From IMG/VR virus record IMGVR_UViG_3300027792_000011: a stretch of DNA of 64,000 nucleotides; one strand, 5' to 3'. Below, in pieces: positions 1-64,000 of the stretch. This DNA comes from a virus. The translations under genes and the position numbers were made by a program. Position 1 is the stretch's first letter; the number at the start of each line of letters is the position of its first letter. The notes beneath the pieces were generated by a model. The model was given only the letters and a program-made list of their open reading frames with translations. It had not been told where the DNA came from and ran no database searches.

Positions 1-73
1 CTTGTTTGCCGAAGCTCACGCGAAGCAGGGTCACTCCGCCTTCGGACTCGATCACAATAGAATAGTGTTCCAT
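1..73 (-). CDS. Partial CDS (N-terminal 24 aa, MEHYSIVIESEGGVTLLRVSFGKQ), possibly Csx3/Crn3-like
   Basis: ATG at 73-71 with an AGGAGGT RBS just upstream and a GGTATAAG promoter-like motif at 212-205. The frame stays open to the window edge. The Csx3 resemblance rests only on LLRVSFG. Confidence 0.45.
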   Translation of the reverse strand, partial: MEHYSIVIESEGGVTLLRVSFGKQ

Positions 74-276
74 TGGAACCTCCTTGATCTGGCACTGCCA
101 GGGAGTTGCCTAGTACTTCCCCAGAAAGTGCACCCGTCCCTTGTTTTATGGGTGGGACGTCAACCCGATCAACTAGGAACTTTATGTTCCCATTGATCAA
201 TCTTCTTATACCCTAGACGCTCATTGTTCTTTCAATCTGACAGAGAAAAATGCTGCTGTAGAGAGTCCTAGATCTG

Positions 277-284
277 GTTATAAG
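277..284 (+). promoter_or_regulatory. Phage promoter motif GTTATAAG
   Basis: The same octamer recurs upstream of many operon starts in the window. Confidence 0.65.
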
Positions 285-319
285 CATGGTGGAAGGGAAA
301 TCCTTTAGAGAGTGAGGAG

Positions 320-757
320 ATGATGGGGAAGAGAAAGTCGACTGACCTGCACAAATTGGTGCAGGAGCAACTGGAGAGCAAGAACCCCGAGTGCTATGGT
401 GCGTTCGACCAAGAGGACGCAACGTGCACGGAGGAATGTGCGAAGATGGAAGCCTGCCGTAGACTACGGGGGAAGTTGTTTTCTCCAACAAGGGGGTTGT
501 CGAGGAAAAGGGCTATCCAAGCATTCTGTTGGGAGTGCAATGGCGGTACGAGCCATGCACCAGACTGCAAGGACACGGCCTGTCCATTCTACGTCTTCAG
601 GAAGAAGAACGAGGGCACGCCTAATCTGTGGTGGACACAGGAGGCGAGCAAGTGGAACAGGCTGTCCCAGGAGGCTAGAGGGGTGATCAAGGTTATAGAG
701 TCCACCGAAGAGGTTGAGGTGGACGAGGAAGAAGAGGAAGAAGATGGAGACGATTAG
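320..757 (+). CDS. Cys-rich putative zinc-binding protein with acidic tail
   Basis: GAGGAG RBS; AIQAFCWEC..C...CPFYVFR motif typical of a small phage family. Confidence 0.7.
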   Translation: MMGKRKSTDLHKLVQEQLESKNPECYGAFDQEDATCTEECAKMEACRRLRGKLFSPTRGLSRKRAIQAFCWECNGGTSHAPDCKDTACPFYVFRKKNEGTPNLWWTQEASKWNRLSQEARGVIKVIESTEEVEVDEEEEEEDGDD

Positions 758-1283
758 GATGGAATGTGCGCTGCTAGAGATCCCAAACTTCAACGTGGCC
801 GACTACAGGGAGAACACCCTGCAGGCATTGAGACTGGGATTCGAGCAGCGTAAGGAGATGGATCCGTTTGCGGAGCTCGTGGTCTCAGTAGATCCACGAA
901 CAGGGGCACGAGAAGGAAGGCACTTCTCCTTGGTCCTGTCTCCTCACAGATTTGAAGACGAAAATGACAAGGACGCATTCGCAAGTATGATCCGTGCCGT
1001 CGCACAGACGTACAACGCCGTCGCTTACATGTTCCTGTCCGAAGCGTACATGGTGAAGCGTGAGGATGAGCTGGAGGCGCCACCAAGCGAGTGCAGTGAT
1101 CGGATTGAGGTACTCCAGATCATCTTCGAGTTTGAGGAGACTGGCATGGAGATGCACAGCGCCAAGATAGTGAGGGGTGATAAGGTCGAGCTCTCTGAGT
1201 GGACGAGCTACAAGACCGAGAAGGGATCTGGGTTCGGTGGCAGGTTCACGAACGTGCTGCCCAGGAGCAAGTACCTGCAATGA
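744..1283 (+). CDS. Hypothetical phage protein
   Basis: ORF overlapping both neighbours, with RBS. Confidence 0.7.
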   Translation: METIRMECALLEIPNFNVADYRENTLQALRLGFEQRKEMDPFAELVVSVDPRTGAREGRHFSLVLSPHRFEDENDKDAFASMIRAVAQTYNAVAYMFLSEAYMVKREDELEAPPSECSDRIEVLQIIFEFEETGMEMHSAKIVRGDKVELSEWTSYKTEKGSGFGGRFTNVLPRSKYLQ

Positions 1284-1552
1284 AGAAGGCGAAGAAGGAA
1301 GCTCGTATACAGAATGAGGTGATCTGGGCAGAAAGCGATGAGGAAGTTCCCAAGTACCGTGCCCACCTTCAATATGAGCACTGGATAGGGAAGCCGGACC
1401 CTTCAGGATTTGGGGACTACTATCTGATCAGTGACAGCATGAGCTGGCTGGAAAAAGAAGTAGCGTGGCGGGTAGAAAGAAGAGATAAGTTGCTGGGGTA
1501 CGAGATGAGATCAGAAGATGGGAAGTGGAAGAGGATCAGAAGTGAAAAATGA
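1280..1552 (+). CDS. Hypothetical protein (tandem paralog 1)
   Basis: ATGA coupling; PKYRAH..GDY..EV.WR..DK..GYE shared with the next ORF. Confidence 0.7.
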   Translation: MKKAKKEARIQNEVIWAESDEEVPKYRAHLQYEHWIGKPDPSGFGDYYLISDSMSWLEKEVAWRVERRDKLLGYEMRSEDGKWKRIRSEK

Positions 1553-1754
1553 GATCGAGCCTAAGTACCGAGCACATTTCCAGGCGAGTTACGGGGACTA
1601 CTTCGTCTACAGCCACTTCCTCGAGAGGCTAAAGTGGGAAGTAGGATGGCGGACGAAGATGAGAGGGGATAAGTTTATCGGATACGAGACAAGAAAGAAG
1701 AATAGGATATGGATCAAATTGAGTGAGGTAGATCACAGTGAAGCAGCAGAATAA
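1542..1754 (+). CDS. Hypothetical protein (tandem paralog 2)
   Basis: Clear similarity to the previous ORF. Confidence 0.65.
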   Translation: MKNEIEPKYRAHFQASYGDYFVYSHFLERLKWEVGWRTKMRGDKFIGYETRKKNRIWIKLSEVDHSEAAE

Positions 1755-3786
1755 ACCAATTCAGAAAGAGTTGATCAGAACTGAAATAAATCTTGATCAG
1801 ATTTTCCAAGAGGGTGGTATCCTCTCAAAATCTCGATCAGGATACAAACTGCGTCCAGGCCAGCTATCCATGGCCAAAGCAGTTGAAGAAGCGATCCGCA
1901 GAGGCCAAACACTCATGGCTGAGGGACCGACTGGAGTGGGCAAATCATTTGCCTACTTGATCCCGGCCATGTTGAGAATGGCTAACAAGACAGTTACTGA
2001 TGCAAAGCGAGTCGTAGTCGCCACGGCAAATATTGCTCTGCAGGATCAACTATGCGGAAAGGATGTTCCATATCTAGTTGCGACGCTGCCTGGATGCCAA
2101 GATCTTAGGTACATGGTCGTGAAGGGGAGGAACAACTATGCCTGCATGATGAAGTTGGGGGAGATCGAAGAGAAAAGAGAAGAGTCAAAGCACACTGAGA
2201 TCGCTTCAGCCTTTGACTCTGAAGGGAATCTGCTCATCGAACCGAAAGCAAAGGAAAAGGATGAGGAGGTCAAGGATGAGGACATCTTCGATCCTGAGAT
2301 TGGAGAGCTGATCGAATGGGCAGCGAAGTCCCCTACCGGTGACAAGAACGAGCTGAGCAAGATCTACAGGACGTGGAACTTGGTCAGTACCAGTAGCGAA
2401 GACTGTCTGGGATCGAAGTGTCCCTACAAGAGCGGATGCTTCGTGAACAGAGCGAGAAGGAAGATGATGGTGGTCCCGATCCTCATATCCAATTATCACT
2501 TCCTCCTCACCAAGCCTACCATTGCGGAGGATAGCATCCTCATCTGCGATGAGGCGCATGATCTCGCTGACATAGCGAGGAATGTGCTGGGCTGGGACAT
2601 CAGCCGATCATCATTCAGTCGAACACTCAGCTTCGTGAAGAAGCTTGACAATGGAGCTGCTGAGCGGATCAAGCAGCTCATCAACAACATGTGGATCGCT
2701 ATCGAGAGCAAGCTCGAAGATGGGAAGCATCCACATCTTCGGATCAGGAGTTGGAGTGACGATGTGGGGTTCTCTCTGGATCCCATAATCGAACTATTGA
2801 GCAAGGTCATCATCGATCACGACAAGGAGGGTGAAGAGGACATCAAAATGATCCGGGGGATCAAGATGTTGAACAACGCCCTGTCCAAGTTCGGTGAGCT
2901 GAAAGCGATCTCACCAGAAGACGGTAGAGTCTACTGGTTCGAGAGATCAGGTAAGTGGATAAACATTCACGCTGCCTACGTGGATGTGTCTGAGGCATTG
3001 AATAAGACACTCTACGAGAACGCTCGTAGTGTGATCATGACCTCGGCCACCATGACATCCGGTGGCAGCTTCGAGTTCATACGTGAAGACGTTGGACTTG
3101 AGGTTGATGGAGAGATAAGGGCACCAAGTCCATTCGACCTGAAGAGACAGGGAATGATCGTGGTGCCGAGAGATATGCCAGACATCCCCAAGTGGAACGA
3201 GCCTGCGAAGGTGAGGGAGTGGAACCGAAAGGCTGCTGAGTATGCAGTCCAGCTCATGAAGATCTGTGGTGGTAGGTGTCTCATGCTCTTCACCAGCTGG
3301 AGGAGCCTGGACGAGGTGCACGGTGTCGTCTCCAAGGAGGCGAGAGCTATGGGCATCCGTGTGCTGCACCAAAAGGATGCACCCAAGATGAAGCTGATCG
3401 AGCAATTCAAAGAGGACGAGACGTCGGTTCTCTTTGGTGTTGCTAGCTTCTGGCAGGGTATCGACGTACCAGGCAAGGCATTGTCTGGTCTGTTCATCGA
3501 CAAGATACCCTTCATGGTGCCGAACACCCCATTCAATGAGGCACTGAGCGAATTGATCGAGGAACGAGGCGGCAATTCGTTCATGGACCTATCCGTCCCT
3601 CGAGCTACCATTGCTTTGTGCCAAGGTGTTGGAAGACTGATACGTACCACGACAGATCGTGGTATCGTCGTCATCACTGACACCCGTCTCATCAACAAGA
3701 GATATGGTGAGACGATCGTACGTAGCCTTCCAGAATTCAAGAAGGTTCAGGACATGAGCAAAGCTGTTGGGTTCCTGGACTTGTAA
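1738..3786 (+). CDS. dinG: ATP-dependent DinG/YoaA-family (XPD-like, Fe-S) DNA helicase
   Basis: Q motif RPGQ, Walker A GPTGVGKS, ATANIALQDQL, KGRNNYAC plus a Cys cluster, DEAH, TSAT, FWQGID, QGVGRLIR. Confidence 0.93.
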   Translation: MKQQNKPIQKELIRTEINLDQIFQEGGILSKSRSGYKLRPGQLSMAKAVEEAIRRGQTLMAEGPTGVGKSFAYLIPAMLRMANKTVTDAKRVVVATANIALQDQLCGKDVPYLVATLPGCQDLRYMVVKGRNNYACMMKLGEIEEKREESKHTEIASAFDSEGNLLIEPKAKEKDEEVKDEDIFDPEIGELIEWAAKSPTGDKNELSKIYRTWNLVSTSSEDCLGSKCPYKSGCFVNRARRKMMVVPILISNYHFLLTKPTIAEDSILICDEAHDLADIARNVLGWDISRSSFSRTLSFVKKLDNGAAERIKQLINNMWIAIESKLEDGKHPHLRIRSWSDDVGFSLDPIIELLSKVIIDHDKEGEEDIKMIRGIKMLNNALSKFGELKAISPEDGRVYWFERSGKWINIHAAYVDVSEALNKTLYENARSVIMTSATMTSGGSFEFIREDVGLEVDGEIRAPSPFDLKRQGMIVVPRDMPDIPKWNEPAKVREWNRKAAEYAVQLMKICGGRCLMLFTSWRSLDEVHGVVSKEARAMGIRVLHQKDAPKMKLIEQFKEDETSVLFGVASFWQGIDVPGKALSGLFIDKIPFMVPNTPFNEALSELIEERGGNSFMDLSVPRATIALCQGVGRLIRTTTDRGIVVITDTRLINKRYGETIVRSLPEFKKVQDMSKAVGFLDL

Positions 3787-3823
3787 GTGTCATTTGAATG
3801 ATCGATACTACCCGCCAATCTTG

Positions 3824-3865
3824 GAGAGCGTGCCTCTGCACGTTCTCTTCTTAGATCGTTATAAG
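3824..3865 (+). promoter_or_regulatory. Inverted repeat plus TCTTAGATCGTTATAAG promoter motif
   Basis: GAGAGCGTG..CACGTTCTC followed by the motif also found at 6325-6341. Confidence 0.6.
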
Positions 3866-3913
3866 CCAATTGAGTAGATGCACTGTTACGTGCACACAAC
3901 AGAGGAGAGAAGA

Positions 3914-4165
3914 ATGGAGATCAGAAAGTTGACTGTGTGGTTGCAGAATGGACTCTGCTTCGTTGAAATGATCGACAACGCCAAATCAACCTCAAAGGAT
4001 GACGTATCGTTGATATTCACTACAGTAAGGAATGTCAGAGGTAGGACGGACATCGATCAAGAATGGAAGGAAACGGGACTTCTGACCGTTCGTATTGATC
4101 GGGTAGAGGCAATGTCGATTAGTGATCTTGCGGAACGCTCGAGTAGGAGAGAAGTAGATGAGTAG
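3914..4165 (+). CDS. Hypothetical protein
   Basis: GAGGAG RBS, downstream of the promoter motif. Confidence 0.65.
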   Translation: MEIRKLTVWLQNGLCFVEMIDNAKSTSKDDVSLIFTTVRNVRGRTDIDQEWKETGLLTVRIDRVEAMSISDLAERSSRREVDE

Positions 4166-5330
4166 GAAAGGACCGTACAACTATTTCCTAAAGGGTGATG
4201 AGAACAAGACCAAGGCAGCGTATACGCTATGGCTTCGCGTACCGTATACGGACTCCAAGTCCAAGGAGCCCCCGACAACCAAGATCGGCGAGATGGTGTT
4301 CATCGGTAAGGACGAAACTGGGAAGGATAAGTGGGTATGTGCTCGCGAGTTCTATGAAAAGTACGGGAGGAAGCACATAGAGGGCTCGAAGGATGATGTT
4401 GGCAAGGAGATGGTCCAGGCGTTTATTGGGGACGATCCCAACCTCAAGATGAAGTACACCAGACCGAACGAAGAGCCTCCCCCTAAGAAGATCGAACCCG
4501 GTCAACCTGAGACATTCCTTGATGCGTTGGATCGTATCAAGTTGGCTCTGATGAAGAGCACGGCCCAGGAGATAGATGAGGCGTTTGATTACCTAGCCGA
4601 CTACTACGATGATGATGTGGAGGATCAGTACGAAGATGTGAAGGCAGCTTGTCCGGGAGACGAACTGCAGAAAGAACAATTGGACAAGATCATTGGATCA
4701 GCAGCCATCGTCACCTGCTGCCAAATGCCGTCGGAGGTAGGTCCAGCTCAAGGCGAGGTGGTGAGCTCGAAGGAGAATAGGATCTCCGGCGAGGAGTCCA
4801 CATTCGACAAGTACATCTGGCCTGAGTACTCGTCTCACAAACTCGTACGCCAGGCTAGGAAGCGCTACAAGGAGGGATTCCTGGACAGCGAGGCACGTAC
4901 ACTCAGGAACAGGATTCTAATATGCGAAGAGGACAAGCCAGTTTTCTTCGCATACGTGGTCGGAGAGTCTGGGGACGATGAGATTCGGAATATGCTGCTC
5001 TCCTACAGGATCGACCTTGGGCCACAGTTCTACTACAAGCCCATGTACAAGTGGCGGATCATAGTTGACCGGCTCGGTTGGGAGACTGCTGATATGTTCA
5101 AAATCCCAATAGATCTCAATGGGAACTACTACACTCTCGATGAGGTGAAGCGCGAGATCGTAAGGATCAAATCGAGGGTGGTAGAGTGCGTCAACAGATG
5201 GGACGCTCCATACGTTGCCGATCTACTTATTAGGTTCCAGTCGGAACGGAGACCGTTCAGGTACGAGCATGTCGTAAAAGCCGCAGAAGAGTTGGGGAAG
5301 GAAACCTACTCTGTAGTGCTGGAGGCATAA
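4158..5330 (+). CDS. Hypothetical protein (390 aa)
   Basis: Long ORF with RBS; no recognisable motif. Confidence 0.8.
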   Translation: MSRKGPYNYFLKGDENKTKAAYTLWLRVPYTDSKSKEPPTTKIGEMVFIGKDETGKDKWVCAREFYEKYGRKHIEGSKDDVGKEMVQAFIGDDPNLKMKYTRPNEEPPPKKIEPGQPETFLDALDRIKLALMKSTAQEIDEAFDYLADYYDDDVEDQYEDVKAACPGDELQKEQLDKIIGSAAIVTCCQMPSEVGPAQGEVVSSKENRISGEESTFDKYIWPEYSSHKLVRQARKRYKEGFLDSEARTLRNRILICEEDKPVFFAYVVGESGDDEIRNMLLSYRIDLGPQFYYKPMYKWRIIVDRLGWETADMFKIPIDLNGNYYTLDEVKREIVRIKSRVVECVNRWDAPYVADLLIRFQSERRPFRYEHVVKAAEELGKETYSVVLEA

Positions 5331-5332
5331 TC

Positions 5333-5731
5333 ATGGGCAAGTCCAGGGCTAAACTAGAAGATTTGCGTAGTTCGATGAATATGATCAGAAGTAGACTCTG
5401 TGAGGCACTTGGAATCGCAGATACGGATCAATGGGATCTGATCATCGCTGAGGCGCGAAGCATACGCCATACACAGGTTGTAAGGACATACGCATCTCCA
5501 GCTTCGGATGTCAGGAGGGAGTATGTTCGGCTGGTGTCACTCGGTACCAACGTATGCTGTGAGGGAGTAGACTTCACTATGGTGGATGGTAAGCCTCACT
5601 TCATAGACATCACACTCCACGATGGTGCCACGATCCAAATGTGGCAATGGTCCCTCCTTCCATCCAGTATCGCTTTTCCAAGCTACAAGCGCTGGACAGT
5701 ACGAAACAATGATCTTGTTCTGATGGAGTAG
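5333..5731 (+). CDS. Hypothetical protein
   Basis: GGAGG RBS, operon continuation. Confidence 0.7.
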   Translation: MGKSRAKLEDLRSSMNMIRSRLCEALGIADTDQWDLIIAEARSIRHTQVVRTYASPASDVRREYVRLVSLGTNVCCEGVDFTMVDGKPHFIDITLHDGATIQMWQWSLLPSSIAFPSYKRWTVRNNDLVLME

Positions 5732-5754
5732 GTCCTGCCTTATTGATCTAAAAA

Positions 5755-5796
5755 CAAGAGAAACATGATCCGCATGTTTCTCTCTTAGATAGTTAT
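5755..5796 (+). repeat. Copy 1 of a ~41-bp promoter/operator direct repeat (AAACATG-N5-CATGTTT palindrome)
   Basis: Near-identical to 6298-6338. Confidence 0.75.
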
Positions 5797-5833
5797 GATC
5801 GTTTACAGCTAAAGGAAATTGCGCAGAAGTGCG

Positions 5834-6220
5834 CTAGGAGGATTTCTTCTGGTTGGCTTCTAGGTGCTGGGCTCTTTTGGCAAGCTTTCGCTGTAGCCCA
5901 GCGAGTTGGGTGCGGGCATCGTCCCTCTCTTTTCGGAGGGCGTCTCGTTCCACCCCGACGGAGAACAACTCTGCCTTGGTATCATTCAGCGCTTTCCTCA
6001 GCCCGTTCAGCTCGTGGATTTCTGGTTCCTTCTCGTTCCACTTCAGCAAGAAGGTACTTGCCATTCGCTCCTTCACCAGGGCATCAGACTTGTAGCATTT
6101 CTGCAGGATTTTCAGATCGTGCTTCAGCACCCTTATGGCGTCTACGGCTGGATGATCTGATGATCCTCGGTCGTCTTCCAGGGATATACGAAGTAGGCCA
6201 AAGAACCATTGAATACTCAT
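5834..6220 (-). CDS. Coiled-coil hypothetical protein
   Basis: GGAGGT RBS, GTGATAAG promoter variant at 6246-6239, heptad-like C-terminus. Confidence 0.7.
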   Translation of the reverse strand: MSIQWFFGLLRISLEDDRGSSDHPAVDAIRVLKHDLKILQKCYKSDALVKERMASTFLLKWNEKEPEIHELNGLRKALNDTKAELFSVGVERDALRKERDDARTQLAGLQRKLAKRAQHLEANQKKSS

Positions 6221-6297
6221 TCTTGCACCTCCAAATTTCTTATCACATCAAATTGATCTGGATTTTCAGGATCACTGCCAATATTGGATCAAAATAG

Positions 6298-6341
6298 CAA
6301 GAAAACATGATCTGCATGTTTTTTTCTTAGATCGTTATAAG
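6298..6341 (+). promoter_or_regulatory. Copy 2 of the repeat: palindromic operator plus GTTATAAG promoter of the Cas7-like operon
   Basis: AAACATGATCTGCATGTTT then TCTTAGATCGTTATAAG, 70 nt before the 6411 ATG. Confidence 0.7.
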
Positions 6342-6410
6342 TAGCACGGAGCCAAGATCAATAAAGCTACCCATGTCGGGAGCATCAGAGAAGGGCTCCA
6401 AGGAGCAGTT

Positions 6411-7262
6411 ATGCCGAAAGTAACGAAGAAACCAGCAGAGCAGCCAGTTGACGACACCACAGTAGCAGTTCCCCTCGAGGAGATTGAGCCTGCACGCAGA
6501 GAGCTACGCAGGGGAGAGAAGATCCACATCGAAGACATCTTCGAGGTGGCACTTCCGGTGTGGATCAAGGCGTGGCCGGGCACCCCTCTGGTGATGAATA
6601 ATTTGAAAGGCAAGAGCCACATTGGAGACATCCGAATGCGGCTCTGTGGATACAACACATCCAAGAAAGGAACCGTGCGGAACCCCTATGACGAGTACAT
6701 TGGCGCAATGTACATCGACGAGGAGGGTAGACACTGCTTCCCGACCCATGGGATCAAGTTGGCTATCTGTTCCGCACTCCAGTTCATACCGGAGATCCCG
6801 ATGACGATGGCGAGAGCCCGTCGTCTAATCAAGGTCAACGTTGGTCAGGAGCTCACTCCGCTGGAGTGGGAGCCTGTTGCAAACAAGCCTCCGCTGGTCT
6901 TCTCGGTTGCTGAGATGAAGCAGGAGGGGGCTGAGCTCAAGCCTGGTAAGGGGAAGAGGGCTACCGGCGTGTACTACACGGCAGCGGTGGCTGATGACAT
7001 GCCGGAGCTGCGAGAGGACGTCGTCCGCCTCATGGGCAAGACGAGAGCTCCAGATCTCAGGTACAGGCCCCAGTACAGGGATTGGAGCGCGAAGATCGTT
7101 GTGTCCTTCCCACCGAAGATCATCACCACGAAATCCGTCTTCAACCTGATCAACATCGCGGGGAAGTACATTGGTCTCTGCGAATGGAGGCCGGAGAAGG
7201 GCGGAGAGTGGGGGATGTTTAGAATTGACCAAGAGCGGACTGGGGCTGTGACCCTAGAGTAG
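6411..7262 (+). CDS. Cas7/RAMP-like RNA-binding protein (candidate Vipr-like effector)
   Basis: RAMP-like layout: N-terminal strand with GTPLVM, Y..EEG..CFP..GIK.AI helix, thumb ending RYRPQYRDW, C-terminal glycine-rich loop AGKYIGLCEWRPEKGGEWGMF. Directly followed by a repeat array. Confidence 0.75.
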   Translation: MPKVTKKPAEQPVDDTTVAVPLEEIEPARRELRRGEKIHIEDIFEVALPVWIKAWPGTPLVMNNLKGKSHIGDIRMRLCGYNTSKKGTVRNPYDEYIGAMYIDEEGRHCFPTHGIKLAICSALQFIPEIPMTMARARRLIKVNVGQELTPLEWEPVANKPPLVFSVAEMKQEGAELKPGKGKRATGVYYTAAVADDMPELREDVVRLMGKTRAPDLRYRPQYRDWSAKIVVSFPPKIITTKSVFNLINIAGKYIGLCEWRPEKGGEWGMFRIDQERTGAVTLE

Positions 7263-7667
7263 CCTCTTCGGAGGCGAAGTGAAGCGGCTGTAGCGAATGG
7301 GATTGGAAAGCCAGGTCCAGGCTGTAGTGGCAGGGATCGACATGGAGTACCGTGGCTGTACTGGAAAGCCAAGGCCATGACTGGAACGGATGGGATTGGT
7401 CGGGCTGAACAGGATAGAACGGCAAGCCATTGGAAGCAATTGGAGGGGCTGTACAGGCCAACAGAGGTTGGGAGGTGTATGGAGCTGAGCGGAGCGATCT
7501 GATCGGCTGTAGCGGAAAGAGATGGAGAGGTGAGCAAGGGCGGTCCCGGATTACTAGGGCAGACAGGGCAGTGATCTGGCTGCAATGGAAAGCCATCGAA
7601 AGAGGTGGTATGTCTGGGATGGCTCGTGATCCTGGGGATGAAGTAATCTCTCCCCAGGATCGTTTTT
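7252..7667 (+). ncRNA. Pentamer-periodic candidate guide-RNA array 1 (leader hairpin, ~8 units, terminator)
   Basis: GGCTG(T/A/C)A anchors at 7286, 7320, 7354, 7403, 7447, 7505, 7539 (degenerate) and 7578. Spacings 34, 34, 49, 44, 58, 34, 39 are mostly 9+5n. The interior consists of 5-mers mostly starting with G/GG. Confidence 0.8.
7628..7667 (+). terminator. Intrinsic terminator closing array 1
   Basis: GATCCTGGGGA / TCCCCAGGATC stem followed by GTTTTT. Confidence 0.8.
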
Positions 7668-7685
7668 GACAAGAAAGGAGCTGCG

Positions 7686-8174
7686 ATGGCCAGAAATAGG
7701 AGGAAGTTCGCTTGGCGAACTCCTCACTTCTATCAAGGGATCGATCCTGACGAGGTAGCCAGGGAGCTCGAGGACATCAAAGAAGAGAACGGCTTGCTCA
7801 CACCATCGCTCGTGGTTGAGCGAGCACGCGATTCTATGTCGGCGCTCCACGCCTGCTTCGAGTGGAATGATACGACGGCTGCGGAGAAGTACCGGCTCCA
7901 GCAGGCAAGGACGTTGATCCTGAACGTCCAAGTGATCGTCAAACACTCTGAGCCACAGATCTTCCTAGTTCAGATCGAGAACAAGGAAGGGAAGAAGACC
8001 TATGAGGATGTTGAGCTGGTGACTGAAGAGGCGGCCTGCCTCGTCATGGCCAATGCCCTCAAAGATCTGAAGGCGTGGATGAAGAGATACAACGAGCTGA
8101 AAGATAGGTTACCTCTGAGCAAAGTCTTCAGCGCTGTCGATGAGGCGTTGAGGCAGACTGGGGCACAGCCCTAG
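7686..8174 (+). CDS. Conserved phage protein; accessory to the Cas7-like/array locus
   Basis: AAAGGAG RBS; LTP..VVE.AR...S.LH..FEW.D..AAEKYRL.QAR.LI motif; lies between the two arrays. Confidence 0.8.
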   Translation: MARNRRKFAWRTPHFYQGIDPDEVARELEDIKEENGLLTPSLVVERARDSMSALHACFEWNDTTAAEKYRLQQARTLILNVQVIVKHSEPQIFLVQIENKEGKKTYEDVELVTEEAACLVMANALKDLKAWMKRYNELKDRLPLSKVFSAVDEALRQTGAQP

Positions 8175-8881
8175 AGTAAGCAGCTTGGCTGCTGAAGTGA
8201 ACCGGCAGCAGATGAAAGGTTAGGAGGGGCTTGGGAGGCAAGATTGGGCTGTAAAGGATGGCATAGATCGGGTTAGGACCGGATCGGTTGGGATTGAACG
8301 GCTGTAGTGGTTTCTAAGGGTTAGGAAGTGAAGGGTCGGGAGGGTTCAGGCTGTAAAGGAGGGGAAAGGTAATGTAGGGGTCGGGCAAGGAAATTACAGA
8401 AAAGGCTGTAGAGGATAGGATGGGAGATGGATTGGACGGTTAGGGCCGTAAGGGCGTAGATCGGAGAGAAGCGGGAAGGTAGGGCTGTAATGAAATGAAG
8501 AATCGATAACGGGGAAGGAACTGACGGGATTAGGCTGAAGAGGAGTTGACTGCAGGGAATGGGCGCTGCTTGGCGAGTCGTATCTTGGCTGAACAGGCGA
8601 GAAATGCTCTGAGAAGGCGATGCCTTGGTACGGCTGTATTGGAGTGCAAGGCAGGCGGACTGATCAGGAAGGGCTGTACCGGATTGCCATGAAGTGTATT
8701 GCTGATCATGCGAATGGCTGTAGCGGAGCGGATTGGCGCTGATAGCAATGTAGGGGCTGGGCTGTAGTGGAACGGATTGGAGTTGACAGTGATGCAGTGG
8801 CGGACCTGGTCTGCATGCCATGGGCACCCACGTGTTTTGATCCTGGGAGGGAGACCGTTCTCTTCCAGGATCATTTTCTTT
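8169..8881 (+). ncRNA. Pentamer-periodic candidate guide-RNA array 2 (leader hairpin, ~13-15 units, terminator)
   Basis: Anchors at 8204, 8247, 8300, 8349, 8404, 8444, 8483, 8533, 8587, 8632, 8672, 8716 and 8760, plus degenerate ones at 8228 and 8799. Same leader and terminator architecture as array 1. Confidence 0.8.
8838..8881 (+). terminator. Intrinsic terminator closing array 2
   Basis: TGATCCTGG / CCAGGATCA stem extended by G-U pairs, followed by TTTTCTTT. Confidence 0.8.
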
Positions 8882-8886
8882 AGATG

Positions 8887-8955
8887 ATCATAAAATAAGG
8901 CCCTCGTTCAGTTCCACTATCCTTGTAAGGACAACACTGGAACCGTTCGAGGGCC
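8887..8955 (-). terminator. Long hairpin, probable terminator of the convergent minus-strand operon
   Basis: GGCCCTCG / CGAGGGCC and GTTCCA / TGGAAC stems, followed on the minus strand by TTATTTT. Confidence 0.5.
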
Positions 8956-9010
8956 TCACGGCGCCGCCATGTAAGAGGGATCGTATCGTAGACGCATTTC
9001 AGAAGCAAGA

Positions 9011-9712
9011 CTACAGTCCGTAGGTAGTACGGATGAGACGGACATCGCTATCTGTGAGGCGGGTGGTGGCGGTGTTCAGCTCGTCTGTCACCATGCGCGG
9101 ATACATGAGTGAGCTGATGAACTGATCATGAGAGAGTCCGATCACATGACCCAGTTCGTGGAGTGTGGTGACGAAAGCAAGTCTATCAGAGGAGGTTTCT
9201 CTGATACGAACTATGGACTGTATAGACTGCATCGTCGTTCCGATCTTAGCATGGTTGACGTAGCCACCAATCTTTCCGCTCTCGGAACCCGTAGCTCCGA
9301 CTACTGACGGCGCACCCCAGATCACTACTACATCTGGTTCCTCATCCGCAATATTGGCGACGCTGAAAAGGAGCTTTCCAACTTGGAGATTGAAGTCGTC
9401 CATAGCCTCTTTGACTATCTTCGATCCCCTATCTTGCTCTTTGAGTGCCGTATGGTTGTTGCTGAATACGACGACGGATAGCGGTAGTTGCTTTTGTGGC
9501 CACACCAGAGGAACTGGGTTCTTGCACTGCCCGCTATCCCCCTCCCCTTGTATGTCTTCGGTGTAGGAAGCGTGCCCATTGTCCCAGCACACTTGGAGCA
9601 GGCCTGCTTCCTGATGTGTAACCACCCCATAGACAACGCAGCAGGCAGCGATGACGGCGAATACCAGGATCACTAGTCCCCACGTTCTGAGAGAGCTCTG
9701 TTTCGTTTCCAT
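9011..9712 (-). CDS. Matrixin (M10-like) zinc metallopeptidase with N-terminal membrane anchor
   Basis: HELGHVIGLSH (HEXXHXXGXXH), Met-turn SLMYP, hydrophobic N-terminus. Confidence 0.88.
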   Translation of the reverse strand: METKQSSLRTWGLVILVFAVIAACCVVYGVVTHQEAGLLQVCWDNGHASYTEDIQGEGDSGQCKNPVPLVWPQKQLPLSVVVFSNNHTALKEQDRGSKIVKEAMDDFNLQVGKLLFSVANIADEEPDVVVIWGAPSVVGATGSESGKIGGYVNHAKIGTTMQSIQSIVRIRETSSDRLAFVTTLHELGHVIGLSHDQFISSLMYPRMVTDELNTATTRLTDSDVRLIRTTYGL

Positions 9713-9721
9713 TCTTGTCTC

Positions 9722-10000
9722 CTACGACGTAAGCCAGGCCGGCCGGCCTGCTCGAAGCAATTTCTCTTGCTGTAGCTTATCTGCAGCTCTTCCCCAAGTA
9801 GACGGACCCATACGGACGGTCGTGGGGACTTTGCCCTCCAATTGCTTTGCGGCGGCCCGAAGCCGTGCTGCTCGCATGCCCCCTCCAACTTCTCCCGCTA
9901 GGCCTAGCGGATTGGAAATGGCGATCTTCTGCATCTCGTCAAAGAATGCTCGAAACTGTGCCGACTTCAACATGCCTCTTGGTACTCTTTTCATGATCAT
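9722..10000 (-). CDS. Small basic protein with FxDEMxKIA motif (putative head-packaged protein)
   Basis: AAGGAG RBS; AFFDEMQKIA motif. Confidence 0.65.
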   Translation of the reverse strand: MIMKRVPRGMLKSAQFRAFFDEMQKIAISNPLGLAGEVGGGMRAARLRAAAKQLEGKVPTTVRMGPSTWGRAADKLQQEKLLRAGRPAWLTS

Positions 10001-10085
10001 GCTCCTTCAAATATCTACGGTAGCCTCAATTCACAAAGAACCAGACCTGCAATCACCTGATTTAGAGACTCTTGAACGCCCATGA

Positions 10086-10631
10086 TTACTCCTCTATGAC
10101 TTCGATTCCCGAGCTGTCCACCGAGAACGTGCCAGTCGTTGCACCATCGATGGTGAGACCGATGCCGTGGTTCCCTGTGGTCGTAAGAATTGCCAAGAGG
10201 TCGTCGGTGGGTACCTGAACCTCACCGTGAATACGAATCGAAAGGTCCAAGGTCCAATCGTCCCATGTCGGCAGATATATCGAGTTGGGATTGCTAATGA
10301 CAGTTGGACCCGAGATCAAATGAGTTCGCCATGCCGGCAGCGCGACCAGCCGTTTGACGAACGTACCTGCGATTGGTCCAAGATTGTCTACCACACCGGG
10401 ATAGAACGGAATGATCACGGCTTTTGGAGGATTGGCCAGTCCTCGTAGTTCTCGGAAAATGGCAGACCGCACATCTCCTAGAGGATGACCAGGAGATAGA
10501 TCTTCTCGCAGGTATTTTCCCGTCTCAGAGAGATCGTCATTTTCCGACGCCGAAGGGAGTAGAGTATGATGGCATTGAACCAGCATAGTTAGACCATCAA
10601 ACTGTAGACCGTTGATTATCTTCGTGAACAT
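10086..10631 (-). CDS. Divergent second Cas7/RAMP-like paralog
   Basis: Colinear motif blocks shared with the 6411 protein (see findings); AGGAGG RBS. Confidence 0.55.
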   Translation of the reverse strand: MFTKIINGLQFDGLTMLVQCHHTLLPSASENDDLSETGKYLREDLSPGHPLGDVRSAIFRELRGLANPPKAVIIPFYPGVVDNLGPIAGTFVKRLVALPAWRTHLISGPTVISNPNSIYLPTWDDWTLDLSIRIHGEVQVPTDDLLAILTTTGNHGIGLTIDGATTGTFSVDSSGIEVIEE

Positions 10632-10639
10632 TTTTCCTC

Positions 10640-12088
10640 CTAGGATGGGTTGAACGACATCATGATTCTACGAACGGTAACAGACCAGTTATCCGTGTTT
10701 ACGGCCGTGGCGCGCAAACGAACATTGCTAGCGTTTATGTCCACGGACAAAGATAGATCCGAAGTCAAACCGACTTCTGCGAGCTTTGTTTCGCCTTGTG
10801 TGTTGATGGACAAACCATCTGCAGTCCAAACCGCTGTTATGCTGCCTCGACGAAATTGGGTAGTGCCTCGTTTGACCAGCACTTCCCAAGTGCAGCAACA
10901 AGCAAGAGCATAAGGAAACTGGTCAACAACTTCAGGGCTAGTTGCTATGTCAACATCAGAATTCCGGTAAAAGTACATGTCCAGGTCTTGTAGAATAGGA
11001 ACTGGCGCAGAGAACGTTAGTGAGCCTGAACGAAGGGCTTTGAATAACGTGGCTTTGCTTTCTTCGTCAAGTGGCAAGTAACTTCCAGCACTGATGTATG
11101 CTCCAAGTATGCCAGTTGCGTGCAAACCTTTCAAAGGACCCATAGCCATACTGCCGTTTGCCACCGTCAGCCCGCCCCTCATGCTAAGAAGTTGGCCTAT
11201 AACTGCGTCAGCATCGACGAGACTAGTACAAGAGCTTTCGTCACCTATAATCTCAAAATGAGGGGCGTCTATTGACTTGTGCACACCACCGCCAATGTCA
11301 GTACCAAAAATACTGCATTGATTGATGGTGATATTACCGTCTACATACCATGCTGGATCGTTGATCCAGTCTGGTATGCGTATCGCTCCGTGTGCAGCAT
11401 AATATCCGAAAGACACACCACGAAACACGAATTCACATGAGACAAATGCCGGATCTGGAATTATGTTCGCTACCTGCACCTCGAAATTCCCCCAGATCTG
11501 GATCTGGAGTAACTCGGGTATGTTACCTCCACCAGGAACTTCTTTGTAGTCGGAGTAGAAACCTACGCACAAAGAAGTGTTTAGAGTAGACCAAATTGGA
11601 AGATCGCCGTCTATGGAAACTGTGACATCACCTATTATCTTCAACTGCTTACGCGCGTGCGTCATAACAGAACGAATAGTGGGCAATGTGAAGTTTGCAG
11701 TCTCTTCGTACTCCGAGAGAATGTAGACCGTGTAGACGATGTTGAAGTCGGCTGCATCCACAGCCGAAGGAATCGAATCATAGGCGTCTTGAAGTGAAGA
11801 GAATGGGTTCTCGAAGCTGCCGTTTTGCCCAGGAGCAGTATTGAATTGATCAACGTATCGATAGTGCTCAGGCTGAATGGGCAGGACTTGTTCTATATCC
11901 CAACCGTTAGCACCTGTTCTTTCTTTTCGCCAAATAACTCTGGGTGTAGCATCTAGCTGAAGATATGTCGTTCCAACAAGCGCACCATCAAGAGAAGATG
12001 CTAGGTTCGGATCGCCTACTTGCTTGAGTTGGATACGACGATTCACTAGTTCAGCGATCACCTGATTCAATGATTCTTGAACGCCCAT
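10640..12088 (-). CDS. Virion fibre/spike-like structural protein
   Basis: Beta-rich central part; C-terminal domain (VVDQF..WEVLVK..ITAVW..LSVDINASNVRLRAT) of a type seen in phage fibres. Confidence 0.6.
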   Translation of the reverse strand: MGVQESLNQVIAELVNRRIQLKQVGDPNLASSLDGALVGTTYLQLDATPRVIWRKERTGANGWDIEQVLPIQPEHYRYVDQFNTAPGQNGSFENPFSSLQDAYDSIPSAVDAADFNIVYTVYILSEYEETANFTLPTIRSVMTHARKQLKIIGDVTVSIDGDLPIWSTLNTSLCVGFYSDYKEVPGGGNIPELLQIQIWGNFEVQVANIIPDPAFVSCEFVFRGVSFGYYAAHGAIRIPDWINDPAWYVDGNITINQCSIFGTDIGGGVHKSIDAPHFEIIGDESSCTSLVDADAVIGQLLSMRGGLTVANGSMAMGPLKGLHATGILGAYISAGSYLPLDEESKATLFKALRSGSLTFSAPVPILQDLDMYFYRNSDVDIATSPEVVDQFPYALACCCTWEVLVKRGTTQFRRGSITAVWTADGLSINTQGETKLAEVGLTSDLSLSVDINASNVRLRATAVNTDNWSVTVRRIMMSFNPS

Positions 12089-12273
12089 TAGACAGTCTCC
12101 ACGATAAAATGCATCTTAGATTTCAGAAGCAGCCGTTGCTCTTCTTTGGACAGCGCAAGCCACACAACTCTCATTTGAGTTTGTACCCTACTAACTTCGT
12201 GTACCGCTCCATTGGCCTCGCTCTCAAGCATCAACTTTTCCAAATGGACATAGTTTTGTAGCGTTGGACTCAT
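12088..12273 (-). CDS. Small hypothetical protein
   Basis: Translationally coupled on both sides (ATGA and TAATG overlaps). Confidence 0.6.
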   Translation of the reverse strand: MSPTLQNYVHLEKLMLESEANGAVHEVSRVQTQMRVVWLALSKEEQRLLLKSKMHFIVETV

Positions 12274-14021
12274 ACAGTCTCCTGAACGTCAGCGATGGTC
12301 AGAGTCCCCAACGTATTCTGTCCAGCAAGTGTTACGTCATTCAGCCAGACCGTCGTTGGGTTGGTGCCAATCGAGTCCACAGTCAGCGTATCCACGATGT
12401 CCGCATGATCCCCCTGAACAGCGTTCCGAAGCCCGGTGTGGTTGTTCAACGAAAGCACGCCAAACGTGAGCTTGGTGTACGTGACCACTGGAACGTTCAT
12501 CGTGGTGGACTGTGAGAACGCTGCGAAGGTCAACGTTCGAGCTACGAATCCACCGATCGTGTATGCAGCACTTGCTGGCGCAATGGTAGTGGTCACCTTT
12601 CCGGCTCTGTTCGTGACTGAGAAAGCTCCCCAGTTGTGAGACGCATGGACATCGTTGTCGTGGACGGAGAGACTTCGTGTCCAAGAAGATGGTCCACCAG
12701 TCCATGATCCAAGCCATGTACCGCCATTTACGTCTGTGGCAAGAGACGGTGCTGCGTACGCTGGCTGATCAAGTGCGATAGTGATCGTGTGAGACTGTGC
12801 GGAAGTTCCATTGTTGCCACCAGATCGAAGTCTAGCTGCTGGAAGAGTGATCGTGGCGGCAGAGATGGCAACGTGGGCAATAGCAGCGTAGCTGTCCACA
12901 GTGGTCTGAGAGCCATTGGCCTCTCTGCTCAAGACCATTCTGAAGTTGACTCCGCTAAACCTAGTATCTCCTGCGATCCTGGTAACAACCTTGGCAGCCT
13001 CGAAGGTGCTTGGGTTGGCGATGCTGAGTTCGGCTGGAGCACTTGGGCTCGTGAAGGCTACCGTATCGTAGTTGGATGCTGTGAGGTTGAACGTAGCGCT
13101 CTCTGCATCCTTCAGAGCGGATTGCCCTGCCGGGTAGTTGATGGAAGCAACCGATCCAGACGGATAGCGGTTGTTGAGAGCGACAAGATCGTGTCCGTCA
13201 ACAGAACCACCAAGCTCGTTCGTTGCTCTGACATTACCGAAGGCACCGGCAGCGTTGTGCACCTTCATCTTGGCTGCGAGGTTCTGTAGGGTCGTTCCTC
13301 TATCAGCGATGGTGATCGAAACGGTTCCAGAAGTGGCTGGGGCAAACGCGAAGGTCTGTAGAGTCCCTGCCCCGTCGTTGAGCACGGTGGCTCCAGTGCA
13401 GGGAAGATCAGAAACAAAGTGGAGGTCGAAGGTGTCTCCCGCTTTGAGCTCCGTTTGGGGCGTACCAGGAAGCCACGGGACATCCGGATAACCTCCAGTG
13501 AAGTAAAGATCCAGAAGTTGAGGAGGCAGTTCGATTGCAACAGCAACGTCATCTCTTGCGCTTGCGAGTCCTTCTGGCGTCAGTACAACGATCCCAATTG
13601 TCTCTCCAGCAGGATCAATAACAACATCCACCGTGCCAGAGTAGTGCCCCTCGTCCAACGAAGGAGTCAAGGTCTCGTTGACCGTTCCAGCCAACGTGAT
13701 GACTCTAACTTCGGGATACGAGGAGTTGATCGTAAGCCTGACATCTACGGTAGAACAAGTGAACGATTGCAACACTGTGTTGTCGGGAGGATTCTGGTAG
13801 ACCTGGTCGCTGACCATACCACCAGTAGGTGATGCTGCGTCGGTCAGATAGATAAAGCCTTGGCCTGATTCACTGATCTTGCTATCAATGTATGTTTCGA
13901 GGGATGTAAAGGCGCCATCGATGTCTCTGCGAAGGTCCATTATCTCGGCAGCCAGACCTCCTGACTTGCGAACCAGGTGTGGTCTGAGCGGATGTGAGCC
14001 GCCAAAGGATCTGCTTCCCAT
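12270..14021 (-). CDS. Virion structural protein with Ig-like beta-sandwich repeats
   Basis: Thr/Ala/Gly-rich beta-strand pattern; AGGAG RBS. Confidence 0.65.
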   Translation of the reverse strand: MGSRSFGGSHPLRPHLVRKSGGLAAEIMDLRRDIDGAFTSLETYIDSKISESGQGFIYLTDAASPTGGMVSDQVYQNPPDNTVLQSFTCSTVDVRLTINSSYPEVRVITLAGTVNETLTPSLDEGHYSGTVDVVIDPAGETIGIVVLTPEGLASARDDVAVAIELPPQLLDLYFTGGYPDVPWLPGTPQTELKAGDTFDLHFVSDLPCTGATVLNDGAGTLQTFAFAPATSGTVSITIADRGTTLQNLAAKMKVHNAAGAFGNVRATNELGGSVDGHDLVALNNRYPSGSVASINYPAGQSALKDAESATFNLTASNYDTVAFTSPSAPAELSIANPSTFEAAKVVTRIAGDTRFSGVNFRMVLSREANGSQTTVDSYAAIAHVAISAATITLPAARLRSGGNNGTSAQSHTITIALDQPAYAAPSLATDVNGGTWLGSWTGGPSSWTRSLSVHDNDVHASHNWGAFSVTNRAGKVTTTIAPASAAYTIGGFVARTLTFAAFSQSTTMNVPVVTYTKLTFGVLSLNNHTGLRNAVQGDHADIVDTLTVDSIGTNPTTVWLNDVTLAGQNTLGTLTIADVQETV

Positions 14022-14107
14022 TCATATCTCCTATCGGTTGTCAAAACCACTGTATCATCTACGACCTTACAGCCAGAAGTGTAGGATAACAGATTGGTCT
14101 GTTGCCT

Positions 14108-14115
14108 GTTATAAG
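14108..14115 (+). promoter_or_regulatory. GTTATAAG promoter motif
   Basis: Precedes the 14154 operon. Confidence 0.65.
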
Positions 14116-14153
14116 ATCGGTGGAGCAAGAGTCTCTTAGATGGAGGAGGTGAG

Positions 14154-14390
14154 ATGCCTAAAGTGAAACAACGCAAAGATCCGTTGGAAGACATGACCGA
14201 GTTGTCTATGCCGTACCACAACGTCTCGTGGTACGAAAACAAGGAGTGTAGCGGGATCACGCTGAAGATTCAGCTTGTGCATCCAGATGGCGTATCGAGG
14301 GGGCTGCTGATATCCGTTCCAGACGAGTGTCTGTTTCCAGTACCTCCAGGTCACTACTTCGTCACCAGAAAGCTCGGTCGATATGAGTGA
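14154..14390 (+). CDS. Hypothetical protein
   Basis: Strong GGAGGAGGT RBS. Confidence 0.7.
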   Translation: MPKVKQRKDPLEDMTELSMPYHNVSWYENKECSGITLKIQLVHPDGVSRGLLISVPDECLFPVPPGHYFVTRKLGRYE

Positions 14391-14598
14391 TCATGTGCTG
14401 ATCAATATGAAAGAGCTGGGATCGAAAGAGGGCACTGTTAGAAGAGGAAAGTGCCCTGTATGTGGGAAAGAGCTGACGCTTAGCCATTCTGGGTGGGCAA
14501 ACGGGGCAGCAATACATTTCCTACCTAATCATCACTACAATGATGAGAAATACTGTTCGGGTAGCGGAACTTATTTGAAGGAGATTCGATCAGTATGA
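14383..14598 (+). CDS. Small zinc-finger-like protein
   Basis: CPVC...H...CSGSG motif. Confidence 0.65.
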   Translation: MSDHVLINMKELGSKEGTVRRGKCPVCGKELTLSHSGWANGAAIHFLPNHHYNDEKYCSGSGTYLKEIRSV

Positions 14599-14804
14599 GT
14601 GATCATGTATGGGAAGATCAGATAGAGCCTGCATTCGATGCAGCTCTATGGGTGCTTTCCAGGCTCTACGATGTGCTCAGCGAGCTGGATAGTAGTGGCT
14701 GCCACATTGGAAATGAGCTAGTCTCGGCCGCCGAAGCAGTTCGCAATCTCAGAGTCGAGCTCTCAGTGATCAAAAGTAGATGCTTCACCAGGAGGTCAGA
14801 GTAG
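14595..14804 (+). CDS. Hypothetical protein
   Basis: ATGA coupling, RBS. Confidence 0.6.
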   Translation: MSDHVWEDQIEPAFDAALWVLSRLYDVLSELDSSGCHIGNELVSAAEAVRNLRVELSVIKSRCFTRRSE

Positions 14805-14805
14805 G

Positions 14806-15135
14806 ATGACTGAGGAAGAACGTAATGAGTTCGTCACGCAGGTGTTGGAGACCGTGGTTTCGTGGGGTAGAATCCGTCATCTGAAGATATGTCGTGCCGA
14901 TAACAAAGACGGTATCACCTGGGATCAACTACAGTATCTGAAGAATGAGGCCCTTGGGAAAGATGCATGTGCGATCGAGTTCTACCCACCAGAAGATGAA
15001 TTGATCAACGATGTCAACATCAGACATCTCTGGGAGATTCCATCACATATGCTAAAGAGACCTATGGGGTCGAGAAACCCAACCAAAGGAATGAATGATG
15101 AAGGATCAGAATGTAGTGGAATGGGCGTGGACTGA
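14806..15135 (+). CDS. Conserved phage protein (HL.I.R...WD.LQ..KNE..G...AIE.YP......N.RHLW family)
   Basis: Recognisable conserved motif of unknown function. Confidence 0.7.
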   Translation: MTEEERNEFVTQVLETVVSWGRIRHLKICRADNKDGITWDQLQYLKNEALGKDACAIEFYPPEDELINDVNIRHLWEIPSHMLKRPMGSRNPTKGMNDEGSECSGMGVD

Positions 15136-15544
15136 TCTGTACGATGAGGATGCTAACGGCCCATTCGCGACAAGAGAGCTCGCCGTAGAGAACGCACAGA
15201 ATGAGGCAAATGAGGAAAGCTGGGACAACAAAGAGATCATCCTTGGGCATGCTGTGTGGCCTGATCCCGGCAAGTACATAGGGATCGACATTGATACTCT
15301 GTTGAATGATATGGATTCAGCAGCAGGTGATGATGGCTGCTGGTCTAGTGATGACACCCTATTCAGTCTCACAGACGCCTCAAAGGCTGAGGCCGAGCTG
15401 GAGAAGCTGATTCAGAACTGGGCACGAAAGTGGGTAGAGCCGGATCATTGGACCTTTGAAGAGGTAGAGAAGATCGTTTTGAGTGAGGAACCAGAAGGAG
15501 GAGAAGATGAAAGTGAAACAGGAGAAGGCGCTGACCAAGAGTGA
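15095..15544 (+). CDS. Acidic hypothetical protein
   Basis: ORF with RBS; GPF.TRE.A motif. Confidence 0.7.
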   Translation: MMKDQNVVEWAWTDLYDEDANGPFATRELAVENAQNEANEESWDNKEIILGHAVWPDPGKYIGIDIDTLLNDMDSAAGDDGCWSSDDTLFSLTDASKAEAELEKLIQNWARKWVEPDHWTFEEVEKIVLSEEPEGGEDESETGEGADQE

Positions 15545-15833
15545 GATCATTGCAACCTTGGCTGAGAGATCGGGAATGGCCAAGAAAGATGTGACAGCGT
15601 TCTTGGCAATGCATGCGGAGCTGATGAATGAGCAGCTGACCATGAAGGGAGTTGGATCGTACACCATCCCCTTCATGGGTGTGAAGGTGCTCATGATGGT
15701 GAGGCCGGCGACCAAGGCGCGTATGGGCAGAAACCCTGCGACTGGTGAGGAAGTCATGATCGCCGCCAAGCCAAAGAGGAAGGTGGTCAAGGCCAAGGTC
15801 ATGAAAGTCCTGAAGGACACAGTACTGTCTTGA
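15507..15833 (+). CDS. hup: HU-family DNA-binding protein
   Basis: LTKSEII..LAE..G..KKDV and RPATKARMGRNPATGEEVMIAAKP signature. Confidence 0.9.
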   Translation: MKVKQEKALTKSEIIATLAERSGMAKKDVTAFLAMHAELMNEQLTMKGVGSYTIPFMGVKVLMMVRPATKARMGRNPATGEEVMIAAKPKRKVVKAKVMKVLKDTVLS

Positions 15834-15893
15834 AAGTGTGTTCGGGGTGGACTAGAATGTCTCCCTGAATAGATAGCCGTCCCTGTCTCACGT

Positions 15894-15938
15894 AGGCCGA
15901 CCGGATAGAATGGGTCTCTCCGGCCGGCCTCTTTTTTT
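15894..15938 (+). terminator. Intrinsic terminator after HU
   Basis: AGGCCGACCGGA / TCCGGCCGGCCT stem followed by a T7 tract. Confidence 0.8.
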
Positions 15939-15956
15939 CCTAATGGAGATGTAACG

Positions 15957-16223
15957 ATGAGATTTCTTGTGATCGGAAATGGTGAGATCAAGAGTCCACG
16001 ATTGAAAGAATTGGTGGAGATATCCGATGACCTCCGTTCCAGCCCATTGATTGAAAAGCTTTTCGATCTATGGCAAATCCAGGAATGGACAGCAGAAGAG
16101 CAGGACATGGGGAACAAGCGTTGGGCTGCTGAGCTGTACATGGAGTCAAATGAAGACGCTGATCATCTGATGGAAGACGAGGAATCTGTACATTCGTATG
16201 TAGACGTGGAGTTGGGAGAATGA
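15957..16223 (+). CDS. Hypothetical protein
   Basis: GGAG RBS. Confidence 0.6.
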   Translation: MRFLVIGNGEIKSPRLKELVEISDDLRSSPLIEKLFDLWQIQEWTAEEQDMGNKRWAAELYMESNEDADHLMEDEESVHSYVDVELGE

Positions 16224-16474
16224 GCGATGATGGCAGGCGTTTCATAATCTATCCGCACTGCGAGGATCCGATGATGGACGCAGAGGGTAACATCATCTCT
16301 GATGGTGTCACGGGCAGGATCAGTGTGGACAACTGCTACCTGACAGCCTATCCCAAGTGGCCGGATGATAATGATCTAAGGCCCAAGGATCTCAATGTCG
16401 GTGACTGCATAATGGGTGTTGAGTACCGTCTATCTGGATCGTACGGTATCTACGATGTTTACAGGGTTAGCTGA
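16220..16474 (+). CDS. Hypothetical protein
   Basis: ATGA coupling. Confidence 0.6.
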   Translation: MSDDGRRFIIYPHCEDPMMDAEGNIISDGVTGRISVDNCYLTAYPKWPDDNDLRPKDLNVGDCIMGVEYRLSGSYGIYDVYRVS

Positions 16475-17001
16475 TGCGCTTCATTTTCAAAGTAGGTGAT
16501 CTGGTCTCTTGGTACATACGTCCTGAAGTTCAAGATCCAGAACACCCGAGTAGCTATGCCGCAAATGTAGATCGTATTCGTGGGATCGTACGGTCGGTGC
16601 ACGTCTGGACTCATGTAATGGTCGAGGCTGAAGAGCATCTCATGTACGCTGTTGATTTGAACAACCCCAGCCTGCGATTGGAGTACGCAGCTAAGTTTAG
16701 AAAGGAAGAGAAGATGACCGTGAGGGAAGAGTGGATAGAGCTCGCAAGGAAGACAGGGCAGCTGGTAGCTGAGAAGAATGCTGCGTACGGGGACAGCGTC
16801 CGCAAGTCGGCTAGGATCATGCAGACCCTATACCCAGAAGGTATCAAGCCCGATCAGATACCTGCCGCTCTAGTGACCGTTCGGATCCTCGACAAGTTGA
16901 GCAGGATTGCGAACGATCCGAATTATGGAGGAGAGGATCCTGCATTGGACGTGACTGGATACGGACTTCTCCTTCAGGAGCTAGTCAAGAACGGTCTGTA
17001 A
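16474..17001 (+). CDS. Protein with C-terminal nucleotide-modification-associated (DUF1599/Nmad1-like) domain
   Basis: KNAAYGDS...RILDKLSRI...DPALDVTGY motif. Confidence 0.65.
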   Translation: MRFIFKVGDLVSWYIRPEVQDPEHPSSYAANVDRIRGIVRSVHVWTHVMVEAEEHLMYAVDLNNPSLRLEYAAKFRKEEKMTVREEWIELARKTGQLVAEKNAAYGDSVRKSARIMQTLYPEGIKPDQIPAALVTVRILDKLSRIANDPNYGGEDPALDVTGYGLLLQELVKNGL

Positions 17002-17052
17002 CCTTTCCACGGGAAGAGTGGGGAAGGTATACTCAGGGGAAGTGGAGGTCGT

Positions 17053-17592
17053 ATGCCCTTCCCCAACACAAGCTACCCTGTGGCGTTAGACGCCACAGAG
17101 GACAGAACAGACTATGTTGATGTCGTCTATGCAGACGACTTCGACTATCATGACAAACAGATCAGGAAGGTTCAGGAGTACCTGGGCATCACTTCCGAGC
17201 TCATAGGTCAACGGATTGCCGGTACGGGTCCTGGTGGCATGGTTAGCCCGGTCGCTTCGGGTGGAGCCGCCAGAGCATTCAGGCTAGCAGCAAGGAATGC
17301 TTTCTCTGCGGGGTACCTCCTGAGCGTGGGCGACGCATGGGATACCTCCTACACTGAAAAGCTCCAGCTAAGCTATGCAGGGCAGCTCTGGACATTGAAT
17401 GGTATTGATGCGAGCGCAAAGCTGAAAATACCACGATCAGCGCTGCCACCAGCAGGCGAAGTAGGGCGCCTTCACTGGGACCCGGCCGGCTCTTCCCTCC
17501 AGTACGACGATGGAGCTGCATGGAATTCTGTTGGAGGAGGCGGCCTCACTGCAGAAGATTGGGCACTGCTCGATATGAGCTTCGGAGGCTGA
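17053..17592 (+). CDS. Virion structural/fibre adaptor protein
   Basis: MP.PNTSYP.ALD start; G.L.WD.....LQYDDGAAW fibre motif. Confidence 0.6.
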   Translation: MPFPNTSYPVALDATEDRTDYVDVVYADDFDYHDKQIRKVQEYLGITSELIGQRIAGTGPGGMVSPVASGGAARAFRLAARNAFSAGYLLSVGDAWDTSYTEKLQLSYAGQLWTLNGIDASAKLKIPRSALPPAGEVGRLHWDPAGSSLQYDDGAAWNSVGGGGLTAEDWALLDMSFGG

Positions 17593-17593
17593 A

Positions 17594-17917
17594 ATGGCGA
17601 TAACCAGAAGCGTACTAGCGCATGGAACCCTGACGGCACTGTCTGCTAGCGTCTACACACCAGCGGGAGCTGCTGTGGGACATCCCCACTTGATCCGATG
17701 GCACAATACGACAGGATCTCCAGAGACAGTCATTGTCGGCTATGACGATGGATCAACGCCAATCGAGTTGGATAGGTTCGAGATCCAAGCGTTTGATTCC
17801 ATAACCCAGGCATTCCCAATGGAAGGGGATCTTGTCGAGAACGGTCATGACATCACGGCATATTGTTCGACTGCCAGTGCGGTGACCTACAAGATCGTTG
17901 GGACAGAGGCGTCATGA
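17594..17917 (+). CDS. Small beta-sandwich virion protein (module 1)
   Basis: Paralog-like to 20067-20396. Confidence 0.65.
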   Translation: MAITRSVLAHGTLTALSASVYTPAGAAVGHPHLIRWHNTTGSPETVIVGYDDGSTPIELDRFEIQAFDSITQAFPMEGDLVENGHDITAYCSTASAVTYKIVGTEAS

Positions 17918-19521
17918 TCACCAGAACTACACGAAAAGGCGAAGTGCTGACTGGAAGCTCGATGCGTCAGGTTGGTGCGCAGCCGTATACCAAGTCGAGA
18001 CGGATCAGTTTCGTCAACTACGAGAAGCTCACAGGGTCCACGGGTAATGACCCTTACATCGATTGCGGCAATGACTACTCCCTGAACCTGAATGCGGACT
18101 ACCCATTCTCGATCTACATGGTTGGGTGCATTCAAAGCAACGGCAATCCGGTTTTGAGTAAGCTCAGTGGTTCCCTAGGCTGGGCGGTTGCTTTCTATGG
18201 TGATGGTGGGGGTCTATCTGGTGGTCAGCCGAATTTGATCCTATACGATGGGGCTGGTGGACTTCTGTACGTGCACGTTGCTCAGGACATTCGTGGTTTG
18301 TGCCACGAGCTACTCTGGGCCTATGATGGGTCGAGACTAGCCGCTGGCGTAAGTGCTTACCTGGATGGCGTTCCAGTAGTAGTGGTGGTTGACAACGACA
18401 CCCTGGCAGGAACAACGGAAAATAACGCCAATTTCCAGATCGGCGGTCAGGGGGGTACAACAGGGTTTCTCAAACTCGATGATGTGGCGCTCTTTAGTGC
18501 AGAGTTGTCCGTAGCGAATGCGGCCGCTCTCTATTCGCGTCCAACTGATTCTCCGATTCGGCCGAAGAACCTAAAGGGTTTTGATTTTAGCGACTCATTG
18601 GCCCATTGGTGGAGAATGGGTGATGGTCTCTACCTGCCATCTGAGGTGACATACCCGAACGTACCAGACGAAGTTGGAAACTCACACGGTGTGATGGTCG
18701 ATTTTGACATCATGGCAGGAGCTGGATACGAGGCTGCTATGTCTGTAGCACGAGATCAGCCAATCCCTGCTATCTACGAGCTGCGACGAACGCTTGCCGC
18801 CTACTACCAGATGAATCCTGATTTTGGGACTTTTGGGATTCCTTCGGCAGGCTGGTTTGCAGGGACACAAGTTTGGGATGAGTCGGGAAATGGGTTTGAT
18901 CTGACGGTTACCTCTGGTGCTCCTGCTGTTCCTCTTGGGCAGTTCCTCATTCCGCTGGCTGATGAATATCCGTGGAATAGGGGAGTAGCGGATTTCACTG
19001 GAGTTCAGCCCGGATCCTACTTTGAGGGCTCCGATCCAATTGCATTTGGAGATATGTCGTTCTCCATGCAAGTTTGGTTTGAGACTCCACCAGGACCACA
19101 ACCAAACCCACAGACTGTAATCATGCGTGGTGGTCCATTGGGTTGCGCTCCTGGGGATCGAGAATACATAGGATTGGAGCTGGGTCCGACTATCCTTGTT
19201 CGCTACGGGAGCGCGAACACATTGTCACTAGGACCGTGGGGTTTCAGCACTCGCTACCATGTTGCGATTACGTGTACTCCTTCAGGTCCGTTTGGTACAG
19301 TGAGCGGCTACCTGAATAATGGTGCTGCAGTAGTTGGTGGCGCTCCTTTGCTCCCGCAGGTCACTCCTGGTGCTTGGACTTTCATGGTTGGGTACAGCAG
19401 GAACGTTGTGAGCCGAGATGCCTATGTGAAGGTGGATCAGATCGCGTTGTTCAACAAAACTATCAACTCGACTGAAATCGGATGGTTGTGGAATGGCGCA
19501 AACGGTCTAGTGATTCCATAG
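17914..19521 (+). CDS. Tandem LamG/concanavalin-A-like receptor-binding protein 1
   Basis: Two LamG-type units (LDDVALFSAELS, HWWRMGD, VDQIALFNKTI..EI..LWNG). Confidence 0.8.
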   Translation: MITRTTRKGEVLTGSSMRQVGAQPYTKSRRISFVNYEKLTGSTGNDPYIDCGNDYSLNLNADYPFSIYMVGCIQSNGNPVLSKLSGSLGWAVAFYGDGGGLSGGQPNLILYDGAGGLLYVHVAQDIRGLCHELLWAYDGSRLAAGVSAYLDGVPVVVVVDNDTLAGTTENNANFQIGGQGGTTGFLKLDDVALFSAELSVANAAALYSRPTDSPIRPKNLKGFDFSDSLAHWWRMGDGLYLPSEVTYPNVPDEVGNSHGVMVDFDIMAGAGYEAAMSVARDQPIPAIYELRRTLAAYYQMNPDFGTFGIPSAGWFAGTQVWDESGNGFDLTVTSGAPAVPLGQFLIPLADEYPWNRGVADFTGVQPGSYFEGSDPIAFGDMSFSMQVWFETPPGPQPNPQTVIMRGGPLGCAPGDREYIGLELGPTILVRYGSANTLSLGPWGFSTRYHVAITCTPSGPFGTVSGYLNNGAAVVGGAPLLPQVTPGAWTFMVGYSRNVVSRDAYVKVDQIALFNKTINSTEIGWLWNGANGLVIP

Positions 19522-19529
19522 GAGAAAAA

Positions 19530-20057
19530 ATGGGATACGCAACGACAAGACTTGGTAGAACGGGGTCGTCAAGGCCGTATATTCGTCAAGATGCGCAATC
19601 GGTTCAGACTGTCCCTGTGTACGGATACGGACCTGGAGCCCTTCCAAACAATGACGATACGATCAAATACAGCGATTCCGAGGGGAAATGGCTTTACGGC
19701 CCTGGCGGTGGTGGTGAAGTACCTGCGCACTATCTGGGTGGAGATGCGCACGATGCGGACTCTCTCGCCAACCTAAACAGCAAGCTCACCGATGCGACAT
19801 TGGATAGCAATACGGACCCCAGGCCGCCACAGATACACGGATTCCGCGATCCATACGCGCACAGCGATATTGATGTCAATCCGATTGACGTTCAAGACGA
19901 GGGTTCATCCGTCGAAGCCGCTCTAGTGTATTTGAACTTTATTGGAGATGGCGTTACTGCCTCATCATTAGGAGGCGGTGGGGTTGAAGTGAGTATTCCA
20001 GGTGGCGGGGGATCGACAGAATCTCAGATTCTACACCTGATCTGGGCAACACATTAG
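19530..20057 (+). CDS. Virion fibre adaptor protein (module 2)
   Basis: VQDEG......LNFIGDGVTA fibre motif. Confidence 0.65.
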   Translation: MGYATTRLGRTGSSRPYIRQDAQSVQTVPVYGYGPGALPNNDDTIKYSDSEGKWLYGPGGGGEVPAHYLGGDAHDADSLANLNSKLTDATLDSNTDPRPPQIHGFRDPYAHSDIDVNPIDVQDEGSSVEAALVYLNFIGDGVTASSLGGGGVEVSIPGGGGSTESQILHLIWATH

Positions 20058-20066
20058 GAGGAGACG

Positions 20067-20396
20067 ATGGCAGTAACATACGATCCCACGGAAGTTCATG
20101 GGCAGCTAGCCGTATCGGGATCAGAGGTTGCGCTGGCAACTGCTAGTACGGGTCTTTGGTTTTGGGTTGTAAAAAGGCTGGCACTAACGAACATTTCAGC
20201 TAGCCCGGTTGCCGCATCCTTGACCTACGATGGCCTGGTTCAGACGGAATTCGATATACCCGCCAACGAGGTGGTTGAGTTCATTTGGGAGGATCAGGGT
20301 TACCTTGTCCAAGCGAGTTTGGCCTTGAATATCACGGTGGATACCGTAGACGTAATCAACTATAAGCTTGATGGTCTTATGGGGTATCTATCATGA
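20067..20396 (+). CDS. Small beta-sandwich virion protein (module 2)
   Basis: Paralog-like to 17594-17917. Confidence 0.65.
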   Translation: MAVTYDPTEVHGQLAVSGSEVALATASTGLWFWVVKRLALTNISASPVAASLTYDGLVQTEFDIPANEVVEFIWEDQGYLVQASLALNITVDTVDVINYKLDGLMGYLS

Positions 20397-21838
20397 TGGT
20401 TGGCTTCGCAACAAAGAGAAGGGGAGCGATAATCAAGCGGTACACAGCGTCACATCCCGGTGGCATTGGGTACAGGTCTAAAACCCCTTTTAGCGAAGCC
20501 GACATTATGAAGTTCGTGAACGGGTACTCGCTCAAGTTTGTGGCGCTCGATGGTAGCGAGGTCAACGCTGGAGATCTGTGTGCGTTTGAGTATACCGATT
20601 CGTTCAGTCTGACGGGTTGGCTAAAAATCGAGACTGGATTCAATTCCGGTACGCTCTTGGCGAGAATGGGGACGGACGCAGGCTGGAGGCTTCGCCTTGA
20701 TACGGCAGTTCTCTACCTAGATCTGATTCACGACCTTGGACTGTCGGATATGATTTCGTGCCATGCGCCAACTGCGCTGGACATAAATGAGTGGTACTTC
20801 TGGGGCGCGACCTACGACGGAGGAAATGTCGGCTCTACAGGAATGAAGTTCTACCTAGCTGGGGCCTTGGATGGGTGTACGTCAATAAGCGAGTCTGTCA
20901 CTGGAACGATTATTGAGCCAAGCATCAATCTTATGATGGGCGAGGACTTCACTGGATGGCAGGACGAAATGGGCATTTATGATGGAGTTCTCACTGCTCC
21001 TGAAATGGCCAATCTATTTGCTACTCAGGTGCCCAGACACCTGAAGAGATTTTCTGCTCCATCCCCATCACAACTCCGTCATTGGTGGCGGATGGGAGAC
21101 TCGTTTACAGCACCAGATCAGATGAAGGACGAGGTCACAGGGAATTACGCTACTATCGTAAACGCCACGCGCGACGTAGATGTACCAGTGCAGGCTCCTC
21201 CTCCTTTGAACGTGAATCTGGTTTCATATTGGAAGTGCAATACCGGGCCGTGGGTAGTAAGCAGTCCGTTGGTTGACGAGATCGGTAATGCTGCTCTGAC
21301 ATCTACAGGGACGATTGGCAGCGGGGCTCCTCTCGTTGCGGATGGAACGTTTTCAGCGAGTAGTACCGCAGTTGCAAACTTTACAGGTCCTGCCAACGCC
21401 CAGCACGTCAATAAGATTTTCTCCTTTCAAGCTTGGTTTCAGCGATCTGTTACGCAAACCGGAACTCGATTCTTGTATCGTATGTTTGATACAGGAACAG
21501 GAGTATGGTTCTGCGTCCAACTCACATCCGGCGTTATCTACATTGTTCGCGAGCTCAATACTTACGCTGTGGGATCGATACTCGCCCCTACCCATCTGGT
21601 TGTCGTATCGAGTGTTAGCGGTTTGTACTGCTACTTGAACGGCTCACTAGTGATTACACATCCTCCATTTGTCAACGCTCCTGTACTTCCAATGACCATT
21701 TCTATCGGCGGTACAGGTACGACAAACAGATTCAACGGTCGTATGGACGAGTATGCTTTTTGGGCTGGAAGGAATCTGACTCCAACTGAAGTGACCACTT
21801 TGTGGAATGGCGGGACGGGGCAGCCTATTACGTTGTAG
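20393..21838 (+). CDS. Tandem LamG/concanavalin-A-like receptor-binding protein 2
   Basis: DEMGIYDGVLT, HWWRMGD, FNGRMDEYAFW..LT..EV..LWNGG. Confidence 0.8.
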   Translation: MMVGFATKRRGAIIKRYTASHPGGIGYRSKTPFSEADIMKFVNGYSLKFVALDGSEVNAGDLCAFEYTDSFSLTGWLKIETGFNSGTLLARMGTDAGWRLRLDTAVLYLDLIHDLGLSDMISCHAPTALDINEWYFWGATYDGGNVGSTGMKFYLAGALDGCTSISESVTGTIIEPSINLMMGEDFTGWQDEMGIYDGVLTAPEMANLFATQVPRHLKRFSAPSPSQLRHWWRMGDSFTAPDQMKDEVTGNYATIVNATRDVDVPVQAPPPLNVNLVSYWKCNTGPWVVSSPLVDEIGNAALTSTGTIGSGAPLVADGTFSASSTAVANFTGPANAQHVNKIFSFQAWFQRSVTQTGTRFLYRMFDTGTGVWFCVQLTSGVIYIVRELNTYAVGSILAPTHLVVVSSVSGLYCYLNGSLVITHPPFVNAPVLPMTISIGGTGTTNRFNGRMDEYAFWAGRNLTPTEVTTLWNGGTGQPITL

Positions 21839-21847
21839 GTATTCTGA

Positions 21848-22738
21848 GTGGGAACCGAATGTATAGACGTCACCGTGGTTGTATCGAACTACAACCAAGC
21901 ACCTTTGATCGTAGGGGCATTAGACTTTCTAGCCCAGTCTGACTTTCTCCCCAAGCTGGAAATCATGGTAGTAGATGACTGCTCCTCGCAGGGGTTTGCG
22001 GAAGTCGAAAGTGCGATCAGGTTGCTGCGTGATCGCGAAGTAGGGAAGGCATCTCTAATAAGAGCTAGAAGAAATCTTGGGGTCTCTGCGGTCAGAAATA
22101 TAGGTTTGGAAAACGCTCAGGGGCGGTTCGTGTGTTTTCATGATGGGGATGATTTGTGGTTGGATGGTTGGAAGGTAGCCGTATCAGAGCTGGATCGTAA
22201 TGGATTCAGAGTGCTTGGAACTGGTGAAAAAGCAGTTACTCACGATAAGCAGATACACTCTTTGAGTATGTCTTCTATCAACAGCATCGCCCAAACAAGA
22301 ACGCACCCAATCGTGAAATTCCCGTTGGACGTGCCGGTTATGTCTGCTACGTTTCTGGTGGCGGCAGACATAAAAACCAGATTCCGAAGCTTTTTGTGTC
22401 GTCCTACATCCTTGTGGCCGGGTAAACCACCGGGATGGGAGGATGCCGTATTTTGGATAGAAGCGTGTGCTGAGAATGTTGGAAGAGTAGGACGTAGTGG
22501 TATCAATCGGATTAGACAGCAGCACGTACCAGAGAGCTCGTGGCACGATGGGCGAAGCGGGTTTGGATGGATGTCGTTCCCTATTATTCGTCCAGATTTG
22601 TTTACGGAGGCGGCAATAGAAAAGGCCGTGCTTCTGGCTCGTAAAAAGAAAATCGAACCAGACATGTTGCGAAAGTTGGCTCTACTATCAGAAGAAGAGA
22701 TATTGAACGGGCCAATTTTGTTTGATCGTGTTTTGTAG
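21848..22738 (+). CDS. Family 2 (GT-A) glycosyltransferase
   Basis: VVVSNYN, VVDDCS, NLGVSAVRNIGL, FHDGDD (DxD), WED. Confidence 0.88.
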   Translation: MGTECIDVTVVVSNYNQAPLIVGALDFLAQSDFLPKLEIMVVDDCSSQGFAEVESAIRLLRDREVGKASLIRARRNLGVSAVRNIGLENAQGRFVCFHDGDDLWLDGWKVAVSELDRNGFRVLGTGEKAVTHDKQIHSLSMSSINSIAQTRTHPIVKFPLDVPVMSATFLVAADIKTRFRSFLCRPTSLWPGKPPGWEDAVFWIEACAENVGRVGRSGINRIRQQHVPESSWHDGRSGFGWMSFPIIRPDLFTEAAIEKAVLLARKKKIEPDMLRKLALLSEEEILNGPILFDRVL

Positions 22739-22774
22739 GCTACTTTAGCGATCTAGCAACTCTTTACATCTTCT

Positions 22775-22782
22775 GTTATAAG
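22775..22782 (+). promoter_or_regulatory. GTTATAAG promoter motif
   Basis: Precedes the nucleotide-metabolism operon. Confidence 0.65.
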
Positions 22783-22823
22783 ATCGTTGGGATCAGATCA
22801 TCTAGGTCCATAAGGAGGATCAA

Positions 22824-23417
22824 ATGGAGATTCTTGAGAAAATCAAGAAGAGGCTGGATGGGCATATCACCATAGGTCCAGTGGCGATCTATGGATTCAA
22901 TGCGATGCACGTAGCAGTGAATGTGTGGACCAAGAGATGGGGGTTCATATGCTTCCATCCATCTCTTCGTTTTCTGAGAAAGTACGCCCCGTGGATGCTT
23001 GGGGAGAATTGGCCCTGGTACTTCTTTCTAAGCCCGAATGGAACTTCCTGGGCTTCTACATTTGCGATAGGTCCAGGGATCGACAAGGATACCAAGATTG
23101 ATGCTCTGCGTAGGTACGCGGCATGGGGGCATGGGTACGACGTTGATCGAATTGATGTGCAAGCTGAGGCTGCTGTCTTCTGGAAGTATCTTGATCGTCT
23201 GAAGAAGGCAAAGAGCGTGGTAGACAATGAGAAAGAGGATCATGAGTGCACGGGCTGTGGAATGTGCAAGAAGTGTGATGCGTGTGGAAAGGATCTTGAT
23301 GAGGATGAGCAGCAGTACAGCAATGTGTGCCTGGAGTGCCTGCTGAGGGAGTGCAATCGCATAGCGAGCATGATCACCCAGAAGAAGTCGGGTGGTGTGA
23401 CGAAAGGAGCAAACTGA
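22824..23417 (+). CDS. Hypothetical protein with C-terminal Cys cluster
   Basis: AAGGAGG RBS; CxxCxxC..CxxC..CxxC. Confidence 0.7.
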   Translation: MEILEKIKKRLDGHITIGPVAIYGFNAMHVAVNVWTKRWGFICFHPSLRFLRKYAPWMLGENWPWYFFLSPNGTSWASTFAIGPGIDKDTKIDALRRYAAWGHGYDVDRIDVQAEAAVFWKYLDRLKKAKSVVDNEKEDHECTGCGMCKKCDACGKDLDEDEQQYSNVCLECLLRECNRIASMITQKKSGGVTKGAN

Positions 23418-23420
23418 TCT

Positions 23421-23966
23421 ATGGAATCTGGAGTGTGCAAATGGGACGAGTGGTTCTTTGCCCTAGCTACTACGGCCGCTAGAAAGTCCAAAGACCCATC
23501 GACGCAGGTAGGTTGTGTGGTGGTAGGACCGGATCGAGAAGTCCGATCGATTGGCTACAACGGGTTCGCTAGAGGAGTTGACGACACCAGAGAGGATTGG
23601 AAGCAGAGGCCGCTGAAGATCAAGGTGACAGCACATGCCGAGCTCAACGCTGTGTGCAATGCAGCGCGATGCGGAGCTACGCTGAAAGGTTGTGTGGCCT
23701 ACGTAACGCTTCCTCCATGTGCTGGGTGCGCGCTTGCTCTGACGCAGGCAGGTGTAAGCTCGGTTGCATTCATAGCACCACTAGGCAACATCGGTGGCGT
23801 TGAGGATCGTTGGAGAGAAGACTTCAAGATAGCTCTCGACATCTTCACAGAGGCGTCAGTCGACTATGAGGGTTTCAGTGGTGTGTGGGATGACAACGGT
23901 AACGATCCACTAGCTCATGATGTAGAAATGTGGATCACCAAAATTCAGGATCAAGAGGGAGAGTAA
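23421..23966 (+). CDS. dCMP deaminase
   Basis: SKDPSTQVG, GYNG, HAE, PCxxC. Confidence 0.92.
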   Translation: MESGVCKWDEWFFALATTAARKSKDPSTQVGCVVVGPDREVRSIGYNGFARGVDDTREDWKQRPLKIKVTAHAELNAVCNAARCGATLKGCVAYVTLPPCAGCALALTQAGVSSVAFIAPLGNIGGVEDRWREDFKIALDIFTEASVDYEGFSGVWDDNGNDPLAHDVEMWITKIQDQEGE

Positions 23967-24952
23967 TGGAAAAGAGAAGAGTATGCTTCTACCATCGTGT
24001 TGATCTTGATGGCAAGTGTGCTGGTGCAATCGTGCTGGATCATTTCGAGGGAGCGGTCGAAATGGTTGGGATCAACCACGGAGACGACTTTGAGAAGCTC
24101 GTCTTCGGTCGCCCCAGTCTGACAGACGAGATCGTGATAATGGTCGACTTCTGTTTGGAGCCGTGGGATCTCATGCCGCGTTTGCAGGAGTCGTGCAAGC
24201 ACCTTATCTGGATCGACCATCATTCGGAATCGATCAAGAAATACGAGAGCTGGCTAAGCTTCCCAGAAAGGAAGATAGACGGCATTCGTAAGATAGGACT
24301 TGCTGGCTGTGAGCTTGCCTGGATGTTCTTCAACAATGATGATCACATGCCCGAGGCAGTACGTCTGCTCGGTAGATACGACGTGTGGGACTGGGAGAAT
24401 ACACCAGAAGCTCTTGAGTTTCAGATGGGCATGCGCCTTGCGGAGACAATGCCCGATAGGACAACTGCACTATGGAGGTCACTACTCAGTCCGTCTTCCT
24501 TCTATGCGGAGAGGACTTTGATAGGTCAGATCATTGATGATGGGAGGGTAGTTCTGCGCTACAAGAAGCAGCAAGACTCGATCCACATCAAGAGTGCCGG
24601 CTTCGAGCTCGATTGGTTCGGAAAGAAGTGGATTGCGATCAACGAGATGTACAACAACAGCGAATTGTTCAATGAGCTCTACGACCCAAGCCGGCACCAT
24701 GGCATGCTGGCCTTCGGGTGGCGGAAAGGGAACTGGCACATAACCCTGTACACGACTCGAGATGATGTTGACTGCGGGGCCATCGCTACTGAAGCGGCCA
24801 AGCGTCTGAGTGATGAGCGCTACAAGGCAACTGGAGGCGGCCACAAAAAGGCGGCAGGATTCCAGAGTGTCTACATGCCCTTTGATGTACGGTTTCCGAC
24901 AATGGACACGTTCTGTTCTCCAGTCGACAACATAATGAGGACGGCGGACTGA
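23966..24952 (+). CDS. DHH/DHHA1 phosphoesterase
   Basis: H..DLDG, MVDF, WIDHH, GGGHKKAAGF. Confidence 0.9.
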   Translation: MEKRRVCFYHRVDLDGKCAGAIVLDHFEGAVEMVGINHGDDFEKLVFGRPSLTDEIVIMVDFCLEPWDLMPRLQESCKHLIWIDHHSESIKKYESWLSFPERKIDGIRKIGLAGCELAWMFFNNDDHMPEAVRLLGRYDVWDWENTPEALEFQMGMRLAETMPDRTTALWRSLLSPSSFYAERTLIGQIIDDGRVVLRYKKQQDSIHIKSAGFELDWFGKKWIAINEMYNNSELFNELYDPSRHHGMLAFGWRKGNWHITLYTTRDDVDCGAIATEAAKRLSDERYKATGGGHKKAAGFQSVYMPFDVRFPTMDTFCSPVDNIMRTAD

Positions 24953-25617
24953 TGCCAAACATCATACAACCGTCGTTCGAGATAATCGAGTACCCGCAGA
25001 ACGTACTCGAGAAGATCGAGCGAGTAGCTCGTACCTGTTACAAGAGCGAGGACAAGATCGAACCAGGATCAGCAGAGAAGCTGGTACGCAAGCTGCTCAC
25101 GGACGAGCACTACCCCATGATCGAGTTCGGCGGCTGGATTGTGGTGAAGTTCTACTCCAACAGAGGATTCACACACGAAGCAGTTCGGCATAGGATCGTT
25201 TCAGCCGCACAGGAATCGACAAGATACTGTAACTACGTAAAAGAAAAGTTTGGCACCGAGATCACCGTCATAGACCCTGAGAAGGCGCTAGCTATGAAGG
25301 TGAAGGATGCCGAAAAGCGAGCGCTCATCGTAATCAAGATGGTAGAGAGCTGGGCACGGGCGGAGCACGACTACATCTACTTGGTGAGTGAGCTGGGATG
25401 TCCAGCAGAGATGGCCAGGGAAGTGCTGCCAATAGGACTGAAGGCAGAGCTAGTTGTGGGAGCTACCGTTCGTGAGTGGCGGCACATCATGAAGCTTCGT
25501 ACCAGTAACAAAGCCCATCCACGGATGCGTGAGATCATGAGACCTCTTCTCGTGAAGTTTCGGGAACTCATGCCCGTGGTATTCGATGACGTGGGCACTT
25601 TGGGGGACGAGAAGTAG
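24952..25617 (+). CDS. thyX: FAD-dependent thymidylate synthase
   Basis: RHRIVSAAQESTRY ThyX motif, AREVLP, LR....AHP. Confidence 0.93.
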   Translation: MPNIIQPSFEIIEYPQNVLEKIERVARTCYKSEDKIEPGSAEKLVRKLLTDEHYPMIEFGGWIVVKFYSNRGFTHEAVRHRIVSAAQESTRYCNYVKEKFGTEITVIDPEKALAMKVKDAEKRALIVIKMVESWARAEHDYIYLVSELGCPAEMAREVLPIGLKAELVVGATVREWRHIMKLRTSNKAHPRMREIMRPLLVKFRELMPVVFDDVGTLGDEK

Positions 25618-25693
25618 TGTTCCAGCTGGCGATCCTCTACCGTATTCTCAAGATCCTGCTCAGATCAGTAAGAGCAATCATCTCCTGATCATT

Positions 25694-25701
25694 GTTATAA
25701 G
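25694..25701 (+). promoter_or_regulatory. GTTATAAG promoter motif
   Basis: Precedes the 25736 ORF. Confidence 0.65.
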
Positions 25702-25735
25702 ATCAACGGAGTAGAGACTGTTTAGGAGGAGAAGC

Positions 25736-26140
25736 ATGTCTTCGCTGATGCAATTTGGCGGTGAGATGAGAATGAACAGTAGAGGGTACGGAGAGGTACG
25801 CCTCGAATTTGTCCGATACGTGATGGACCTGACGAAGTCGATCAGCGACTCGTATCTCGACCCAAAGATCAAATGCACAATCTGTGGGAAAGAGCATCCG
25901 CAGATTGGTGTGGCGTACCGAAGACCGCGTGGGATGTTGGGATGTTGGGTGCAGTTCCAGTATCTGGGGAAGATGCAAGTTCCAGACCTTAGCGTCCCGA
26001 TAGATGTGCCAAGGTGGCCAGTCGGAACGAGGCTCCTCAATCAGGAGGAGAACTCGAGGAACTGGCATAGAGGAGAGGAGATAGGGAGTAAAGATGGCGG
26101 CGGCGGGCAGGTGGATGAAGTTCTGGTGTACGAGAAGTGA
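25736..26140 (+). CDS. Hypothetical protein (CxxC)
   Basis: AGGAGG RBS. Confidence 0.65.
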   Translation: MSSLMQFGGEMRMNSRGYGEVRLEFVRYVMDLTKSISDSYLDPKIKCTICGKEHPQIGVAYRRPRGMLGCWVQFQYLGKMQVPDLSVPIDVPRWPVGTRLLNQEENSRNWHRGEEIGSKDGGGGQVDEVLVYEK

Positions 26141-26300
26141 ACTGGACTGGGAGATCATAAGCAGACCGATTGACATCGATCGGTTTGTGGAATGTGATGA
26201 GATGCGCATTCGTACTGAAGATGCGTGTCCTGATGACCAGAGCAGATGGCAGAGGCTCTACTATGTGGTAGACAGTCCCCATCAAAATGAGCCTACCTGA
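26094..26300 (+). CDS. Hypothetical protein
   Basis: GGGAG RBS. Confidence 0.5.
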   Translation: MAAAGRWMKFWCTRSELDWEIISRPIDIDRFVECDEMRIRTEDACPDDQSRWQRLYYVVDSPHQNEPT

Positions 26301-26366
26301 TCTAATAAATCCCCCATACAAAAGAAAAGGGGACATCCAGCCATCTGCTGAATGTTCTCTTAGCTT

Positions 26367-26374
26367 GTTATAAG
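26367..26374 (+). promoter_or_regulatory. GTTATAAG promoter motif
   Basis: TTCTCTTAG..GTTATAAG, precedes the 26411 operon. Confidence 0.65.
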
Positions 26375-26410
26375 GAGGATGGACCGAAAGGATCTTAGGA
26401 GGTAAGTGAG

Positions 26411-26722
26411 ATGTCGAAAGAACTAGACGATCTCAAAGATTGGGTAATGGTGCAGTATGAGAGATCTACACGTGATCAAAAAGATGCACCTTACGATAGT
26501 GACTTCTACCGGGCGCAAGGTAGGATTTCAGCGTACGAGAATGTGATTGAGCGAATTGATGTAATGCTGGCTGAAGAAAGGGAACCAAATAGAGTAATAG
26601 AACGCCCTAAGACGATCATGGAACTTATGGGTGTAGATCAAAAGCAAGAGATCATTCAGTTTGAGGATCGTGAGCGAGTTGAGGAGTTACAGCGGCAAGG
26701 ATATGGAAAGGGAGGTAAGTGA
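26411..26722 (+). CDS. Hypothetical protein
   Basis: AGGAGGT RBS. Confidence 0.7.
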   Translation: MSKELDDLKDWVMVQYERSTRDQKDAPYDSDFYRAQGRISAYENVIERIDVMLAEEREPNRVIERPKTIMELMGVDQKQEIIQFEDRERVEELQRQGYGKGGK

Positions 26723-26723
26723 G

Positions 26724-27095
26724 ATGGCTATAAGATGGTCTGGAGATTTGAAGATCAACATCAAGGTGAACGAAGCTGATCGTGAGGGTTGGTTGTACGA
26801 CTGTACAGTCAGCGTTCCCAAATGTCACTGCTCACCCAAATGCAAACCCAAGAAGGTGCAGGTCCGCATGGCGCAAGCGGACAAGGAGAAGTATGCAGAG
26901 GACAATCCTGTGGCGTTCGACAAGATCGCTCAGTCAGCGATCAGTTTCGTTGTTGATGAGCATGAAGAGGAGTACGAATTCATGTCCGCTCATTCGTGCA
27001 CGACAGAGGATGGCAACAACTGGTTCATTTCCAGGAGAGAAGCTGGAAGCTGGGAACCATTGCTAGGAGGATCAGATGGACTACCGAGAGGATGA
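26724..27095 (+). CDS. Hypothetical protein
   Basis: GGAGGT RBS. Confidence 0.7.
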   Translation: MAIRWSGDLKINIKVNEADREGWLYDCTVSVPKCHCSPKCKPKKVQVRMAQADKEKYAEDNPVAFDKIAQSAISFVVDEHEEEYEFMSAHSCTTEDGNNWFISRREAGSWEPLLGGSDGLPRG

Positions 27096-27258
27096 GAAGT
27101 TGTGTAAACGATGTGGGCAACCACTGGATGAAGAGGAACAGTGCGAGTGCTGTGATGAGGGTGTGGACACAGAAGATGTTGCAGAGTGCAGGAGAGAGTA
27201 TGAGAGGGAACAGGCGTCTCTCCGGCTTGAGAACTACCTGAGACGATGTGGGAGTTAG
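27076..27258 (+). CDS. Small zinc-binding protein
   Basis: CKRC..CECC, RBS. Confidence 0.6.
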   Translation: MDYREDEKLCKRCGQPLDEEEQCECCDEGVDTEDVAECRREYEREQASLRLENYLRRCGS

Positions 27259-27261
27259 ATC

Positions 27262-27576
27262 ATGGACAAGCCCTTGTACGTCATTGATACTGGGATGAAC
27301 TACGATCGTCCGGTACAGAAGGGTCAATGGGCGGTTTCAGACATCACCGGTAAGGGTGCTGAGATCATAAACGAGTGGCTCATGGAGAAGACCAGGGCTC
27401 TCGTTGATGAGCTGAAGTACGCGAAGCTGGAAGGTACGGGGAAGATCGACGTTTCCAAGCTGTCCGATCATTTTGACATCACCATTGAGGTATCGGTGTC
27501 GATCATTCCGTCTACCAAGAAACCCAAGAAGACTCCAGTGAAAGATGAAGTTGTGAAGAGAAAGGCAGCAAGATGA
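27262..27576 (+). CDS. Hypothetical protein
   Basis: Operon position, RBS. Confidence 0.65.
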   Translation: MDKPLYVIDTGMNYDRPVQKGQWAVSDITGKGAEIINEWLMEKTRALVDELKYAKLEGTGKIDVSKLSDHFDITIEVSVSIIPSTKKPKKTPVKDEVVKRKAAR

Positions 27577-27872
27577 AACACGGAGTCATGTACTTCTCCT
27601 GGAACTCACAACTTGGATCATCTATTCCTGGGCTCTCGGAACAGCAAGTAGAGGGTGAGACTGACGAGGACCTGCTGCTTCAGGTAGAGAAGGTGCTTGA
27701 GAGGTACTACATACAGTGCTTCAAGAACAAACCAGAAGAGGTGTTGTTCGCGATATGTGAGGATGGTGAGCCTGTAGGGATGGAGAAGCTGGGGAACAAG
27801 TACAACGTCAAGGTCAGCATCACCATGATGCTCGAGCCGAAGAAGGAGAGGAAAGCGTGGAAGCAGAAGTAA
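27573..27872 (+). CDS. Hypothetical protein
   Basis: ATGA coupling. Confidence 0.65.
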   Translation: MKHGVMYFSWNSQLGSSIPGLSEQQVEGETDEDLLLQVEKVLERYYIQCFKNKPEEVLFAICEDGEPVGMEKLGNKYNVKVSITMMLEPKKERKAWKQK

Positions 27873-28591
27873 GGGATCGGATATTGGCCGATCAGAAAGG
27901 TCCATTAGTCGTACAGTGTACAGCGAATGTACCCTACATAGGGTGCTACCACGAACCCAACTACTGGCTCCTAAAGGATAGCAGTATCTACCCCCTCTAT
28001 ATCTCTGGTGATGCGTGGTCCAAGTTCAGGCTTGGTGAGCAGGTATCGACATGGCTAGAGGGAATAGAGGAGATTCACCTGCACCGCGTACACTTTCTAG
28101 AGGTGATGGAGGGCTGGGATAGGTACGACGATTGGGATGTAAGGGAGCTGGAGAATTGGCATCTGGACAACTACAACGTGCTCAATATGATCACGGCGGT
28201 GCTCACCTGTCATGAGCTGCCTACTCCGATCTGGCGTTGCTCTGTGTGCAAGAAAGACTGTCGTGGGCTAGCCAAGTTCCTGGGCTACCGAGGTAACGGC
28301 GGCATAGGAATCTTCCTAGAAGATCCCGTCTGCGACGATTGTTTTCACGACACGGTTCGATGGTGCGAGGGGTGCTGCAGGTACATCAATGTCACCGGAA
28401 GGGGGTGGTGCCCGCATGACACTGGTGATCTCGACGAAGATGCAGTAGAGCACAGGCTCCATCTACCAGACGATCAGGCCGAGGCATTTGGTCTGACTGG
28501 TAGACAGTTCTTGGGTCCAGATGGTGATGCAGAGGGACTTCGGGGAGTATCCATCGTCATTATGCAGAAGGGAGTTGATCATGTATCATGA
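27857..28591 (+). CDS. Cys-rich hypothetical protein
   Basis: Several CxxC pairs. Confidence 0.7.
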   Translation: MEAEVRDRILADQKGPLVVQCTANVPYIGCYHEPNYWLLKDSSIYPLYISGDAWSKFRLGEQVSTWLEGIEEIHLHRVHFLEVMEGWDRYDDWDVRELENWHLDNYNVLNMITAVLTCHELPTPIWRCSVCKKDCRGLAKFLGYRGNGGIGIFLEDPVCDDCFHDTVRWCEGCCRYINVTGRGWCPHDTGDLDEDAVEHRLHLPDDQAEAFGLTGRQFLGPDGDAEGLRGVSIVIMQKGVDHVS

Positions 28592-28985
28592 CGATCCAAT
28601 AAAGAAGCAGTACGACGAGACTATTCAAAAATGCGTTACTGAACTGCAGGTGATTGGATGGAGGGCAAGAGCGTGTTCGGAAGTCGCTGGGTACCAGAAC
28701 GGTATTGCTATGCGTCTTCAGGCTGATGTGGTCGAGAACATGCATATTGCACTTCAGAGGATCATTGACTCCGGCGGAATGCCGCCATTGAAAGAGATAA
28801 ACAAGCTGATGGAGTTTCCGGTTACGATGGTGATTCCCGTAGAAGAATTGTACGCGGAACACCCTCTCAGCAAAGAGTCGATTGAACAGAAGATGAAGAT
28901 GTGGTCTGGATCACCAATGTCTACCGTCAGCGTTGGGAGTGAGGTTAGGAAAGATGATTGCTCAATTTGTGGGGAGAAGAAATAG
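28581..28985 (+). CDS. Hypothetical protein
   Basis: RBS; ends in CSICG. Confidence 0.65.
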   Translation: MYHDDPIKKQYDETIQKCVTELQVIGWRARACSEVAGYQNGIAMRLQADVVENMHIALQRIIDSGGMPPLKEINKLMEFPVTMVIPVEELYAEHPLSKESIEQKMKMWSGSPMSTVSVGSEVRKDDCSICGEKK

Positions 28986-29015
28986 TTTGTACTCTATACC
29001 ACGGAGGTCCGCCTG

Positions 29016-29339
29016 ATGACCTATGCACGGGTGGGCAAGCAGGTGCTCGAGTTCAACGGCAAGAACAACCGGAAGAACTACAGCACTGCAGGGAAAGAAC
29101 AGACCAGGGCGAGCGTAGAGTGTCAGGCACCTCCTCCCTCTTTTGTTCTGCGAATGATCGATAGGGTGCTTCAACCCCTTTCGGAGGCATTGAGTGCAAA
29201 GATCAACAGTATCGTTGTTGGTGCTGTGTTCAATGGCTGCAACTACCGATTCTGGATCAGTACTGTTTCCAGCAAGACATCTATCTCTGTGTTTGGCAAT
29301 GCCGGCAATGGTCCAACAATCAGGGTGATAAAGGAATGA
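29016..29339 (+). CDS. Hypothetical protein
   Basis: GGAGGT RBS. Confidence 0.6.
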   Translation: MTYARVGKQVLEFNGKNNRKNYSTAGKEQTRASVECQAPPPSFVLRMIDRVLQPLSEALSAKINSIVVGAVFNGCNYRFWISTVSSKTSISVFGNAGNGPTIRVIKE

Positions 29340-29692
29340 CGATCAAAACGAAGAATCGAGTGACTATAAGGGGGTTCGTTGGCAGGTACGTCCGATTGCC
29401 AGGTAAGAGAGGTGATCCGGCCAGATTTGATGTTGGTACGGTAGAGAGGTTCAGAACAGACAGTGGCGAGCTGATCACCTCTAAGAACTGGCACACTATT
29501 CGGACGTACAACATCGACCAGGTCGAGGAGTCCATTCACACAGGAGATGTTGTTGAGATAAGTGGCAGGATGGACACTGCACTGGTGAACGGCGCCAAGA
29601 CTGTGGAAGTTGTGTCTGACGACATCGAAGTGATCCTGACGCAGGAACAGCGCGATGTGCTGCGAAATGCGATAGAGGATTTTGACGAATAA
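29336..29692 (+). CDS. ssb: Single-stranded DNA-binding protein (OB fold)
   Basis: NRVTIRGFVG...ARFDVGT...WH.I...GD.V.ISGR; acidic end. Confidence 0.8.
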   Translation: MTIKTKNRVTIRGFVGRYVRLPGKRGDPARFDVGTVERFRTDSGELITSKNWHTIRTYNIDQVEESIHTGDVVEISGRMDTALVNGAKTVEVVSDDIEVILTQEQRDVLRNAIEDFDE

Positions 29693-29709
29693 GATCGAGA
29701 GACGAGGGA

Positions 29710-30828
29710 GTGAGAATGGACAAGGATGTTGCACGAGAAACATTGAGTCAACTTGATCAGTACACGAAGGCGATCAGTAAGTTCGTTGGAGTGTCTTGTA
29801 CTGGTAAGAGCAAGAACCATTCGGGTCCATTCCAGTTCGGAAGACCCTTCGGTGCAATCAATCACTTCACGTACTCGAATTCAGCCGTGTCGAGCAGGAA
29901 CCCGTACGGGAGAATACCGATCCTATTGAACAGGTTCGCTCGTGGATCGAATCAGGGGGTAGGTGTTCAGTTCATCGTGTGGGATCATCTTGTTCCGAGA
30001 TTCGTTGAATTCAGATCTAGATTCTCACTGCTGAAAGACATGCCCTCGGAGGTATTCTTCTTCGGTGATGATCTAGCTTTCTGGCACGCTGGGTGGGTGA
30101 ATCAGTGGACGTACGGAGTGGAGATCAGAAACTGTGGAAGACTGCTGCACAAGGACGGAGTCTGTTTCTGGGGTAGCAAGGGTTTGAGGTATGAAGGAAG
30201 ACCCCCAATCAAGATTGGAAACTCATGGTGGGAGCCATATAGCAAGCAGCAGATCACAGCGACTCTCTGGATACATAGACTCATGGCGTCTGTTCACGAC
30301 ATCAAGCCGCAATGGTTTCTAGGGCACTACCACGTAGCCAACACAAGAACTGATCCAGGAATCCACTTTCCTCTACGAGAGATGCGGGAGTACGCTCTAT
30401 TCGATGGCAAGAAGGACATACCGATCAACGGTATTGCATTTCTAAGCGATCACCCGCTCGATATCGTTGAGACTGACGGTGGTGGTCTGATTGATACAGA
30501 CAACCTTGCTGATACTGTTTCCAGAAACGATGCTATGGACGGTGCAGACCCGTCATTCGATCCTGAAGTGATTCCAGAGTTTCGCAGAGTGATTGGTACC
30601 AGCAACGTCAAAAGGAAGTTGGCGTACCTTGGTTATTATCCTGGACTGATCAATGACGAGATCAATACTCAGTATGTAGACACGCTCAAGGCGTTTCAAG
30701 GAAGGTGGAAGGTACGTGGAGCACATAGGAGGTTTGAGAACGAGCTTGAGATCACTGGCGAGTTCAATCCAGAAACTGGATTGAAGTTGGATCAGATGAT
30801 TGTTCAGTATGATTCGTTTGTGAGGTGA
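29710..30828 (+). CDS. N-acetylmuramoyl-L-alanine amidase (Amidase_2) with C-terminal peptidoglycan-binding domain; endolysin
   Basis: HFT, WHAG..N....GVE, GH......R.DPG..FP; L..LGY....LKAFQ. Confidence 0.85.
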   Translation: MRMDKDVARETLSQLDQYTKAISKFVGVSCTGKSKNHSGPFQFGRPFGAINHFTYSNSAVSSRNPYGRIPILLNRFARGSNQGVGVQFIVWDHLVPRFVEFRSRFSLLKDMPSEVFFFGDDLAFWHAGWVNQWTYGVEIRNCGRLLHKDGVCFWGSKGLRYEGRPPIKIGNSWWEPYSKQQITATLWIHRLMASVHDIKPQWFLGHYHVANTRTDPGIHFPLREMREYALFDGKKDIPINGIAFLSDHPLDIVETDGGGLIDTDNLADTVSRNDAMDGADPSFDPEVIPEFRRVIGTSNVKRKLAYLGYYPGLINDEINTQYVDTLKAFQGRWKVRGAHRRFENELEITGEFNPETGLKLDQMIVQYDSFVR

Positions 30829-30829
30829 G

Positions 30830-31003
30830 ATGACAGAGTTGGGAGCGAGGCTCTTGGCGGCTAGCTTGGGGTGGTTTGAAAACGAATCGAGGTGTAGCAA
30901 GAAGCAGTACGTCACCTCGATTCGTCCCGGAGTTGTTCTATTCGTTGGGATTCTGCTAGGCTATCTATTGGCGATGATCGTTACGACGGTCATAAGTAGA
31001 TAG
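30830..31003 (+). CDS. Small membrane protein (57 aa), possible lysis accessory or holin
   Basis: GAGGT RBS; C-terminal TM segment GVVLFVGILLGYLLAMIVTTVI; below the ORF-track size cutoff. Confidence 0.5.
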   Translation: MTELGARLLAASLGWFENESRCSKKQYVTSIRPGVVLFVGILLGYLLAMIVTTVISR

Positions 31004-31044
31004 CATCCGCGTTTGATCCACTATGCGTGGTAAGGAGGTAAGGG

Positions 31045-32004
31045 ATGCAACGATTCATCCCCGGATCGCTGACTCTTGTCAGCTTGGCTGTGACCTTAGC
31101 TCTACTGATTGGGTGTAGTATGCCGCCGGTAGTAGAGGACGCAGACGTACAGGAGGAAGTGATCGAGGAGGTAGTGGTTCAGGAAGAGGAGCCTGCTGTG
31201 GAGCCAGTAGTTACCTGGCGAGAGGTTGCGGCAGAGATCAGAGGGGATCTATCAGAGCACTGGGTATTGAGCGACTCAATGCTCTATGATCCTGCCAATG
31301 TGGTCTTCAGACTCGCTACCGAAAGGGGCGAGGATCCGATCATAATGGCATACGAGATGACTGATCTGGCAAACACCATCCTTGAGATGCAGCCGGCGTT
31401 CATTGATGGGAGAGAAGGAGGCTACCAAAGAGCGTTGTTGATAGCTTTGGACATCTATCGTGGGACGCTAGAGTTCCAGGATACTTCTTGTTCTGAGTTA
31501 GTGGATCAATTCACTGCTCCAGATCTAGAGAAGCAGATACCAAAGATCAACCCCTACATCATGGCAGCAATGGGTTACAGAGAATCTCGGTTCATGAAGA
31601 GGACCGAAGTAGGGTACGTCTGGAGGAAGGGACAAAAGGTCCAGGACTGTAGATGGTGTCGTGGATCTAGGGGCGAACGAGGTATGTTCCAGTTCATGCC
31701 TGGTGGTCTCATACAAAGACTCATGCCTAGTGATTGTAGGAACCCATTCGATCGTCTCTGTAGTGTTAGGGGCGCTGCCAAAGCATTGGCAACGATCAGA
31801 TGCGTTTGCATTGCCACCTTTGGATCGCGCTGCAACGTAGACACATTCGTTGCGGGCTACGGACTATCCAGAATGCCACGTCCAAGCGAGGCCAGGATGG
31901 TGAAGAGTGTAGTCAGAGCTAGAGGCTACCTCTGCAACGTACGCAACGACTGCGATGATCTATGGTCGCAGGACCACGATGATCAGTTCTCGCTGTCTCT
32001 ATGA
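31045..32004 (+). CDS. Lipoprotein with lytic transglycosylase (SLT/lysozyme-like) domain
   Basis: Lipobox LLIGC; AMGYRESRF catalytic Glu; GERGMFQFMP. Confidence 0.75.
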   Translation: MQRFIPGSLTLVSLAVTLALLIGCSMPPVVEDADVQEEVIEEVVVQEEEPAVEPVVTWREVAAEIRGDLSEHWVLSDSMLYDPANVVFRLATERGEDPIIMAYEMTDLANTILEMQPAFIDGREGGYQRALLIALDIYRGTLEFQDTSCSELVDQFTAPDLEKQIPKINPYIMAAMGYRESRFMKRTEVGYVWRKGQKVQDCRWCRGSRGERGMFQFMPGGLIQRLMPSDCRNPFDRLCSVRGAAKALATIRCVCIATFGSRCNVDTFVAGYGLSRMPRPSEARMVKSVVRARGYLCNVRNDCDDLWSQDHDDQFSLSL

Positions 32005-32585
32005 ACCTAGTGATCGGGATTGATGGGGTCGGTTTGGGCGCCCTTGCCGGCCCCATCACTATAGCTGCAGTTGTCATGGAGAGGGATCAGACCATCAAAG
32101 GAGTCCGTGACTCCAAGAAGGTCTCCAAGAATAGAAGAATTGATCTAGTCCATGACATAGACCGACAGAGTCTTTTCTGGATCATGGCTCAGTCGAGCTC
32201 GAAGGCAATCGACAAGTACGGTATACGTACGTGCAACCTGACGTGCATGAAGTGGTGCGCCAAGATCGCTATGAAGTTGTATCCGGACGCGCTAGTGATT
32301 GTAGATGGTACTGATCCAGTACCCGACATCGCAGCGTCAAAGCAAAGAGTAGTGATCAAAGCGGACGACAAGTTCATGTCGGTAGGTGCAGCTTCGATAA
32401 TAGCCAAGGTCCAGAGGGACAAGTATATGGTCTCTCTGAGCACAGAGTGGCCCGCCTATTTGTTCCATGATCACAAAGGATACGGAACCAGAGATCATAT
32501 TCATGCCCTCAACAAGTACGGTCCGTGTCCTGAGCATAGAGTGAGCTATGGTCCAGTAAAGCGGGCGAGCAGAAGGAATAGCTAG
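32001..32585 (+). CDS. rnhB: Ribonuclease HII (atypical first motif)
   Basis: IGID.VG.G.LAGP, DSKK, IVDG, KAD, AASIIAKV.RD, HKGYGT, HRVSY. Confidence 0.88.
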   Translation: MNLVIGIDGVGLGALAGPITIAAVVMERDQTIKGVRDSKKVSKNRRIDLVHDIDRQSLFWIMAQSSSKAIDKYGIRTCNLTCMKWCAKIAMKLYPDALVIVDGTDPVPDIAASKQRVVIKADDKFMSVGAASIIAKVQRDKYMVSLSTEWPAYLFHDHKGYGTRDHIHALNKYGPCPEHRVSYGPVKRASRRNS

Positions 32586-32588
32586 AGT

Positions 32589-33362
32589 ATGCCACCAGAA
32601 CAAGTAGAGATGTTCGAGGAACTGCGCTCAGTAAAGGGATGGCAGAGATGGCGAGCAAAACAAAAGGAAGAGCTAGGCATGTCGACGCAAGTAGAGATGT
32701 TCCTGAATGAGGCACTGACTGTATTCAAGGAAGAGTTGTACAGAAAGCTCCGAGAGGTCATTGGGATACCTGACGGCGCTACCTTCGATATTGATGCCGC
32801 CTGCGAAATGATCTCATCATTGAAGACGACGATCGATGTCCTGCAGAAGGTACGTACCTCCGAGCTCAACGCGAGGGGTGATCTTGCCGCTATGCTAATG
32901 GGAAACTGGGATGAGATGATCCCATGGTCAAAATTGATTGATAGAGTGAGGGAGCTGATGATAAAGGCAAACGAATCCGAAAGTGGCGCGACAGAAGCCG
33001 TGCCATACGCATACCCGCCTGTTTGGTCGAATGTAGTCCATCTGAACAATCATGGCATGTGGCCTGGCGCAGTCATTCCAGTGTGGGTTGTGGAGCGTGT
33101 AAAAAGGTGGAAGTGTGGTCCAACAGATATCAAGATTCTCATGTGTGCGGCCAATTACGAGATTGAGAGGCTTCAGAAGCTGATCGAGATCACCAACGAG
33201 GTGCGAGACGAGGCCATACAAAAGGCCAATAGGCTGGAGGGGCTGATCAGTAATTGTATCATCTGTCTTGATGATGCGCGAGACCGCATTTCTGGTATAC
33301 GTAGCACGTTCGATATCGTCAGCGAAGTGAAAGACAAGATCAAGGTAGATAGAGGAGAGTGA
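32589..33362 (+). CDS. Hypothetical protein
   Basis: Long ORF in the operon. Confidence 0.7.
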   Translation: MPPEQVEMFEELRSVKGWQRWRAKQKEELGMSTQVEMFLNEALTVFKEELYRKLREVIGIPDGATFDIDAACEMISSLKTTIDVLQKVRTSELNARGDLAAMLMGNWDEMIPWSKLIDRVRELMIKANESESGATEAVPYAYPPVWSNVVHLNNHGMWPGAVIPVWVVERVKRWKCGPTDIKILMCAANYEIERLQKLIEITNEVRDEAIQKANRLEGLISNCIICLDDARDRISGIRSTFDIVSEVKDKIKVDRGE

Positions 33363-33363
33363 G

Positions 33364-33663
33364 ATGGGTAAGAAGTGCTACAGAGATCTGTCTAGAGAGT
33401 GCGTCGGCGTAGACTGCATGGCGTACCAGGTAGGAAAAGAGTCGAAGGTTCTAGGATTCACGCCGTCAAGTGGGTGTGCCTTCATCATGTCGGCGACACT
33501 CGTTGGGACAAATGCACTGTTCGAGTTGCAACAGACGCTCAGCGGTATTGGTGCAGCTGGTTCTGGAGTTGGCGGTCTGCTCCAGAAGCTCATCCTCGAG
33601 AAAGTGTACGAGGCTCAACAACGAAAGGCCGAGGCGAAGGAGGAGCCTCGTGGTAGCGAGTGA
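33364..33663 (+). CDS. Hypothetical Cys-containing protein
   Basis: RBS; CY.....C...CMAY motif resembling 36596-36847. Confidence 0.65.
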   Translation: MGKKCYRDLSRECVGVDCMAYQVGKESKVLGFTPSSGCAFIMSATLVGTNALFELQQTLSGIGAAGSGVGGLLQKLILEKVYEAQQRKAEAKEEPRGSE

Positions 33664-33685
33664 CGTAAAGAGCTAAAATGGGGGT

Positions 33686-33922
33686 GTGAGAGTACATCGA
33701 AAGATCGGGCTCTTAGAGTTCCAACTCCGCTGTATCAACTGCGGAGCTGATCAGTTCATGACCGACTATGCCAACCTGAACCTGGGTGACGAAATCCACC
33801 CAGGGATAGGTGGCAACTCAGAGTACGGTCGGTGCAAGCAGTGTGGGAAAGGGGGCCTGAGAGTTGTAGATCGTGCAGATCTCAGGCCCCCTTCCAACGA
33901 TCCCCCATACTGGCCATTCTGA
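33686..33922 (+). CDS. Zinc-ribbon protein
   Basis: CINC...CKQC. Confidence 0.6.
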   Translation: MRVHRKIGLLEFQLRCINCGADQFMTDYANLNLGDEIHPGIGGNSEYGRCKQCGKGGLRVVDRADLRPPSNDPPYWPF

Positions 33923-33982
33923 TTTTAGCTAGCTAAGGAAAGAGGGAGAGACCCCTCTAAATGGAGTGGTTTGCAGGGGGAG

Positions 33983-34276
33983 CTACGCTTCGATGTCTTC
34001 GTCTTTGTAGGTAGGATACGATCCTGGTGGGGTTACAACGTGAACACGTCCTGAGCGTTCACGCTTGTCCACGTCGTCTACTTCGTCTTGTAGCTGGTGT
34101 GCCTTACGCTCTAGCTTCCGTACGCGCTGCTTCAACTCCTCATTGTCGTCACCAATGGCGTAGCCTATTGCGGTGGCTACTGCCAGTAGTCCGATGCTGA
34201 GCAGGCCGCCGGCGATAGCTACTCCAGCTCCAGACTCCTTCTTTTCCTCTTGTTTCTCCTTCACCTTCCTCGGCAT
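33983..34276 (-). CDS. Membrane-anchored coiled-coil protein
   Basis: GGAGGAG RBS, TM segment, GTTATAAG promoter at 34398-34391. Confidence 0.65.
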   Translation of the reverse strand: MPRKVKEKQEEKKESGAGVAIAGGLLSIGLLAVATAIGYAIGDDNEELKQRVRKLERKAHQLQDEVDDVDKRERSGRVHVVTPPGSYPTYKDEDIEA

Positions 34277-34457
34277 CTCTCCTCCGTGTGAGCTCCTAAA
34301 AAAGGAGACCAGTCACCCACTCTCATTATTGAGGTGCATGTTTGAGGGTCCGGTCTCCTGAAGCCATGAAACATTCTTGGCCTCAATTATCTTATAACGA
34401 TGGTGCCTCACACTTTTCCGAGATCAAAAACGTACACCCACTGTACGTCCAAATGTA

Positions 34458-34487
34458 TTGACACTCACTTTTTGAGCGTGGTACACC
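34458..34487 (+). promoter_or_regulatory. Sigma70-like promoter
   Basis: TTGACA, 18-nt spacer, extended -10 TGG-TACACC. Confidence 0.45.
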
Positions 34488-34684
34488 GGAAAGCGTGGGA
34501 TTACTCACAAAAGATCAAGTGGACGAGATCTGGGAGCGAAGAGGATTGAAGATTCGCGCCAAAAGATTTCGTAAATACCTCATAAGCATGGGGCTAGGAC
34601 CCATGACAGTTAGCGAAGATGTATTCCTTCGCCACATACACGATGAGTTCCTGATCAACTTCTTCGTGAAAGGAGTCCGTGAGG

Positions 34685-35527
34685 ATGCAAGAGGACGTCA
34701 AGAGTTCCCCTCTGATGAGCCCAACACAAGTAGCAAAGGCACGAGCGAGGGGAAACATGCAGAGAGGAGCTCCAGTGATTCAGAGCGGTCCAGCACCTGT
34801 GCCCCTGAACCAACCGCCGCCCCCGCAGCAGAGAGGCCCAGCGGGGGTATCAATGCGAGAGCTGGGAGGACAGCCCCACCAAGAATCACCCAACCGTCAA
34901 TCTCGGTCTCCAGAGGAGATAAAGGCTGATATGCAAAGATTGGCGGATGGGATCAAGCAGCACGAAGTAGCCACCAAGGAAGCAGAAGCACCACCTCCGC
35001 CAGAGGTGAAAGAGGATGAGACGAGCGACGATCTTCGTGAATGGCTGACCTCACCGAGCACGGAAGATCTGTTCAACAACACTCGCTACAAGAAGTTGGT
35101 AGAGAGTCGTCTGGAGAAGATGGAAGTCGAAAGCCTCATCATGCACGGTGAGGTGATCCAGTTTGTTCCGATCTTGATGAGGAAGGGAAGTCCGCAGTCC
35201 CGTATCTCCGCTACCTTCAGATCAGTCTCGGCTATGGAAGACCTAGCGATCAAGAAGAGATTCTATGAGGAGGAAGGTCCAGATCGATTCATGATCGATC
35301 GGTACTCTCTCATGAACCTTTGCATTGGTCTCAAGTCGTTGAATGGAACTGATCAGCAGCCTCATCTGGATGAGAATGGCAAGTTCGACGATGCAGCCTT
35401 CAAGAAAAAGTTCGAGAAGCTGCTCAAGATGCCGCACCAGCTCCTCGCACTCCTAGTCGTCAACTACATCTGGTTCGACGAGAGGGTACGCAAGCTGCTT
35501 GTCGCTGACGAGTTGGGAAATGGTTAG
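34685..35527 (+). CDS. Tail assembly chaperone (gpG-like)
   Basis: Ends with the slippery heptamer G GGA AAT one codon before its stop; open -1 frame downstream. Confidence 0.65.
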   Translation: MQEDVKSSPLMSPTQVAKARARGNMQRGAPVIQSGPAPVPLNQPPPPQQRGPAGVSMRELGGQPHQESPNRQSRSPEEIKADMQRLADGIKQHEVATKEAEAPPPPEVKEDETSDDLREWLTSPSTEDLFNNTRYKKLVESRLEKMEVESLIMHGEVIQFVPILMRKGSPQSRISATFRSVSAMEDLAIKKRFYEEEGPDRFMIDRYSLMNLCIGLKSLNGTDQQPHLDENGKFDDAAFKKKFEKLLKMPHQLLALLVVNYIWFDERVRKLLVADELGNG

Positions 35528-35943
35528 CGACCCCGTTAGGCTGGGCGCGGGCCAACGTCATATACGACAAGATGGTTGGTCCGCCCGAACCGGGGTCTGT
35601 CATGGAGGCCCTTTGTCTCATGGTGCAGATACGCCGCGAGATGAAGGAACTCTATGCCACTCATGCCGTTGTCCAGACGGTATGGGCATCAAGACATCCA
35701 GACAACGACAGCACCGGAGAGGAAGTACGCAGCTCGTTCGAGTCGTACAAAAACTCCCTCATGCCATTCTTGAAGAATGAGATCAAGAGGGAGCATGACA
35801 GGATCGTTGAAGCTATGAATGAGGAAGCGCGTAGAGGTCCGATGGTGGTCACTGCAATTGCACCAATGAAGGTGAGCAGTCGTCTCCGTCAGAGAGTACT
35901 CAAGGAGGTAAACCAACCTCCTATGCGGAGGCAGAAGTGGTAG
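35515..35943 (+). CDS. -1 frameshift extension (gpGT-like C-terminal part)
   Basis: Frame opens right after TGA 35506-35508 and reads GKWLATPLGWARANVIYDKMVGPP...; the internal ATG at 35572 has no RBS. Confidence 0.65.
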   Translation, partial: GKWLATPLGWARANVIYDKMVGPPEPGSVMEALCLMVQIRREMKELYATHAVVQTVWASRHPDNDSTGEEVRSSFESYKNSLMPFLKNEIKREHDRIVEAMNEEARRGPMVVTAIAPMKVSSRLRQRVLKEVNQPPMRRQKW

Positions 35944-36263
35944 ACAACTCTGAAGCCTATGATGATTCTATCGATGAAGAGATCACTGCAGAAGAGATCG
36001 AGCAGAGAGATGTGTTCATGAAAGTGAAGGCTGGTTTACACCGAATCTGTGCAGAGAGGGACTGCCCTCCAGATAATGATCTATTGAATCGCATGACTAG
36101 CATGTTCATCGACGCACTGGCTAAAGGTGTAATGAAGCGCGATCCAATAGAGGAAATAACGGCTTTGGGGGCAAGTGCTAGATCTTCGAGTACGGTATCT
36201 GGTCTGTGGTGCAGACGCTTTCTGATCTTGGCCGCTACGGGCCTTATGTATCACGGTGGATGA
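35937..36263 (+). CDS. Hypothetical protein
   Basis: GGAGG RBS, overlap with the upstream gene. Confidence 0.6.
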   Translation: MVDNSEAYDDSIDEEITAEEIEQRDVFMKVKAGLHRICAERDCPPDNDLLNRMTSMFIDALAKGVMKRDPIEEITALGASARSSSTVSGLWCRRFLILAATGLMYHGG

Positions 36264-36606
36264 GATGGTGATCTGCCCACGATGTGCCTATCCTTATATT
36301 GGTGATGCTAGGATCGTATCCGAGAGAGAAGTGATCTGTGTGCGTTGCGATTGGAAGGGTTTGTCATCTAAGCTGCTCATCGTTGACGACGACAAGATCA
36401 TTGATCCAAGGGTATTCGACAAGTTGTACGCCTTGCTACACGAGGAGATAGCTCCGACAGTAGGAAGATTTCTACTTCAGTTAGGTATCGTTCAGCGAGG
36501 ATCATCTCCAGAACATCTGAAGCATCTAGCGGAAGTCCTTCGAGACTTCTCCTCGGCAGGATTCGAGGCGATTGTCAGAAAGGTACTGAACCCAAATGTC
36601 CATTGA
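36256..36606 (+). CDS. Zinc-ribbon protein
   Basis: CPRC...CVRC. Confidence 0.65.
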   Translation: MDEMVICPRCAYPYIGDARIVSEREVICVRCDWKGLSSKLLIVDDDKIIDPRVFDKLYALLHEEIAPTVGRFLLQLGIVQRGSSPEHLKHLAEVLRDFSSAGFEAIVRKVLNPNVH

Positions 36607-36847
36607 AGATAGTAAGATCATTGCACCAGTTCCTCCAAGGAGTACCTACTGTTGGCTCCACAGTGAGAGAATGTGCGGTGGTGATTGCGAGGCATTTGAT
36701 CCTGTCGCAGCTCGAGATGAGCAGGGAAAGAGGACAGCATGCAGACTGGTCAACAGTTTGGAGGGTCTGGGGAAGGCATTCGTTTCGATAGCCAGGTCCA
36801 AGAAGGAAATGCCGGGAGCGAGTCTGACTCCACCGAAGGTGATGTGA
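36596..36847 (+). CDS. Hypothetical Cys-containing protein
   Basis: CW....R.C..DC.AF motif. Confidence 0.6.
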   Translation: MSIEDSKIIAPVPPRSTYCWLHSERMCGGDCEAFDPVAARDEQGKRTACRLVNSLEGLGKAFVSIARSKKEMPGASLTPPKVM

Positions 36848-37281
36848 TCCTCGGTGTAGTAAGCATAGGATCACACGATACGATTGGTGCTGGTGGTCGT
36901 CGTTGTGGGTATGTAATGGGCCTGGTAGATCTAACAGGGAAGAAGTACTACGTCGATATTTCTGAGAATACATATCGGGACATAGTGGATGTCTATGTGG
37001 CAGCAGTTCGAGGTTACGAAGCAGTAGATCAACATACCCCTGCGCCAGTAGGGAAGGATCCAACGGGTTCTCCCGAAGAGATAGAGCGCATGAAGTCTGT
37101 GCTCGAGCAAACTACCTCTACCGATGCCATGAGGAAGCTCGGCTTCATATCTGATGATGGCGTTGCGCAGTCCAGGACTGTTGATCCTGTTGATGACATA
37201 CTCGCAATGGCGTCTGACGAGAGTGATGACTACGAAGATCCGGGAGAGGAGAGCTTTCAGGAAGGTGTGGAGGGTTTGTGA
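36844..37281 (+). CDS. Acidic hypothetical protein
   Basis: GTGA coupling. Confidence 0.6.
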   Translation: MILGVVSIGSHDTIGAGGRRCGYVMGLVDLTGKKYYVDISENTYRDIVDVYVAAVRGYEAVDQHTPAPVGKDPTGSPEEIERMKSVLEQTTSTDAMRKLGFISDDGVAQSRTVDPVDDILAMASDESDDYEDPGEESFQEGVEGL

Positions 37282-37718
37282 TGGTGGGCGTGTGGGGTTT
37301 CTCTTGCTCCGATCTTCAGTGCAGGGCTGTGTACTCCGTAGACTATGCAGAGAGTGATACCGCAGTTCTCGAAAGTCTAGCCACGGATGGTACATGCCTT
37401 CACTGCGGAGCTGATCTAAAGATCATGCTGGCTCCTCCTAAAGAAGGAGTGCAGTTCGAGAGGTTCCAGATTCAGGAGTATTGGAGAAGGCTTCACGGAC
37501 TAGGTTCTGCCGACGAAAGAGTGATCGGCTGTACCAAAATCAAGCACCTTCTTACAAGTCAGAGAGTCATTGGTGCAGAGCTCGAGGAGTCACATACAGG
37601 AAGATGTGTGATCAAGAGCCTCACCACGGAAAACGGATGCGTTCTACACTTCGCCGTAGGATTCGGTGAAGCTGTGATCTACAAAGTTACGGAGGAAAGA
37701 CAATGCCAGGAAGAGTAG
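37278..37718 (+). CDS. Zinc-finger hypothetical protein
   Basis: CSDLQC...CLHCG. Confidence 0.65.
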   Translation: MMVGVWGFSCSDLQCRAVYSVDYAESDTAVLESLATDGTCLHCGADLKIMLAPPKEGVQFERFQIQEYWRRLHGLGSADERVIGCTKIKHLLTSQRVIGAELEESHTGRCVIKSLTTENGCVLHFAVGFGEAVIYKVTEERQCQEE

Positions 37719-38032
37719 TGAACTATGAGAACGACTATGACGAGAGAGTAACGCCGAAGACGCTGCATGGCATCAAGGAAGTGAAGTTGCTGCTCATCCA
37801 GTGCTCCAATGCTGACGGGCGTACGCAAGTTCTCCTCGGGCTCGAGGTCGAGCCCGGTGATGTCAGAACCTTCCCTGAGAAGAGTTGGGAGAGCTTGGGG
37901 CGTCCAAGCGAGTGGCTCATGGCGCAGATCAATGAGCAGTTCTACGGAAGGAAACCGGCTGCCACAGATAGGCAACCAGCCAAGAAAGCAACTACGGTGC
38001 CTGTTTCGGTCAAGATGGACAACGCAGTATAG
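37703..38032 (+). CDS. Hypothetical protein
   Basis: GGAGG RBS. Confidence 0.65.
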   Translation: MPGRVVNYENDYDERVTPKTLHGIKEVKLLLIQCSNADGRTQVLLGLEVEPGDVRTFPEKSWESLGRPSEWLMAQINEQFYGRKPAATDRQPAKKATTVPVSVKMDNAV

Positions 38033-38041
38033 GAGGAACAG

Positions 38042-38350
38042 ATGATCAGGCCAATGGGTGACTGGATATTGGTGAAGCCAAATCCAGATGAGTCGAGTAC
38101 TGAGGAAGGGATCATCATTCCAGGAGAGGCACGACGGACGGCTGTGAAGACCGGTGTGGTCAAAGCAGTTGGACCTGGGAGGATCAACGAGAAAGGGAAC
38201 AGGGTGCCCCCAGATGTGAATGTTGGTGACACTGTTTCCTACATCTTTGCCTTGGAGAAGAGTAGGACTGGGGAATGTATGAAGATGTCGCTTGGAACCG
38301 ACGAGTTCATGCTTAGGGAAGCCGATGTCCTCACAGTCACCAGTGAGTAA
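38042..38350 (+). CDS. groES: GroES co-chaperonin
   Basis: IRPMGDWILVK, GIIIP mobile loop, G.VKAVGPG, VNVGDTV, LREADVL. Confidence 0.92.
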   Translation: MIRPMGDWILVKPNPDESSTEEGIIIPGEARRTAVKTGVVKAVGPGRINEKGNRVPPDVNVGDTVSYIFALEKSRTGECMKMSLGTDEFMLREADVLTVTSE

Positions 38351-38513
38351 GAATGTCCGGTTGAGCTGCCGTATGGATAGGGGGCTGATGCTTTGGATTC
38401 AGATGTACGCAAGGCAGCACGGTACTACTGTTACTCAGATCATAAAGGCCCACTTTCAAGATCTGAGAGAGCAGCACTCAGTGTTGAAGCGTAGAGAGGT
38501 AGATCAGATCTAA
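38343..38513 (+). CDS. Ribbon-helix-helix DNA-binding protein
   Basis: VRLSCRMD..L......YA..HGTTVTQII pattern. Confidence 0.65.
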   Translation: MSKNVRLSCRMDRGLMLWIQMYARQHGTTVTQIIKAHFQDLREQHSVLKRREVDQI

Positions 38514-39088
38514 TGCCCGCGAGCTACGAGGAAGCAAAACATAGCTTCGATATTCATACTGGAGCTACGCAAGATGACATTGCTGACATGCTTCGTGCGC
38601 TTCTCAGTACCAAGGCTGTGGTCAGAAAAGTAGTCATCGAGGTAACTCCAGGACAAGGGCGTCAGGGAAAGATGACAGTAGATATGCTGACGCCGAAGAT
38701 AGGACCCCCTGATGGTGAAATACTGGAACCTGATCCAGAGAACCTATGGCAGATGATGAGCAGAATCCCACTCACGACACCTGATCTCAAGAAGGTGAAG
38801 ATGCGTGTACCCGCTGTGATGCGTTCTGTTGCGTTGATCATGCAGGCTGCTCTGTCCGCGGAATCAGAAGCTAGGATACCTGTTGGATGGATGATCAACG
38901 AAGATACTACCATATTCATGAAATGGCTTGGTTTACGGCTTTCAATCATGCCGTCCGTATACATGAACCTTCCTCTGCTACGTGTACCGTTCGTGGAGAA
39001 AGATCGCCTAGTACTTCTTTGTGCAAGAAGCAGGAAGATGGATCCAGTACGCAGCGAACGCGGTTTGGTTCTGCAGATGGAGGCTTGA
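38513..39088 (+). CDS. Hypothetical protein
   Basis: TAATG coupling. Confidence 0.7.
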   Translation: MPASYEEAKHSFDIHTGATQDDIADMLRALLSTKAVVRKVVIEVTPGQGRQGKMTVDMLTPKIGPPDGEILEPDPENLWQMMSRIPLTTPDLKKVKMRVPAVMRSVALIMQAALSAESEARIPVGWMINEDTTIFMKWLGLRLSIMPSVYMNLPLLRVPFVEKDRLVLLCARSRKMDPVRSERGLVLQMEA

Positions 39089-39089
39089 A

Positions 39090-39377
39090 ATGGTAAGGAA
39101 GATAATCTGCTCAATCTATGAAGATCGGCCAGAAATGTGCAAGAGCTACCCACAAACAGATGGGCGTTACGTACCCCCATCCTGCGGGTTCTTCTTTCCG
39201 GGTGACGGTACTCGTCACGGAGAGTGTGATCCTGAATGTGAGGCCGCCTGCTGTCGCCTTACTAGACAGGATGGTGAACCGTTGGGGTACCCACTAGAGG
39301 ACTATCTTGGTGGCCTTCCATGCAAGCACCTTGCTTTGATCGAGGGAGAAGATGACGAGAAAGCGAAGGAAGGATAG
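39090..39377 (+). CDS. YkgJ-like cysteine-cluster protein
   Basis: CSIYEDRPEMCKSYP motif. Confidence 0.7.
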   Translation: MVRKIICSIYEDRPEMCKSYPQTDGRYVPPSCGFFFPGDGTRHGECDPECEAACCRLTRQDGEPLGYPLEDYLGGLPCKHLALIEGEDDEKAKEG

Positions 39378-39930
39378 TTCGGTATTGGATGAGGCGATTG
39401 CCGACGATCTGAAAGTTGCGCTATCTAGCTTCAGTTTCATCGAAGTCCTGGATCAAAGCATGACAACTGGTAGGGCGCGCATTCTTATGCGTGTGCACGA
39501 TGACTCATCTTGGTTGCCAGTACTGAAGCTGATTCTGCGTGAGGAAAGACGGCAGACGGAGGATCGTTGGTCCATTCACGTATGCAGGCAGTTCATGCTA
39601 CGCCCTGACAACGACGATGTACTGGCGTTTGCCTGGAACTTCATCCTACGCAGCAGTAACCTCAAAGGAGCCATAGCAGACATTTGTCGTGTGATCGACG
39701 TAGCTAAGAATGCGATCACATTTGAAAGTGGTTCTCAGCACCGTCGTAGCGCTCCAACTATCAGAGGTAAGAAGCCGAGAATGCAGACCAAGGCCCAACC
39801 TAACCGCAACATGGTCGGTGACATCATGGAATATCCGCTCATGGCAAATCCAAACAGAAATTTGCCTGAAGTACCTCTCTTTTCAAAAGAGAGGGGCAAG
39901 CAGAAGGGTGCCCATTTGATCGGAGGGTGA
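39352..39930 (+). CDS. Hypothetical protein
   Basis: ORF with RBS. Confidence 0.7.
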   Translation: MTRKRRKDSSVLDEAIADDLKVALSSFSFIEVLDQSMTTGRARILMRVHDDSSWLPVLKLILREERRQTEDRWSIHVCRQFMLRPDNDDVLAFAWNFILRSSNLKGAIADICRVIDVAKNAITFESGSQHRRSAPTIRGKKPRMQTKAQPNRNMVGDIMEYPLMANPNRNLPEVPLFSKERGKQKGAHLIGG

Positions 39931-39931
39931 G

Positions 39932-40666
39932 ATGAGCTTCTTTGGGCCTAAGCAACAACAGCTCCTAGATGCAGCAAGGACTGCTAGGATCGATCCAGCT
40001 CAGCTTCTTCCTTACGAGTCGAAGCTACTAGCAGAAGCTGGAGCTACGCTAGAGGACATCACTAGACCGCTTACGGCAGACGAACGGGCTGCAGTAGAAT
40101 CGAAGCGGCAGGCAATCAAGTCGCTACTTACAGAGGACACAACACTCAGGGCAAAATTCAAGATCGAGATTATGTGCGGGTCTGATAGATCCGTGGATAA
40201 ACCTTTTCGCGGATCTATTGTAGTCTTCAGAAGCGGAACTGCATTGCACGGTGGAGGAGATGAGGTAGTGTATCCATGTGTTGATCCACTATGTCCTGGA
40301 TTCATTCCACCAGAGCTGATCATGACAGCAGTAGGTAAGGCTGGTTGCCCAAAGTGTCAGCGTGTATGGGATCAAAGTAAGCTCAGGGAGATGTTCCTGG
40401 CTGTACTCCCAGCACAGAAGTGGGCATTCGTTCTATCTAGATTCTTCGTTCGTCTTGGACACGACGCTGATCTCTATCTCAAGAGCGCCCCCATAGACAT
40501 CAGAAAGAATACGATGTCGGAGAAAGAGAAGGATCAGGGAGGGATGCAATTGGCAGTTGCGCGAACTAGGAGACAACCGGTAATCTACCCACTGGATAGG
40601 ATCTACAAAGATCTTAGCAATGGAGCGAACCTGGAGCAGCGCTTCAGAGCCTTCGTGACGGCATAG
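39932..40666 (+). CDS. Hypothetical protein with zinc finger
   Basis: CVDPLC...CPKC. Confidence 0.7.
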   Translation: MSFFGPKQQQLLDAARTARIDPAQLLPYESKLLAEAGATLEDITRPLTADERAAVESKRQAIKSLLTEDTTLRAKFKIEIMCGSDRSVDKPFRGSIVVFRSGTALHGGGDEVVYPCVDPLCPGFIPPELIMTAVGKAGCPKCQRVWDQSKLREMFLAVLPAQKWAFVLSRFFVRLGHDADLYLKSAPIDIRKNTMSEKEKDQGGMQLAVARTRRQPVIYPLDRIYKDLSNGANLEQRFRAFVTA

Positions 40667-40668
40667 CG

Positions 40669-40938
40669 ATGACTACACTCAGTGAAATGATAGATCGCCT
40701 CAATACGCTTCGAGCTAAGATTCACCTGATAGAGTCATTGAAGAGCATGATCAGTGACGAAACCTTCGAGAAGGAAACGAGGGCTTCAGGTGAGGCGATA
40801 GACGATCTGCTTATCGATGTTGATAGTGCTCTTCTAGCGCCAGTGCTCGAAGAGATCGAAATGTTGGAAGGTATGGAGATCCAGAATGGGAAAGTCGAAA
40901 AAGAATCCCCCAAGAAAAGGAAACGTAAGAGTGGCTGA
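40669..40938 (+). CDS. Hypothetical protein
   Basis: Operon position. Confidence 0.6.
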   Translation: MTTLSEMIDRLNTLRAKIHLIESLKSMISDETFEKETRASGEAIDDLLIDVDSALLAPVLEEIEMLEGMEIQNGKVEKESPKKRKRKSG

Positions 40939-41386
40939 TGTTACCAAGCGTATTGTTGATGCAACTGCTATTCGAGTATCAGAAGCGCTTGCTCATATGG
41001 ACAAGAAGCTGATCGGATTCGTACAAGCATTCCAGCAGAACCTGAACCAGCTCTACATGAATCAGAAGTCCATCGGCGACATGAGCTACACGAACAACGT
41101 CCATGCTGCTGTTCTACGCGAAGTGATGTACGATAAGGGTCTGCTCACGAAGGAAGAATATGAAGCTGGAATCGAGAAGGAACTGGCCGTTCGGGAAGCG
41201 ATCCAAAAGAAGCAGGCAGAGGAGGCTGAACAGCTTGCTGAGGAGCTAAGAAAGAAGCAGGCGGAAGAAGCTGCTGCACGAATTGCAGCAGAAGCACCTG
41301 CTCCTTCAGAGGAAGTGTTCGATCCACAAGTATTCGGTGGGGATTTCAAGGAGGAAGCTATTGGGCAAGCTGTACAAGGAGAATAG
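40886..41386 (+). CDS. Coiled-coil hypothetical protein
   Basis: GGAG RBS. Confidence 0.65.
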   Translation: MGKSKKNPPRKGNVRVADVTKRIVDATAIRVSEALAHMDKKLIGFVQAFQQNLNQLYMNQKSIGDMSYTNNVHAAVLREVMYDKGLLTKEEYEAGIEKELAVREAIQKKQAEEAEQLAEELRKKQAEEAAARIAAEAPAPSEEVFDPQVFGGDFKEEAIGQAVQGE

Positions 41387-41510
41387 GGACACGTCGAAGA
41401 TCGTATGTCCTCACTGCAAGAGCGAGATGGCCACCAAGAAAGTGGTGAACGGTGTTTCCGTTCTCTTCTGCATGAAGTGCAGGACGCAGTTCAAGACAAC
41501 TCCGATCTAG
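41361..41510 (+). CDS. Small zinc-ribbon protein
   Basis: TTG start after AAGGAGG; CPHC...CMKC. Confidence 0.55.
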   Translation: MGKLYKENRDTSKIVCPHCKSEMATKKVVNGVSVLFCMKCRTQFKTTPI

Positions 41511-42856
41511 GAAAGTCTCGCATCGAATGCCTCGTTAGAGGACTTGTCAGGATGCCACTCAAGAAAGATCGGATGCTGGAGGGCGTTGGTATCATCTCCT
41601 TCGGCTATGAAGGTGCGAGACTCGTACTTGATCCTAGCAACTCCAGCAATGCCACGATTGTTGGCCGCTCTACGAAGGACGTACCTACGTTGATCTTCGG
41701 TGAACCCGGATCCACAATTGCAGATGTAGTGCATTGCTCCTTCGGGTCCGAATTGGTAGAGAGCCACAACACCCGGAAGATCCTTCAACCTACCTTTTCC
41801 GTAGCGACCACCGGGCTTGCCGCCGCTCCAGGTCATATCGGGATCAAACACTACGATGAAGTCTCCTTCCAGGATTGGTTTCCATTTCCAAGCTTCAGGT
41901 CGATCTTCACGTCCTCGAAAGTTGACGACAGCATCCCCGAAGATGGCCTCAGCGTCGTAGATCACCAGACCCTCGAGGCTCTCATCGCGAACAGTGATCA
42001 TCAGTTCATCGAGAGGATTGTCGGAGGATACTGTAGTGAGTGTTTCCATGACCTGAAGGTATTGGAACTTCCTGCTACCGATCTTCCTGTACATGAAGTC
42101 GATCCATTCTCCTACTGGAAGCTCTGCCATGATCTGCTTTCCAGCCCAGTAAGGAATTCCAAGAACGATAGCTGTTGGTCTGCGGAATGGGTCGTCTTGG
42201 AGAAGAACAGCTCTCTCTGGAAGACTCCTATCGAGAGTCTGCATCAGTCTCCTGTTGTCCATTCCGTTCTCCACGACGACAAGCTCTGTGAGAAGAATGG
42301 TCTTGGGCGGAAACTTGGCATTCGCGATCTCACGAGCGAGGTATGGATAGTTTGCCGTGCAAAGATCCATTCTCCTCGTGAAGATATGAACGTGATCGTC
42401 GTCGATGAAGATGGGATGCATCATCCCGTCTCTTTTGATCGTGAAGATAGCCCTATCAGAATCGATAACCTCTTGCAGGCGGGCCATCTCCTTGCTTCCT
42501 TCTTCCGGCTGGTGACGACACTTCATGAATCGAAGATTCTTGGCGGGGTTGGAGAAGTTGATCTCGTCATCCCTAGTGGATCTCAGAACCTCTCCAGTAT
42601 TGGGGTCGACTTCTTGGTAGCCGAGTCGTTCGATCTTGTCCCTGATGTGACGATCGGCAACGAGTATAGCCTGCGTCTTGGCGTCCTTGTACCCCTTCGT
42701 TCCAAACTTGCCGACAGGTCCGGGTCGATCATGAGTCTGCTTCATCTTCCCTCCGGCGATGCCGGATTCCATGAAAACTACCTCACCGTCGACACCGATC
42801 CTCCATTCGAGCGGGTTGATCTTACCACTTTGCCTGAACACTCTCACTTCAATCAC
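41507..42856 (-). CDS. lig: ATP-dependent DNA ligase with WGR-like N-terminus
   Basis: Motif I KRDG, FTRR, EGLVI, KWK, OB-fold CGSGFT...RIKY...LQHPIF. Confidence 0.88.
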   Translation of the reverse strand: MIEVRVFRQSGKINPLEWRIGVDGEVVFMESGIAGGKMKQTHDRPGPVGKFGTKGYKDAKTQAILVADRHIRDKIERLGYQEVDPNTGEVLRSTRDDEINFSNPAKNLRFMKCRHQPEEGSKEMARLQEVIDSDRAIFTIKRDGMMHPIFIDDDHVHIFTRRMDLCTANYPYLAREIANAKFPPKTILLTELVVVENGMDNRRLMQTLDRSLPERAVLLQDDPFRRPTAIVLGIPYWAGKQIMAELPVGEWIDFMYRKIGSRKFQYLQVMETLTTVSSDNPLDELMITVRDESLEGLVIYDAEAIFGDAVVNFRGREDRPEAWKWKPILEGDFIVVFDPDMTWSGGKPGGRYGKGRLKDLPGVVALYQFGPEGAMHYICNCGSGFTEDQRRYVLRRAANNRGIAGVARIKYESRTFIAEGDDTNALQHPIFLEWHPDKSSNEAFDARLS

Positions 42857-42882
42857 CTCCTAACATCCGCTAGACCGATGCT

Positions 42883-42890
42883 CTTATAAC
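42883..42890 (-). promoter_or_regulatory. GTTATAAG promoter motif for the ligase
   Basis: CTTATAAC on the + strand, 27 nt before the ligase start. Confidence 0.65.
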
Positions 42891-42910
42891 AGGTTTGAGG
42901 AGATCATAAG

Positions 42911-43129
42911 ATGAGCGAACCAAAGATCAAAGTGCTTGTTGAGAACGTAGATGGCCTGACCAGACGTCAGGTAGTAGACGAAGTAGTAGAGCGTGAGCTG
43001 AACGAGTTCAATAGTTGGTTTACCGAAACGTTCAGAGGTGCAGCGCCAATGGCTAGCTTCGAGAAAGCTATGGTGAAGAGCTACGTGATGTGGAAGATCA
43101 AAGATCAGATTGAGGCGATCAAGAGCTAA
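42911..43129 (+). CDS. Hypothetical protein
   Basis: GAGGAG RBS. Confidence 0.65.
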   Translation: MSEPKIKVLVENVDGLTRRQVVDEVVERELNEFNSWFTETFRGAAPMASFEKAMVKSYVMWKIKDQIEAIKS

Positions 43130-43243
43130 TAAATTCTGGGCGCAGCCCGCGTGTGCGTTGCGTCTTGACGTTTCAGCTGCCCGAGGTTCCTCACAATACT
43201 TATACCGATCTAATGGAGAAACCTACGGAGGCTCTCCACGCGT

Positions 43244-43609
43244 TCATCGGGCCTTCCTTCGGGCTTTCGCCCTTTGCTCCCTCTTTTTCCTTCTTTCCTC
43301 CTCCTTCTTTCTTCTCTCGAGTTCCCCCTTGAGCGCCATGATGACGCTCGCGAGGGTCCCTTGTACGGCGGCATTCTTCTTGTTGGCGGTCTTCGCCGCC
43401 GCCTTGAACAGAGCGGCCATCTTCTTCTGCGCCTCTAGCGACTTCGATCGTTCTTCTTGTCGGGCGCTTCTCACCTGGTACTCGCTGTCTGCGTCACAGA
43501 CATCGAGCACCATCTCCAATGCCGCTCCCGCAGCTATGATCGGGCCGCCAAGCCCGTCAGCGGCGAACTGCCCCAGTGATTCGAGGCAGAAGTATAGTGG
43601 GTTTGCCAT
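43244..43609 (-). CDS. Basic coiled-coil hypothetical protein
   Basis: AAAGGAGG RBS; promoter variant TATATAAG at 43641-43634. Confidence 0.6.
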   Translation of the reverse strand: MANPLYFCLESLGQFAADGLGGPIIAAGAALEMVLDVCDADSEYQVRSARQEERSKSLEAQKKMAALFKAAAKTANKKNAAVQGTLASVIMALKGELERRKKEEERRKKREQRAKARRKAR

Positions 43610-43708
43610 CTATACTTCCTCCTTTCTATTGATCTTATATACATGATGAGACAGCAATTTCTGCTCTAATGTGGTAACTTCACGTAAGAAGAGCGGAGAG
43701 TAGTCCCC

Positions 43709-46700
43709 ATGATGAGTTCGCAGCAGATCGCAGCGATGGCATCGCAGCAACAAGCGATGTTTGGAAACTTCCAATCGTATGCAGCGCAGATCACTCCTGC
43801 TTATGGAGCTGGTCCTGGAATGGGGGCTTTGAGACCTCCTGTCATGGGCGGCTATCACACTGGATCCCCACCAATGATGCCCCCACCCCCACCTCCAATG
43901 CCCGGTCTCAACATGGGTTACGGGGGCGGAATGATGCAGATGGCCACAATGATGCCGTATGCGTCTCCGCAGATGGGAATGCAGCAGGTGATGGGGGAGC
44001 AACTTGCCGGATCTTTTACGGGCGGATTATCCACTGTGGGGTCGGGTCTCGCTCGTATTGGCGGATACGGTGCTCTCGGAGCTGCTGGCCTGAGCATGCT
44101 CGGTATGGGCGGAATGGGTATGGCAGCTCTTGGCGGCCTACCTGGAATGGCAGTTGTGGGCGGCCTAGAAGCAGGGGCCTACGGCCTCAGTCAGATGCAT
44201 GCCGGCTTCCAAGAACGACAGAATGTGAACAGAGTTCTTCGCCAACGCTTTGGCGGAATGATGGGGATCGGCGGTGGTCGTGGTGGGATGGGGTTCAATA
44301 CCCAGGAGATGGGTCAAGTTTCTTCGATGGTTCGTGGCATGGCAGATCAAGACATGTACACGAGCTTTGATGAGCTGACGCGGTTGATGGATCGTACAGC
44401 GCAGATGGGGTTGTACAGAGGAGTACAAGGAGCGCGGCAGTTCCAGACCAGGTTCAAGGAGACAGTTGCTTCGCTGACAGAGATCGCGAAGACAATGCAT
44501 ACCTCCCTCGAAGGCGCCACTCAGTTCTTCGAGCAGGCCAGAGGACAGGGCTTCTTCTCTGGAAGAGACATCACAGCGACGTTGACGCAGACCAGGATGG
44601 CTGCAGGAGCCTCTGGTATGTCCATGGATCAGATGATGTCTATCAGAAACCAGGGTACCCAGATGGGACGCATGATGGGTATGCGTGGCCGAACTGGAGC
44701 TGGAGCCATGATGCAGATGGCTACCAACATCGGGGTTGGTATGCAGACCGGTGCCATCAGCGATGAATTGATCTCAGAGGCTACTGGCGGATTGATGGGT
44801 GCCGAAGGCGCGCAAGCTGCTGCCGGTATGATGATGCAGTCAAACGCTAGATGGCTACGAAGAGGTGCCGGCCGTGTGATGTTGGCAGGACTTTGGGATC
44901 CAGCAACGGGTGGAATCAACAGAGAACGTCTAGCTCAGGTAATGTCCGGGGGAATGAGCTTCCAGGACGTTCGAGCTATGGGTCGTGCGAACATATCCGG
45001 AACTGGTGGTAGGAGATCAGAGTTCTTTGCTAACGAAGAGCGACTTGGAGGTATGCTTCAGGAAGCGGGAGGTGGGGCGATTCAATTTGGAATGCTAGAG
45101 GAGCATATCAGAGCTCGTCGTGGAGTTACCTCAGACGATCCTATCGGTGAGCGATTCATTCGTAGACAGACTGGCTGGTCTCAAGCCGAGTTCGAGCTTC
45201 AGCGTGCAGCGTACAGAAACCTTCCCAGGATCCTCGAAGATAGATCTATGAGAGAGGCGCAGCAGAATGAAACAGCTATGCGTACTCGATCCATGGAGGG
45301 GAGGGGTGTTGCTGGAGCGCAGAGGCGTATACAGCATTGGTGGCAGACAGAGGTTACAAGTCCGATCAGGCAGATGGGTGATGACCTTGTAACTTCGTTC
45401 ACAACGAAGGTTGATGAGATCTTCAATCAGATGGAAGGAAACGTGAAGCTCACTATTTCTGAGCGTACTCAGGGTCTATTGACTGAGTATGCTAGAACAG
45501 GTGAACTCGGCAAAGATCTTATGTCCTTCAAGCGCTATCAGGAACTTAGTCGGAAGCTAAGAACTACTAGTGATGAGGGTGGGTTTTGGGGAGGTGTTGG
45601 TCGGTCATTGGGTATGCGTCCTGGAACAATTGATGAGAGATTCAACGACATTGGAGGGTATCTATATAGTCGAGCCGGTAAGGGTCTAGACATTGGCGCC
45701 AAACTAACACAGAAACAGAAGGAAGATTTCATCAATAAGTATTACGAAGAATCGAACATGAGCGCATCTGAACTTGGATTTACTAGCGATCAAATACAGA
45801 AGCTTAGTGGGCGTGCAAGTCAGATACTGACGTCTAAGATCGGAACAGGAGCCAGACTTCAGGAGTTCCGAGAACAACTTAGTAGATTTCCTCTTATGTC
45901 AGGTGAGGAGAAAGATCTTTTCTTCCAGACCAGACTTGATATGTACCAAAGCGGCGACCAAGATATCAAAAAGTTCTTCGCTAAGTTGAGTGGTAGTAGG
46001 GCGAAACAGTATGCTGGACTAGCTCAACTAGAACGTGGATTTGGTAAGGGCATTGAGATGCCCGTTGATGCGATGGGGGGTGTCAAATCCTATGAGACAC
46101 TACGAACACAACTAAAGAGCGCAGCTGATAACGAAAAGTCTGTAATGAATCGACTAGCTGCTAAGCTTTTGGGTGGTGGATACGGTACTGAGTGGGCTTA
46201 TCAAACTACAACTGAAAGGAAAGAGGGTACTGGGTGGTGGGGTACTAGTTTCATGGGAGAGTCTAAAGAGATAACGAAAAAGATTGCAGGAAAAAAGCTA
46301 CTCGATGAAATAAGAATGCGAGAAAATACGGGATTTATGGACCAGGATTCTAGCCTCGAAAGTAAAAGTAGCGCCCTAAGAAGATATGCCGTATCAATTA
46401 CAGGTTTGATGTCCGATGAGGGTACAAGAGATCTACTTATAAGAGCATCGAGGCCTGGCGGTGATCCTGCGGCACTAAAAAGGCTGCAGGAACTATCGAG
46501 GATGGACGAAAAACAGGCAAAAGATTTTGGTGTCAGCGATGTCGAGGCACTAGGCAAGCTCACTCAGAGAATCGCCAATGACGATACAAAGGTCAAGAAC
46601 GATATATCAAGTCTAGCCGAGTCCTCAAATCTACGAGATATGATAGCCGTATCTCAGCGAGTAAAAGAATCAGGTGCGGCTCTGGATAAGTCGCTGCGGA

Positions 46701-47524
46701 ACAACAGAGCTATTGTAGAGGCTGCGGACAAAGTATCACCAGAGACAATGAAATCGCTACAAGCTATCGCGGCTGCTGAATCTTCTGGTAACTGGGAAGC
46801 TGCTAATGAGCTTCGTAGTAAGTTCTATTCTGACTACATTGGAAAGCCTGGATCCGAATACCTAGCTGCAGCTCTACGGGCAGATCCTACTGGTGGATCT
46901 GTCAATTTGGGTGTTGGTATGCAGCGAGCTCTTCGTATACAAGGTGAGCTTACCGGGAAAAGGGGTACTGAGCTGGGTATTAGGGAGATGCTTAGCTCTG
47001 TTGGTCTAGACGAGAAGGCGTTTGGTGGTAAGGAGTTTGAGGCACTAGGTCGTAATCAGAAGCAGCGTATGAAAAAGCTGACTGGTATGATCACCAGTAA
47101 AGAGGGGATAACATCAGAACAGTTGACGACCTATCTTGGTGGAACAGCGGGAGACAAAAGTGCGATTGATGCGATTGCCGGTATGGGTGCTGGTACATTC
47201 AAAGATAGAACATCATCCTGGCTAGAAAGCGGAAAAGACGGCTGGGATGCTAAAGAAGCCGCAGCATTGGCAGTAAGCTCAGGTGCAGAGGAGGCCCAAC
47301 AGGGATCAATGGGGGGTACGCAAACTAGAAGTAGCCTTGCTGAAAAGCAATACGATATTCTCAAGAAGATGTTCGACTTTCAAGTAGTTCAATCGACGAA
47401 GGACGCTGGACTGATCAAGGAACAGACTGATAATCTCATAGCTGCCATGGGATTGCAGTCGAAGACTACGGCCCCTGCTGGTGAGGGAACCTCTGAACAA
47501 ATTCCAGGAGATTATGCGGGGTAG
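43709..47524 (+). CDS. Probable tail tape measure protein
   Basis: 1271 aa, Gly/Ala/Met-rich and helical with a hydrophobic segment; heads the tail/baseplate cluster. Confidence 0.7.
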   Translation: MMSSQQIAAMASQQQAMFGNFQSYAAQITPAYGAGPGMGALRPPVMGGYHTGSPPMMPPPPPPMPGLNMGYGGGMMQMATMMPYASPQMGMQQVMGEQLAGSFTGGLSTVGSGLARIGGYGALGAAGLSMLGMGGMGMAALGGLPGMAVVGGLEAGAYGLSQMHAGFQERQNVNRVLRQRFGGMMGIGGGRGGMGFNTQEMGQVSSMVRGMADQDMYTSFDELTRLMDRTAQMGLYRGVQGARQFQTRFKETVASLTEIAKTMHTSLEGATQFFEQARGQGFFSGRDITATLTQTRMAAGASGMSMDQMMSIRNQGTQMGRMMGMRGRTGAGAMMQMATNIGVGMQTGAISDELISEATGGLMGAEGAQAAAGMMMQSNARWLRRGAGRVMLAGLWDPATGGINRERLAQVMSGGMSFQDVRAMGRANISGTGGRRSEFFANEERLGGMLQEAGGGAIQFGMLEEHIRARRGVTSDDPIGERFIRRQTGWSQAEFELQRAAYRNLPRILEDRSMREAQQNETAMRTRSMEGRGVAGAQRRIQHWWQTEVTSPIRQMGDDLVTSFTTKVDEIFNQMEGNVKLTISERTQGLLTEYARTGELGKDLMSFKRYQELSRKLRTTSDEGGFWGGVGRSLGMRPGTIDERFNDIGGYLYSRAGKGLDIGAKLTQKQKEDFINKYYEESNMSASELGFTSDQIQKLSGRASQILTSKIGTGARLQEFREQLSRFPLMSGEEKDLFFQTRLDMYQSGDQDIKKFFAKLSGSRAKQYAGLAQLERGFGKGIEMPVDAMGGVKSYETLRTQLKSAADNEKSVMNRLAAKLLGGGYGTEWAYQTTTERKEGTGWWGTSFMGESKEITKKIAGKKLLDEIRMRENTGFMDQDSSLESKSSALRRYAVSITGLMSDEGTRDLLIRASRPGGDPAALKRLQELSRMDEKQAKDFGVSDVEALGKLTQRIANDDTKVKNDISSLAESSNLRDMIAVSQRVKESGAALDKSLRNNRAIVEAADKVSPETMKSLQAIAAAESSGNWEAANELRSKFYSDYIGKPGSEYLAAALRADPTGGSVNLGVGMQRALRIQGELTGKRGTELGIREMLSSVGLDEKAFGGKEFEALGRNQKQRMKKLTGMITSKEGITSEQLTTYLGGTAGDKSAIDAIAGMGAGTFKDRTSSWLESGKDGWDAKEAAALAVSSGAEEAQQGSMGGTQTRSSLAEKQYDILKKMFDFQVVQSTKDAGLIKEQTDNLIAAMGLQSKTTAPAGEGTSEQIPGDYAG

Positions 47525-47527
47525 ATC

Positions 47528-47815
47528 ATGACGGTATACGGCGAATTTGGTTGGACTGCTTCTCCGACCGTTCAATCAATGGACGGTCCTGATTCTGACT
47601 ACAGGCGCGAGAAGACCATCACGAAGATGGTGGGTGGTAAGAAGGTAACACTGATCTTACGCGACACCATTGTTCCAGAAGATCCGTACTTGAACATGGT
47701 GTGGGCGGCAGCCTTCGTCTACACGGAGAATAGCGGTCCTAGTAATAGATTTCCGGTCACTCCAACAACCAGATCGATCAAAGATGCTTTGATCAAAACG
47801 AATCTAGTGATCTAG
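47528..47815 (+). CDS. Hypothetical virion-cluster protein
   Basis: Operon position. Confidence 0.6.
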   Translation: MTVYGEFGWTASPTVQSMDGPDSDYRREKTITKMVGGKKVTLILRDTIVPEDPYLNMVWAAAFVYTENSGPSNRFPVTPTTRSIKDALIKTNLVI

Positions 47816-47825
47816 GGGTACAACA

Positions 47826-49154
47826 ATGGCTGTGTTTATCGAGGCTAGGACCGAACCATTCGCTGCAAGGCGCGAAGAGATGGCTAGTGGTATCCGTGAT
47901 CACGGAAGATCACATCCATACGTGCGTAGACCAACGCGAGGGTATCAGCTCAAGGAAGATGTCTTTGCGGTGATCAGGATCATGGGACCGGATGGTCGGT
48001 TCATGCCAGTGATAGACGCTGCTGGTGAGGAGTATTCTGTCGAGACCAATAGTGGCATGACAACGTCCTACTCGAACTTCTTCATTCAGTCTGTCTCTGA
48101 GCAGCGACAGGAGAAGCAGCAGATCGTAGAGACGTTTGGTGATTCCTGGATCTTCTTCTTTGGTGAGGCGCCACGTCTTCTCCAAGTAGGCGGTTACCTT
48201 CTGAACACGGCCGACTTCAACTGGAGAGCAGAGTTCTGGGAGAACTATGAGCGGTACTTCAGAGGGACCAGACTTGTCGAGCTAGGGGCGCGTCTATACT
48301 TGATGTACGACGATATCATAGTTGAGGGGTACTTGATCAATGCCGCTGCACAGGAGTCCGCAGCACCAGCACCGGCAGTGCTCCAGTTCAACTTTCAGAT
48401 GTTTGTCACTGGTTACACTAACGTTTCTAGGATAGGTGATCCTAACTTTCCTGCTCCAACAAACTTGGACTACGCGCAGCTTTCTAGTTACGATCAGGCT
48501 ATTCAGAGTTGGCAGAGGAATAGGAACCTACAACGCAATATCGCCGGTGAGACCATCAACGCAGCTAACAGAAGAGCGTACCAGCTAGGAGTTGGCGCAC
48601 TGCTGGCGGACTCCCTTCGTGCGAACATGGTTGATGCCGGTGATCCATCCATCTCAGCGTTTGTTGCCAGAGCTTACATGGCGACCAGAGCCGTGGCCAC
48701 ACTGGCTCAGCTAGCTAGCAGTCCAGATTCAGTGACCAATGCATCTGTAAATCCTTACGAGGGAGTGAGCATGCAGGGGCCGATGCGTCAGCAGTTCACG
48801 CACAACATTGATGAGTACGTCAGCTCAGGAGAGGAGTCACGCTACGCCAATAGGCATTTTGCATATGAGCTGTCTATGGCTGAACGTTGGCAAGAGATGG
48901 ATAGTCAGATGGATGCCGGTCTAGATGGGATGACATCAGGCGGATCGGACGCCGGAGGATCAGAGTTCTGGGATGTGATGGGGCGTGCAGGTAGAACACA
49001 GCAGCAGATCATTGAGAGTGGTGGAGATAGACTCGTATCCCAGAACATCAACCGTGGTATGTTTATCGGCGCCGCTAGTCGCAGTGGTAACCAAGCGGCT
49101 CTAGCCAGATCAATACCGTTCGGGATGATGGTCATGCCAGGGGAGATGCTGTAG
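47826..49154 (+). CDS. Tail-tube-initiator/baseplate-like protein
   Basis: Position after the tape measure; tube-like beta pattern (QIVETFG..IFFFGE.PR.L...G.L). Confidence 0.55.
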   Translation: MAVFIEARTEPFAARREEMASGIRDHGRSHPYVRRPTRGYQLKEDVFAVIRIMGPDGRFMPVIDAAGEEYSVETNSGMTTSYSNFFIQSVSEQRQEKQQIVETFGDSWIFFFGEAPRLLQVGGYLLNTADFNWRAEFWENYERYFRGTRLVELGARLYLMYDDIIVEGYLINAAAQESAAPAPAVLQFNFQMFVTGYTNVSRIGDPNFPAPTNLDYAQLSSYDQAIQSWQRNRNLQRNIAGETINAANRRAYQLGVGALLADSLRANMVDAGDPSISAFVARAYMATRAVATLAQLASSPDSVTNASVNPYEGVSMQGPMRQQFTHNIDEYVSSGEESRYANRHFAYELSMAERWQEMDSQMDAGLDGMTSGGSDAGGSEFWDVMGRAGRTQQQIIESGGDRLVSQNINRGMFIGAASRSGNQAALARSIPFGMMVMPGEML

Positions 49155-52100
49155 ATGCCAACAGCCCAACATCTGAGACTTCGGTGCTTCTTGGAAGGAA
49201 TAGAGGTTCCAATTGTCTCCGCCTCACTCTCGATCCAACCGGATTCGCCGGCGCAATGTCAGATCCAAATTCCAGCTACTGATCGAGCCCATGATCTTCT
49301 GCCACGAACGCTTGTACACGTTTTCTACTATGACTATCACGACGGTCCTGGGGATACGTTCAGCGTCCGAGTTGGCAACGAAGATCAGGTTCTAGCTGCT
49401 AGACGTCTAGCAGAGATGTTGAACGAATCAGAGAATGCCGGCAGTGTTCAGTCCGACACCCAGACGGGTGATACTACTACGTCCGGATCGGTAGCAACTA
49501 GAACGACATTCGCGGAAGATCTACCTGGTCTCACAGGCGTTAGTCTTGACCCAGAAGGCGCACAGTTGCCATCTGAGGGTGCACCATCAACTGCAGTAGC
49601 AAGAGTTGAGTCGTCTCAGATAAGACAGAATGAAAGTGATGATCCACTACGTGATGAGCAGGTGAACGATCAGAACTGGAGACTGTTCTTCTGCGGAGAG
49701 GTAATCGGATACCAATTTGTGAAGAACTACAACAATCGCGGGATCATCCTAGATTGTATGGACCTATCGCTCTATTGGGATACCTGCTACCAGTACAAGG
49801 TCAATGTAGCCTCGCTCACCGGCAATGCCATGGCCAACTTTGTTGGTGCAGGAACGTCGCTGTGGGATGTGTTCTTCCAGAGTGCAACAAGCTCTCTAGT
49901 GGATATCGTTACCCGTAGATCATATAGTAGACCCGATCTTACTGGACTGCTCTCCGGCATCGTTCACCTACTCGAACGAGTAGGTGGTGTCTACACTTCC
50001 CCAGGACGAAGCTTTCGTGGAGTGAACGACTTCTTCTCGATCGCAGAGCTGCGACTACACCTAGTTGATATGATCTGTGCATCAGAGAATGACAATTCCT
50101 CCAGACAGGTATTCGCACGCAGAGCGTACAATGCGTGGACACGTAGAGAGGGTGGGCAGCTGGGAGAGATTGCTAGCTTCAGGGAGATACTCAATCTGGT
50201 CAACAGGTACATCTTTCACAGCGTGATACCGTGTCCAATAGCGAAGTATGAGCCACCAGATCAAATAGCCACATCCAGATCAGTTCGCTACAACATCATG
50301 GACACTCCAGCCGGTAGAAGGGCTCTGGATCTTGCTAGGCAGATACAAGCTAGAGCTAATGCTCAAAGAGATTGTTGGGCTGAACACGTAGCTAGTGGAC
50401 TTTCTCTTCCTAGTGATCTAGTGCCAACAGCTCGTAGCGAATACGTAGGTATTGCGAGTGCATTAGAGCACAGTTTGATCCCATCACTCAATCAGCTAGG
50501 AGCTAGGAATGCGGCAGTAAAGGCCGTTGTGGCAAGACAAAAAGCCGATAGCATTTCAGCGTATATCAATTTTGCGGAAAGAGTGATCGATGTTACCGTA
50601 CTAGCCGCAACATCTGAGGAAGCAGCTAGCGCTATGGATGAATGCGTAAGCGCAATGACCGGGCTACCTCCTCGATCTAGAAATGTTAGTAGCACAAGGA
50701 GAGTGTCTGCTAGGCTGAATTCGCAGATCATGCGCCCGGACATCTTCATGGTAGCCCCACCACGCTGTAACGTGATCTTTCCCGAGTTGTACAGCAGCAT
50801 GCAGTTCTCTAGGCAGTTTCTCCGTGAGGTGACCAGGATGCGTCTCACGGTATCCGATGAGATCTTCGGCCCGGACATGTTGCTGGACAACTGGTACTAC
50901 GCTCCAGATGTCGAGGTACTTGGTGAAAGAGTTCGTCAGGGAACTACAGATGCCGGAGGCGTAGCAGAGGGAGCTACTCTACAGCGTGCAGCGTACAGCT
51001 GCCGCCTAATGGATCACGAGCTGTTCACTGGTGTCGTTCCTGTGTTCGAGCGAATGAACGAAGTGAACATGTACGCTGCTCGAGCTCAGATGGTGACAAG
51101 GCGTGGGGCAGTAGTGCCCTATGCAATGCGTGCAGCGCACTTCCAGTTCTTCAAGAACCGTATGGCACCTAGGTCCATGTCGGTAAGCGGGAAGTTCAAT
51201 CCGTACATAGCTCCTGGATTCCCAGCTACTGTGATCGATAGGTACATGACCAAGGAGGGAATAGAGATGGCCAACCTACGTGGCATCGATCTCCTCGGTC
51301 AATCACTCACGCGAGGTTGGGCACGAGTTATCGAGGATCGAACAGAGTACGATCGTAATGTCGGCAATGCTGAGTTCTCTCCCATGGATGTGTGGAGCGC
51401 ACTCAGGAACACGGTACCAGTTCAGTTCACGGGACTCTTGATGTCAGTTCAGCACAACGTGTCGCAGGGCTCGGCAGGTACCTCCTATACTCTTTCCACA
51501 GCTAGAACGCACAGAGATCGGGATGAGCTGCTTGGTTCCAACGTTATGCAGGTTTCGCGTAGGCAGCCTGCGCAATCTACCAGGACCAGCTTCGTTGCCG
51601 CGTTGGAAGGAGACCCACCACAAGTAGGACAACTTGGCCCCTACTACGGTCTCATCACAAATGTGATGTCCGTGAGTCGTACTGGAAGCTTTCTTCTTTT
51701 CGGTACGTTCGGAGGTGGAAGGCCGCGAAGAGAAGTTGTCCGAGTTCCCGTTGGTGTTACTCAATCGGCTAGAAGTTACGGCCCAGAAGTCGTTGGTATG
51801 GTGGGCAGCCGCGAGGCAGAGGTCACGTTCCGCGCGTATCAGATCACTGAAGAAGTAGATCGTTGGCGAGGTCAGCGTGTAGAAGTTCCAATGGAGGACT
51901 TCCTTCGACCACCTTGGATGAGCGATGTTTGGGCCAGCGATAGGATTGGTGGAGTATACCAGCAGTTCTTCGGAACAGGTGCTATTACTGATCCAATGAT
52001 CATTGATACGGGTACCGCTCGAGCTACCTACACAGAAGATTACGACGAGACGCATAGTGAGGCTGGAGCACGGAACCAAACGGTGCAGGATCCTATCAGG

Positions 52101-52583
52101 GCTGATGGTACTACGAACCAGACTGCTGACCTCGACATCACCATTGAAAGAGCCATTGATCTATTGGTGAAGTCGTACAGCGAGATCAGGCAAGCCGGTC
52201 TAGACGTTCACGAATTCATTAGGGCGTATACGTGGCGGCCGGTAGCGACCATCGATGACATGCTGGGAACTAGAGATCTGGAAATGGATCCTGCCACTGG
52301 TCGTGTGCTCCGTGGAGTAGAGGGGTTTCATAGTAGAGCGTTCGGTCGTGGAGAAACTGGAAGCAATCTGCGCAACCTGGTTCCAGAAAACATGGCAGGT
52401 ACGAACGCTTCTGAACAGGAAGAAGACCGATACCATATCGCTGCTCGTCTCTTGGGTATTGGTACTGGAGCTAACCAAGATCGTCGTAATCTGTTGACCA
52501 GGCTCGACAAGCGGTCTGATAAGAGTGAAGCGGTCCTGGCCTACGTTCAAGAGCTATGGGACAGTCGTGGACAGCTTGGTTGA
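49155..52583 (+). CDS. Large baseplate hub-like protein
   Basis: LRCFLEGIEVP N-terminus, LFFCGEV..Y...IILDCMD and RSMSVSGKFNPY..PGFP pattern resembling hub proteins. Confidence 0.55.
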   Translation: MPTAQHLRLRCFLEGIEVPIVSASLSIQPDSPAQCQIQIPATDRAHDLLPRTLVHVFYYDYHDGPGDTFSVRVGNEDQVLAARRLAEMLNESENAGSVQSDTQTGDTTTSGSVATRTTFAEDLPGLTGVSLDPEGAQLPSEGAPSTAVARVESSQIRQNESDDPLRDEQVNDQNWRLFFCGEVIGYQFVKNYNNRGIILDCMDLSLYWDTCYQYKVNVASLTGNAMANFVGAGTSLWDVFFQSATSSLVDIVTRRSYSRPDLTGLLSGIVHLLERVGGVYTSPGRSFRGVNDFFSIAELRLHLVDMICASENDNSSRQVFARRAYNAWTRREGGQLGEIASFREILNLVNRYIFHSVIPCPIAKYEPPDQIATSRSVRYNIMDTPAGRRALDLARQIQARANAQRDCWAEHVASGLSLPSDLVPTARSEYVGIASALEHSLIPSLNQLGARNAAVKAVVARQKADSISAYINFAERVIDVTVLAATSEEAASAMDECVSAMTGLPPRSRNVSSTRRVSARLNSQIMRPDIFMVAPPRCNVIFPELYSSMQFSRQFLREVTRMRLTVSDEIFGPDMLLDNWYYAPDVEVLGERVRQGTTDAGGVAEGATLQRAAYSCRLMDHELFTGVVPVFERMNEVNMYAARAQMVTRRGAVVPYAMRAAHFQFFKNRMAPRSMSVSGKFNPYIAPGFPATVIDRYMTKEGIEMANLRGIDLLGQSLTRGWARVIEDRTEYDRNVGNAEFSPMDVWSALRNTVPVQFTGLLMSVQHNVSQGSAGTSYTLSTARTHRDRDELLGSNVMQVSRRQPAQSTRTSFVAALEGDPPQVGQLGPYYGLITNVMSVSRTGSFLLFGTFGGGRPRREVVRVPVGVTQSARSYGPEVVGMVGSREAEVTFRAYQITEEVDRWRGQRVEVPMEDFLRPPWMSDVWASDRIGGVYQQFFGTGAITDPMIIDTGTARATYTEDYDETHSEAGARNQTVQDPIRADGTTNQTADLDITIERAIDLLVKSYSEIRQAGLDVHEFIRAYTWRPVATIDDMLGTRDLEMDPATGRVLRGVEGFHSRAFGRGETGSNLRNLVPENMAGTNASEQEEDRYHIAARLLGIGTGANQDRRNLLTRLDKRSDKSEAVLAYVQELWDSRGQLG

Positions 52584-52611
52584 GCCGAGATGGGGCGGTA
52601 TCATAGGTTCG

Positions 52612-55600
52612 ATGGACGACTTGAAGAAACAGGCGGTTGGCTACAGAAGTGGCGGTTTCATGCAGGTGCGAAGAGGAACCAGACCACTTCACGTCGAAAC
52701 CCTCCTACGTCGTAAGACTCCAGAGTCAGCGGCCAACATCTTCGAGCCGGCCAGGCCAACGACAACAGACAAGACCTTCGAGCAGTCTCTTGCGGCCACA
52801 GCTGGTGAGGAGTTCCAGCCAGCAGAGGCTGAAGAGAAGGTAGCTTCGATCAGTGAGCGTGAGTTCCTTGCGAAGGTCAAGAACGAGGCAGCCAAAGAAG
52901 GATTCGACATCTTTGCGGTAGCCGGTCGACCCGATCAGAATACAGGTGCATCCATATACAGTCGTAAGGGGCCAAAGGACACTTCTGCTGCGTGGAATGC
53001 GCGAAAGGCGCACATGGAGTGGGAGAAGTCACAGGGAATGGATCCAGCACACGACTGGTCGAAAACTGCGGAGCTGCGCAGAGACAAGACCACAGAGAAG
53101 CCTACTCAAGTTGATCCGAAGGTTGTCGAGTCGGTAAAGATCAAGCAACTCGGTACCGAGAATGGAAAGAAGGTCTTTCTGGTAAATGGTGCCGATATAC
53201 GAAACAAGATCGATACAGACTTCGCTCTTGGTGGTAACTCTGCGAGGTATAGCTACGTCCCAGAAGGTGAGCTGTGGGTAGAGCAGACAGGTTCAACAGT
53301 AGATAGTGACGAGAAGCATACGATCAAGCATGAGGATCGTGAAGAGAATCTCATGCGTAGAGGTATGAACTACAACCAGGCCCATGGAGAGGCTACAAAG
53401 GTTGAGACTGTTGAACGCAGAAAGCAGGCTTCCGCAGGAGAGTTCGTAGGAAGACTGGCGCCGCTAGTAGATGATGCGGCGATCCTGGCATGGAGAGCCT
53501 ATCAGAATAAGCAGGGAAAGAAGCAGGAGATCCAGGAACCAAAAGTCGGTGAGGTGAAGAAGTCTTCTCTGATCACTGATCTAGAGAAGGAAGCAGCTAA
53601 GGAAACAAAGCTGAAGACAGAGCTTCAACCTTATCAGCAACGGGTAATAGATCGACTAAGGAACCAATCTGGTCTAGTAGTGGCCCATGGACTTGGATCT
53701 GGAAAGACTCTCTCCTCCATCGCTGCTGCTACAGAGCTAGCTCCTGGAGAAGCTGCTGCACTAGTACCAGCAGCTCTGCAGGAAAACTATCTCAAGGAGA
53801 TCGCAAAGCATACAGAAGGCGCTTCTCCGGTCAGTGTTGGCAGTCTTCAAAATGCGGTAGTGAAGAAGAACATACCGTCAGCCCCATTGCTGATCGTAGA
53901 CGAAGCGCATAGGCTCAGGAATCCGGCAGCAGAAGGCTACCAGTTGATCAGAGACGCTAAGACTGGTAAGCGGATGCTTCTTACTGGATCGCCGGTGTAC
54001 AACAAGCCAGAGGATATTGCTCCTCTCGTCAACCTAGCCGCCGGCGGTCGTGTTCTTCCTGTTGGATCAGATTTCAACCGTCGTTACGTTCGACAGCCGG
54101 GTAGGGGTCTTCTTACTCTGATCAATCCTTTTGCGAGTGTTGATCCGAAGATAGTCAACAAGGGAGAGCTAGGTGGGGCACTTCACAAATGGGTTGACTA
54201 CTACAATCCTGAGGGTGAAAGATCAGCGGACTATCCAAGCCTCAAAGAGGTAAGGATAGACGTTCCCATGTCAGAGTACCAGACGACGGTACATGATGCT
54301 GCTTGGGGTCAAGTTCCTCTGCTAACTCAATGGCGACTACGAAAGTCGCTTCCACCCAACAAGCAGGAGCTATCAGAGCTCAATAGATTCCAATCGCAGG
54401 CTCGGCAGATTGCAAGCTCTGAGAAGAAGTTTCGCACTGGAGATGATCCAGTTGCCATAGCCCCAAAGATCCAGGAAGCAGCAAGACGACTATCGGATCA
54501 GATTGAGACCAATCCAAGACATCGTGGTCTGGTTTATGCCAACTACCTCGAGACGCTCAATGACTACGCGAAAACGCTGGACGAGAAGGGAATTCCGTAC
54601 GCGCAATTCCGTGGTGATATGTCCGCTAAGGTTAGAAACCAGGCAGTAAAGGATTACAACGAGGGTAAGATCAAGGCGCTACTTGTATCCGGTGCTGGTG
54701 GTGAGGGGCTTGATCTGAAAGGGACCAGACAAGTACAGGTACTAGAGCCGCATTGGAACGAAGAAAAGCTGAAGCAGGTAATCGGGAGAGCTAGGCGTCT
54801 TGGATCGCATGCACATCTTCCACAAGAGGAGAGAAATGTTCTCGTAGAGAACTATTCGTCTTATCCTCAGAGATCATTTCTTGGGGCGATGTTCAAGGGG
54901 CGAAAAGGCGTAGAGGGGATGCTCTACGATATGTCAGCCCAGAAACAGCGATTGAATGATCAAGTAATAGACTTGATGAAGAGTGGACAGCATCGTGAGC
55001 GCATAGAAGTCTACGGCCTTCATAATGGAAAGCTTCTAGCCGGTAGGTTTCCAGATAGATCAGTTGGTGTATACGGAGGCGGTGTAGATCCTGGAGAGAC
55101 TCACGAACAGGCAGCCCATCGAGAGTTCTTGGAGGAGTCGGGTTACAACATAGGTAACCTTCGCAGAGTAGATGTTCCCCCATTTGAGTCTCCGTGGGTG
55201 GAGGATCATGGTCCTATCGAGCTTATGGCGCCCAAACGCCGAGAAGAATACGAATCTAGGCGCAAAAAGTTTCCTTCAGGTCACAAGACGACCTACTTCG
55301 CTGGTGAGGTGTCTGGAGAGCCATCGAAACCAGCAGATGATACGGGGTCACTCGGAAGAGTGAGGCCAATTGATCTGAATAGAGCTATCAAGATACAGCA
55401 AGCCGTCCTCTCAGGGATGACGAACCCTTACGACATTCGTCGTCTGGAAAGTAGGATCGCTGTTCTTGAGTCTCTAAAGGACCCACAGAAAACCGCAGCA
55501 CGTCGTCCCGAATTCCCGAACGGGACAGTTCGGGAAAACGGGATGGCTAAAATTGCTGCTGAAGCAACCACCGGACGTAGAGAGTTCGCTCCCGGAATCC

Positions 55601-57207
55601 CGACCGGTAGAGTCGTGCAGAGGATACCTTCTGTGAAGGAGAGTGGTCCAAACGCGGAGTGGACTGCAAGTCTTGCCCTTCACCCAGCTGCAAAGCGTGG
55701 CGATCACTACGATCTACGTCTAGTGGACTCCAAGGGCAAAGCGCATTCTTGGGCTATCAACAACATCCCTGAGCCGGGTAAGAGCACCTATGCTGCCCAA
55801 ATGCCAACTCATTCTGGATCCTACGCCAAGCGTACAGAGCCGTTCACCATTCCGATCAATGTCTATGGTGGTACTAGACCTGGTGCACAGGTAGAGCCGA
55901 AGTACGTTCAGCCGGTGGAGGTGATCTCGGCTAACGACAATCGAGTCCATCTGCTTCGTCATGAAGGACAGAAGACGGAAGAGCTGGTACTTCGTAGAGT
56001 CGCAATGGCTGGTGATCAAACACCGATCTGGGCACTCCACAACGCCACCAGAACTCGATCGACTCAAGAGGGGCAGCGACTTCCGGATATGAAGCCCAGG
56101 TATCAGGAGATCCCAATCGGGTCAGTGGATTTCAACAACGACCAGCAGCTCATGACAGCGAAGATCGATGGAGCGCATACCATCGTAGATTTCTACAAGC
56201 CTGATCGAATGGCGAGAACATACTCGTATCGGCCTACTCAACGAGAGAGTGGTGTGATCGAGCATACCTTCAAGTTTCCCAACTTCCAGAACCTGAAGAC
56301 GCCACCATCGTTGAAAGGTACTATGATCAGAGCTGAGACGTGGGCCTCCGACTCCGCTGGCAGAGCGATACCAGCGTCTGAGATTGGTGGTCTCCTCAAC
56401 TCGAACGTGATCAAATCAAGACAGGCTCAACAGGAAGGCAATATCACTCTCCGCAGAACTGGCATCGATGTGATCCGCTACAACGGCAAAGACATGTCCA
56501 CCGCTCCATACGAGAGAAAGCTTGAGATCTTGAGAGAGGTCAACAAGGCTACCAAGGGCGCTATCGAGCTCCCAATCTCCGCTAGGACTCCGGAAGAGAA
56601 GGCCGAGCTGTTGAATGCGGTGAAGGCTGGAAGGCTGCCAGAGACCAAGGAGGGGGTAGTCCTCCACGATCTTAGTAGCAGCACGATGATGAAGGCGAAG
56701 GTTAGGCCAGATACAGATGTCTACGTGCGAGAGATCGTCACGAAACCACTGACTGAGGCAAAGGGTCAGGCCGCTGGGTTCAAGTACTCTCTCGAACCAA
56801 CTGGTCCTATCATCGGTCATGTCGGTACAGGGTTTTCCACACAGCTACGAAAAGAGATGTTGGAGAGCCCAGATCGTTTCGTTGGTCGAGTAGCCAAGGT
56901 CCAATCAGGAGGACAACACGTAAGTCGTAGTGGACGGATAGGTGCTCTAGTCGGTTCTCCTGCGTTCAAAGAGTGGCACATCGACAAGACGCCGCCTGAG
57001 CTAATGAAGGAGGCAACTTCCATTGGGGAGGTAATTAGTAGAGCGGAAAAGGAAGTTGATCCAGAAGCACTAGCTGAACGGTTGATGGAGACTAGTAGAA
57101 CAGTCAAAGCACTCAAGCCGATTGTAGAGAGCAGTGTTGTACGTCCTTCACTGTTGAAGCTCAGAAATGAGTATCGAAACATCATAGGGGAAAAACCCGG
57201 TGATTGA
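52612..57207 (+). CDS. Polyvalent protein: SNF2-type helicase + Nudix hydrolase + LigD-like phosphoesterase + ATP-dependent DNA ligase
   Basis: HGLGSGKT, DEAH, LTGSP, GEGLDL, QVIGRARR; Nudix box GGVDPGETHEQAAHREFLEESG; HYDLRL..HSWA; KIDG, EGVV, VGTGF. Confidence 0.85.
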   Translation: MDDLKKQAVGYRSGGFMQVRRGTRPLHVETLLRRKTPESAANIFEPARPTTTDKTFEQSLAATAGEEFQPAEAEEKVASISEREFLAKVKNEAAKEGFDIFAVAGRPDQNTGASIYSRKGPKDTSAAWNARKAHMEWEKSQGMDPAHDWSKTAELRRDKTTEKPTQVDPKVVESVKIKQLGTENGKKVFLVNGADIRNKIDTDFALGGNSARYSYVPEGELWVEQTGSTVDSDEKHTIKHEDREENLMRRGMNYNQAHGEATKVETVERRKQASAGEFVGRLAPLVDDAAILAWRAYQNKQGKKQEIQEPKVGEVKKSSLITDLEKEAAKETKLKTELQPYQQRVIDRLRNQSGLVVAHGLGSGKTLSSIAAATELAPGEAAALVPAALQENYLKEIAKHTEGASPVSVGSLQNAVVKKNIPSAPLLIVDEAHRLRNPAAEGYQLIRDAKTGKRMLLTGSPVYNKPEDIAPLVNLAAGGRVLPVGSDFNRRYVRQPGRGLLTLINPFASVDPKIVNKGELGGALHKWVDYYNPEGERSADYPSLKEVRIDVPMSEYQTTVHDAAWGQVPLLTQWRLRKSLPPNKQELSELNRFQSQARQIASSEKKFRTGDDPVAIAPKIQEAARRLSDQIETNPRHRGLVYANYLETLNDYAKTLDEKGIPYAQFRGDMSAKVRNQAVKDYNEGKIKALLVSGAGGEGLDLKGTRQVQVLEPHWNEEKLKQVIGRARRLGSHAHLPQEERNVLVENYSSYPQRSFLGAMFKGRKGVEGMLYDMSAQKQRLNDQVIDLMKSGQHRERIEVYGLHNGKLLAGRFPDRSVGVYGGGVDPGETHEQAAHREFLEESGYNIGNLRRVDVPPFESPWVEDHGPIELMAPKRREEYESRRKKFPSGHKTTYFAGEVSGEPSKPADDTGSLGRVRPIDLNRAIKIQQAVLSGMTNPYDIRRLESRIAVLESLKDPQKTAARRPEFPNGTVRENGMAKIAAEATTGRREFAPGIPTGRVVQRIPSVKESGPNAEWTASLALHPAAKRGDHYDLRLVDSKGKAHSWAINNIPEPGKSTYAAQMPTHSGSYAKRTEPFTIPINVYGGTRPGAQVEPKYVQPVEVISANDNRVHLLRHEGQKTEELVLRRVAMAGDQTPIWALHNATRTRSTQEGQRLPDMKPRYQEIPIGSVDFNNDQQLMTAKIDGAHTIVDFYKPDRMARTYSYRPTQRESGVIEHTFKFPNFQNLKTPPSLKGTMIRAETWASDSAGRAIPASEIGGLLNSNVIKSRQAQQEGNITLRRTGIDVIRYNGKDMSTAPYERKLEILREVNKATKGAIELPISARTPEEKAELLNAVKAGRLPETKEGVVLHDLSSSTMMKAKVRPDTDVYVREIVTKPLTEAKGQAAGFKYSLEPTGPIIGHVGTGFSTQLRKEMLESPDRFVGRVAKVQSGGQHVSRSGRIGALVGSPAFKEWHIDKTPPELMKEATSIGEVISRAEKEVDPEALAERLMETSRTVKALKPIVESSVVRPSLLKLRNEYRNIIGEKPGD

Positions 57208-57970
57208 TCAACAGATAGATCCCGTTCTCGACTTCCTCGAGTTTGCAACCGAGCTGGACAAGGAAGCTGCTGAGGACAGAGCCGAGAAGGACTTTCAGCT
57301 CTGGCAGACGTGGAAGCAGAATGGTAAACAGGCTGATCATCTTGAGCCGCTCATGAAGCAGATCGATCCCCTGATCAGAAGAGCTTCCAACATTTACGCA
57401 GGGAAGGTCAACATACCAAGATCAGCAGTACATGCAGAGTTTCAGATTCAGGCTATCAATGCGTTAGACAGCTTCAATCCGAATCGTGGAGCTTCTCTTG
57501 GTACGCATGTTACCTGGCATCTCAAGAAGGGCAGGCGATTCATAACCACGTATCAGAATATCGGCAGGATACCTGAGACAAGGATCTACAACATCACCAC
57601 CTTCCAGAATGCTAGGGACGAGCTGAAAGATCAACTTGGAAGAGATCCCGCTGCTCATGAACTTTCTGATAAGCTGAAGTGGCCGGTGAACCAGGTATCT
57701 GCCATGGAGCTCGAGCTGCGTAAAGAAGTGCCAACCTCGACTCTTCAGTCAGATATGAGCTCTCTCAAGCCGTCGAAGGAGACTGAAATCATTCGATTGA
57801 TCCAGTACGAGCTAACTCCAGAAGAGAAGATCGTATACGAGCATCTACTTGGGGTGAACGGAAAGCCTCAGCTCAAGCCCGGTGAGATAGCTACAAGGCT
57901 CAACATGTCTCCGTCTAAAGTATCTAGGATCAAAGATAGTATTGGCGCCAAGGTAAAGAAGTACTACTGA
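57200..57970 (+). CDS. RNA polymerase sigma factor (sigma70 family, FliA/WhiG-like architecture)
   Basis: Region 2 ALDSFNPNRGASLGTHV, region 3 LGRDPAAHELS, region 4 HTH EIATRLNMSPSKVSRI. Confidence 0.85.
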   Translation: MIDQQIDPVLDFLEFATELDKEAAEDRAEKDFQLWQTWKQNGKQADHLEPLMKQIDPLIRRASNIYAGKVNIPRSAVHAEFQIQAINALDSFNPNRGASLGTHVTWHLKKGRRFITTYQNIGRIPETRIYNITTFQNARDELKDQLGRDPAAHELSDKLKWPVNQVSAMELELRKEVPTSTLQSDMSSLKPSKETEIIRLIQYELTPEEKIVYEHLLGVNGKPQLKPGEIATRLNMSPSKVSRIKDSIGAKVKKYY

Positions 57971-58176
57971 TGACGACAAGAGACGAAAGACTTGTAACTC
58001 TTCGAGATGCCGTTGATCGTTGGGCAGATGCAGAAGAGCGCAGACTCCAGGAGGAGAAGACGTTCCTCCAGTCTGTGTTCAACGGTCGTACGAATGGCGG
58101 TCAACTGTCGCGGTACATCACAGAGGAAGCATCGTCTCTCCTTGAGGACGAAGTGAATTCCTTTTTGACGGGATGA
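57970..58176 (+). CDS. Hypothetical protein
   Basis: TGATG coupling. Confidence 0.6.
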   Translation: MTTRDERLVTLRDAVDRWADAEERRLQEEKTFLQSVFNGRTNGGQLSRYITEEASSLLEDEVNSFLTG

Positions 58177-58541
58177 GCATGCTGATCAAACCCACTGAAG
58201 AAGAGCATGTAGACCAGCAGGGTCTGATCATGTTGGACAAGATAGCCTTGAGCGACATCAACCAATCTTATCGTGTACGCGATCTTCTTTTTTTGAGACT
58301 CATACTCGTATCTAGAGAACAAGATGCTTGGTTGTTGAGGTTTGCTCTAGTTCATGAGATACCAACATCAAAGATCAAAGATTTTCAGTTCACCAAGCAG
58401 GGTGAGGTTCTAGTAGGAGATGATCATGAATCCACTACTTCCATTCGTAATGAGGAAGTTGGCAGCAGAGGCGTCGGAGTTGTCCAAAGAGCAACTCAGA
58501 ACGATCAAGCAGGAGATCAAAGCTGTAAAACCTCAGACTGA
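58173..58541 (+). CDS. Hypothetical protein
   Basis: ATGA coupling; C-terminus overlaps the next gene. Confidence 0.5.
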   Translation: MSMLIKPTEEEHVDQQGLIMLDKIALSDINQSYRVRDLLFLRLILVSREQDAWLLRFALVHEIPTSKIKDFQFTKQGEVLVGDDHESTTSIRNEEVGSRGVGVVQRATQNDQAGDQSCKTSD

Positions 58542-58842
58542 AGAAGAGAAGAAGATCGTTGAGTTGGTTGGCAAACCTGCTACACGTGGTCAGCTACTTC
58601 GGTCAGCAGGAGTCGGTAGTGTTGGTGGGGTGGCAGCACACGTAGTTGGGAGAGCTATAAGTGGCGGAGCTGGTGGCATGTATCCGTGGGTTGGATCTAA
58701 GGCGAACATGCTATCCGGCAAGGCTGTGCTGAGTCCGAGAGCTTTGGCGCGTGCAGCATCCATGGGAGTGATCTTCGGATCTGCAGTTCCAGCGCTCAAG
58801 AGACACTTGGATATTGAATCAGCCAAGAGAGGTAAGTTCTGA
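58426..58842 (+). CDS. Gly/Ala-rich membrane-like protein with N-terminal KLA motif
   Basis: AGGAG RBS; two hydrophobic Gly-zipper-like segments. Confidence 0.65.
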   Translation: MNPLLPFVMRKLAAEASELSKEQLRTIKQEIKAVKPQTEEEKKIVELVGKPATRGQLLRSAGVGSVGGVAAHVVGRAISGGAGGMYPWVGSKANMLSGKAVLSPRALARAASMGVIFGSAVPALKRHLDIESAKRGKF

Positions 58843-58845
58843 GCT

Positions 58846-59502
58846 ATGGCCGTCGTACCGCGAAGGAAAGAGAACTTTGCGCTGGCGGCATGCCTATCGG
58901 CAGACGCAGTAGGTAACCTGGTCTACATTCGTGACGTCTTCAACGGTACTAGATACAGAGTAGCTTCCGTTGATCCATCCTCTTCTTTGAAGATGCCTGC
59001 TATAGGTGTGATCGTATCGAAGCAGACACCGACTGCGTGTACGATCATGTTCTATGGATTCTCTTCTCTGTACTCTAGTCTATCACCAGGTGGAACCTAC
59101 TATGCCGGGTTGGATAGCAGGCCGGCGCAAGTAAGTGATCCAAATTACCCACCAGTAGGGTCAGTAATCCAGCAGATTGGTGTAGCGACTGACGACGATG
59201 AGCTTCTGATTCGGCCGATGGATACTAGGTCAGGCGGAAGCGGAGCAGGGGCTCGAGTCTACCAGCAACTTCTCATTCCAACGCTAGATCCTAGGGTGTT
59301 TCAAACACCACTACCATTCATACATGGCGGCACAGATACGGAAGTCGTGGAGTACAACGGTCAGAGACTATTTTCTGGCTTGGGGAACGACTACACCATT
59401 TCTGAGTCTGGGGGTCCCGGTTCTGGCTATGATACAATCACATTAGAATTTACTCCGGCTACGGCATCGAACATGCTCGTAGACTTTGTACCAGATGTGT
59501 GA
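58846..59502 (+). CDS. Virion structural protein (head-fibre/decoration-like)
   Basis: VG.LVYI...AIGVI...L.PG..YY...QQIGVA pattern; NGQRL..G..NDYT. Confidence 0.6.
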   Translation: MAVVPRRKENFALAACLSADAVGNLVYIRDVFNGTRYRVASVDPSSSLKMPAIGVIVSKQTPTACTIMFYGFSSLYSSLSPGGTYYAGLDSRPAQVSDPNYPPVGSVIQQIGVATDDDELLIRPMDTRSGGSGAGARVYQQLLIPTLDPRVFQTPLPFIHGGTDTEVVEYNGQRLFSGLGNDYTISESGGPGSGYDTITLEFTPATASNMLVDFVPDV

Positions 59503-59529
59503 TCTGGACGGGAAAGAGGAGAGTATCGC

Positions 59530-61485
59530 ATGGGTAGGTCAATCTTCGATCAGGAAACTCAACTACGACCGTCAGATTCGTACGTTGACAACATCGCTGC
59601 CGGACAGGCGAATCTAGAAACGCCATCCACAGACATCCAGTTCGATCTCAATGCACTTAGATCTCAAATCAAGCGCATTCTAGATCACACTGCTGGTAAC
59701 TACTTCGATGATGTCTTTACGACCGCCACCGGGAAGAAGCGATCTCTCAAGACAGTCCACGTTGACCTAGATGATCTGGAAGAGAAGAGACTCGACTTCC
59801 GAACCAACATATACACGGACATCTCTGTCCCGGCTTCGGCAGCTGCCACTGATATTCTGACCCTTGGTGCAGCTCCAGTTGCAGCTGAGACTGTGACCAT
59901 CGATGGGAAGGTGTACACCTACGTTGCAGCTCTGACTCCGTTGGAAGGTGAAGTGCTGATCGAGCTCACAGCCTCTGATAGCATAGACAACCTCGTCAAC
60001 GCGATCATTCACGGTCCAGGTAGCGGTACCAAATACTCTTGTGCTCTAGCGCATTCAACAGTCACTGCCGCTGCCGGTGCTCTGGATACAATGGACGTGA
60101 CAGCGATCACACCCGGTACCAGTGGCAATCTCATCGCTGTTTCTGAGACGTTGGCCGGTGTAGGATCGGTGTGGACTACACCGACTCTTACTGGTGGTGC
60201 CGGTGATGTTGTCGTGCTTTCAGTAGCAAGCTCCGAAGCTCCTTCTGAGCATGGGGCCGTTGGTGGTGTGTCCACGAAGGGTGCAGTAGTCGCCTACAAC
60301 AGCAGCTTCCCGAACTGGAAGTTGTGTCTGGTTTCGGGACCGCACGCTCTTCGTCCGATGAACCTGTGCATCGTTAGGGACACAACCACAAGCGAAGTCA
60401 TTCTCAGTGGCGGCAAAGAGGTCTATGCGCTGCTCTGTTGTGAGGACGCAACCGACGACCAGACCTTTGACGATCTGACCAAGCAGGTCGAGCTTGTATT
60501 CGTCAAAGAGAACGCAGGTGGAACTGCTCTGGTGGTAGTCCCTGCAGTGGACATCGGGGGAAAGAGCATCAACTACTCCTATGTTCAGCGTATCGATCTT
60601 GATCACATTCCAGAGTGGGCGTTCTTGACTGAGGTATTCGTTGATCAGTCGGCCGCCACGGATGTGACCAGGCAAAACGCCTACACGTTCCAGGGTACTA
60701 CTCCTGTCGATGTCATCACCAACTCCGTCCTCGATATCCAGTCTGTTGGCAAGTATTGGCAGATCAGAGACAACAACGAAGACTCGCTCTTCAAGATCAC
60801 AGAGAACTCTACGGGCTCTGCGACCGACATCGAGGTTGGTACGGCAGTAGACACGTTCAACGTCAAAGCCGCTGCAAACGACTTCACAAAGCCGGTCACC
60901 GTAGATTCGAGTGGTGTTGATCTGCAACTCGGTGTCACAGCGATTGCCAACACTGCTACCATCGATACGCTCGGCGGTAACGATCTCCGCTTGATGGGTA
61001 CTCAAGAGCTGTACCTCGATGATGGCAATGCTCCTGTTGGTTGGAGCGACACGAACGGAATCAAGCTTTCCGACACTGCTGGAGAGTGGACTGACTTTGA
61101 AGCTGAGTTTGGTGAGGCGTCGATCCTGAGCGCCATCACTCAGGCAAAACGAGGCACCGAGAGGGCCAATGGCTGGGCGCACGTCATCACGGCTGACATT
61201 CCTGCGAGTACATTGATCACTGGCGCTGGAGTTGGAGCGAATATCAGTGCTCAACTTCCCAGCTACAAGGGCCTCTCGTTCATTGATGATGTGGAGCTCT
61301 TCGTCAATGGAGCTAAGCAACGACCTGGTGCCAATGCTGGAGCTTTGATGGACACTTATCCCAGTGCCGTTGTCGCAGAGCAGGCACAAGGTGCTTTCTA
61401 CGCTCTGTTCAAGTTGAAGGTTCGTGGCGGATCCAATCCACCGGACAACCTCAATATGGTTGTGTGGGGACAGCCAACTCCGTAA
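59530..61485 (+). CDS. Large virion structural protein
   Basis: Thr/Ala/Val-rich; ETVTIDGKVYT and AITPGTSGNLIAV motifs typical of phage structural domains. Confidence 0.65.
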   Translation: MGRSIFDQETQLRPSDSYVDNIAAGQANLETPSTDIQFDLNALRSQIKRILDHTAGNYFDDVFTTATGKKRSLKTVHVDLDDLEEKRLDFRTNIYTDISVPASAAATDILTLGAAPVAAETVTIDGKVYTYVAALTPLEGEVLIELTASDSIDNLVNAIIHGPGSGTKYSCALAHSTVTAAAGALDTMDVTAITPGTSGNLIAVSETLAGVGSVWTTPTLTGGAGDVVVLSVASSEAPSEHGAVGGVSTKGAVVAYNSSFPNWKLCLVSGPHALRPMNLCIVRDTTTSEVILSGGKEVYALLCCEDATDDQTFDDLTKQVELVFVKENAGGTALVVVPAVDIGGKSINYSYVQRIDLDHIPEWAFLTEVFVDQSAATDVTRQNAYTFQGTTPVDVITNSVLDIQSVGKYWQIRDNNEDSLFKITENSTGSATDIEVGTAVDTFNVKAAANDFTKPVTVDSSGVDLQLGVTAIANTATIDTLGGNDLRLMGTQELYLDDGNAPVGWSDTNGIKLSDTAGEWTDFEAEFGEASILSAITQAKRGTERANGWAHVITADIPASTLITGAGVGANISAQLPSYKGLSFIDDVELFVNGAKQRPGANAGALMDTYPSAVVAEQAQGAFYALFKLKVRGGSNPPDNLNMVVWGQPTP

Positions 61486-61508
61486 TATCTCCCTAGAGGA
61501 GATCCTGT

Positions 61509-62132
61509 ATGAACCTAGATCAGTTCAAGGTAAGGGCCGCTCTCACTGAGGGTATCGGCCGCGACATGGAGAAGTCTCTGGAGGAAGCACAGATCGAAGT
61601 GATCAAATTCCAAGGTGCGTATGAGGCGCTGCTACAGATCAGAAAAGAATTGGGGGATAGGTCCGTGCTGGTGCGTGATGATCTGTTCAACGGAAAGATC
61701 GTCCTAGATAGAGACGATCCTATGGCTGTAGCCAAATATGTCGTAGGCAAGATACAGGAAATGGTGGCATTCGTTCACGAAAAAGCAGAGAACGCCAATC
61801 TGAGCGGAGTTGCTGCACAAGGTAAGGTGAATGGACTACTTCATGTCGTCAAGCACATGAAGGGCCTGTTCGATTCCGAGGTAAGTAGGATCAAAATGGT
61901 GGAGGCTCAGATAGCCTCCGGAGAGGTTGTAGTAGAGGATGGGGTGCTTGTGCACGTGAAGGGGGAGAGAGTACCGGGAGTTCATCCAGGACCAAGTCTG
62001 AAGCAAATACGAATGGAGGAAGAATGGGCCGCCCAGCCTGAGAAGTCCCAGCTTCCTCCATCCGAGCCGGAGAATATCGCCCAGTCAGAGAGTCCTGTCA
62101 AGAAGACAAGAGCGAAGCGTAGGAAGGTATAG
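61509..62132 (+). CDS. Hypothetical coiled-coil protein
   Basis: GAGGAG RBS. Confidence 0.7.
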   Translation: MNLDQFKVRAALTEGIGRDMEKSLEEAQIEVIKFQGAYEALLQIRKELGDRSVLVRDDLFNGKIVLDRDDPMAVAKYVVGKIQEMVAFVHEKAENANLSGVAAQGKVNGLLHVVKHMKGLFDSEVSRIKMVEAQIASGEVVVEDGVLVHVKGERVPGVHPGPSLKQIRMEEEWAAQPEKSQLPPSEPENIAQSESPVKKTRAKRRKV

Positions 62133-62136
62133 GATC

Positions 62137-62589
62137 ATGCCTCGATCTCCTGATGCTAGGGCTGGAGAGTTGCTCGAGGATGACGGAATCCTACTGGGAT
62201 CACAGGAGTCTGATCCTACTGATATAGGCGAATTCAGAAACGTCAATGGTGAGATTAGGATCAAGGACACAATAGGCGTCTACGATCCTCGTGCACTACG
62301 ATCTCTCATTCACTTCATAAGCGAAGGTCCTGCAGATGGATTTGCTTCAGGGACATACAAGGAGATCCTTCCTTCAGCCAATCCATTTCCGACGTCTGTG
62401 ATCTGGTGGGAATCTGCCGCTAAGCTCAAGAAGATCGTCGAGAAGACGCTCACCTACACTGGAGCATTTCCTACAACGATCGTTTGGAAGTCGTATGCAG
62501 CAGACGGAGTAACTGTGCTAGCAACTGTCTCTGATGCGATCTCGTACTCTGGTCACTTTGAGACTACTCGAACAAGGACGATAAGCTGA
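62137..62589 (+). CDS. Virion-cluster hypothetical protein
   Basis: Repeated FPT.I.W beta units. Confidence 0.65.
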   Translation: MPRSPDARAGELLEDDGILLGSQESDPTDIGEFRNVNGEIRIKDTIGVYDPRALRSLIHFISEGPADGFASGTYKEILPSANPFPTSVIWWESAAKLKKIVEKTLTYTGAFPTTIVWKSYAADGVTVLATVSDAISYSGHFETTRTRTIS

Positions 62590-62596
62590 GGTAACT

Positions 62597-63301
62597 ATGT
62601 CACAAGATTCCCCAGCCGCCCTAATTTACGACGCAAGCAATGGTCCTGCTACGGTCAGGACTGATGGATCAGATAAGCGGCTTTGTGTTGAAGCGAAACT
62701 AGTAAGCGGTGGAGGCAATCAACAGGTACAGGTTTATGACGCAACGAATGGCCCTGCATCTGTAATAACGGACGGCTCGATAAAGCGCCTTGCCGTCTCT
62801 ACTGGCGCAGCATCCACTCTTACGACAACGGTGGACTTTCTTAGGCGATCATGGCCTGGTGGTGCCTATACGATGGCCGTGGATGGTTCCGTAACTCCGG
62901 TTGTGTTCTATTATCCAGCAGATGCTACGAGGGACATCAACCTAGTCTCGCTCACCTTTTCTTTTTCGACAGGAAACTTCGACTGGAATGGTGTCGGCTT
63001 TGGTGACGGAACAAGTCTAGCTAATGGCATTCTCATTGAGATAGTTGTGAACACTGGAACTACAATTGTACTAGGCACTGTCAACTTGAATGAAGACTTT
63101 ATGCGACTATCGTCGTTCAACGACATCACGCAGGCAGGCGTCACCGATCATCTTGACTCCGTATTTCAGTTCACAGGAAATATGCGATTGAAGGCTGGAA
63201 CTACGGATAGGGCAAGAGTGACTGTTCGAGATAATCTTACCTTGGCAGCAAGGGATGTGAAATATCTAACTGCAACATTCAAGGGGGAGTTGGTGGCGTA
63301 A
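62597..63301 (+). CDS. Virion-cluster protein with short internal repeat
   Basis: YDA.NGPA.V.TDGS.KRL occurs twice. Confidence 0.65.
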   Translation: MSQDSPAALIYDASNGPATVRTDGSDKRLCVEAKLVSGGGNQQVQVYDATNGPASVITDGSIKRLAVSTGAASTLTTTVDFLRRSWPGGAYTMAVDGSVTPVVFYYPADATRDINLVSLTFSFSTGNFDWNGVGFGDGTSLANGILIEIVVNTGTTIVLGTVNLNEDFMRLSSFNDITQAGVTDHLDSVFQFTGNMRLKAGTTDRARVTVRDNLTLAARDVKYLTATFKGELVA

Positions 63302-63765
63302 TGGCTAAACATGTTATCAATATCGGAAACACGGGGGAAATTCCTGATGGAACGGCTCCTTTTGTACTAGGCGTAACTAGTGAGATGAGCCCAGGGCAGA
63401 CAATTGAAACGGTTTCTGATCCCATCCCCCTCGGTGAAATACTCAGGGTAGTGTTTGCTCGCGCCTCATGTCGGCCGTTACATGACGTAAACGGCGTAAA
63501 GAATGTTTTACTCGTTGAACTGCTTTATCGAGAGGTGTGGGAAAGCGAAACATATGACCATTTGTTCGGGAAATCATATCTAGAGCTAGATTGTTCAGCG
63601 GACTTTCCTGCAGAATCTCTATGTTGGGATACAACACCCATGATCGGAGATGGCGAAACAACAACGTTCGTTATTCGACGAACAGTATTTGGAAATGTGA
63701 GCAACCAGGATACAATGGTTGCGGTACGCGGTTACTTGGAAGACTATGAAGAGGAAGGAGAGTAG
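63301..63765 (+). CDS. Hypothetical protein (paralog A)
   Basis: TAATG coupling. Confidence 0.65.
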   Translation: MAKHVINIGNTGEIPDGTAPFVLGVTSEMSPGQTIETVSDPIPLGEILRVVFARASCRPLHDVNGVKNVLLVELLYREVWESETYDHLFGKSYLELDCSADFPAESLCWDTTPMIGDGETTTFVIRRTVFGNVSNQDTMVAVRGYLEDYEEEGE

Positions 63766-63768
63766 ACA

Positions 63769-64000
63769 GTGGATAAAGGAAAAGAAGAAGAGTTTTGTCT
63801 ATCAATCCAGTCTGACATGTATCCTGAAAAGGATATATTCGAGACGGTATCTGATCCCATTCACAAAAATCACACGCTGCACTTGCATTCGCTAACGGTA
63901 GCGTGCGAGCCGTTGGCAAACGACTGCGTTCAGGTGGAGGTGCTGTGGCGTGAGACTATCAATTTGGAGGTGATTGACCATCCGGTAGATATTCCTGTGT
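63769..64000 (+). CDS. Partial CDS, paralog of 63301-63765
   Basis: GTG start after GGAG; shares ETVSDPI..C.PL..VE.L.RE..DH. Confidence 0.6.
   Translation, partial: MDKGKEEEFCLSIQSDMYPEKDIFETVSDPIHKNHTLHLHSLTVACEPLANDCVQVEVLWRETINLEVIDHPVDIPV

Follow-up and report, generated by a model that had tools for sequence, protein, structure and literature searches.

In the 64,000-nucleotide stretch of viral DNA analysed here (IMG/VR record IMGVR_UViG_3300027792_000011; hereafter, the window), the elements that open and close two pentamer-repeat tracts are probably the 5' leader and the 3' terminator of two vrRNA arrays in a phage-borne VIPR (Viral Interference Programmable Repeat) system, with the roles proposed below. 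VIPR, a CRISPR-related RNA-guided DNA silencer composed of Vipr, vap, and vrRNA, was first described in 2026 preprints (10.64898/2026.04.26.720920, 10.64898/2026.04.26.720927, 10.64898/2026.10.15.759431), the first two of which define Vipr, vap, and the pentamer vrRNAs; the characterized example is the type II system of Escherichia phage SUSP1 (PDB 36pp). A sequence-only reading of the window had proposed a Cas7/RAMP-like gene using pentamer-coded arrays, and this idea corresponds to VIPR, which that reading did not name. The kind of system is already published; only the array leader and the GGA-type repeat of the clade to which the window belongs seem to be undescribed.

The vipr-vap locus

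The locus is ordered vipr, array 1, vap, array 2, and both of its non-coding tracts (7252-7667 and 8169-8882) are on the plus strand of a window that also carries phage-type genes. The region from 6300 to 9000 gave no blastn match to cultured phages. Long minus-strand open reading frames (6974-7672 and 8321-8827) run over the arrays; they are explained by the C-poor composition of the plus strand, and the anchors are not spaced by multiples of 3.

The first gene (6411-7262, plus strand) encodes a lone 283-aa RAMP/Cas7-like protein, the predicted effector that binds the pentamer RNA. A profile of 58 homologues matched the SUSP1 Vipr protein (PDB 36pp_D) with an E value of 9.7e-12 over residues 4 to 192, and the single 283-aa sequence found the same entry at 1.5e-4; the AF2 model (pLDDT 81.5) had Csm3/Cas7 subunits as its top Foldseek matches (E value of 5e-5, probability of 1.0). 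The G-loop E258-W259-R260 aligns with D177-W178-R179 of SUSP1 and R219 with the thumb residue R138, and R217, R219, P220, W225, E258, and R260 are invariant in the family; the SUSP1 sheet residue H17 aligns with an asparagine (N63) in the clade of the window. Judged from these profile and model matches, the gene product is a Vipr-family RAMP with a predicted Cas7/Csm3 fold.

The second gene (7686-8174, plus strand; phrog_15946) encodes 162 aa and, by homology, is the vap-type accessory gene of the VIPR system. Its homologues sit after vipr homologues in the loci L003, L004, L087, L091, and L092 and likewise in Mycobacterium and Gordonia phages; its AF2 model (pLDDT 77) had no significant PDB match by Foldseek. 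In the window, as in L003, L004, L087, L090, L091, and L092, the arrays are preceded by a Vipr-family gene, and no Cas families were found among the neighbour genes in Pfam and PADLOC scans. Scans for the near clade at the protein level retrieved three short contigs from the metagenome collection and nothing from genome_contigs, and a single-protein scan of IMG/VR also found none.

Leaders and array ends

Both tracts open with CCCTAGAGTA, a hairpin, and GAAGTGAA-NN, followed by the first anchor. The array 1 leader (7252-7285, plus strand) is made up of CCCTAG-AGTA, a hairpin at 7262-7275 (stem 7262-7266/7271-7275, GCCTC/GAGGC, loop TTCG), and GAAGTGAA-GC, and runs into the anchor GGCTGTA at 7286; the array 2 leader (8169-8203, plus strand) has the same opening, a hairpin at 8179-8193 (stem 8179-8184/8188-8193, AGCAGC/GCTGCT, loop TTG), and GAAGTGAA-CC, and runs into the degenerate anchor GGCAGCA at 8204. 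The window contains just two copies of CCCTAGAGTA (7252-7261 and 8169-8178), and a search of the full 3.8-Mb assembly for CCCTAGAGTA-N(8-25)-GAAGTGAA gave two matches, compared with 0 for the reversed control. As the sequence-only reading had pointed out, the motif overlaps the upstream stop codons in different frames, namely, the vipr TAG at 7260-7262 and the vap TAG at 8172-8174.

That reading had also held that the two leaders keep their pairing while the stem sequences differ, and the claim stands in a wider comparison. Six more leader copies were found on four other metagenomic phage lineages, which gives eight distinct copies with about five different stems; GAGTA and GAAG-GAA are invariant, the flanks read AGTA and GAAGYGAA, and the stretch from hairpin to anchor is free of gaps in all eight. 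Stem cells pair in 93.8% of cases, compared with 58.1% in shuffles and 33 to 62% when the partner column is slid, and both sides have changed in 6/6 stem pairs; the covariation score is 1.11, versus 0.30 in shuffles, none of which (0/500) scored as high. Covariation across about five independent lineages is the sole support for the stem; single-sequence folding of the leaders was no better than that of shuffles (z scores of -0.5 to +0.7). This comparison of sequences shows that the leader is conserved at the RNA level, as a covarying stem set between invariant AGUA and GAAGYGAA flanks, and we infer for it a role in processing, stability, or Vipr phasing; the 5' handle for processing or loading that the sequence-only reading had proposed would be one such role.

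The leader has a narrow distribution. A covariance-model search of the kind that the sequence-only reading had suggested recovered the known copies adjacent to vipr or vap, and these only, in 705 kb of loci, and yielded no extra copies in 92 sources, none in 150 other same-order genomes, and just the two known copies in the assembly of the window itself. None of 80 more distant VIPR loci has the element, which is thus not a general VIPR requirement. A leader pattern scan of IMG/VR returned 17 matches; all lacked both a stem and a G-rich array and were rejected as chance.

Both arrays close with a strong, GC-rich hairpin, with the outer arms GATCCTGG/CCAGGATC in common, followed by a T-run; these ends are of the intrinsic-terminator type, at 7628-7667 for array 1 (hairpin 7628-7661) and at 8838-8882 for array 2 (hairpin 8838-8873), both on the plus strand. 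Their folding energies are -22.4 kcal/mol (z = -3.4) and -25.3 kcal/mol (z = -3.6), respectively, with 0/200 shuffles as stable, and the array 2 hairpin was also called by a terminator scan. The earlier description of like hairpins with U-tracts at both ends is therefore accurate, and the notion of two homologous noncoding RNA units holds, with a shared RNA-level leader, its single-stranded flanks conserved, and matched intrinsic-terminator-type 3' ends. A hairpin was present at 7/7 array ends examined, and the array 1 end is also conserved in L091; because the arrays of relatives end in hairpins of different sequence, the likeness of the two ends in the window is better explained by paralogy of the arrays than by a sequence-specific role.

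Pentamer arrays and known systems

Array 1 (7286-7627, plus strand) has 7 to 8 units, each consisting of a 9-nt boundary (GGCTGTA-NN) and 5 to 10 G-[G/C]-[A/C]-N-N pentamers; array 2 (8204-8837, plus strand) has about 13 units of the same grammar, in which the register slips more often and the last unit is conserved. The 7-nt anchors are irregularly spaced (34 to 79 nt), and the units are 9+5n nt long, with inter-anchor spacings equal to 4 modulo 5 in 61/103. In 75 units from four arrays, G occupies positions 10, 15, and so on up to 45 in 63 to 96%, which defines a 5-nt lattice, and the autocorrelation of G peaks at lags of 5, 10, 15, and 20 with no 3-nt signal. The 9-nt boundary GGCUG/GUANN reads as two pentamers that share one G. 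Between the window and a strain with a 97%-identical Vipr, the arrays differ by the gain or loss of entire units, with the leader, last unit, and terminator unchanged, a pattern that, at the sequence level, is like the turnover of guides.

At position 3 of pentamers that begin with GG, the clade of the window has A in 130, C in 59, T in 29, and G in 18, so that A accounts for 55% and a pyrimidine for only 37%. Among 56 distinct distant VIPR loci, position 3 is mainly C or T in most, and all pentamer tracts are on the vipr strand. Published type II VIPR has a pyrimidine here (GGY): the VIPR preprints report that the SUSP1 pocket excludes purines at position 3, and GGY>GGA served as a disabling mutation. 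Since the same preprints allow "a related consensus" for the repeat, the A at position 3 marks a non-canonical member of VIPR rather than excluding the window from it. Substitutions between orthologous units did not cluster at NN, and positions 2 to 5 each changed at 13 to 17%. Guide targets were sought for 20 window guides in the 3.8-Mb assembly and for 108 guides in 4.6 Mb (the assembly and all loci); under the 1-nt skip rule with 0 to 2 mismatches, there was no excess over skip 0, skip 2, or reversed guides, and at skips of 0 to 3 nothing rose above controls except self-matches at skip 3. The published code may not transfer unchanged to this clade, because substitutions are not concentrated at NN and the A at position 3 is excluded by the SUSP1 pocket.

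Like the SUSP1 system, the window has a lone small RAMP with a putative [D/E]-W-R G-loop and thumb arginine, an accessory gene next to it, and non-coding tandem pentamers on the same strand with a conserved G-G and variable positions, all in a phage context. Guide size is also comparable (7 to 14 repeats per unit, versus 9 to 16 in published VIPR). Unlike those of type II (the SUSP1/P. fulva clade), the arrays of the window lack an invariant 3' tail or pseudoknot per guide; instead, guides are joined head to tail through the 9-nt boundary, the arrays are long (0.4 to 0.7 kb in the window, 1.5 to 2 kb in L004 and L003), and each has one structured leader. The text of the VIPR preprints does not mention array leaders. 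According to the legend of Fig. S18 in a VIPR preprint, "staggered vrRNA arrays" exist with the non-canonical repeats NNNGG, YNNNG, and NNNNG, and 10.64898/2026.10.21.760802 gives 21 clusters with non-GGY pentamers. The one-G overlap of boundary pentamers and the non-canonical repeat consensus of the window resemble these staggered arrays, and, as far as the legends describe them, the two architectures are probably identical. The passages that name motifs for non-canonical VIPR give GAC, CAC, WGT, and TGH, not the GGA/NN of the window, and mention no leader.

There is also a likeness to the crRNA biogenesis of Class 1 CRISPR, in which a RAMP polymerizes on the guide and the array has a leader on one side and a terminal end on the other; GAAGYGAA after the hairpin is presumably comparable, by analogy, to the 8-nt 5' handle that follows the Cas6 hairpin. 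The window differs in having a 5-nt rather than a 6-nt lattice and one hairpin per array rather than per guide, with neither cas1/cas2 nor Cas6 and without direct repeats of 25 to 40 nt. A CRISPR array was rejected as an identity for the tracts on the absence of such repeats, the presence of 7-nt anchors only, and the lack of Cas families nearby.

Role of the leader

In the mechanism that we favor, each array would form the untranslated 3' portion of the transcript that carries vipr or vap, and the leader, which would mark the junction between the open reading frame and the array, is most likely the 5' boundary element of the array. It might be a point of processing or protection at which the guide precursor and the mRNA part, or else a fixed cap that starts the in-register assembly of Vipr protomers, one per pentamer, as in the SUSP1 filament. 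The GGCUG/GUANN boundaries, in which two pentamers have one base in common, would on this view mark off guides of 7 to 14 repeats, and the terminal hairpins would end transcription and shield the 3' ends. If the analogy with published VIPR holds, filaments of Vipr and vrRNA would silence the DNA of competing mobile elements.

Other readings of the leader fit parts of the same evidence. Every copy lies 0 to 10 nt after the stop codon of vipr or vap, a stop-to-stem distance at which the 5' arm would lie under a terminating ribosome, and there is a single leader per junction between open reading frame and array, none per guide; both facts suit a hairpin that serves the upstream mRNA, either as a 3' stabilizer or processing stop protecting vipr and vap from 3' exonucleases or as a device that halts ribosomes at the end of the frame. 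A plain protective hairpin, however, would not need the invariant AGUA and the in-register GAAGYGAA, and the distance from the leader to the first unit boundary is exactly 10 nt (two pentamers), which ties the leader to the lattice of the array, so we give this reading only a small share of the probability. It is still less probable that the leader is a self-cleaving or nuclease-recognized module (a small ribozyme or a specific RNase site) that releases the array. The AGUA and GAA around the helix presumably resemble a bulged-G (sarcin-ricin/loop E) module, which we count in favor of such a reading; the bulged-G module is a common platform for protein recognition. Some VIPR types, as published, have hammerhead ribozymes between guides, to which such a module would be analogous. 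However, a hairpin of 4 to 8 bp with 4 and 8 conserved bases is too small for the known self-cleaving classes, and Rfam gave no match over the window at gathering thresholds and only noise, with no ribozyme family, over 7150-8950 at E values up to 10.

A DNA-level signal, that is, a -10-like promoter element or an operator that starts array transcription and in which TAGAGT/GAGTA is the functional part and the pairing is incidental, is very unlikely. TAGAGT, as found in the window, L091, and L087, does contain T1, A2, and T6 of the -10 hexamer, but L004 and L090 have TTGAGT without A2 and L003 has AGGAGT; no sigma-70-type promoter was called in 5700-9300, and the compensatory changes, seen in each of the six stem pairs, point to selection for pairing in the RNA. 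Least probable of all, to the point of being scarcely tenable, is that the tracts are not guides but a sponge for a CsrA-like host RNA-binding protein, or DNA iterons or Chi-like sites, as might be suggested by the many GGA motifs, the C-poor composition, and the short repeated anchors. The strict 5-nt lattice phased by the boundaries and the Vipr gene upstream fit VIPR and not CsrA sites, GGA motifs in hairpin loops that follow no fixed period and have no dedicated RAMP partner, and strand asymmetry and leader covariation argue against a role as double-stranded DNA. A CsrA/Rsm sponge RNA, for which Rfam held no CsrB/Rsm match, DNA iterons or Chi sites, and a TIGR-like array were accordingly dropped on the lattice and the Vipr match.

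Within the VIPR reading, a more specific proposal is conceivable, although we regard it as doubtful: the leader would be a dedicated assembly or processing signal of a distinct VIPR lineage, in which Vipr or vap recognizes the hairpin with its bulged-G-like AGUA/GAA module and the handle-like GAAGYGAA, thereby setting the register of the filament and initiating the stepwise release of guides that overlap by one base. If so, the leader would play, in a more primitive form, the part that Cas6 hairpin recognition and the crRNA 5' handle play in CRISPR and, together with the A at position 3, would mark a new version of the VIPR code that has its own route of biogenesis.

As a discovery, the finding is modest, the system being already published. 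Within VIPR, type II guides alone have been studied experimentally, and these are individual RNAs, about 100 nt long, that each carry a 3' tail; the clade of the window offers a compact handle on the transcription, phasing, and cutting of long head-to-tail arrays. Its A at position 3, where the solved Vipr excludes purines, bears on the re-engineering of the code.

Vipr identity and locus organization

The 283-aa protein encoded at 6411-7262 (+) matches no Pfam family and has ~200 metagenomic homologues. A profile of 58 homologues matches a single solved structure, 36pp "SUSP1 Vipr protein" from an Escherichia phage (E 9.7e-12), and the structures nearest to its AF2 model (pLDDT 81.5) are Csm3/Cas7 subunits. 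The G-loop D-W-R of SUSP1 Vipr aligns to E258-W259-R260 and its thumb Arg to R219, while H17 aligns to an Asn. Both in relatives and in phages of Mycobacterium and Gordonia, vipr is followed by a homologue of the 162-aa gene (7686-8174, +), for whose product an AF2 model (pLDDT 77) gave no significant PDB match; the Vipr match and this vap-type gene order therefore identify the locus as vipr, array 1 (7252-7667, +), vap, and array 2 (8169-8882, +).

Published VIPR systems consist of Vipr, a small ancestral RAMP, the accessory gene vap, and guide RNAs (vrRNAs) of GGY/NN pentamers, each repeat of which is coated by a single Vipr protomer; double-stranded DNA is recognised by the NN bases with a skip of one base, resulting in silencing of competing phages and satellites (10.64898/2026.04.26.720920; 10.64898/2026.04.26.720927). 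These preprints also name motifs of a related consensus, as well as arrays termed "staggered" that overlap by one base (10.64898/2026.04.26.720920; 10.64898/2026.04.26.720927), and a further preprint catalogues non-GGY VIPR clusters (10.64898/2026.10.21.760802).

Elsewhere in the window, a 181-aa ORF (10086-10631, -) resembles the Vipr family weakly but collinearly (hhalign probability 69.7%, E 4e-5, 134 columns) and lacks the EWRPEK G-loop; this ORF may represent a degenerate paralogue of Vipr. In two related contigs, the ORF immediately before vipr matches it in length (181 aa).

The array leader and its covariation

The sequence-only reading held that both arrays open with a shared motif and a hairpin differing in sequence but preserved in pairing, and that the motif overlaps the upstream stop codons in different frames. 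This observation is correct, and its structural interpretation is well supported. The motif CCCTAGAGTA has just two sites in the window, 7252 and 8169, and together with downstream GAAGTGAA it has no more than two occurrences in the 3.8-Mb assembly. The stems are GCCTC/GAGGC in leader 1 (7252-7285) and AGCAGC/GCTGCT in leader 2 (8169-8203), and each hairpin is followed by GAAGTGAA, 2 nt, and the anchor, the GGCTGTA-type 7-mer that opens each array unit. In leader 1 the motif shares bases with the TAG that closes the 283-aa ORF, and in leader 2, in another frame, with that of the 162-aa ORF.

In contigs whose Vipr is 47-97% identical to that of the window, arrays also lie directly after vipr, and each is opened by the same leader element. 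Among eight distinct leader copies, GAGTA and GAAG-GAA are invariant, the stem (4-8 bp) has about five unrelated sequences, and the distance from hairpin to first boundary shows zero length variation. By pair counting, 93.8% of stem cells are paired, compared with 58.1% after shuffling and 33-62% with slid partners, and two-sided changes are found in 6/6 stem pairs; given the small and partly related set of sequences, this covariation gives good, not overwhelming, support. All copies lie 0-10 nt past the vipr or vap stop codon, and through the conserved GAAGY and GAANN the pentamer register, G first, runs on into the first boundary.

A covariance model of the leader, proposed in the sequence-only reading as a search for orphan arrays, was built and run, and it returned no further leader copies in 705 kb of loci, including 80 distant VIPR loci, and none in another 150 genomes from the same order. 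When IMG/VR was scanned with the leader pattern, all matches were due to chance; the leader is thus specific to this Vipr clade.

At 8188-8211, the 3' arm of leader 2 (GCUGCUG) has an alternative partner in the degenerate anchor that comes first (CGGCAGC), and the minimum-energy fold favours this pairing over the leader stem, which may reflect chance or a switch. Among distant VIPR loci, the pentamer tract begins a few bases from an upstream ORF stop in L057, L014, L076, L042, and L074 (e.g., ...GCCTAGGCA), and in L056, L068, L078, and L051 a hairpin lies immediately ahead of it. Placing arrays right against the ends of ORFs may be common to VIPR systems in general.

Grammar and spread of the arrays

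In both tracts G is abundant and C scarce (GC skew up to 0.69); together they hold 17 of the window's 38 GGCTG[AT]A sites, and they show a clear local 5-nt periodicity of G and no 3-nt periodicity. When 75 units from four arrays were stacked on their anchors, G occupied positions 10, 15 ... 45 at 63-96%, followed by G or C and then by A or C. Spacing between anchors is 4 mod 5 in 61/103 cases, so a unit comprises a 9-nt boundary plus n pentamers. The boundary GGCUGUANN can be read as pentamers GGCUG and GUANN with one G in common, and on this overlapping reading units hold 7-14 repeats each. Of this clade's GG-pentamers, 55% have A at position 3, whereas the Vipr pocket of the characterised code excludes purines (10.64898/2026.04.26.720920; 10.64898/2026.04.26.720927); in most of 56 distant VIPR loci this position mainly holds C or T, and every pentamer tract there lies on the vipr strand. 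Antisense ORFs span the arrays at 6974-7672 (-, 232 aa) and 8321-8827 (-, 168 aa), since minus-strand stop codons are rare where the plus strand is poor in C; such ORFs are annotated as genes in some public contigs.

Compared with a strain with 97%-identical Vipr, whole units are gained or lost and others heavily substituted, with no confinement to NN positions, whereas the leader, last unit, and terminator are almost unchanged. Arrays after vipr in the 47-97% relatives measure 0.4-2 kb. The longest, in contig L003 (1160-3250), spans ~2 kb with 36 anchors, and its near-duplicate units indicate growth by unit duplication and divergence; L004 has a single array of ~1.5 kb (5750-7240, 21 anchors). 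Boundaries in L004, L090, and L087 are GGC[CT]GAC in place of GGCTGTA.

In L085, a 41%-identical relative, an array upstream of vipr (3430-3990) mixes GGC-NN with GGA-NN pentamers and lacks the AGTA/GAAGYGAA leader; it seems to stand midway from the canonical repeat to that of the window clade. L034, a low-GC phage with ~30% identical Vipr, carries GGC[TA]GTA-NN boundaries and GGA-type pentamers (4555-4960) behind a hairpin differing from the clade leader, so the boundary grammar is wider spread than the leader.

Array ends and proposed roles of the flanking elements

Matched 3' hairpins with U-tracts, also noted in the sequence-only reading, were confirmed: both tracts finish in strong hairpins with common GATCCTGG/CCAGGATC and T-runs (z = -3.4 and -3.6), one of which was also called by a terminator scan. 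The two array ends of the window and the five examined in relatives, seven in all, each form a GC-rich hairpin with a U-rich tail; as the relatives' hairpins differ in sequence, the likeness of the window's two terminators probably reflects paralogy. The last units (7578-7627; 8760-8837) are nearly identical in the 97% strain, where internal units vary, and hold extra pairing (AGCCATC/GATGGCT; ATGCAG/CTGCAT); the last unit may be an array-level 3' tail.

We infer that each array would form the 3' untranslated portion of a vipr or vap message. The leader would mark the array's 5' boundary, where it would act in processing or in protection, would fix the register in which Vipr binds, or would do both, and the terminal hairpins would stop transcription and shield the RNA. 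That the leader instead stabilizes the mRNA is unlikely, and a ribozyme or RNase site at this position is less probable still. A leader motif acting as a DNA signal appears quite improbable, and tracts serving as a protein sponge are very hard to credit. Under the one-base skip rule with 0-2 mismatches, no guide targets exceeded controls for 20 window guides against the 3.8-Mb assembly or for 108 guides against 4.6 Mb (the assembly plus all loci).

The VIPR system itself is already published; features that may be new are the leader confined to this clade, the repeat rich in A, and the great length of the head-to-tail arrays.

What the first reader, a model, noticed from the sequence alone, without database searches (positions are those of the whole stretch)
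7286..7626. Array 1 grammar: GGCTGTA-NN followed by an integer number of 5-mers
Seen: GGCTGTA gc|gaatg|ggatt|ggaaa|gccag|gtcca; GGCTGTA gt|ggcag|ggatc|gacat|ggagt|accgt; GGCTGTA ct|ggaaa|gccaa|ggcca|tgact|ggaac|ggatg|ggatt|ggtcg. Unit lengths 34, 34, 49, 44, (58), 34, 39 follow 9+5n with one exception. Positions 1-3 of each pentamer are biased to G-G-(A>C,T), while positions 4-5 look free. Inference: the variable dinucleotides carry a gapped target code, and GGCTGTA is a processing site or filament boundary.
Basis: partly seen in the sequence, partly recalled or inferred. Interest (0 to 1): 0.9.

Follow-up and report, generated by a model that had tools for sequence, protein, structure and literature searches.

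The report
Phage VIPR guide-RNA array
The five-base-periodic, GGCTGTA-punctuated repeats are guide-RNA genes of a phage VIPR system, a CRISPR-related RNA-guided DNA silencer first described in 2026 preprints, so this is a real but already explained feature and a new example of a known kind.

Summary
Array 1 (7286-7626) and a second array (8204-8800) have the strongest lag-5 G periodicity in the 3.8 Mb assembly. The pentamer profile is G / G / A>C>T / N / N, with near-maximal entropy at positions 4-5. GGCTGTA occurs 19 times against 5.3 expected.

The upstream 283-aa gene encodes a Vipr protein. Its family profile matches the solved SUSP1 Vipr (E 1.5e-11; hhalign 97%), its model resembles Cas7/Csm3, and the RNA-contact Arg/Trp/Arg residues are conserved. 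Of 80 other Vipr loci, 78 carry such arrays.

This is a VIPR system (bioRxiv 10.64898/2026.04.26.720920 and .720927). There, Vipr protomers hold each GGY and the NN pairs read DNA while skipping every third base.

GGCTGTA spacing of 5m-1 fits the published "staggered" arrays, where adjacent guide RNAs overlap by one base.

Departures from the characterised type II system: A-rich scaffold position 3, no pseudoknot tail, and an accessory gene unrelated to Vap1.

Wetland metatranscriptome contigs cover both arrays. No target was found above shuffled controls.

This scan has already found VIPR loci in at least eight other genomes. Verdict: new member of a known kind.

The parts
6411..7262 (+). vipr gene: 283-aa minimal RAMP (Cas7-like) protein, the guide-RNA-binding filament subunit
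   Evidence: The profile of 40 homologues matches PDB 36pp_D 'SUSP1 Vipr protein' at E 1.5e-11. It finds the SUSP1 vipr ORF at E 5.8e-14, and hhalign gives 97.3% probability over 170 columns. The AF2 model has pLDDT 80.4; top Foldseek hits are Csm3/Cas7 chains (E 3.5e-5, prob 1.0). The G-loop reads E258-W259-R260 and the thumb has R219. These equal SUSP1 D177, W178, R179 and R138.
7255..7285 (+). leader 1: TAGAGT box overlapping the vipr stop codon, hairpin CCTCTTCGGAGG (7263-7274), then CGAAGTGAAGC
   Evidence: Homologous to leader 2. The hairpin keeps pairing through changes in L010, and the GAAGTGAA box is also present in L013, whose Vipr is 53% identical by BLASTP. The hairpin fold itself is not better than shuffles (z -0.86). 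Its role as promoter or 5' end is inferred.
7286..7626 (+). vrRNA array 1: seven units starting at 7286, 7320, 7354, 7403, 7447, 7505 and 7578. Each unit reads (G)TA-NN, then G-G-H-N-N pentamers, then GGCTG
   Evidence: Metatranscriptome contigs cover 7280-7618 (X7) and 7314-7657 (X8).
7629..7668 (+). intrinsic terminator of array 1 (GATCCTGGGGA...TCCCCAGGATC followed by TTTTT)
   Evidence: Folds at -23.2 kcal/mol, z -2.63. Conserved in L010 apart from loop changes.
7686..8174 (+). vap-like accessory gene (162 aa, phrog_15946), the conserved partner of vipr
   Evidence: Lies next to vipr homologues in L009-L013 and in mycobacteriophage, Gordonia phage and cyanophage records. The AF2 model has pLDDT 92.7, with only weak winged-helix-type fold hits. 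It is not detectably related to SUSP1 Vap1 (hhalign prob 0.13).
8178..8203 (+). leader 2: hairpin GCAGC-TTG-GCTGC (8180-8192), then TGAAGTGAACC
   Evidence: The loop-side bases differ from L010 (TTGG against CAAG) while the stem is kept.
8204..8800 (+). vrRNA array 2: about 13 units. The first junction is GGCAGCA at 8204, followed by GGCTGTA/GGCTGAA/GGCCGTA junctions from 8247 to 8760
   Evidence: Metatranscriptome contigs cover 8027-8519 and 8606-8868 (X7) and 8199-8623 (X8).
8838..8880 (+). intrinsic terminator of array 2
   Evidence: Found by the terminator scan with a 16-bp stem and a T run. The fold has z -2.51. In the X7 RNA run, a contig ends at 8868 and depth is 0 in the next bin. This is only a weak hint.

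Best explanation
The locus 6411-8880 is a phage-borne VIPR (Viral Interference Programmable Repeat) system. It is ordered vipr, vrRNA array 1, vap-like gene, vrRNA array 2.

**Shown here**
- The 283-aa protein is a Vipr homologue with a Cas7-like model.
- The arrays are same-strand, terminator-ended tracts of G-G-H-N-N pentamers. Positions 1-3 are conserved and positions 4-5 are free.
- The protein-array association holds across the Vipr family.

**Inferred from the characterised SUSP1 system**
- The arrays are transcribed and cut into vrRNAs.
- One Vipr protomer binds each pentamer and sequesters the GGH scaffold.
- The exposed NN pairs read double-stranded DNA of a competing mobile element, skipping every third target base, and silence its transcription.

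**The GGCTGTA junction**
I read it as the place where one vrRNA ends in the constant pentamer GGCTG and the next begins with (G)TA-NN. The shared G makes unit spacing 5m-1, which is the published tail-less 'staggered array' architecture.

This clade differs from type II in three ways: A is preferred at scaffold position 3, there is no 3' pseudoknot tail, and the accessory protein belongs to a different family.

The confidence of 0.9 is for the VIPR identification. The boundary reading of GGCTGTA alone is about 0.65.
For: **Protein**
- Profile match to solved SUSP1 Vipr at E 1.5e-11.
- The SUSP1 vipr ORF is recovered at E 5.8e-14, with hhalign probability 97.3%.
- Top fold-search hits are Cas7/Csm3 chains.
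- Equivalents of R138 and R179 are invariant in 85 of 85 family members; the W178 equivalent is W in 77 of 85.

**RNA grammar**
- Lag-5 and lag-10 periodicity, and entropy 1.1-1.7 bits at positions 1-3 against 1.9-2.0 at positions 4-5.
- Spacing is 5m-1 in 21 of 42 intervals, p 1.4e-5.
- The legend of fig. S18 describes 1-nt overlapping vrRNAs.
- Relatives show the same design with junctions GGCAG|GT, GGCAG|TC and GGCAG|TA.

**Association**
- 78 of 80 IMG/VR Vipr loci carry a lag-5 region on the vipr strand.
- Relatives with Vipr 53% identical (BLASTP) differ: L012 keeps GGCTGTA in a roughly 2-kb array, while L013 mostly uses GGCTGAC/GGCCGAC junctions.

**Guide-like evolution**
Between phages whose Vipr is 97% identical, leaders and terminators are conserved. 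Whole units are replaced, inserted or deleted.

**Expression and setting**
- Both arrays lie in contigs of two wetland metatranscriptome runs.
- The contig is 174 kb at 51% GC inside a 59% GC bin, and it encodes a tail sheath.
Against: - No target was found under the 1-nt-skip rule, or under 0-, 2- or 3-nt skips other than self matches. This covers the assembly, the related loci and IMG/VR.
- Scaffold position 3 is mostly A, whereas the SUSP1 structure sterically excludes purines there. The recognition pocket must therefore differ. In this clade H17 is replaced by Asn.
- Position 2 is G in only 56-61% of internal pentamers.
- Half of the junction spacings are not exactly 5m-1.
- The accessory protein is not homologous to Vap1.
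- RNA ends are unmapped, and contigs from an RNA library do not prove transcription.
- Between the window and L010, NN positions are neither more nor less conserved than scaffold positions (11/145 against 21/219, p 0.57).
Confidence: 0.9

Rival explanations
1. This is still a VIPR system, but GGCTGTA is not an RNA end. Each array would give one or a few long vrRNAs. The junction would be an in-filament register shift or hinge that separates several guide segments on one molecule.
For: - Units are short (7-16 pentamers, mostly 7-11), so a single unit carries only 14-22 informative bases.
- Each array has one leader and one terminator.
- RNA contigs of 339-495 nt span several junctions.
Against: - Assembled contigs cannot show RNA ends.
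- The published legend for staggered arrays describes individually processed vrRNAs that abut.
- Whole units are gained and lost exactly at junctions between near-identical phages.
- The pentamer just after each junction is the best formed (G1 0.97, G2 0.83), as expected for a defined start.
Confidence: 0.2
2. The arrays are decoy or competitor RNAs. They would be vrRNA-like transcripts that soak up or redirect the Vipr proteins of rival phages rather than arm this phage's own Vipr. This would resemble the 'solo vrRNAs' of SUSP1 satellites.
For: - Satellite and phage solo vrRNAs that redirect VIPR are documented (abstract of 10.64898/2026.10.15.759431; text).
- No target was found for any unit.
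Against: - The arrays sit beside an intact vipr with conserved RNA-contact residues, and beside its conserved partner gene.
- That arrangement is the cognate operon layout, not the solo layout.
- 78 of 80 Vipr loci carry arrays in cis.
Confidence: 0.05
3. The arrays are a protein-sponge non-coding RNA unrelated to guiding. An example would be a CsrA/RsmA-type sponge presenting many GGA motifs, or the ligand of a TRAP-like ring protein that binds triplets spaced by two bases.
For: - GGA is the commonest scaffold triplet, and the transcripts are G-rich, C-poor and terminator-ended.
- Triplet-plus-spacer recognition by oligomeric proteins is known; this point rests on my own knowledge of TRAP and CsrB.
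Against: - No Rfam family matches.
- The strict 5-nt phase, the Vipr gene in cis and the family-wide Vipr-array linkage explain the pattern without a sponge.
- Most relatives use GGC or GGT rather than GGA (71 of 78 loci).
Confidence: 0.02
4. The repeats act as DNA. They would be iterons, partition sites or packaging sites bound by a DNA-binding protein such as the 162-aa product.
For: - There is lag-10 periodicity.
- The arrays flank a small gene with weak winged-helix-like fold hits.
Against: - The tracts show strong strand asymmetry (G 0.40, C 0.13-0.18), and each has one leader and one intrinsic terminator.
- They are present in metatranscriptome assemblies.
- The neighbouring protein is homologous to an RNA-binding RAMP.
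Confidence: 0.02

Closest known systems
VIPR systems with 'staggered' vrRNA arrays (bioRxiv 10.64898/2026.04.26.720920, fig. S18 legend; read)
   Same: - A Vipr gene lies beside tail-less arrays of pentamer repeats.
- One vrRNA ends where the next begins, with a 1-nt overlap. This gives the 5m-1 spacing seen here and in relatives L023, L083 and L037.
   Different: - The figure itself is not held, so junction sequences could not be compared.
- The paper states that the ribozyme-interspersed and single-vrRNA architectures were confirmed by sRNA-seq. It does not say so for the staggered one.
- Here the junction is GGCTG|TA, the scaffold is A-rich at position 3, and the array is split in two around the accessory gene.
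Type II VIPR system of Escherichia phage SUSP1 (Vipr ALH47069.1 / PDB 36pp, Vap1, four vrRNAs)
   Same: - Homologous Vipr: hhalign probability 97.3%, with conserved thumb Arg and G-loop Trp-Arg.
- A two-gene operon flanked by same-strand pentamer-repeat RNAs.
- It is phage-encoded.
   Different: - Vipr identity is only about 21%.
- SUSP1 vrRNAs have 9-16 GGY-NN repeats and a roughly 40-nt pseudoknot tail each. Here units of 7-16 pentamers abut at a 7-nt junction with no tail.
- Scaffold position 3 is A>C>T rather than pyrimidine.
- The H17 equivalent is Asn and the D177 equivalent is Glu.
- The accessory gene is unrelated to Vap1.
- The gene order is vipr-array-vap-array rather than array-vipr-vap1-array.
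Class 1 CRISPR-Cas backbone filaments (Cas7 family: Csm3, Cmr4, type VII Cas7)
   Same: - The model has a RAMP-like fold, and its top structural hits are Csm3 chains.
- One protomer binds per RNA repeat unit, with thumb-induced base flipping.
   Different: - There is no repeat-spacer CRISPR array.
- Among the roughly 25 large ORFs scanned, none matched a Cas family. This was not a dedicated cas gene search.
- The period is 5 nt with three bases sequestered, rather than 6 nt with one base flipped.
- The guide is noncontiguous.

Membership tests
VIPR system | Vipr protein homologous to the characterised SUSP1 Vipr | tested here: met
   Profile against PDB 36pp_D gives E 1.5e-11. Profile against the SUSP1 genome gives E 5.8e-14 at the vipr ORF. 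hhalign gives 97.3% probability over 170 columns.
VIPR system | Minimal RAMP fold (RRM core, G-loop, thumb) | tested here: met
   The AF2 model has pLDDT 80.4 and pTM 0.74. Forty Foldseek hits have E <= 1e-3, led by Csm3/Cas7 chains.
VIPR system | RNA-contact residues that hold G1 and G2: thumb Arg (R138), and G-loop acid, Trp and Arg (D177, W178, R179) | tested here: met
   R219, E258, W259 and R260 align to these residues. Across 85 family members the two Arg are invariant, Trp is kept in 77, and the acid is E in 81 and D in 4. The H17 equivalent is Asn here.
VIPR system | Tandem 5-nt repeats with a conserved GGY scaffold and hypervariable NN | tested here: met
   There is a lag-5 signal. 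Entropy is 1.06, 1.57 and 1.39 bits at positions 1-3 against 1.93 and 1.88 at positions 4-5. The variation is that position 3 is A 0.55-0.61, C 0.26 and T 0.11-0.13, which is not GGY. The paper allows 'a related consensus' such as NNNGG.
VIPR system | Arrays lie in the intergenic regions next to vipr, on the same strand | tested here: met
   The same holds in 78 of 80 further Vipr loci and in L009-L013.
VIPR system | Adjacent vipr-accessory (vap) gene | tested here: inconclusive
   The 162-aa gene is a conserved neighbour of vipr in phage records and metagenome contigs.
VIPR system | vrRNAs are expressed, processed and bound by Vipr | not testable with these tools
   Only assembled contigs from two metatranscriptome runs of one study cover the arrays. 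No read ends are available and no pull-down is possible.
VIPR system | NN pairs match targets in competing mobile elements under the 1-nt-skip rule | tested here: inconclusive
   No hit exceeded shuffled guides in 4.4 Mb of local sequence. Exact-pattern scans of IMG/VR and JGI metagenomes gave nothing or chance-level hits. Twenty-seven genomes of the bin's family gave nothing convincing.
VIPR type II (SUSP1 clade) | Each vrRNA carries a conserved 3' tail of about 40 nt with a pseudoknot; the accessory gene is vap1 | tested here: not met
   Units abut at a 7-nt junction with no intervening tail. There is no Vap1 homology.
CRISPR array | Direct repeats of about 23-47 nt alternating with unique spacers of similar length; cas genes nearby | tested here: not met
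   Tandem Repeats Finder reports no such array. The only recurring element is a 7-mer. The large ORFs scanned gave no Cas family hit.
CsrB/RsmZ-type sponge RNA | Match to the Rfam family models | tested here: not met
   No Rfam family reaches its gathering score anywhere in the window. Whether GGA motifs sit in hairpin loops was not tested.

The most novel reading that the evidence does not exclude
This clade may be a re-tooled VIPR variant. Its Vipr would accept a purine (A) at scaffold position 3, which the SUSP1 pocket sterically excludes. All six A-type loci found carry Asn for His17 and Cys for Gly176. Its vrRNAs would be released from a tail-less staggered array by cleavage at GGCUG|UA, through a processing or capping mechanism not yet characterised. 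That mechanism could involve the non-Vap1 accessory protein, and the target-skip rule could differ.
Probability: 0.3. Interest if true: 0.5.

Novelty: new member of a known kind. Interest (0 to 1): 0.3.

Why it matters
The finding itself is explained. It is one more VIPR locus, carried by an uncultivated 174-kb wetland and sediment myovirus.

Its value is comparative:
- It documents a clade whose guide scaffold is G-G-A rather than G-G-Y.
- It gives a clean example of the 'staggered' array design, for which the preprint reports no experimental confirmation. The junction here is a sharply defined 7-mer.
- It shows that near-identical phages exchange whole guide units while keeping leaders and terminators. 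This is the turnover expected of an arms-race guide repertoire.

These features could help define how Vipr recognises the third scaffold base and how tail-less vrRNAs are cut and capped.

Tried and rejected
**Target searches**
1. The 1-nt-skip guides from nine in-register window units were scanned against the whole 3.8 Mb assembly. The best scores stayed within the range of shuffled guides.
2. Twenty-eight guides (window, L010, L012) were scanned at skips 0-3 against 4.4 Mb of assembly plus all fetched loci. Only the trivial skip-3 self matches stood out, which shows that the scanner works.
3. Exact-pattern scans of IMG/VR with 26, 22, 20 and 18 specified bases gave no hit.
4. An 18-base internal guide from the unit at 8533 hit four viral contigs. 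These represent two unrelated genes, about the number I estimated by chance from an assumed database size. Flanking dinucleotides match 0 of 4. The skipped bases are not the codon wobble positions. I rejected these hits as chance.
5. A JGI metagenome scan with the 22-base guide gave nothing.
6. Mismatch-tolerant scans of the 27 genomes of the bin's family gave nothing, or two unrelated 3-mismatch hits.

**Other checks**
- I asked whether NN positions evolve differently from scaffold positions between the window and L010. They do not (11/145 against 21/219, p 0.57).
- I looked for solo vrRNAs elsewhere on the phage contig. Only background-level calls appeared.
- Other lag-5 peaks in the assembly that were checked are N runs or a pentapeptide-repeat gene.
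- My early working ideas were a CsrA or TRAP-type sponge, G-quadruplex tracts, Chi-like sites and iterons. I dropped them once the Vipr homology appeared.
- blastn of the locus against deposited phages gave no match.
- The RNA-run contigs do not allow mapping of RNA ends.

Full report

Yes. The region 7263-7685 lies between two + strand genes, 6411-7262 and 7686-8174.

GGCTGTA occurs at 7286, 7320, 7354, 7447 and 7505, with variants GGCTGAA at 7403 and GGCTGCA at 7578. A second, longer array lies at 8204-8800, after the 162-aa gene. The window holds 19 copies of the 7-mer against 5.3 expected, and no shuffle reached 19.

G autocorrelation peaks at lags 5 and 10 in both arrays (+0.21 to +0.29) and is flat in the flanking genes. 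In a scan of the whole 3.8 Mb assembly, the arrays supply four of the five top-scoring 300-nt windows, including the top two. The other peaks checked are windows spanning N runs or a pentapeptide-repeat gene.

Anchored on the junctions, the internal pentamers read as follows:
- Position 1: G 0.79.
- Position 2: G 0.56-0.61.
- Position 3: A 0.55-0.61, C 0.26, T 0.11-0.13, G under 0.05.
- Positions 4 and 5: entropy 1.9-2.0 bits, against 1.1-1.7 bits for positions 1-3.

Junction spacings in array 1 are 34, 34, 49, 44, 58 and 73. It holds for 21 of 42 intervals in the window, L012 and L013 (p 1.4e-5), and most of the rest are one base off.

**2. What surrounds it**

Each array begins just after the stop codon of the upstream gene. 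The two leaders are homologous: a TAGAGT box, a short hairpin, then GAAGTGAA. Each array ends in a strong intrinsic terminator, at 7629-7668 and 8838-8880.

The window lies on a 174-kb contig with 51% GC, inside a 59% GC metagenomic bin. The contig encodes a tail sheath, so it is a large myovirus-type phage. There is no Rfam or tRNA hit.

**3. Identification**

A profile of 40 homologues of the 283-aa protein matches one PDB entry, 36pp 'SUSP1 Vipr protein', at E 1.5e-11. The same profile finds the vipr ORF in the phiSUSP1 genome at E 5.8e-14. hhalign gives 97.3% probability over 170 columns.

The AlphaFold model (pLDDT 80.4) has Csm3/Cas7 chains as its best structural matches.

Three 2026 preprints describe VIPR systems:
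- Phage-encoded Vipr, a minimal RAMP, oligomerises on vrRNAs made of alternating GGY and NN.
- It sequesters each GGY.
- The NN pairs read double-stranded DNA while skipping every third base.
- This silences rival phages and satellites.

The residues reported to hold G1 and G2 are conserved here. R138 corresponds to R219, W178 to W259 and R179 to R260; D177 is Glu. Across 85 family members both Arg are invariant.

**4. Family-wide linkage**

All close relatives of this Vipr have a long non-coding gap after the gene, with the same lag-5 signal. In L010 and L011 (Vipr 97% identical by BLASTP) and L012 (53%) the GGCTGTA junction is kept; L012 has about 33 units over 2 kb. L013 (53%) mostly uses GGCTGAC or GGCCGAC.

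Of 80 more distant Vipr loci from IMG/VR, 78 carry a lag-5 G-periodic tract on the vipr strand. Of the 78 loci with enough GG-NNN-GG pairs to score (five close relatives and the window included), 71 use C or T at position 3. Seven, including this clade, use mostly A.

Relatives have the same junction logic with other sequences: GGCAG|GT, GGCAG|TC and GGCAG|TA, with spacing mostly 5m-1. This fits the 'staggered vrRNA arrays' of the first preprint, whose legend says adjacent vrRNAs come from 1-nt overlapping positions.

So I read GGCTGTA as the constant last pentamer GGCTG of one vrRNA sharing its final G with (G)TA-NN, the first pentamer of the next. The pentamer just after each junction is the best formed (G1 0.97, G2 0.83), and the NN after GTA is variable.

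**5. Evolution and expression**

Between the window and L010/L011, the leaders and terminators are nearly identical. Some units are 84-98% identical, others are wholly replaced, and whole units are inserted or deleted at junctions. This is turnover of cassettes, not microsatellite slippage. Within the conserved units, NN and scaffold positions change at similar rates.

The stretch occurs in freshwater-sediment, soil and wetland runs. Contigs from two wetland metatranscriptome runs of one study cover both arrays. Contigs cannot show RNA ends, and they do not strictly prove transcription.

**6. What differs from the characterised type II system**

- Scaffold position 3 is A-rich, whereas SUSP1 Vipr excludes purines there.
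- All six A-type loci have Asn for His17 and Cys for Gly176. They may form one clade, so this is a lead and not a demonstrated covariation.
- There is no per-vrRNA pseudoknot tail.
- The 162-aa partner gene is a conserved neighbour of vipr in mycobacteriophages, Gordonia phages and a cyanophage. It belongs to a very large family and is not related to Vap1. Its model gives only weak winged-helix-type hits.

**7. Targets**

None was identified. Gapped guides from in-register units did not beat shuffled guides in the assembly or in the fetched loci at skips 0-2. Skip 3 only returned the arrays themselves.

Exact-pattern scans of IMG/VR and JGI metagenomes found nothing, or chance-level hits that are out of codon phase. 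Scans of the 27 genomes of the bin's family were also negative. Units are short and the public collections could only be searched for exact matches, so this is a weak negative.

**8. Verdict**

The feature is a new member of a known kind, not a new kind.

This scan has already identified VIPR loci in at least eight other genomes. I reached the identification independently, through the PDB match.

Noticed in passing
It keeps Y-x-P-x-W-D-D-W and G-I-G-L but lacks the EWRP G-loop. A profile search of the whole assembly at E <= 1e-5 finds only the one Vipr.
   Followed up: partly
window 7240-7285 and 8155-8203: The two array leaders are homologous, including the last ~20 nt of the two upstream ORFs (ACTGGGGC..CCCTAGAGTA), a hairpin and a GAAGTGAA box. 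The hairpins keep pairing through differences from L010, and the box recurs in L013. No sigma-70-like promoter was found by the scan.
   Followed up: partly
L037, L061 and the window clade (Vipr alignment columns for SUSP1 H17 and G176): All six loci whose arrays prefer A at scaffold position 3 have Asn instead of His17 and Cys instead of Gly176. Most GGY loci have His and Gly. The six may be monophyletic, so independence is not shown.
   Followed up: partly
L012:1161-3290: A relative with Vipr 53% identical (BLASTP) carries about 33 units over 2 kb. Several are paralogous units sharing the block GCCAA/GCCTA GCAGA ... GGCAT, which suggests duplication and divergence of guides.
   Followed up: no
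window 9011-9712 (-): A matrixin-like (Peptidase_M10) gene lies just downstream of array 2, convergent with it. It keeps this position in L010, L011 and the P0002 contig.
   Followed up: no
window 6411-7262 (+), residues 1-45 and about 160-195: This Vipr is longer than most homologues (283 aa against about 200-250). It has an N-terminal extension and an internal insertion that are predicted with low confidence and are absent from SUSP1 Vipr.
   Followed up: no
G000 contig C95:3400-4300: A pentapeptide-repeat protein gene in the host bin gives the only other genuine lag-5 signal checked in the assembly. It is unrelated to VIPR.
   Followed up: yes

Follow-up and report, generated by a model that had tools for sequence, protein, structure and literature searches.

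Two arrays of GGCTGTA-anchored units in an uncultured phage are probably vrRNA arrays of a VIPR system

Introduction

In a stretch of 64,000 nucleotides of phage DNA (IMG/VR record IMGVR_UViG_3300027792_000011; hereafter the window), the heptamer GGCTGTA recurs at uneven intervals through a short region between genes, and every interval holds a different sequence. What does such a region encode? A preliminary description, made from the sequence alone, had read the region (array 2, 8204-8837) as a series of guide-like RNAs and had proposed how they diversify. Here, we address the question by following the array, the genes beside it, its relatives and its possible targets.

The comparison that matters most is with VIPR (Viral Interference Programmable Repeat), which silences DNA under the guidance of RNA, is related to CRISPR and was first described in 2026 preprints (bioRxiv 10.64898/2026.04.26.720920,.720927, 2026.10.15.759431). 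According to the preprint text, Vipr is a minimal RAMP that forms a helical filament with one protomer per pentamer of its guide, and this guide, the vrRNA, consists of 9-16 pentamers, each with a constant GGY and a hypervariable NN. The NN dinucleotides are described as pairing with DNA while every third target base is skipped, and binding as silencing the transcription of rival phages, satellites or prophages. In SUSP1, G1 and G2 are said to be held by H17, R138, D177, W178 and R179 (positions verified against the SUSP1 ORF). The pocket for the third base is reported to leave no steric room for purines, and perturbed GGY is reported to have abolished silencing.

The same body of text leaves room for variation. 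Working vrRNAs are said to be often internally degenerate, and we found that the vrRNAs of SUSP1 itself include non-GG pentamers. Named variants comprise staggered arrays with overlapping vrRNAs and repeats of the form NNNGG, YNNNG or NNNNG (10.64898/2026.04.26.720920), as well as the non-canonical triplets GAC, CAC, WGT and TGH in 5-nt periodic arrays (10.64898/2026.10.21.760802); the VIPR preprint text does not name GGA as a motif. There are also reports of satellites whose vrRNAs redirect the VIPR of a phage.

Results

Layout of the locus

The locus lies on a 174-kb contig that also carries tail sheath and helicase genes, a phage context in line with the mostly viral or proviral setting of VIPR systems, and its relatives come from IMG/VR contigs and isolated phages. 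It begins with a gene of 283 aa (6411-7262, + strand), assigned as vipr by homology and fold. The stop codon of this gene is overlapped by the leader of array 1 (7252-7285, +), which reads directly as CCCTAGAGTA, a short hairpin and GAAGTGAA. The same leader module heads array 2 (8164-8203, +), where CCCTAGAGTA, the hairpin and GAAGTGAA overlap the stop codon of the partner gene; the hairpin fold of the array 1 leader is not significant alone.

Array 1 comprises six vrRNA-like units of 34, 34, 49, 44, 58 and 73 nt (7286-7577, +), which we compared with L121, a member of the sister lineage. It closes with a conserved terminal element (GGCTGCA plus a hairpin) and an intrinsic terminator (7578-7668, +), near-identical in L121, and this end folds with an MFE of -36.2 kcal/mol (z -3.0) into a 13-pair stem followed by a U run. 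Array 1 sits between vipr and the partner gene (162 aa; 7686-8174, +), which occupies the vap position and was recognised by its co-occurrence beside vipr. Array 2 follows with 12 vrRNA-like units (8204-8759, +), each built of an anchor, NN and 6-9 pentamers with a bias to G-G-(A>N)-N-N, and ends in a conserved terminal unit and an intrinsic terminator (8760-8880, +; stem 8838-8873, then a T run) that are 96% identical in L121, L135 and L136. Neither array codes for protein, and both are rich in G on the + strand, with the leader at the head and the intrinsic terminator at the end. Open frames run antisense over the arrays at 8321-8827 (-; 168 aa) and 7219-7596 (-).

Anchors, spacing and pentamer register

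Array 2 starts with a degenerate anchor, GGCAGCA at 8204, and further anchors follow at 8247, 8300, 8349, 8404, 8444, 8483, 8533, 8587, 8632, 8672, 8716 and 8760, two of them variants (GGCCGTA at 8444, GGCTGAA at 8587). We reproduced exactly the spacings given in the preliminary description (43, 53, 49, 55, 40, 39, 50, 54, 45, 40, 44 and 44), and direct reading confirmed the unit at 8300 that it had quoted as an example. Its rule that the spacings are 9+5n or off by one base does describe the data, with five of the 12 exact, seven off by one and none off by two, but this wording is weaker than it sounds because 60% of all lengths fall within one base of 9+5n by chance (P ~0.002 for array 2, by arithmetic). 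The window has 19 copies of GGCTGTA itself, and the two arrays account for 14 of these; the expected number is 5.3, and none of 100 shuffles reached 19.

The autocorrelation of GG in array 2 peaks at lags 5, 10, 15, 20, 25 and 30. The period-5 power of G is the maximum of the window here (2.6 vs a median of 0.13), period-3 power is about zero across the array, and the GC skew in 8204-8837 is 0.6-0.7 (maximum 0.69), with G in excess over C on the + strand. Read in register from the anchor (7 nt + 2 nt), the pentamers are biased to G (79%), G (61%) and A (61%) at their first three positions, and base use at positions 4-5 is roughly even. The third base of GG-pentamers is A in 16 cases, G in 10, C in 8 and T in 6. 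About 40-60% of the window pentamers start with GG (~41-43% by DP segmentation), compared with 87-93% in L028, L024 and Mycobacterium phage Brocalys, three relatives presented below. A period-5 signal near 15000 proved to be ordinary coding sequence.

The claim that no unit is duplicated held in an all-vs-all comparison, in which the best pairwise identity of unit bodies was 0.71, vs 0.69 in composition-matched shuffles. Across both arrays the units vary from 34 to 79 nt and contain 5-9 pentamers. No tandem repeats were found in 7200-8900, the sole recurring element being the 7 nt of the anchor, and Rfam returned only sub-threshold noise for 6000-10000.

A Vipr homolog, its partner and a putative second RAMP

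The 283-aa protein matches no Pfam family and has more than 200 homologs. A profile of 43 of these matched one solved structure in the PDB, 36pp_D 'SUSP1 Vipr protein' (E 1e-11), and hhalign against the SUSP1 Vipr ORF gave a probability of 97.3% (E 1.9e-11). The AF2 model (pLDDT 80) is matched in Foldseek by Csm3/Cas7 chains (E ~2e-5), the backbone subunits of type III and VII CRISPR complexes. R219, E258, W259 and R260 of the window protein align with SUSP1 R138, D177, W178 and R179, and all four are strictly or almost strictly conserved in the 43 homologs; at the position of SUSP1 H17 the family consensus is His but the window protein has Asn, and the SUSP1 third-base pocket residues E71/M72 align with His/Gly in the window protein. 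By homology and modelled fold, we assign 6411-7262 as the gene of a Vipr homolog, a predicted stand-alone Cas7/Csm3-like RAMP. The window Vipr is ~80 aa longer than most members of its family (usually ~200 aa), owing to a low-confidence N-terminal extension (~1-45) and an insertion at ~150-190 that directly precedes the conserved R-E-D-V-V-R / Y-R-P block.

The 162-aa partner adjoins vipr in L001, in L121-L124 and in Mycobacterium, Gordonia and cyanophage genomes. It matches phrog_15946, and 9,688 cluster representatives match it at E<=1e-3. Its AF2 model has a pLDDT of 92 and weak winged-helix matches (Z ~5.1-5.5), so that the protein might tentatively be pictured as a winged-helix-like N-domain with a helical hairpin. 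Compared with SUSP1 vap1, it showed no similarity.

Further downstream, an ORF of 181 aa (10086-10631, -) lies in a convergent operon and is without the W-R-P motif. Against the Vipr family, hhalign gave a probability of 25% for the single sequence and of 66% (E 5.5e-5) when three close homologs were included, over 129 columns that take in the Y-x-P...W and G-loop...G-x-F-x-V-D blocks. The matching region of L121 has no called gene of 181 aa. Judged by this profile alignment, the ORF may encode a divergent second RAMP, a putative paralog that may or may not be part of the VIPR system.

Related arrays and gene pairs

Scanning IMG/VR for three anchors spaced 30-58 nt gave 119 matches, most of which are coding tandem repeats; two are clean arrays, L028 and L024. 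L028 has 19 units, which follow the pattern GGCTGTA-NN-(GGANN)n-GGAAA-GGAAC, its 18 spacings are all exactly 9+5n, and 201 of its 202 GG-pentamers carry GGA. The array follows a gene whose C-terminus resembles that of the window Vipr, and no hairpin was found in its constant GGAAA-GGAAC-GGCTGTA. L024 has four units, with 3/3 spacings exactly 9+5n, and lies downstream of a partner-like gene. Since these clean relatives are exact in 21/21 spacings, we regard the 9+5n register as proven.

Other relatives are linked through their genes. L124, with a Vipr 53% identical to that of the window, has ~2 kb of the same GGCTGTA-anchored array, and in distant members of the family (Mycobacterium phage Brocalys, Gordonia phages and L001) the same two genes are accompanied by canonical GGC/NN tracts. 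The Brocalys tract (NC_031262.1 32504-32741; L127 1005-1242) is a clean run of ~37 GGC/NN pentamers in a gap without annotation, upstream of the Vipr homolog gp45 and the partner homolog gp46. The same gene pair is present in ~25 cultured Mycobacterium phages, 5 Gordonia phages and one Cylindrospermopsis cyanophage. At a contig end, L033 has a G-rich segment (1500-1745) with GGCTG anchors and a GGGC/GGCTG rhythm of 4-8 nt, the grammar of which is not obviously the same.

On the reverse strand of L028 (2823-4049), NN modules are repeated: TC-AC-AG-GC in three units, TA-TA-AT in two, and TG-AC-TC-TA in three, or four with a duplicated copy. One unit body is found nearly verbatim twice, at 3453 and 3793. 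This recurrence of modules and of a whole body suggests an origin of the L028 guides in duplication and recombination, with several of them aimed at variants of one site.

Turnover of the arrays between two lineages

We compared the window with its sister lineage, represented by L121, L122, L123, L135 and L136. Vipr is 97% identical between the two at the protein and 91% at the DNA level, and the partner 95% at the DNA level. Relative to L121, dN/dS is 0.03 for vipr (dS 0.47) and 0.01 for the partner (dS 0.27). Both genes are under strong purifying selection, and their function is retained.

The arrays themselves change more freely. For about half of the 18 window units an ortholog can be recognised in the sister lineage, and the others are replaced, absent or extra; one 38-nt unit, for example, is present only in L121 and absent from the window. 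The lineages thus differ by whole-unit replacement, gain and loss, by point changes and by 1-nt indels, and no Cas1/Cas2 families were detected in the neighbouring ORFs scanned, all of which agrees with the earlier proposal that the units diversify without Cas1-type acquisition.

By contrast, the accompanying expectation that substitutions would concentrate at the NN positions was not borne out. In ten aligned stretches of orthologous units (coordinate-defined segments, window vs L121), the five pentamer positions had 8, 11, 8, 6 and 7 substitutions, each out of 65, a uniform distribution. An impression that NN is conserved in retained units, gained from six hand-picked pairs, fell once all pairs were included. 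By the criterion of the preliminary description, the uniform distribution would overturn its reading. We consider this criterion to be unsound, because selection should preserve the NN of a guide that both lineages retain. Uniform substitution does not refute the guide reading: the hypervariability of NN is a property between units and not within orthologues. Since the GG positions change as often as NN, the constraint on the scaffold G's of this clade is only loose.

Three orthologous pairs have one lineage at 9+5n and the other off it (50/49, 58/59 and 49/53), and slips are found in none of the 21 spacings of L028 and L024. The slips, taken at first for tolerated bulges or decaying guides, represent a derived, lineage-specific degeneracy and may be either tolerated or inactivating. 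Being lineage-specific and lacking in the clean relatives, they are best seen as recent indels and not as a feature of design.

Searches for targets

Natural targets were sought under the one-base-skip rule in the host-bin assembly, related loci, IMG/VR, JGI metagenomes and 401 genomes, and all matches were at chance level. When the window guides were run against the 3.8-Mb assembly with skips of 0-3, the perfect skip-3 matches included the arrays themselves. Guide 8587 gave a single 14/14 match at skip 1, in the host-bin FdhD (G000 contig C6 52338-52358; L125 8739-8759, -), with the skip on the wobble position; the E value is ~0.09 per guide with 16 guides searched, one shuffled control also reached 14/14, and the match is probably due to chance. 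A wider search took 93 units of at least 7 pentamers (from the window, L121, L124, L028 and L024) against the assembly and L121, L124, L028, L024 and L001. Its best result, a 16/16 match of an L028 guide in contig C252, is off the wobble phase and not significant after multiple testing. Slip-aware segmentation of the window and L121 guides left the target result unchanged.

For the longest L028 guide, a 20-nt seed had no matches in IMG/VR and a 16-nt seed had seven, none extending; with an 18-nt seed in JGI metagenomes there were three, again none extending. Guide 8533, whose NN is identical in both lineages, had no match with at most one mismatch in 401 host-phylum genomes. In IMG/VR it matched 18/18 on 4 contigs, corresponding to 2 independent loci, and the reversed control gave 1 match. 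The loci are a portal gene (three related contigs) and one virion structural gene, the skip falls on codon position 1, and the phages are unrelated to the window phage. In view of the reversed control, the codon position and the unrelated phages, we treated these loci as chance and not as targets. The negative result of these searches is a weak one, because guides of 6-9 pentamers make chance matches common.

Discussion

Considering all the above results, we conclude with a probability of about 0.88 that a phage-borne VIPR system has its vrRNAs encoded in array 2 (8204-8837) and in its twin (7286-7627). The earlier view of the units as guide-like RNAs with a gapped NN code matches the vrRNAs of the preprints, and a Vipr homolog and its partner are present at the locus. 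Following what the preprints report for SUSP1 and P. fulva VIPR, each unit would be cut out as a short vrRNA, on which Vipr would assemble into a polymer, each protomer taking one pentamer, holding its constant triplet and displaying the two free bases. Together, the displayed NN would then pair with double-stranded DNA, skipping every third target base, and the bound complex would silence transcription of a competing phage, satellite or prophage.

The 9-nt junction (GGCTGTA + NN) equals two pentamers minus one base, so that successive vrRNAs would abut with a 1-nt frame overlap. We infer that this overlap fits the 'staggered array' wording in a legend of 10.64898/2026.04.26.720920. The window copy is eroded: with ~40-60% GG and seven of 12 units off register, some units may be weak or dead guides. 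Several points speak against the VIPR reading. The clade prefers A where the SUSP1 pocket, as reported in the preprint text, excludes purines, and GG drifts like NN, whereas perturbed GGY is reported to have abolished silencing in SUSP1. The units have no structured tail of the SUSP1 kind, the window Vipr has Asn in place of the family-consensus His at SUSP1 H17, the partner shows no similarity to SUSP1 vap1, and the target searches gave matches at chance level only. Moreover, the constant GGY triplet of canonical type II is found neither in the window nor in L028. This excludes the canonical motif but not the VIPR family, since the preprint text allows 'a related consensus'.

The closest described counterpart is the type II VIPR of SUSP1 (Vipr, vap1 and four vrRNAs; PDB 36pp). 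Both are phage-borne and encode homologous stand-alone RAMPs with the G-binding residues kept; in both, a small second gene comes after vipr, and non-coding RNAs with 5-nt steps of two constant G and two free bases occupy intergenic space beside the genes. The differences are nonetheless considerable. SUSP1 uses GGT/GGC triplets and 9-16 repeats, whereas in the window the third base is A or any base and units have 5-9 pentamers. Each SUSP1 vrRNA has a ~30-nt structured tail (pseudoknot) and its own spacer region, with starts ~170 nt apart; the window units are joined by GGCTGTA + NN only (a 7-9-nt junction) and have no structured tail of their own, the structured conserved element standing once per array end. 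Vipr has 283 aa in the window and 195 aa in SUSP1, and, unlike in SUSP1, a window array lies between vipr and a partner that is unrelated in sequence to vap1. Among the variants named in the preprints, staggered arrays are comparable in that 9+5n fits head-to-tail packing with a one-base overlap, and the loose third base fits NNNGG; this comparison of the GGCTGTA clade and of strict GGA with VIPR variants draws on preprint text and legends.

With the backbone of Class 1 CRISPR-Cas, the system would share the RAMP fold, one protomer per fixed guide step and thumb-induced periodic interruption of pairing. Unlike Class 1 systems, the locus is without long direct repeats, spacers, Cas1/Cas2, Cas6 and a large subunit, and each step takes 5 nt, 2 of which pair, where Class 1 has 6 nt and 5 pairing bases, the specificity lying inside the repeat. 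We rejected membership in CRISPR-Cas for want of ~23-50-nt direct repeats with spacers in 7200-8900 and of adaptation genes among the neighbouring ORFs scanned. TIGR-Tas likewise has phage-associated arrays of short non-CRISPR guides, but with a fixed ~36-nt period (18-nt half-units) and a Nop-domain protein; since unit length in the window is variable (34-79 nt) and Pfam scans detected no Nop domain, membership in TIGR-Tas was rejected as well.

Could the arrays instead be a decaying remnant, derived from VIPR, in which most or all units no longer serve as guides, with Vipr and its partner kept for a few intact units or for another role? The low share of GG pentamers (~41-43% against 87-93% in L028, L024 and Brocalys), the seven off-register units, the substitutions that strike GG as often as NN in retained units and the lack of a target found would all fit. 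Yet vipr and its partner evolve at a dN/dS of 0.03 and 0.01, the anchors are almost all intact, and leaders, terminal elements and terminators are conserved. L124 and L121 are equally degenerate, which makes the degeneracy a stable trait of the clade, and the preprint text describes working vrRNAs as often degenerate, in line with the non-GG pentamers of SUSP1. Hence, we regard a remnant as unlikely. Another conceivable role is that of a decoy or sponge, a high-density protein-binding RNA for, say, soaking up a rival's Vipr or a host GGA binder such as CsrA, or for a TRAP-like ring protein that recognises triplets two bases apart. TRAP sites consist of (G/U)AG with a 2-3-nt spacer and the CsrA motif is GGA, and the GGA-rich 5-nt spacing resembles both; satellite vrRNAs that redirect a phage's VIPR have, in addition, been reported in the preprint text. 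A sponge would not, however, need all-different units or an exact junction frame, the arrays lie in cis with their own Vipr gene in a linkage kept in distant relatives, and no CsrA- or TRAP-related gene was seen among the neighbouring ORFs scanned. We find this explanation improbable, clearly more so than decay.

Protein coding on the minus strand, through the 168-aa ORF at 8321-8827, is the least probable of all, and we give it hardly any weight. It is true that open frames of 114-168 aa extend across the array and that genes of 146-151 aa are called in L121 (8014-8457), L135 (1394-1834) and L136 (736-1191). Against this, period-3 power is about zero where period-5 power is maximal, and relatives differ by unit indels of 38, 40, 49 and 53 nt, which, not being multiples of three, break any frame. 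Long antisense frames are expected here because stop codons are scarce opposite a G-rich strand, and the antisense ORFs over the arrays are most likely artefacts of this composition.

Within the VIPR reading, the locus does not call for a new kind of system, because the preprint text allows NNNGG, staggered arrays, internal degeneracy and non-canonical triplets. That the GGCTGTA clade (the window, L121-L124, L028 and L024) forms a distinct VIPR type is possible but, in our opinion, rather doubtful. Three features would define it. From the sequences, the third scaffold base may be a purine or free, which would imply a rebuilt third-base pocket. The guides may be set head-to-tail through the 9-nt junction and have no structured tail; if true, they would need another way of cutting or capping, possibly involving the RAMP-like ORF at 10086-10631. 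Finally, scaffold positions may drift freely while the filament still assembles.

VIPR is a class only months old and known mainly from two Proteobacterial phage systems. The locus and its relatives form a well-bounded clade from uncultured environmental phages that can be searched for by a simple signature, GGCTGTA-NN-(GGNNN)n at lengths of 9+5n. Its clean relative L028 uses GGA, although the solved structure is said in the preprint text to exclude purines there. The comparison of two lineages shows units being swapped, gained and lost and acquiring 1-nt indels while the protein genes stay constrained, and gene callers annotate spurious minus-strand ORFs over such arrays. The published picture of the mechanism is unchanged by the window locus and its relatives. 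Altogether, the locus is a real new example of a known VIPR kind, one whose unit is a degenerate G-G-(A)-N-N and whose packing is very compact.
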